Below the pieces are notes generated by a model. That model worked only from the letters and a program-made list of their open reading frames with translations, did no database searches and was not told where the DNA came from. This document shows, piece after piece, positions 1-18,489 of a stretch of DNA of 18,489 bases. Within the stretch, counting starts at the first letter, position 1; every line of letters begins with the position of its first letter. This DNA is from Promethearchaeota archaeon (lineage in GTDB: Archaea > Asgardarchaeota > Lokiarchaeia > Sigyniarchaeales > SOKP01), in NCBI GenBank assembly GCA_048940925.1, contig JBHLOC010000063.1, positions 1-18,489 of the forward strand. The letters are read 5' to 3'. Made by a program: the position numbers and the translations under genes.

Positions 1-15
1 AATTAAACATTCTGA

Positions 16-237
16 TTAACCACCACCAGGTGTAAAAAGCCAGTCGAATATATGCATATGTGCTAATATTACTAACATTATTAATGCTATAGACAAAATA
101 ATTGTACTTACTGGTCCCACTTTAATACCAATTGAACTATCTTCAAAAAATCTCATTAATCCTGCTCCTCCCATTGGCATAGGGGTAGTTCCACTTCTTC
201 TCTTCTTCCGTTTTGATTGGGATCGACTAGCTGGCAT
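16..237 (-). CDS. secG: Preprotein translocase subunit Sec61beta (archaeal SecG/Sec-beta), ~73 aa
   Basis: Basic N-terminus, then GAGLMRFFEDSSIGIKVGP (Sec61beta signature AGLxRF..D..G.K..P) and one C-terminal TM helix. The track start at 252 overlaps a GAGGT Shine-Dalgarno-like motif (246-250, minus strand) 8 nt upstream of ATG 237, so 237 (MPASRS...) is preferred. Confidence 0.92.
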   Translation of the reverse strand: MPASRSQSKRKKRRSGTTPMPMGGAGLMRFFEDSSIGIKVGPVSTIILSIALIMLVILAHMHIFDWLFTPGGG

Positions 238-277
238 AAAAAAAAACCTCATTAGAATTATTAAATGTAGTAATACC

Positions 278-338
278 CGAAAAAATTTAAAATTTTATAT
301 AAAAGTTTTAAAAATATATTTTAATAAATTTATATAAA
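278..338. promoter_or_regulatory. Candidate divergent promoter region between Sec61beta and ribophorin I
   Basis: BRE/TATA-like CGAAAAAATTTAAAA at 278-292 and two palindromic TATA-like boxes, TTTTATATAAAA (293-304) and TTTATATAAA (329-338), readable from either strand. The region is extremely AT-rich, so individual boxes are uncertain. Confidence 0.4.
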
Positions 339-384
339 CGGTATTCATTATTTTTAAATAATTTTAAAGAGTAGTTAGCAGATT

Positions 385-2223
385 ATGTTGAAAAAAATAC
401 GAGCACCATTAATTTTCCTAATTGTTCTGATATTTTTGTCCTTTCTTCCGAGTATGTCAAATTTTAATTATATGGAAAACGATGATACCCAACAACCAAC
501 ATATTCAGCTAGTTTAGAAGGAGCGGAAAATATCGTGATAACTAAACTATTTAGAGCAGCAAATCTAAGTGGTTATGGTTTCGTTTCTTTTGAAGATTCA
601 TTAACGATTAAAAATTTCAATGACAATCCTATTACTTCAATTATGGTTGGAATTCCTTTAGCTGATGCAGAAGAATTAGTTTTTTTTAGAAGCGCTGGAG
701 ATGAAGGGAATACTTTATATACTGAACGCTCAAATATGGTAATAGATGATTATGAAATGTTTGCAATATACTTCGATTCTCCTTTATTACCTTACCAAAC
801 AAAATCTATTAAATTTCTGCACCAATATAAAAATCTCATTACTTATGTTCAAGCAGAAAAACAAATTCTATATTGCAACACTACTGTTTTTCCAATCTTG
901 CCATATAGAGCCGAAGGAGATATTAAAGCTTATTTTTATTTGCCAAAATATTCAGATGACATTAATGGTAGTTGGGGATTTGAACATGAACAACCACAAT
1001 ATTTTATACGATATGAATTAGTATTTATAGAATCGCAAATTGGAGACTTAATACTCACACCATATTTGGAAAATTTAAATAATTTAAAATATACAAATAT
1101 TAATTTTACTCATGGAACAGTCTCAAAGATGGAAATTACTGAAATTAATAGAGAAATTTACATCTCACCCTGGGGGATTGTCAGGGTTAAAGAAGATTTT
1201 ACAATCGAAAATTTAGGAATTCTTTCTTATACAAATATTACACTTAGCATACCCGCTCGAGCTAAAGATGTAGCAGTATCAGATGACCTAGGAGAAATGG
1301 ATATAATTATCAGTTCTCCTAATGATAAAGGATTGAAAGAATTATTAATCAATTTCATAACAAATCGTATCCAATTAATACCTCATACCTCTTATAGGTT
1401 TAGTATTAAATATTATCTCCCTTTTGATAAATACTATTCTACAAACTGGTTTCAAGGATCAATACAACTTGATATTTTAACCACTAAATCTGAATTTCTT
1501 GGAAGAAATCAAATTGTAAAAATTGTCATAGATGGTTGTAATAAAATTAACCATATTACTGAACCTCCAGAAATTATAAAAAAATCACATGGTACCGTTA
1601 TATTGACTTATGAATCAGATTTCGTAACCCCTTTTGAAAGTAATGTAATTCAATTTGCTTTTACAATTGATTTATTTGACTTACTCTTTAGACCTATAAT
1701 TTTTATGATAATAATTGCTTCTATTGCCTCAATTTATGTGTTAACTGTTAAAACAAGAAAAAAGGAACGTGATATGAATGTTTTAAAGAGAGAATTTATA
1801 CCGGTTAATGAAATACGTGAATTTTGTTCCTTGTATGAAGAAAAAAATGCTTTAACATTAGAAATTCGACAAGCAGAAGAAAACGCAAGAAGAAAGAAAA
1901 TAGCTAAAAAGAATTACAAAAATATTTTAGACAAAAATACGTTAAAAATAGATCAAATACTACAAGAAATATATCCTTTTAAAAAGGTTCTACTAGAAAC
2001 TAATATTACTTTTGAAAACGTGATAAAAAGGTTAGATCTTCTAGAAGCAGAGCGAATAAGTGTTAAAGATAGTTTAAATCTTTTAGAGTCTCGATATAAA
2101 AGAGGTAGATTGCCCTCTAGAGCGGCTTATCAAAAATTATCTGATGATTTTAAGAAAAGGAGAAGAAAAATTGAGAGAAATATTGATAAATTAATTCAAC
2201 AATTAAGAAGTTACCTCCTATAA
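385..2223 (+). CDS. rpn1: Ribophorin I / OST1-like oligosaccharyltransferase subunit, 612 aa
   Basis: N-terminal signal peptide and two tandem beta-rich lumenal-type domains (LSGYGFVSFEDSLTIKN and ISPWGIVRVKEDFTIENLG, cf. RPN1 vShWGni.veE.y.l.N.G; AKDVAVSDDLG, cf. A.dvyy.D.iG). Single TM at ~438-455 after RP, then a ~157-aa basic helical cytosolic tail. Confidence 0.82.
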   Translation: MLKKIRAPLIFLIVLIFLSFLPSMSNFNYMENDDTQQPTYSASLEGAENIVITKLFRAANLSGYGFVSFEDSLTIKNFNDNPITSIMVGIPLADAEELVFFRSAGDEGNTLYTERSNMVIDDYEMFAIYFDSPLLPYQTKSIKFLHQYKNLITYVQAEKQILYCNTTVFPILPYRAEGDIKAYFYLPKYSDDINGSWGFEHEQPQYFIRYELVFIESQIGDLILTPYLENLNNLKYTNINFTHGTVSKMEITEINREIYISPWGIVRVKEDFTIENLGILSYTNITLSIPARAKDVAVSDDLGEMDIIISSPNDKGLKELLINFITNRIQLIPHTSYRFSIKYYLPFDKYYSTNWFQGSIQLDILTTKSEFLGRNQIVKIVIDGCNKINHITEPPEIIKKSHGTVILTYESDFVTPFESNVIQFAFTIDLFDLLFRPIIFMIIIASIASIYVLTVKTRKKERDMNVLKREFIPVNEIREFCSLYEEKNALTLEIRQAEENARRKKIAKKNYKNILDKNTLKIDQILQEIYPFKKVLLETNITFENVIKRLDLLEAERISVKDSLNLLESRYKRGRLPSRAAYQKLSDDFKKRRRKIERNIDKLIQQLRSYLL

Positions 2224-2247
2224 AATATCTTTATTGTGTAAAAATTC

Positions 2248-2871
2248 ATGAAACCATGGTTATTTGATATATTAGCATGCCCCATTGATAAATCTTTTCC
2301 ATTAAAATTATTTATTTTCTCTTTTGAAACAAAACCTGAAGAGTTTCAAGCATTTATTGATATATATGAAAAAAGAGATATATCCTCTATAAAAGAACGA
2401 AACGTAATTGAAGTATCGGAAGAAAATAACTTACTTTTCATAAAAGATAACATTACTATAGAAAAAACTCCTATAAAATCTTATCTGGGATTAATTATCT
2501 CAAGTATTAATGAACTAGATAATATTTACGATAGAACTAAAGATGCTCATAGTATAAAATGTTTTAACATGATAAAAACAGGAATTAAACAAAAAATTGT
2601 TGAATTTCTTGATAAAAACGATGTTATTAATATCGAAAATATCTTTCCTGAATTATATTTTTTAAATAAAGTAAAAGTGGAAACAGAAATTGAATCAGGG
2701 TTATTATTTTGTAATGAATGCAATCGTTGGTATCCAATAATAGATACAATACCACAAATGCTCCCAGATCAATTTAGAGATAGGAAAAAAGAAATTGAAT
2801 TCCTAAAAATCAATAAAAATTTATTAGATGAAGAATTTTTTAATCAAAACCTTAAACCATTTAATTTATAA
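2248..2871 (+). CDS. trm112: Trm112 family methyltransferase activator, long form, 207 aa
   Basis: N-terminal LFDILACPIDK.FPL and C-terminal EIESGLLFCNECNRWYPIIDTIPQMLPD are the two halves of the Trm112 zinc-knuckle motif, separated by a ~120-aa insertion. Confidence 0.9.
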   Translation: MKPWLFDILACPIDKSFPLKLFIFSFETKPEEFQAFIDIYEKRDISSIKERNVIEVSEENNLLFIKDNITIEKTPIKSYLGLIISSINELDNIYDRTKDAHSIKCFNMIKTGIKQKIVEFLDKNDVINIENIFPELYFLNKVKVETEIESGLLFCNECNRWYPIIDTIPQMLPDQFRDRKKEIEFLKINKNLLDEEFFNQNLKPFNL

Positions 2872-2876
2872 AAAAG

Positions 2877-2978
2877 AGCCCGGTGGTGTAGTGGCCAAGC
2901 ATTTGGGGCCTTGAACCCCGCGACCACGGTTCGAATATTAACAAGTATGCTTGTTAATTGAAATTCCGTGCCGGGCTA
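2877..2978 (+). tRNA. trnQ: tRNA-Gln(TTG) with a 29-nt intron (2936-2964) at position 59/60; CCA not encoded
   Basis: Acceptor stem AGCCCGG (2877-2883)/CCGGGCT (2971-2977) with the A1-U72 pair typical of archaeal tRNA-Gln. D arm GTGT-AGTGGCCAA-GCAT; anticodon arm TGGGG-CC TTG AA-CCCCG (anticodon 2911-2913); T stem CACGG/CCGTG. T loop TTCGAA|T is restored on removing the intron; discriminator A2978; spliced length 73 nt. Confidence 0.93.
2936..2964 (+). other. Archaeal tRNA intron with a bulge-helix-bulge (BHB) splice motif
   Basis: Central helix TTCG (2930-2933)/TGAA (2959-2962); 3-nt bulges AAT (2934-2936) and ATT (2963-2965). Flanked by the T stem and a perfect 9-bp intron stem ATTAACAAG (2937-2945)/CTTGTTAAT (2950-2958) with a TATG loop. 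Confidence 0.9.
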
Positions 2979-2980
2979 TC

Positions 2981-2990
2981 TTTATATAAA
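2981..2990 (+). promoter_or_regulatory. Candidate TATA box upstream of the GPT gene
   Basis: TTTATATAAA just after the tRNA, 62 nt before ATG 3053; identical to the box at 329-338. Confidence 0.3.
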
Positions 2991-3052
2991 GAAAAGGGGA
3001 AATTTTCAATATATAATACTAGTTTATCTAAATAGAAATAGTCTAAAATGAT

Positions 3053-4423
3053 ATGTCTCATCTTACAGAGTTAAATTGGAGTTTTTTAGAAATATTCTTT
3101 CTTATCATAATTTTCTTAGTTGGATTTTTTGTAACTTTTAAAATTCTTCCGTCTATAATAAAATTTATGATCAAGAAAGATTATATAGGTTATGACATAC
3201 ATAAAAACGCTCGACCCAAGGTAGCCGAATCTGGTGGAGTTGCCTTGGTAATAGGTTTTACATTTGCCTCAATTTTCCTAATGCTGTTTTTTCCAGACAT
3301 AATAAATAAGACCTTGATTTTTCTTTTAACTGTCATTAGTGCGGGTATAATTGGATTTATTGATGATAGAAAAAAACTAAAATCACGATATAAAATTACA
3401 CTTTCAATTTTTTGTGGTAGTGCAATTTTTCTTGCGAATTTTTTTGGTATTATAACAATTTCTTCACCTACAATTCCTTTTCTTGATAAAACCAGATTAA
3501 ACTTTATTTATCCGCTCATTATACCTGTAATTGTAGCTGTTTTCGCAAATAGTGTAAATATGCTGGAAGGATATAATGGGGAAGGTTCCGGAACTTGTTT
3601 AATAGTTGTTATTTTTCTGTTCATATGCGGATTAGTATGGAATTCTGCTGAAACTGTGGTTTTTACTATTCCTGTAATTGCAGTAATAATCCCTTTCTTT
3701 ATTTATAATAAATATCCCGCAAGAATATTCCCCGGAGATGTAGGAACTCTAAGTATGGGGGCAATGATTGCCTGTATTATGTTTTTTGGATCACTTGAGG
3801 TTGCTACATTCTGTGCTCTTCTAACTCATATATTTAATAGTTTTTATGTAATAAATTCAGTTCGCGGTTTCTTTGAAAGCAGTGATATTCATGAAAATAA
3901 AAGTGATATTATATTACTAGAAGATGATCGAATCCAAGCATCAGATAAAAGAGATGCTGCCCTAACATTACCTCGATTAATACTGGCAAAAGGGCCTTTA
4001 ACAGAACCAGAATTAGTAAAAAATTTTTATGCTCTTTCAGTAATTTGTGGTTTTTTTTCTATTACCTCTATTATCTTCTTACAGGTTTCCGTAGGAAACT
4101 ATGAACTTATTGTCTTTTTAGTTTCAATTAGTATAATTGTTATCCCTGTTAGTTTTTTATTATATAAGTTCCCTAGAATCAGGGGAATTACAATACAGAT
4201 GATCATTTTACTATTGTTTATAACATGCTTTTTGGTTATTATTGAAAGTTTTATTATGCCTTTGCCATTTGAAGATATTGGGTTTGGTATAATAAAGATC
4301 CCCGTTAATCTCTTAATTTCTTTTCTTTTAGTTGTTCCAGGATTAATTATTTGGTATTTATTTGCTATTAAATATTTTTGGTCAGTAATCAACAAAATGA
4401 AAATTAAAAATGATATAAATTAA
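3053..4423 (+). CDS. aglH: UDP-GlcNAc:dolichyl-phosphate GlcNAc-1-phosphate transferase (GPT/DPAGT1/Alg7/AglH; Glycos_transf_4 family), 456 aa
   Basis: Polytopic membrane protein with GYDIHK, VAESGG, GFIDD, NSVNMLEGYNG, YNKYPARIFPGDVGT and LTLPRLIL.KGPLTEPELV. These match the archaeal/eukaryotic GPT branch rather than MraY/WecA. It has a ~110-aa C-terminal extension. Confidence 0.88.
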   Translation: MSHLTELNWSFLEIFFLIIIFLVGFFVTFKILPSIIKFMIKKDYIGYDIHKNARPKVAESGGVALVIGFTFASIFLMLFFPDIINKTLIFLLTVISAGIIGFIDDRKKLKSRYKITLSIFCGSAIFLANFFGIITISSPTIPFLDKTRLNFIYPLIIPVIVAVFANSVNMLEGYNGEGSGTCLIVVIFLFICGLVWNSAETVVFTIPVIAVIIPFFIYNKYPARIFPGDVGTLSMGAMIACIMFFGSLEVATFCALLTHIFNSFYVINSVRGFFESSDIHENKSDIILLEDDRIQASDKRDAALTLPRLILAKGPLTEPELVKNFYALSVICGFFSITSIIFLQVSVGNYELIVFLVSISIIVIPVSFLLYKFPRIRGITIQMIILLLFITCFLVIIESFIMPLPFEDIGFGIIKIPVNLLISFLLVVPGLIIWYLFAIKYFWSVINKMKIKNDIN

Positions 4424-4519
4424 AAATAATTGAGATTCAATATATTTTCAAAGAAATCTAAAAATCAAATTCATTTCAGTTTATTAAGAAAAAAAATTTG
4501 AAAAAGTGAGGTGTAACGG

Positions 4520-7069
4520 TTGAAAAAAATTCTCAGAACCTTATTTTTCATAATATATCTTCTTGCATCAATAGGACTATTTATCACATTGAATTCTACA
4601 TTCTTCCACTTTGAATGGTTAGAACTTATATTTGATTGGAGTTTTTTAATAACTGTTTTCCTGTATTTATTAACAATAGAAGAGTTTTATCACTGGGTTC
4701 GCAATAATAAAAGAAGTGAAATGAGTGATCTTGTCGCAATAGCTTTTTTCTTTTTCCTTATTTTTTTCTTTTCTAAGGACTTCCTAACGTCATTAATGGG
4801 GGCGTTCTCAATTTATCTATGGATTGGAATTTTTGAATTAAAAGAGTATCCAGTATTAAATAAAATTTTAATTATCTCATTGGTTACTTATAATATTATA
4901 TTTATTGCCGGTATCCTTTCTTTCTATCAGGAAAGTCCTTTTTTTATTAATACTGCTTTTGCATTTTCTTTCTGGATAATACTAATTATGGGATTTTTAT
5001 TATTTGGGAGAAAATATATAATTGTGTGGAGGTTTATGAGCCCGGAATATTTAACACTCTTTTTATATATAATAGCTTGGCTAGCAGTCGTGTTTATTGA
5101 TCAATATACCGCTCTTAGCTTCATTAATAATAAACCCTTAATAACCAATCATTTTACCATTCTTGATTTGTTTATGAACATATATTTTATCCTAATTTGT
5201 ATGAATTGGTTAATATATTTCGTATCTGGAGTAATATTAGACAAAATGCTTGGAATCAAGAGAATAACAGAAAATATTATGCTAGAAAAAGTAGAAAAAG
5301 TGAAAAACGATCTTGGGATAAAAGGTAAAGTAAAAGTTGGTTATGGAAAGTATCCAATTTTGAATGCAATGGCTTATGGTTCTTTTTTTGATAAAAGAAT
5401 TGCAATAATAGCTGAGGATATAAATCAAATTCCTAATGATGAGTTGAATGGTATTTTAGCCCATGAACTGGCACATACAAAAGGAAAACACACCTTAATT
5501 CTAACTTGCATCGCTTCTGGGGATCTAATTTTTAGGATGTTTTTAGGTTTACCAGCTACATTATACGATTATACTTTCGGTAAACCTCAGATTCCAATGA
5601 TTATTTTTATTTTTTTAAATTTAGCATTATATATACTCCTTTTTATATTTGTAAGAATTTTAGAAGGAAAAGCAGATTTAAAAGCCAAAAAAGCAGGATA
5701 TGCAAATGAACTTGCGAAAGCACTTTATAATTTAGAAAGCTTTTATGCCACTGGACGAGAAATTGGATTTAATACTATGCTTCTATGTGATGAGAAAATT
5801 ACAAATGATAATCAATTATTAGATTACATGAATACAGCTATTTATCTAAATCGGTCAATTATTAAACCATCACGAATTTCTCTCTTAGGGAATTTCATTA
5901 ATTCACATCCTCCGAGCTATTTAAGAATTGCTACTATTTTGGGGGATGAATTAAAACCAAGTAAAGAAGCTATTCTTCCTTTTATTTGTTTAAAAAAATC
6001 AAAACAACAGAAATACGCCAGAAAGTTCGAATCTGCACGGCAAAAATTTAAAACTATAGCAAATAGCAAATTCAAGGAGACTTTTGGAATAAAAAATATT
6101 CCTTTTCTAATGGAAAAATTGAGAAGAAAAGAATTATATAAGTTTGATCTAAATAAAGATTACATTTTTAGAAATAAGATTACTGATGAGATTAGAATAG
6201 GGAAATTAAATGATATTCAATTTCTTGATGATATTAGCGAAAGTGAACAATTTACTATAACTAATCTAAAAACTAATAAAAATGAATTGTTAAATTCATC
6301 ATTATATAATCACATTCAAATCGATCTGAATGAAAAATATTTCTTTGCGAAGAATTCTCCATTAACTTTAATAGATATTGACTTGAATAAGAAGAATCCT
6401 AAAGAGAGCTCTTTAATCTTTTTAGATGAGGAAAAAAATAAGCTTTTAAAACCAATTTTAAAAACTAAGCTCCCAAATTCACTAGCTTTCATTAAAAATT
6501 TGAAAGAACAAGAGATTTTTTTCAAAAAAAAGGGAAAATTGAAAATCTCTAAATGTATAGATGTTATAGATGCAGAAGATATCAGAAATTATAAATTAAT
6601 TCTAACTAATTTTGAAACTAAAGAAAACCATGAACCAGAGCATTTAAAATATGCAATAAATGAACTGATTATTAAACCAAAAAGGATAGTTTTTGCTATA
6701 CGTAGAGATAGAAAGTTTCGAGAATCTGAAGTTCAAATAATAAAATGGTTGATAAATAGGAAGCTTCTTTCTTATATTTATCTAAAAAAACCAGTAAATA
6801 ATCTAGAAATTGGCTTTATCCAGAAAATAAATCTAAACTTACCTAATTTTGAAAAATATTTAAAAAAAGACGAAAAAAATGAAGATGAAACACTACTTAT
6901 TAGTAATATCTTTGGAAAAGAAATAAAAATCCCTTACAATAAAATAGAATTAATTATATTTGACTATACCAGTGCTATGATTCAAATTAAATCAGAAACG
7001 AGCTTTACAAGTCGCTTAAGTTATAAGATATTAAAGAAATTTAAACCAGAAAGAATCTTAATAACTTAA
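4520..7069 (+). CDS. M48-family (HtpX/Ste24-like) membrane zinc metalloprotease with expanded N-terminal TM region and large C-terminal soluble domain, 849 aa
   Basis: LNAMAYG, DELNGILAHELAH (HExxH at residues 315-319, nt 5462-5476), LEGKAD and SHPP..LRI motifs; about 8 hydrophobic segments before the catalytic core. TTG start preceded by GAGGTG (4508-4513). Confidence 0.85.
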   Translation: MKKILRTLFFIIYLLASIGLFITLNSTFFHFEWLELIFDWSFLITVFLYLLTIEEFYHWVRNNKRSEMSDLVAIAFFFFLIFFFSKDFLTSLMGAFSIYLWIGIFELKEYPVLNKILIISLVTYNIIFIAGILSFYQESPFFINTAFAFSFWIILIMGFLLFGRKYIIVWRFMSPEYLTLFLYIIAWLAVVFIDQYTALSFINNKPLITNHFTILDLFMNIYFILICMNWLIYFVSGVILDKMLGIKRITENIMLEKVEKVKNDLGIKGKVKVGYGKYPILNAMAYGSFFDKRIAIIAEDINQIPNDELNGILAHELAHTKGKHTLILTCIASGDLIFRMFLGLPATLYDYTFGKPQIPMIIFIFLNLALYILLFIFVRILEGKADLKAKKAGYANELAKALYNLESFYATGREIGFNTMLLCDEKITNDNQLLDYMNTAIYLNRSIIKPSRISLLGNFINSHPPSYLRIATILGDELKPSKEAILPFICLKKSKQQKYARKFESARQKFKTIANSKFKETFGIKNIPFLMEKLRRKELYKFDLNKDYIFRNKITDEIRIGKLNDIQFLDDISESEQFTITNLKTNKNELLNSSLYNHIQIDLNEKYFFAKNSPLTLIDIDLNKKNPKESSLIFLDEEKNKLLKPILKTKLPNSLAFIKNLKEQEIFFKKKGKLKISKCIDVIDAEDIRNYKLILTNFETKENHEPEHLKYAINELIIKPKRIVFAIRRDRKFRESEVQIIKWLINRKLLSYIYLKKPVNNLEIGFIQKINLNLPNFEKYLKKDEKNEDETLLISNIFGKEIKIPYNKIELIIFDYTSAMIQIKSETSFTSRLSYKILKKFKPERILIT

Positions 7070-7107
7070 AAAAGTTTATTATAAATAAACCTTTCAAATG
7101 GTTATCA

Positions 7108-8055
7108 ATGTCAAATAAAATTAGGAATTTTTTAAACCTTCTACGTATCCGGCAATATTACAAAAACACAATGATCTTTGTGGGGATTTTTTTCAGTGAA
7201 AGACTCCTTGAAACAGATCTCTATTTTAAACTTTTAATAGGCTTTATTCTGTTATGTCTCTCGTCGTCCTTTAACTATATTATTAATGATATAAGAGACA
7301 TAGAAAATGATAGAAAACATCCAGAAAAAATTAAAAAGAAACCTCTAGCATCAGGAGACATCTCTATAACTTTCGCTTTATTATTATTAATTGTAATAGG
7401 AGGAATAGTTATTTCATCGTTAATTTTTCTGGTTCAAAATTTAGGTTTTGCATTTATGATAATTTCTATTATTATCACAGGTCAACTTTATAATCATCTT
7501 TTTAAATATTATGCTTTTATCGATATTCTTATTCTATCTACAGGATATTTATGGAGGGCTTTAGCAGGATGTGCAATAATAGAAGAATACGTTTCTGCTT
7601 GGTTGTTTTTAGCCATTTTTGAGGTAGCAATGTTTTTAAGTATCGCAAAAAGAAAAGGAGATCTGAATATTCTTGGAAAAGATGAAGCTGTTAGGCATAA
7701 AAAAATTTATGATCAATACTCTCTCAAGTTATTAGACCAATTTCATATAATCATTGCAGGATCATTATTTATGACGTATTCTCTATATCTTCTTATTAAT
7801 TTTAATCTTATCAATTTCAATTCAACCGAAACTACAAATGCTAATTTTCATGAATATATTTCAATTTTTACCATTCCAATTTCACTCTATATAATTATGC
7901 GTTATATGTACCTTACCTCTACAAAGCCAGAAATCGCTAGAAATACTGAAAAAGCCTTTATGGACAAAGGTATAATAATTGCTAGTGCTTTTCTATTTGT
8001 AATATTACTGTATTCATTTTATTTTGATGTAGTTCTTGACTTTTTTAAAAAATAA
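7108..8055 (+). CDS. ubiA: UbiA-superfamily prenyltransferase of the decaprenyl-phosphate phosphoribosyltransferase (DPPR synthase)-like subfamily, 315 aa
   Basis: LLRIRQYYKN, SSFNYIINDIRDIENDRKHPEK.KKKPLASG and the downstream KR.GDL motif are typical of the polyprenyl-phosphate:PRPP phosphoribosyltransferase subfamily; about 9 TM helices. Confidence 0.85.
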   Translation: MSNKIRNFLNLLRIRQYYKNTMIFVGIFFSERLLETDLYFKLLIGFILLCLSSSFNYIINDIRDIENDRKHPEKIKKKPLASGDISITFALLLLIVIGGIVISSLIFLVQNLGFAFMIISIIITGQLYNHLFKYYAFIDILILSTGYLWRALAGCAIIEEYVSAWLFLAIFEVAMFLSIAKRKGDLNILGKDEAVRHKKIYDQYSLKLLDQFHIIIAGSLFMTYSLYLLINFNLINFNSTETTNANFHEYISIFTIPISLYIIMRYMYLTSTKPEIARNTEKAFMDKGIIIASAFLFVILLYSFYFDVVLDFFKK

Positions 8056-8112
8056 TATATTAAATATATTTTTATATTTTTCATCAAAGAATATCTTTGA
8101 AAAATAGATAAT

Positions 8113-9312
8113 TTAATTAAAATGAGAATCCAGATATGATATTGCATCATAACATATTTCTAAACAATCATTTAAATTCTTATTGGAACATTTATCGGGT
8201 GTATCGCTCTTGGAGTGAATATATTTTGAATCTTTATCTGAATGAAAGCAAGCGATTTGAAACTTCTTTTTTGTTCTCCTTCTAAAAATACGAAAAGATT
8301 GGTAATCACTTTTTGGTCTGAAGATTTTGTCAAATCTATCTAATGGGATATCTAATTTATTCGCAGATGCTTGTAAAATATCATTTAATTCAGTACTTAT
8401 TGATTTTTTAAGTATTAATCCCGTTTTATCTAAAAGCCCAATATAACTACCAACCATATCTATATTAATATTAATTGATCTCTCTAGATTGTATTGTTCC
8501 TTAAAATCCTTATAGTGTTTCTTACAAAATTTTCTCGAACCTTTTAAACCCCACTCCTCTGCTCCACACCATATAAAAAAAACTTCAAAATTATTAAGGG
8601 GTTGGTTTTTGATAATTTTTGATAATTCTATTAAAATAGAAACACCACTTGCATTATCAATTGAACCAGCTGATTTATTAGAAGTGAAAATGAAAAGGAA
8701 AATTGGTATTAATACACTCAATGTAACAAGTGAAAGAATACTAATCAGATAGATTATAAAATTATTTAAGTAAGTAACTGAAAGTATGTTGAGAGTCAAC
8801 CAAATTGAGATGAATATTGATAATCCAATATATGGAAAAATTATTAATTTAATAATGACCAATAATATTCTCTGCACTTTATATGGCACCCTTGATGAAA
8901 CAGAATCATAGTGAGCGGTAAAAATAATTATAGGGGAACTAATTTTGTCTTTTTTAGCTGAAATTTTAGCTATTACATTCTTAGATTCTTCTTTCTTCAC
9001 TAATGAAATTCTACGTGTTTTTTGAAACATATATTTAATAAAAAAAAACAATACAATGATTAAAAATAGACGAAACACTAACAAATAGCCTATTGCCATT
9101 AAGTAGATAGTCTTCATTAACAGATTTATTGGAGTATTCCATGAAAAGTATTCTGCTCGAGATTCAATCTTACCTAAATTTAATTCCTCTTGTATATAAT
9201 TAATTGCTTTGGTTTCTCCTACACTTGCTGCTGAGCGATCAAATGCTAAAGCCTCCACATGGCTTAGTATATCTAATTCTTCTTTTAATTTTTGATTTGA
9301 AATAATTGTCAT
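8113..9312 (-). CDS. M28-family zinc peptidase with internal transmembrane segments, 399 aa
   Basis: AHYDS, GSIDNASG, GAEEWGLKGS, NIDMVG, SDYQSF and IHSKSDTPD make a full M28 metal-ligand set; hydrophobic inserts at ~63-96 and ~149-210. Confidence 0.88.
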   Translation of the reverse strand: MTIISNQKLKEELDILSHVEALAFDRSAASVGETKAINYIQEELNLGKIESRAEYFSWNTPINLLMKTIYLMAIGYLLVFRLFLIIVLFFFIKYMFQKTRRISLVKKEESKNVIAKISAKKDKISSPIIIFTAHYDSVSSRVPYKVQRILLVIIKLIIFPYIGLSIFISIWLTLNILSVTYLNNFIIYLISILSLVTLSVLIPIFLFIFTSNKSAGSIDNASGVSILIELSKIIKNQPLNNFEVFFIWCGAEEWGLKGSRKFCKKHYKDFKEQYNLERSININIDMVGSYIGLLDKTGLILKKSISTELNDILQASANKLDIPLDRFDKIFRPKSDYQSFRIFRRRTKKKFQIACFHSDKDSKYIHSKSDTPDKCSNKNLNDCLEICYDAISYLDSHFN

Positions 9313-9556
9313 ATTTCTTATAATTTTTTCCTTATTACTTTAATGAATAAATATTTTATTCAAACTTTAATCTTTTACTTATGATATTGAAATAAAGCTT
9401 TCATTGATCTCATATAGAATTCTTATTAAATTACGTTTTTTTACTCACTAGAATTATTACTCATCATGCTAATAAATTTTGTATTCGATATTTAATTTTC
9501 TTTCTTTTGTTCTTCTTTATCTTTATAATATTGTTTCACATCCGAAAAAAAAGGAT

Positions 9557-9573
9557 AAAACTTATAAAGTTTT
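9557..9573 (+). promoter_or_regulatory. Candidate dppA promoter TATA box within a palindrome
   Basis: AAAACTT-ATA-AAGTTTT inverted repeat containing CTTATAAA with a purine-rich upstream run, 72 nt before ATG 9646. Confidence 0.35.
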
Positions 9574-9645
9574 GAATTTAAAACAATACTTAACACTAAT
9601 TTTCATAAAAAAATCTTTCTAAAATATCATTTAAGTGATAAAAAT

Positions 9646-11340
9646 ATGGAAATGGAAAAGAAAAATTTAGCAATAATAATTTTAGCTGTAGCCTTAGCTG
9701 CATCTGGAATCGGAAATATATTATTTGCAGTACTTGGTGGTTTTATTGAAGTTACGGAGCCAGAAGAATTACCTACTACTCTCATTTTTGGTACCGGTAG
9801 CGGTCCTTTAGATGCTGATCCTCAATATTTATGGGATAGTGCCTCATTTGACTTTGCCTTTCAAATTTGGGAGGGCTTGTATATATATAACTTTACTGAT
9901 CCAAGTCTCGAAATAATTCCTGGTCTTGCAACTGATTTTGGTACGTGGGTAGGTAATAACCATACCGTAACTCTTAAGCAAGGTATTACATTTCATTCAG
10001 GTTATAGATTTAATGCCACATCCGTTAAATTTACATTTGATAGATTAAACTACTTATGTAATTTTTCAGGTGATCAGGGTGAAACCGATACCATATATGG
10101 TGAAACTGCTATTTCGGTGTTATATATGTGGCCTGATGGTACCCCTGTTCTGAATAGAACAGAAATTATTAGTGAATATCAAGTTAAATTTGTATTAAAC
10201 AGGCCATTTGGTGTATGGATACCATTATTGACCTTTACGGGCTCAATGATGCTCGATCCTACAGTAACTCCTGCGGATGATTATATATGTGATGGTATGT
10301 CAGGAGCAACTTCAGAAACCATCTCTGGAACCGGTCCGTTCAAATTCGATTACTATGTTGCTGGTGTTGAGGCACGATATAGTAGAAATGATGACTATCG
10401 ATTAGGTCCTGCAGAAATTGAAGCGGTAGTATTTTCTGTTATTACAGATCCAGATGCTAGAAATACTGCTATGTTAAATGGGGATGTGCATCTGTTGGAT
10501 GCGCCTGCTCCTGGATACTATGATCTCTTTCGGGCTGAAAGTAAATTGACATTCTTCGAGGCGGGTAGTAATACAATTACCCAATATCTAGGAATGAATA
10601 ATGTACTTTACAACAACTGGACGAGATATGCAATTTCTTATGCGGTTGACTATGATTATTTCATAACTAACATAATGGAAGGAGAAGCTTCAAGATTAAA
10701 ATCACCAATTCCTAATGGTATTGCGTATGCAAATGATTCATTTGATGCTCCTACCTTTAATCTTACGAAAGCAAGGGAGTATATGGTAGCTCAGGGTTAT
10801 GGAGACATGGGCTGGACCGATACCCAATGGCGACAATCTAGCTTCATAACGATGAACTATACCTATAATACGGATAATCCAGTTCGAGTAGCTTTCTCAG
10901 ATCAAATAATAGATAACTTAGATCGGATCGGAATTGTTGTAGAAGATAACCCCTTAGAATGGGGTGATTATAAAGTATATCTTTACGGTCTCGGAGTAGC
11001 TGGATATATGAGGTTATCCTTATGGTTTATCGGATGGATGCCTGATTATAATGATCCAAGTAATTTCGTTAATTCATTAATGTCGAACGTTTCATCTTCA
11101 AACACTGCCCAAATCAATGATCATTTATTAGAAACTTATATGGAAATGGGTTTATCAGAGACTGACCCGGTTGCAAGAGAGAAAATTTACGATGACCTAC
11201 AAAAATACACTGTTGAAGTCTTACGACCTTGGGTTTATATGTATACTGCATTAAACAAAGATGTATGGGTAGATGCATTACATGGCTATCCAAGCAATCC
11301 TATGGGCTACAACTACTTCTATCCGTGCTATTTTGAATAG
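9646..11340 (+). CDS. dppA: Peptide/nickel ABC transporter substrate-binding protein (SBP family 5, DppA/OppA-like), 564 aa
   Basis: N-terminal hydrophobic anchor; DP..lwD..S......IWEGLY, PGLATD, LKQGITFHSG.RFNA.SVKFTFDR, GTGPFKF, RYAISYAVD and GWMPDYNDPSNF. Confidence 0.92.
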   Translation: MEMEKKNLAIIILAVALAASGIGNILFAVLGGFIEVTEPEELPTTLIFGTGSGPLDADPQYLWDSASFDFAFQIWEGLYIYNFTDPSLEIIPGLATDFGTWVGNNHTVTLKQGITFHSGYRFNATSVKFTFDRLNYLCNFSGDQGETDTIYGETAISVLYMWPDGTPVLNRTEIISEYQVKFVLNRPFGVWIPLLTFTGSMMLDPTVTPADDYICDGMSGATSETISGTGPFKFDYYVAGVEARYSRNDDYRLGPAEIEAVVFSVITDPDARNTAMLNGDVHLLDAPAPGYYDLFRAESKLTFFEAGSNTITQYLGMNNVLYNNWTRYAISYAVDYDYFITNIMEGEASRLKSPIPNGIAYANDSFDAPTFNLTKAREYMVAQGYGDMGWTDTQWRQSSFITMNYTYNTDNPVRVAFSDQIIDNLDRIGIVVEDNPLEWGDYKVYLYGLGVAGYMRLSLWFIGWMPDYNDPSNFVNSLMSNVSSSNTAQINDHLLETYMEMGLSETDPVAREKIYDDLQKYTVEVLRPWVYMYTALNKDVWVDALHGYPSNPMGYNYFYPCYFE

Positions 11341-11374
11341 GGAAACGCAACACTTAAGAAAATCAAAAATTTAA

Positions 11375-11386
11375 TTTTTTTTTTTT
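11375..11386 (+). terminator. Oligo-T archaeal intrinsic terminator candidate after dppA
   Basis: T12 run 34 nt after the dppA stop, followed by further T-rich sequence. Confidence 0.55.
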
Positions 11387-11661
11387 AATTTATTTTTCAT
11401 TATTTATATCTTAATATCTTAAATATCATTCCAAAACTATCTTCCTAGAAATCTAATTTATATCTAACTCCGAATATTTCAACTTATGAAACACTATTCT
11501 GACAGAATCAAAAAAATATAGAATAATTAATAAAGAACCGATCATTGATGCACCTAATTTTAAAAACCTATCTACAGTTTTCTACGTACAGTAATTGGTC
11601 TTAAACTTTCTAATACCATATAAGTTATAAAAGAAAATGCAATTATAAGAGGAGATTATCA

Positions 11662-12231
11662 ATGTCAGTGATCGGTTATAGCGCAATTATGTTCGGTGTA
11701 ATATTCATTATTTTAGGTCTGGCAACAGTACTATATTATATTGCTATTTGGTTTAAAGCTAATGAGAATTTTAAAATAAACTTTGCAAGACAAGGAAATT
11801 TCATTGTGGCAATCTTAATGCTTCATTTTCTTTTTTATGGATTTATTGCTAACGAATTTGGGAAAGATATTGGGGAAGATATATTGTTTACATATAAAAT
11901 CCTATTTAGTCCGCAATCTTGGTTCTCCCTTTTTATCCTGATTGCAATTATCTTCTTTGTAGTATTAAGAGAACATTTTTTTGAGTATGGAATTAGGAAC
12001 AGTATAATGCTTACTCCTATTATAATAGGAATGTCATGGTTCTGGTATTGGTTTATTGTGGAATTTGATGTCACTATCATTCCACTATATTTTATTAGAG
12101 CTGAAGCTTATTTAACAATTATTACCATTTTAGGTATTAACTTTGCTTCAGCCATTCTTGCCTCTATTTTAAAACAAATATATAAAGAATATATTAAAAC
12201 TACTAAAGGATTAATTATTATAGAAGAATAA
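11662..12231 (+). CDS. Uncharacterised integral membrane protein (~5 TM), 189 aa, inside the dpp locus
   Basis: Open frame with GAGGAG SD (11649-11654), about five hydrophobic helices, same strand and 32 nt before the probable dppB ATG; no motif recognised. Confidence 0.75.
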   Translation: MSVIGYSAIMFGVIFIILGLATVLYYIAIWFKANENFKINFARQGNFIVAILMLHFLFYGFIANEFGKDIGEDILFTYKILFSPQSWFSLFILIAIIFFVVLREHFFEYGIRNSIMLTPIIIGMSWFWYWFIVEFDVTIIPLYFIRAEAYLTIITILGINFASAILASILKQIYKEYIKTTKGLIIIEE

Positions 12232-12263
12232 TATAAAATTAAAAAAATGACTAGGTGAAGTAT

Positions 12264-13280
12264 ATGAGTGTAATTAAATTTGTATTTAGGAGGTTTTTAG
12301 CTCTAATACCTGTTTTATTTGGAGTATTGCTACTTACTTTTATACTATCAAGATCAATGCCAGGAGATCCTATATTAGCTCATATTCCTCAACAATACAC
12401 TCGGGAACAGTATTTAGATATGAAACATCGACTTGGATTCGATAAACCCTTATGGGAACAATTTTTTATTTATATCGGAAATTTATTTTCAGGAAATTGG
12501 GGTGTTTCTGTGTCAATTAATAAAGGTCAAGAAGTCTGGGATCTTACTTGGGAACGATTTCCTAGGACAATAGATATCACCATATTTGCTATGATAATTG
12601 CCGCTTTTATCGGAATTAAAACAGGAGTTATTTCAGCCACTCATAGAAATAAAGGAAGAGATACAATTTTAAGAGGTTTGGCTCTTGTTGGGGTATCGAT
12701 ACCAGTTTTCTGGTTAGGTTTAATTCTACAATTGACGTTAGCTTACAGATTGGGTCTATTTCCAGCTGTTGGGTTCAAAAAATTAAGTTATACTGATCCT
12801 GAATTTGTGACTGGCTTTAGGATAATTGATTCCCTAATATCGGGGGAATGGTACTTTATTTGGGATTACTTATACCATCTTGCATTGCCAGTATTGTGTT
12901 TATCTTTTATCACTCTCGCATCAATTACTAGACAAACCCGTTCTAGTATGTTAGAAGTTCTACAGCAGGATTATGTGAGAACTGCTAGAGCAAAAGGATG
13001 CAGAGAGAAAGATGTTATAAATAAGCATGCTAAAAGAAATGCTTTGATCCCTACAGTTACTGTCATAGGTCTGAATATTGGTGGTTTATTAGGGGGAGCA
13101 ATTTTAACCGAAACAACCTTTTCCTTACACGGGTTGGGCGAATTGTTGATGCGAGCAATTTTGGATAACGATTATTATGTAATCAACGCAATCGTATTTT
13201 TAACAACTCTTATATTCATTTTTGTCAATCTATTTACAGATCTAATATATGCCTATTTAGATCCACGTATAAAATATTAA
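12264..13280 (+). CDS. dppB: Peptide ABC transporter permease DppB/OppB
   Basis: MPGDP, GFDKPLWEQF, SIPVFWLGL, TRSSMLEVLQQDYVRTARAKG (EAA loop), LYAYLDP-type end IYAYLDPRIKY. The track GTG at 12255 lies within an AGGTGA SD (12253-12258), so ATG 12264 is preferred. Confidence 0.95.
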   Translation: MSVIKFVFRRFLALIPVLFGVLLLTFILSRSMPGDPILAHIPQQYTREQYLDMKHRLGFDKPLWEQFFIYIGNLFSGNWGVSVSINKGQEVWDLTWERFPRTIDITIFAMIIAAFIGIKTGVISATHRNKGRDTILRGLALVGVSIPVFWLGLILQLTLAYRLGLFPAVGFKKLSYTDPEFVTGFRIIDSLISGEWYFIWDYLYHLALPVLCLSFITLASITRQTRSSMLEVLQQDYVRTARAKGCREKDVINKHAKRNALIPTVTVIGLNIGGLLGGAILTETTFSLHGLGELLMRAILDNDYYVINAIVFLTTLIFIFVNLFTDLIYAYLDPRIKY

Positions 13281-13314
13281 AAAAGTCTAAATAATATAAA
13301 AAAAGGAAGAGAAA

Positions 13315-14316
13315 ATGGAAGAAGTATATGAAGAACAGGAGTTAATTGAGGAGAGAAAAAAAGAGAGTCCAGCTAGGAAAGTTCTCTCATGGACAGGCTC
13401 TAATCTGAAATTTCTTTTTTTGCCTGGTTATAGATTAGAAGAACTTACAAATCGACAAGAAATTTATGAAAAAACTGTAAGTAAAAGAAAATTTATACGA
13501 AGACTAAAATCAACCCTTACAATAATTGGTATAATCCTCATTTTTGTAGTTATCAGTTTTGCAGTCTTCGCTCCATGGATATCTCCCTATACCTTTCTGG
13601 AAGCTAAAGGTATTTATGAACCTTGGTTTGCTCCTGCTTCTCCGGGACATCCCTTAGGAACAACACAATTTGGAAGAGATGTATTAGCAAGAATGATATG
13701 GGGGGCGAGATCATCTTTAACCCTCGCGTTGCCAGCCATTACATTGAGTGTAGTCGCAGGTACGTTTTTTGGTATTATTGCTGCTTATTATGGTGGATGG
13801 ATTGATGCAGTCATTATGAGAATTGCTGATATTCTTTTTGCATTTCCGGGATTAATACTTGCAATCGTTATAATAGGAATATTAGGTCGACAAATGCAAT
13901 TCATAATTTTAGCATATGGAATACTTGGAATTCCTTATTATGCAAGGTTAATTAGAGGAAATGTACTACAAGCTAGAGAGCTTCCCTATGTGGAAGCTGC
14001 CAAAGTTGCTGGAGCAGGAAGATGGAGAATAATGTTTAGACATATAATGCCAAATACTATTCAACCAATTATTATTTCGTTTACATTTGATATAGGTGGA
14101 GTTATTTTAAGTTTTGCAGGTTTAGCATTTTTAGGTTATAGCGATCCTAAAATGGTTGAATGGGGTAGAGATATCGATATTGGCCGTGCACATATAGTTG
14201 ATGCACCTTGGGCATCATTATGGCCTGGAATGATGATTGTTATAACCGTTTTGGGTTTTATGTTAGTAGGTGATGGACTTAGGGATGCATTAGATCCTAG
14301 ACTTCGAAACTTATAA
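13315..14316 (+). CDS. dppC: Peptide ABC transporter permease DppC/OppC, 333 aa
   Basis: HPLGTTQFGRDVLARMIWGARSSL, YVEAAKVAGA (EAA loop), GDGLRDALDPR; N-terminal charged extension. Confidence 0.95.
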   Translation: MEEVYEEQELIEERKKESPARKVLSWTGSNLKFLFLPGYRLEELTNRQEIYEKTVSKRKFIRRLKSTLTIIGIILIFVVISFAVFAPWISPYTFLEAKGIYEPWFAPASPGHPLGTTQFGRDVLARMIWGARSSLTLALPAITLSVVAGTFFGIIAAYYGGWIDAVIMRIADILFAFPGLILAIVIIGILGRQMQFIILAYGILGIPYYARLIRGNVLQARELPYVEAAKVAGAGRWRIMFRHIMPNTIQPIIISFTFDIGGVILSFAGLAFLGYSDPKMVEWGRDIDIGRAHIVDAPWASLWPGMMIVITVLGFMLVGDGLRDALDPRLRNL

Positions 14317-14347
14317 CAATTTTTGTACATTAAAAAAACTAAGTGAA

Positions 14348-15628
14348 ATGGGAAAAATAATGGGTATAACAGAAGACAAGTATAATATTCCTGATAAAAA
14401 TAATCAAATAATGACAGTGAAGGCTAAATCTTCAGAACTTATCCTTAAATTAGAAAATCTAAAAACATATTTCTATACAGAGGAAGGAGTCGTTAAAGCT
14501 GTTGATGGTGTTTCATTTGATATATATAAAGACGAAGTGCTAGGTCTTGTAGGTGAAACTGGCTGTGGTAAATCAGTTACAGCGCTTTCTATTGTACGTC
14601 TTGTAAGAGATCCCGGAAAAATCATCGATGGCAAAATTATTTATAAGGGAACTTCCCTTTTAGATTTATCTGAACAAGAAATGAGAGCGCATCGTGGTAA
14701 GGATATAACTATGATTTTTCAAGATCCACTAAATTCTCTTAATCCCGTAATTTCGGTTGGAGAACAGGTAATGGAAGTATTTAGATTGCACCAATTAGAT
14801 GAGGTTAAGAAAGATCTTGATGATCGCCTCCTTCAAAGAAGGAATCTGAGAAATAGAATAAAAGAACTAAAGATCCTTCTTAAAGAAAATGAACTATCAA
14901 AGGAAGAAAAAGAAAAAATTGAGCAAGAAATAATAGAACTAAAAGAAGAAACGCGACACATACCGATTCTGAAAGATATTCTTTCAGAAAGAGCTGAAAG
15001 AATTATAAAAGAAATAGGAATTCCGGATGCAAAAGGAATCCTAAAAAGATATCCTCATGAATTAAGCGGGGGTATGAGACAGCGTGTTATGATTGCAATG
15101 GGTTTATCATGCAATCCTTCACTTTTAATAGCTGATGAGCCTACCACTGCGTTAGATGTTACAATTCAAGCTCAAATTCTTGATTTAATGAAAGACTTAA
15201 AATTAAGATTTAAAACATCAATTCTTATAATTACACATGATTTAGGAATAATTGCTGAATTGTGTGATAGAATTGCTGTTATGTATAGTGGAAATATTGT
15301 AGAATATGCAACAGCCGAAGATTTATTTAAAAATCCAAGACATCCATATACAAAAGGATTAATAGGTGCGATTCCAAGCATAGAAAAGAAAAATCAAAAG
15401 CTCCAAACTATTCGAGGTATGGTACCGAATCTCATTTATCCGCCATCAGGATGTAGATTCCATCCTCGATGTGATTATAGAATGGAAATCTGTGATAAAG
15501 TAAAACCTCAATTGACAGAAATAGCTGATAGATATTTTGTAGCCTGCCATCTTTTTGATCCAAGATATAAAGATTCACCTAAATATATTCTATCTGAAAA
15601 AGAAGATGAGGTTTTATATAAAGTATAA
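14348..15628 (+). CDS. dppD: Peptide ABC transporter ATP-binding protein DppD/OppD with coiled-coil insertion, 426 aa (start may be 14360)
   Basis: Walker A GETGCGKS, Q-loop IFQDP, signature LSGGMRQR, Walker B LLIADEPT, H-loop ITHD, C-terminal GCRFHPRC...C...C motif. Confidence 0.95.
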   Translation: MGKIMGITEDKYNIPDKNNQIMTVKAKSSELILKLENLKTYFYTEEGVVKAVDGVSFDIYKDEVLGLVGETGCGKSVTALSIVRLVRDPGKIIDGKIIYKGTSLLDLSEQEMRAHRGKDITMIFQDPLNSLNPVISVGEQVMEVFRLHQLDEVKKDLDDRLLQRRNLRNRIKELKILLKENELSKEEKEKIEQEIIELKEETRHIPILKDILSERAERIIKEIGIPDAKGILKRYPHELSGGMRQRVMIAMGLSCNPSLLIADEPTTALDVTIQAQILDLMKDLKLRFKTSILIITHDLGIIAELCDRIAVMYSGNIVEYATAEDLFKNPRHPYTKGLIGAIPSIEKKNQKLQTIRGMVPNLIYPPSGCRFHPRCDYRMEICDKVKPQLTEIADRYFVACHLFDPRYKDSPKYILSEKEDEVLYKV

Positions 15629-15656
15629 TTAAATAATTAAGAAAAACTTGATGTAA

Positions 15657-17066
15657 ATGACTACTCCAGAATTAAATACAAAAGAAACCGAATGGGCACA
15701 ACCTAAAGATATAAAGGAGAATAGAGAGATCATTATTCGAGTAGAAAACCTTAAGACATATTATCCAATAATAGGAGGTTTATTTAAACGTAAAATTGGA
15801 GAGGTTAAAGCCGTTGATGGGGTAACCTTCAATCTCTATAAAAATGAAACATTAGGTTTAGTAGGAGAGAGTGGATGTGGAAAAACCACAATTGGAAATA
15901 CTATTCTCAATCTAGTTAATAATACAGAGGGGCAGATATTTTATAAGGATAGAAGAATTGATTCAAAGAGATTCCAAGGGCTATGGGAACGAATAGCTCA
16001 AAGATTCAGAAATCTTTTTCTCCTGGCTTTACCAATCGTTTATATGAAAATTAAAGGAAAAATCGATAAATGGAGAAGTATAATCCCATCTGCTAAAAAC
16101 TTTAAATTTTTGGTTGGTTTAATTTTTGTTTTTCTAGCAAGTTTTGGGTTAACATTTATTGCAGGTCATTATGAAGTAATAGCAGCTATTTTTGCGGGTT
16201 TAGGTCTTTTTGCTATTATTACTTTAATATATACAACCTTATCGATTAAAATTTCTTATGTCGAAGCAAAATCTATTGCTAAACAAATCCAAAAAGATTT
16301 ATTGGTTGATAAGTTTATACGAAAAAAAATTCAGATGGTGTTTCAAGATCCTGATGCTTCATTGAATCCACGTTGGAAAATTGTAAATATTATTGGTGAA
16401 CCACTTAGAATTTTAGAAGGTATAACTAAAAAGAGAAGAATAAGGAAAAGAGTGTTTGAACTTCTAGAAACAGTTTCAATGAAGCAAGAGCATTTGGATC
16501 GATATCCTCACGAATTTTCTGGAGGTCAGAAACAAAGAATTGTAATTGCAAGGGCATTAGCAAGTAATCCTGAAGTAATTATTTTGGATGAACCCACATC
16601 CGCTTTAGATGTATCGGTACAAGCTCAAATTCTAAACTTATTGAGAGAACTCCAGAATGAATTTGATTTATCTTATATGTTTATTACCCATGATCTTAGT
16701 GTTGTTCAGCATATCGCTGATAGGATCGCTGTAATGTATCTGGGAAAGTTTGTTGAAACCGGTACAGTTGATGAAGTGTTTTATAATCCCACACATCCTT
16801 ATTCGAGGGCCCTGTTATCAGCAAGACCTACGTTCGATCCAACATCAAAAACAAATAGAATTATCTTAGAAGGAGATGTTCCTAGCCCAATAAATCCCCC
16901 TGAAGGGTGTCCTTTTCACCCTAGATGTCAAGAAAAAGGTGATCATATAGGATGCGGTATAGAAGAACCTAGAAAAATTCATTTAGGTGGAGATCATTAT
17001 ATCATGTGCCTTCCTTTTAAAGATGAGAAAAAATCTTATGAAGGGATGAAATTTATTTCAGATTAA
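15657..17066 (+). CDS. dppF: Peptide ABC transporter ATP-binding protein DppF/OppF with an internal transmembrane-hairpin insertion, 469 aa
   Basis: Walker A GESGCGKT, VFQDP, FSGGQKQR, IILDEPT, ITHD and GCPFHPRC...C...C; ~110-aa hydrophobic insertion between Walker A and the Q-loop. Confidence 0.93.
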   Translation: MTTPELNTKETEWAQPKDIKENREIIIRVENLKTYYPIIGGLFKRKIGEVKAVDGVTFNLYKNETLGLVGESGCGKTTIGNTILNLVNNTEGQIFYKDRRIDSKRFQGLWERIAQRFRNLFLLALPIVYMKIKGKIDKWRSIIPSAKNFKFLVGLIFVFLASFGLTFIAGHYEVIAAIFAGLGLFAIITLIYTTLSIKISYVEAKSIAKQIQKDLLVDKFIRKKIQMVFQDPDASLNPRWKIVNIIGEPLRILEGITKKRRIRKRVFELLETVSMKQEHLDRYPHEFSGGQKQRIVIARALASNPEVIILDEPTSALDVSVQAQILNLLRELQNEFDLSYMFITHDLSVVQHIADRIAVMYLGKFVETGTVDEVFYNPTHPYSRALLSARPTFDPTSKTNRIILEGDVPSPINPPEGCPFHPRCQEKGDHIGCGIEEPRKIHLGGDHYIMCLPFKDEKKSYEGMKFISD

Positions 17067-17092
17067 TTTTTTTTCTTTTTTATTTATTTTTT
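17067..17092 (+). terminator. Oligo-T terminator candidate at the end of the dpp operon
   Basis: TTTTTTTTCTTTTTTATTTATTTTTT directly after the dppF stop codon. Confidence 0.55.
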
Positions 17093-17156
17093 CAACAGGT
17101 AATTATATTTTCTAATATTACATCATTAAAGATTGATTAAAACTAATTAATTCTTC

Positions 17157-18329
17157 ATGATGCCAAAAAACTCTCAAGTCTATGTGATTAAAACATCCTC
17201 TAACTCTATTTTAGAAGATTATCAGAATCTAATGCACCTTACCGGATACCAAAAAATCTTTGATATAAATAGTAAGATAATTTTAAAATTAAATTTAAGT
17301 TGGTCTAAATTCTTCCCCGCTTGCTCTAGCCCTCCATGGCAAGTTGAAGGTATACTTAAAGCAATGATTAAAGATGGTTTTGATCCAAAAAAAATTTTTA
17401 CTGCTGAAAATCGAACAGTAGTAACTAATATAGAGAAAGGATTAAAGGGGAACAAGTGGACACCAATTATAAAGAAATATGGTGTTAAGTTCGTACCCCT
17501 AACTCGTATTCCATTTGTTTCATATGAATCTTTAAGATCTAATTTTATAGCCCTTAAAAATAAAAAACTTCATGCTTTAGATTCTAAAATATTTCCTGAT
17601 GGATTTAAAATTCCCAAATTTTATATTGGAAAACCCATAATTCATCTTCCTACAATGAAGACACATGGTCATACAGGTGCTGTAGGTGGTTCATTAAGGA
17701 AAACCTCCGAAGAAATGAAACACGGCGGTATAACTTGTGCTATGAAAAATGCTTTTGGGGGATTGTTAACAAAGAGAAGACATTTTTCACATCAATATAT
17801 GTCTGAGGTTTTAGTAGATCTCTTAATCATCCAGAAGCAAATACATCCTCAAATTCTCTCAGTAGTTGATGGAACAGTATGCGGTGATGGAGCAGGACCA
17901 AGAACAATGATTCCTCGTATAAAAAATTATTTACTTGCAGGCTATGATCAAGTTGCTGTTGATACCGTAGTCGCTCGAATGTTTGGTTTTAAACCATTAG
18001 AACTACCTGCTATAAAATTGGCCCATGATGAAGGTCTTGGGTGTGGAGATTTTGATCAGATTGAGATTATTGGGGAGGATGTATCAAATATTAATTGGAA
18101 TTTTAAAGTGAAACGCAGTCTAGTAATATGGGGGGATCAAATGGTAAGAAAAGGACAATTACATTTTCTTTATCCATTATTCCGTAGCGAACTCTTCTTC
18201 TTAATTCCAACTTATGCATCTATGATCTATCATGATATGTTGTGGTATCCTTTAATTGGTAGGAAAAGAATTAAGATATTTTACAAAACTGAATGGGGTA
18301 AAATGTTCAAGGCATATCCAGTTAAATAA
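17157..18329 (+). CDS. DUF362-domain protein, 390 aa
   Basis: IILKLNL, LPTMKTHGHT, TCAMKNAFGG, VVDGTVCGDGAGP and AGYDQVAVDTV follow the DUF362 pattern (K.N ... P.lKtH ... T.amKN.fG ... D.....G.GP ... D.vA.D). Confidence 0.85.
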   Translation: MMPKNSQVYVIKTSSNSILEDYQNLMHLTGYQKIFDINSKIILKLNLSWSKFFPACSSPPWQVEGILKAMIKDGFDPKKIFTAENRTVVTNIEKGLKGNKWTPIIKKYGVKFVPLTRIPFVSYESLRSNFIALKNKKLHALDSKIFPDGFKIPKFYIGKPIIHLPTMKTHGHTGAVGGSLRKTSEEMKHGGITCAMKNAFGGLLTKRRHFSHQYMSEVLVDLLIIQKQIHPQILSVVDGTVCGDGAGPRTMIPRIKNYLLAGYDQVAVDTVVARMFGFKPLELPAIKLAHDEGLGCGDFDQIEIIGEDVSNINWNFKVKRSLVIWGDQMVRKGQLHFLYPLFRSELFFLIPTYASMIYHDMLWYPLIGRKRIKIFYKTEWGKMFKAYPVK

Positions 18330-18375
18330 TGTCATCTCAACATCAGTTTAAATTTTCTACATGCGTAGAATTTAT

Positions 18376-18489
18376 TCAGAAAATAGCATTCTTAATTAGT
18401 TTGTTGAAATTCTTATTTAAACTCGAATCCTCTAATTTTAAATGAATAAAAAACTCAATAGAACCTTCTTTACCTAATATTGGTGATTT
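18376..18489 (-). CDS. tlyA: 3' end (partial) of a TlyA-family rRNA 2'-O-methyltransferase
   Basis: Not in the ORF track. The minus strand reads KSPILGKEGSIEFFIHLKLEDSSLNKNFNKLIKNAIF* (stop at 18376-18378), resembling the TlyA C-terminal motif SPI.G..GN.EF..hl. Only 37 codons are visible. Confidence 0.62.
   Translation of the reverse strand, partial: KSPILGKEGSIEFFIHLKLEDSSLNKNFNKLIKNAIF

Follow-up and report, generated by a model that had tools for sequence, protein, structure and literature searches.

ATPases of type I importers are regarded as soluble modules. The window analysed here, a contig taken in full (18,489 nt) and placed in Promethearchaeota by the names of its homologues, codes for a DppF-type ATPase with two hydrophobic helices inside its nucleotide-binding domain (NBD), which raises the question of what such helices do in this protein and how they came there. 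A conserved predicted transmembrane (TM) hairpin within the RecA-like subdomain departs from the soluble-module view. We consider it rather probable that the DppF hairpin anchors the protein in the membrane as an optional part that can be exchanged, at a site facing the membrane where insertions recur.

The DppF ATPase and its insert

Gene dppF (positions 15657-17066, forward strand like all features below unless stated) encodes a 469-aa ABC ATPase of the DppF/OppF type in one uninterrupted frame. The protein matches the Pfam families ABC_tran (107.7 bits) and oligo_HPY (PF08352; 61.1 bits, cut-off 27.1). Walker A (G70-T77; 15864-15887), the Q-loop strand with Q230 (16329-16346), the ABC signature (residues 287-291; 16515-16529), Walker B with the catalytic E312 (residues 308-312; 16578-16592), the D-loop and H345 of the H-switch are invariant in 61 homologues, in agreement with the preliminary description, where the catalytic motifs were considered intact. 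Equally invariant is a carboxyl-terminal motif of four cysteines (C418/C424/C433/C451; 16908-17009) resembling the four carboxyl-terminal cysteines that hold a [4Fe-4S] cluster in E. coli DppF (PMC12136057). Motifs, oligo_HPY domain, cysteines and operon are those of DppF/OppF proteins of the PepT family, and DppF is most simply read as a working ATPase in a peptide-type importer of five subunits, with putative ATP-driven peptide import. It falls short of the curated NCBIfam thresholds for DppF/OppF (372 against 408 bits for NF008453, 349 against 660 for NF043071 and 357 against 540 for NF011659); the insert splits the match. It also departs from the definition of a soluble peripheral subunit devoid of TM segments by two segments predicted to span the membrane.

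The insert covers residues 103-213 (15963-16295), and the position and size of about 110 extra in-frame residues given previously are borne out. In an alignment made via the orthologue P0032 (offset of 50 after the insert), residues 83 and 94 of E. coli DppF (8z1v_D) fall at about 98 and 218 of the window protein, so that 10 residues in E. coli correspond to 119 here, a net gain of about 109. The spacer between Walker A and the Q-loop strand is accordingly 148 residues long, versus 36-37 in Loki orthologues without insert. AlphaFold2 predicts four helices in the insert (109-142, 146-171, 174-196 and 201-215), with a pLDDT of about 52-63 versus mostly 75-92 in the NBD core. The first (15981-16082) is basic and amphipathic, as had been noticed before; the highest hydrophobic moment of the whole protein, 0.70, lies at residues 102-121. 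The two following helices contain the predicted TM segments F151-A169 (16107-16163) and V174-L195 (16176-16241), joined by the four-residue turn GHYE (170-173; 16164-16175), which would face outward. A basic return helix (16257-16301) then runs into the helix preceding the Q-loop strand.

Hydrophobicity was scored on the Kyte-Doolittle scale in a 19-residue window (KD19). The two segments, already described as hydrophobic helices of about 20 residues, reach 2.52 and 2.53, within the range of the TM helices of DppB and DppC of the window (1.65-3.0), versus a maximum of 1.68 and a mean of 1.10 in 73 DppF cores. Lysine and arginine exceed acidic residues on both flanks of the hairpin, where the preliminary description had noticed lysines.

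Conservation of the hairpin and provenance of the contig

Homologues that keep the insert, which the preliminary description had proposed to search for, exist: an in-frame homologous hairpin is present in 19 distinct sequences from JGI, ENA, Logan, NCBI and GTDB. The gene order SBP-X-B-C-D-F-DUF362 is common to the hairpin loci lying on sufficiently long contigs. Such independent occurrence argues against an assembly chimera, the danger pointed out at the outset. An origin of the insert as a chimera or frame artefact could be suspected since the window is a whole contig whose gene block (385-18329) recurs in the same order and with 58-80% protein identity in its own assembly (G000:C63:85476-87873 and G000:C3:34-14435), which has 8.42% contamination; given the same hairpin in records of JGI, ENA, Logan and NCBI and in six other species genomes, we regard its probability as negligible. 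The recurrence of the block together with the contamination indicates that the window contig probably derives from a second, co-binned Loki species. The hairpin-less DppF encoded on C3 would then be the syntenic orthologue of the window protein.

Distribution of insert types and cassette exchange

The hairpin is a minority state. Of the 71 orthologous loci compared, which come from a chosen subset of 70 genomes that is if anything enriched for long frames, 14 have no insert, 14 a basic loop, 18 an amphipathic insert with a spacer of 98 residues (98-type) and 13 an amphipathic 118-type insert. The window-type hairpin occurs in 7 of the 71 and other TM types in 5, which makes 12 of 71 with any hairpin. 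The first amphipathic helix of the window insert has its homologue in the first half of the TM-less 98-type insert, and the 50-residue hairpin is nested within the latter.

When a tree is built from the core without the insert, six changes are needed to account for the hairpin type and its bearers are united in no bootstrap tree, a single clade being rejected by the AU test; the tree of DppB plus DppC requires at least three changes. Exchange of the insert is seen in pairs of alleles. P0038, which lacks the hairpin, and P0006, which has it, are 98-100% identical in DNA outside approximately codons 110-222, and identity stays at about 99% for 593 nt on the upstream side and 700 nt on the downstream side, versus 49-71% within the insert. 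The same hairpin-less allele is found in another sample (P0045), where the core is 99.6% identical to that of the hairpin-bearing P0008. These alignments show that the whole cassette was replaced, with junctions close to codons 110 and 222 in these relatives, rather than the hairpin simply deleted; the route was presumably homologous recombination in the conserved flanks. P0011 suggests transfer in the other direction: its core is 91% identical to that of the hairpin-less G004, yet in the amphipathic segment it shares 73-74% identity with hairpin-type alleles and 53% with G004. This sequence is known from one contig with a coverage of 4.9, and single metagenomic contigs of this kind could be chimeric.

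Since most orthologues do without the hairpin, any benefit it confers must be small or conditional. The hairpin can be dispensed with and is probably a simple anchor.

Origin of the inserted helices

The site has received other membrane helices. In G012 and P0024 two further helices lie within the turn of the hairpin and match P1B copper ATPases (E 1e-20, about 60%). The G012 piece (L021:10534-10744) consists of 211 nt coding for two TM helices with 86% identity to the copA-type gene of the same genome, an in-frame copA capture inside the hairpin. The G097 insert (L066:2276-3004) carries a 255-nt copy of the dppD coil of its own operon (91% identity) behind unrelated hydrophobic helices. In G015 (L072:2236-2676), pyrimidine-rich low-complexity DNA codes for a hydrophobic stretch rich in Ser, Leu and Phe, its reverse strand reading as Glu/Arg/Lys repeats; this TM segment possibly arose de novo. 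Yet another TM insert type is found in G019, G101 and G106. By spacer length, the TM gains at the site other than the window type comprise the types 171/181, 177-180 and 267.

No donor of the window hairpin was found among gene X, DppC, the operon, the genome or the representatives searched by profile. Profile comparison with hhalign gave probabilities of 1.8% for gene X and 0.3% for DppC, the insert having no profile similarity to the latter. An antisense or inverted-repeat origin was likewise discarded for the window, where there is neither an open reverse frame nor a repeat or donor in operon or genome; this idea suits only the Ser/Leu/Phe-rich G015 type. The insert has no Pfam match above cut-off, a profile search against 1.84 billion representatives yielded a DppF fragment and nothing else, and the Atlas gave no usable match.

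DppF has been connected to the membrane by a different route in paralogous operons. A second dpp operon of the window assembly (L018:5720-10332, G000:C74) codes for a DppD with about 11 and a DppF with about 6 amino-terminal TM helices next to intact DppB and DppC. These amino-terminal parts give no convincing Pfam match. Between 1 and 10 such helices are predicted in 16 of the 20 DppF paralogues fetched, mostly picked for long frames. The captures, copA included, and these paralogues imply that membrane tethering of DppF recurs by several routes in the lineage.

Selection on the insert

The pooled pN/pS of the hairpin cassette is 0.88, which does not differ significantly from 1 (Fisher P 0.37), whereas that of the core is 0.12. 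For the 98-type insert it is 0.37, obtained from more saturated pairs, these estimates being based on four hairpin and seven 98-type pairs that are partly non-independent. Positive selection was considered and dropped, dN/dS exceeding 1 only in single pairs with tiny counts. Within this loose sequence one property is strictly kept: no charged residue is found at the 41 TM positions in 14 proteins, when simulated neutral change of equal extent puts 5-6 charges or stops into every divergent sequence (P 0.001-0.003 for each of the comparisons, which are not independent). Hydrophobicity maintained while the sequence varies freely is better explained by helices facing lipid than by a protein interface.

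The same numbers invite the alternative that the hairpin is a tolerated passenger, in which hydrophobic captures partition harmlessly into the membrane and selection merely purges charges that would cause misfolding, with no benefit for the cell. The near-neutral pN/pS, the absence of the hairpin from most loci and the opportunistic look of the captures (a copA fragment, a copied dppD coil, pyrimidine-rich DNA) agree with this. Difficult to reconcile with it are the spacer of exactly 148 residues across lineages whose cores differ by 12-20% in DNA, the apparent sideways spread of the cassette into other cores (P0011, G012) and the recurrence of DppF tethering by independent routes, with no TM insertion seen inside DppD. 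We find this alternative unlikely, though deserving of some weight.

Proposed role of the hairpin

The location of the insert can be judged from better known importers. Residue A73 of MalK, nine positions before the Q-loop glutamine, lies 3 Å from the coupling helix (PMC7658222); its equivalent in the window DppF is I221, a few residues past the end of the insert. The NBDs of importers are in close proximity to the membrane (PMC3971661). By analogy with this geometry, the insert should emerge from the NBD on the rim that faces the membrane. Coupling of DppC to DppF in E. coli (PMC12136057) would, by the same kind of analogy, place the hairpin beside DppC.

We propose that the loop before the Q-loop helix, on the membrane-facing rim of the NBD, tolerates insertions. 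The amphipathic helix would rest on the cytoplasmic (inner) leaflet, the two-helix hairpin would enter the bilayer and come back with both basic ends inside, and the basic return helix would lead into a normal coupling cleft. The hairpin would touch lipid and tether DppF beside the permeases, adding no pore and requiring no specific partner, and recombination in the conserved flanks would exchange the whole cassette with amphipathic-only versions in both directions. Actual insertion, topology, a lipid-facing role and any benefit, for example a steadier assembly with DppC, are deduced from the sequence. The self-anchored NBD of the preliminary description is supported, by inference, by hydrophobicity, basic flanks, the 19 homologues and the exclusion of charges.

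The helices might instead enter the membrane only to a shallow depth, re-entrant or in its plane, as a wedge that gates the ATPase by sensing or shaping the curvature of the membrane or the state of its lipids. The turn is indeed very short, the flanking helices are amphipathic and the commoner alleles are purely amphipathic. However, each helix of 19-26 residues is as hydrophobic as the TM helices of the permeases, and the turn accommodates a polar 16-residue loop in P0011 or the two CopA TM helices in G012, as expected of a hairpin that spans the bilayer, which makes a wedge highly improbable. The turn is also longer in P0037. A further reading takes the loop as a membrane module under selection: Loki archaea would maintain alleles with no insert, a basic loop, an amphipathic insert or 2 or 4 TM helices and exchange them by recombination, thereby altering how the membrane or the product of gene X holds or regulates the ATPase. 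We rate a selected module of this kind as doubtful. If such a module exists, these loci offer a living case of a soluble importer ATPase becoming an integral membrane protein through captured helices.

Comparison with known transporters

Foldseek aligns the window DppF to E. coli DppF with E 8e-28 and 36% identity. The E. coli DppF/OppF proteins (DppBCDF, OppBCDF; PepT family TC 3.A.1.5; PDB 8Z1V, 8Z21; PMC12136057) share with it the NBD fold, the catalytic motifs, the oligo_HPY domain with its four cysteines and an operon with DppA, B, C and D. The window system differs by the roughly 110 extra residues with the predicted hairpin, by gene X and by the DppD coiled coil. Among solved structures the best sequence matches are OppD/DppD of M. 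tuberculosis (PDB 8J5Q, 8WD9), members of the same ATPase subfamily that combine two NBDs in a single soluble polypeptide; the alignment is interrupted at the insert, for which they have no equivalent. Exporters like Sav1866 and MsbA also have an ATPase covalently joined to membrane helices (PMC3971661). In these fusions a full translocating TM domain is attached end-to-end, whereas the window DppF has two helices inside the RecA-like subdomain and its DppB and DppC are separate and intact, so that it is not a fusion of this type.

The closest comparison is with hairpin-less DppF proteins of Promethearchaeota (98-spacer, for example P0032, and the 36-42 type). They occupy the same operon and locus, with cores up to 99.6% identical, and the 98-spacer orthologues have homologous amphipathic helices without the 50-residue hairpin. 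In the paralogues exemplified by G000:C74 the importer ATPase is tethered too although permeases are present, by amino-terminal helices and with a normal spacer of 35-37 residues; no sequence similarity to the hairpin was found in G000.

The layout of a hairpin in an NBD was not found among solved structures, and titles and abstracts, mostly outside subscription journals, contained nothing relevant on importer-NBD inserts or Loki Opp/Dpp ATPases. What is new, going by the alleles compared, appears to be the dispensability of the hairpin, the exchange of cassettes between near-identical alleles and the traced copA capture. The allele series amounts to a natural controlled experiment, with 99% identical cores in which the hairpin is present or absent, and the loci document the gain of membrane helices, including a traceable capture from copA of the same genome.

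The other genes of the operon

The window operon holds a family 5 solute-binding protein (SBP), two BPD_transp_1 permeases and a second ATPase. The SBP gene dppA (9646-11340) and its syntenic counterpart on contig C3 share just 29% identity, versus 53-80% for the genes that flank it. At least nine family 5 SBP genes are present in the assembly. This suggests that the SBP is replaced frequently in the lineage.

Gene X (11662-12231) codes for a membrane protein that matches no known family and is found only in Promethearchaeota. The extra gene with five TM segments of the preliminary description has indeed five predicted here; 3-4 is usual in the family. Almost every orthologous operon contains it, whichever form of DppF is encoded, and it is a candidate sixth subunit regardless of the hairpin. 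Its model has a pLDDT of 89.6, the best fold match (Z 7.3) remaining within the background of helical bundles. The Atlas match is a Promethearchaeota cluster, and a claudin-like fold is absent among the matches listed. Downstream follow dppB (12255-13280; 6 predicted TM segments), dppC with an amino-terminal extension (13315-14316), dppD with a coiled-coil insert that has no TM segment (14348-15628) and, beyond dppF, the usual neighbour coding for a DUF362 protein (17157-18329). The DppC extension and the DppD coil are family-wide, the span of the coil being 111-115 in nearly all loci.

The hairpin, the coil, the extension and gene X had been taken together as the signs of an elaborated peptide transporter. 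The three accompanying features exist, but a link specific to the hairpin is mostly unsupported. They also accompany DppF proteins that lack the hairpin, among them the one encoded by the syntenic block of the window assembly, so that the four features are not one package, and the hairpin is found with at least three different DppB/C lineages. These observations weigh against the alternative of a larger translocator to whose structure the hairpin belongs, packed on DppC or the X protein and tuning coupling or recruiting X. In its favour are the coupling of DppC to DppF in E. coli, which would place the hairpin next to DppC, a few small or aromatic hairpin residues that are nearly invariant, and the 5-TM form of X with a single extra amino-terminal helix, which is found solely beside TM-bearing DppF (4 of 4 loci, only 2 independent pairs). 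This leaves a faint hint of a link between the extra helix and TM-bearing DppF; seven other TM-bearing loci have an ordinary X. The near-neutral change of the hairpin sequence also speaks against a fixed protein interface. A predicted complex of the insert with DppC and X gave an ipSAE of 0.00, the fold of the partner being uncertain, and counts for neither side. We hold a structural part of this kind to be decidedly unlikely, and retain the lipid-facing anchor.

ARAGORN found no tRNA gene in the window, and promoter and terminator scans of it stayed at chance level. In locus L092 (G148), DppB and DppC are apparently fused in one 598-aa frame. Upstream of the window operon, positions 385-8055 code for a 612-aa membrane protein without Pfam match, a Trm112 protein with a long insert, a glycosyltransferase of family 4, an 849-aa M48 protease and a UbiA enzyme. 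Between ubiA and dppA lies, on the minus strand, a gene for an M28 peptidase with three predicted TM segments (8113-9312). Most orthologous loci lack a gene there, and a reverse gene of 399 aa occupies the same position in G100 and G024.
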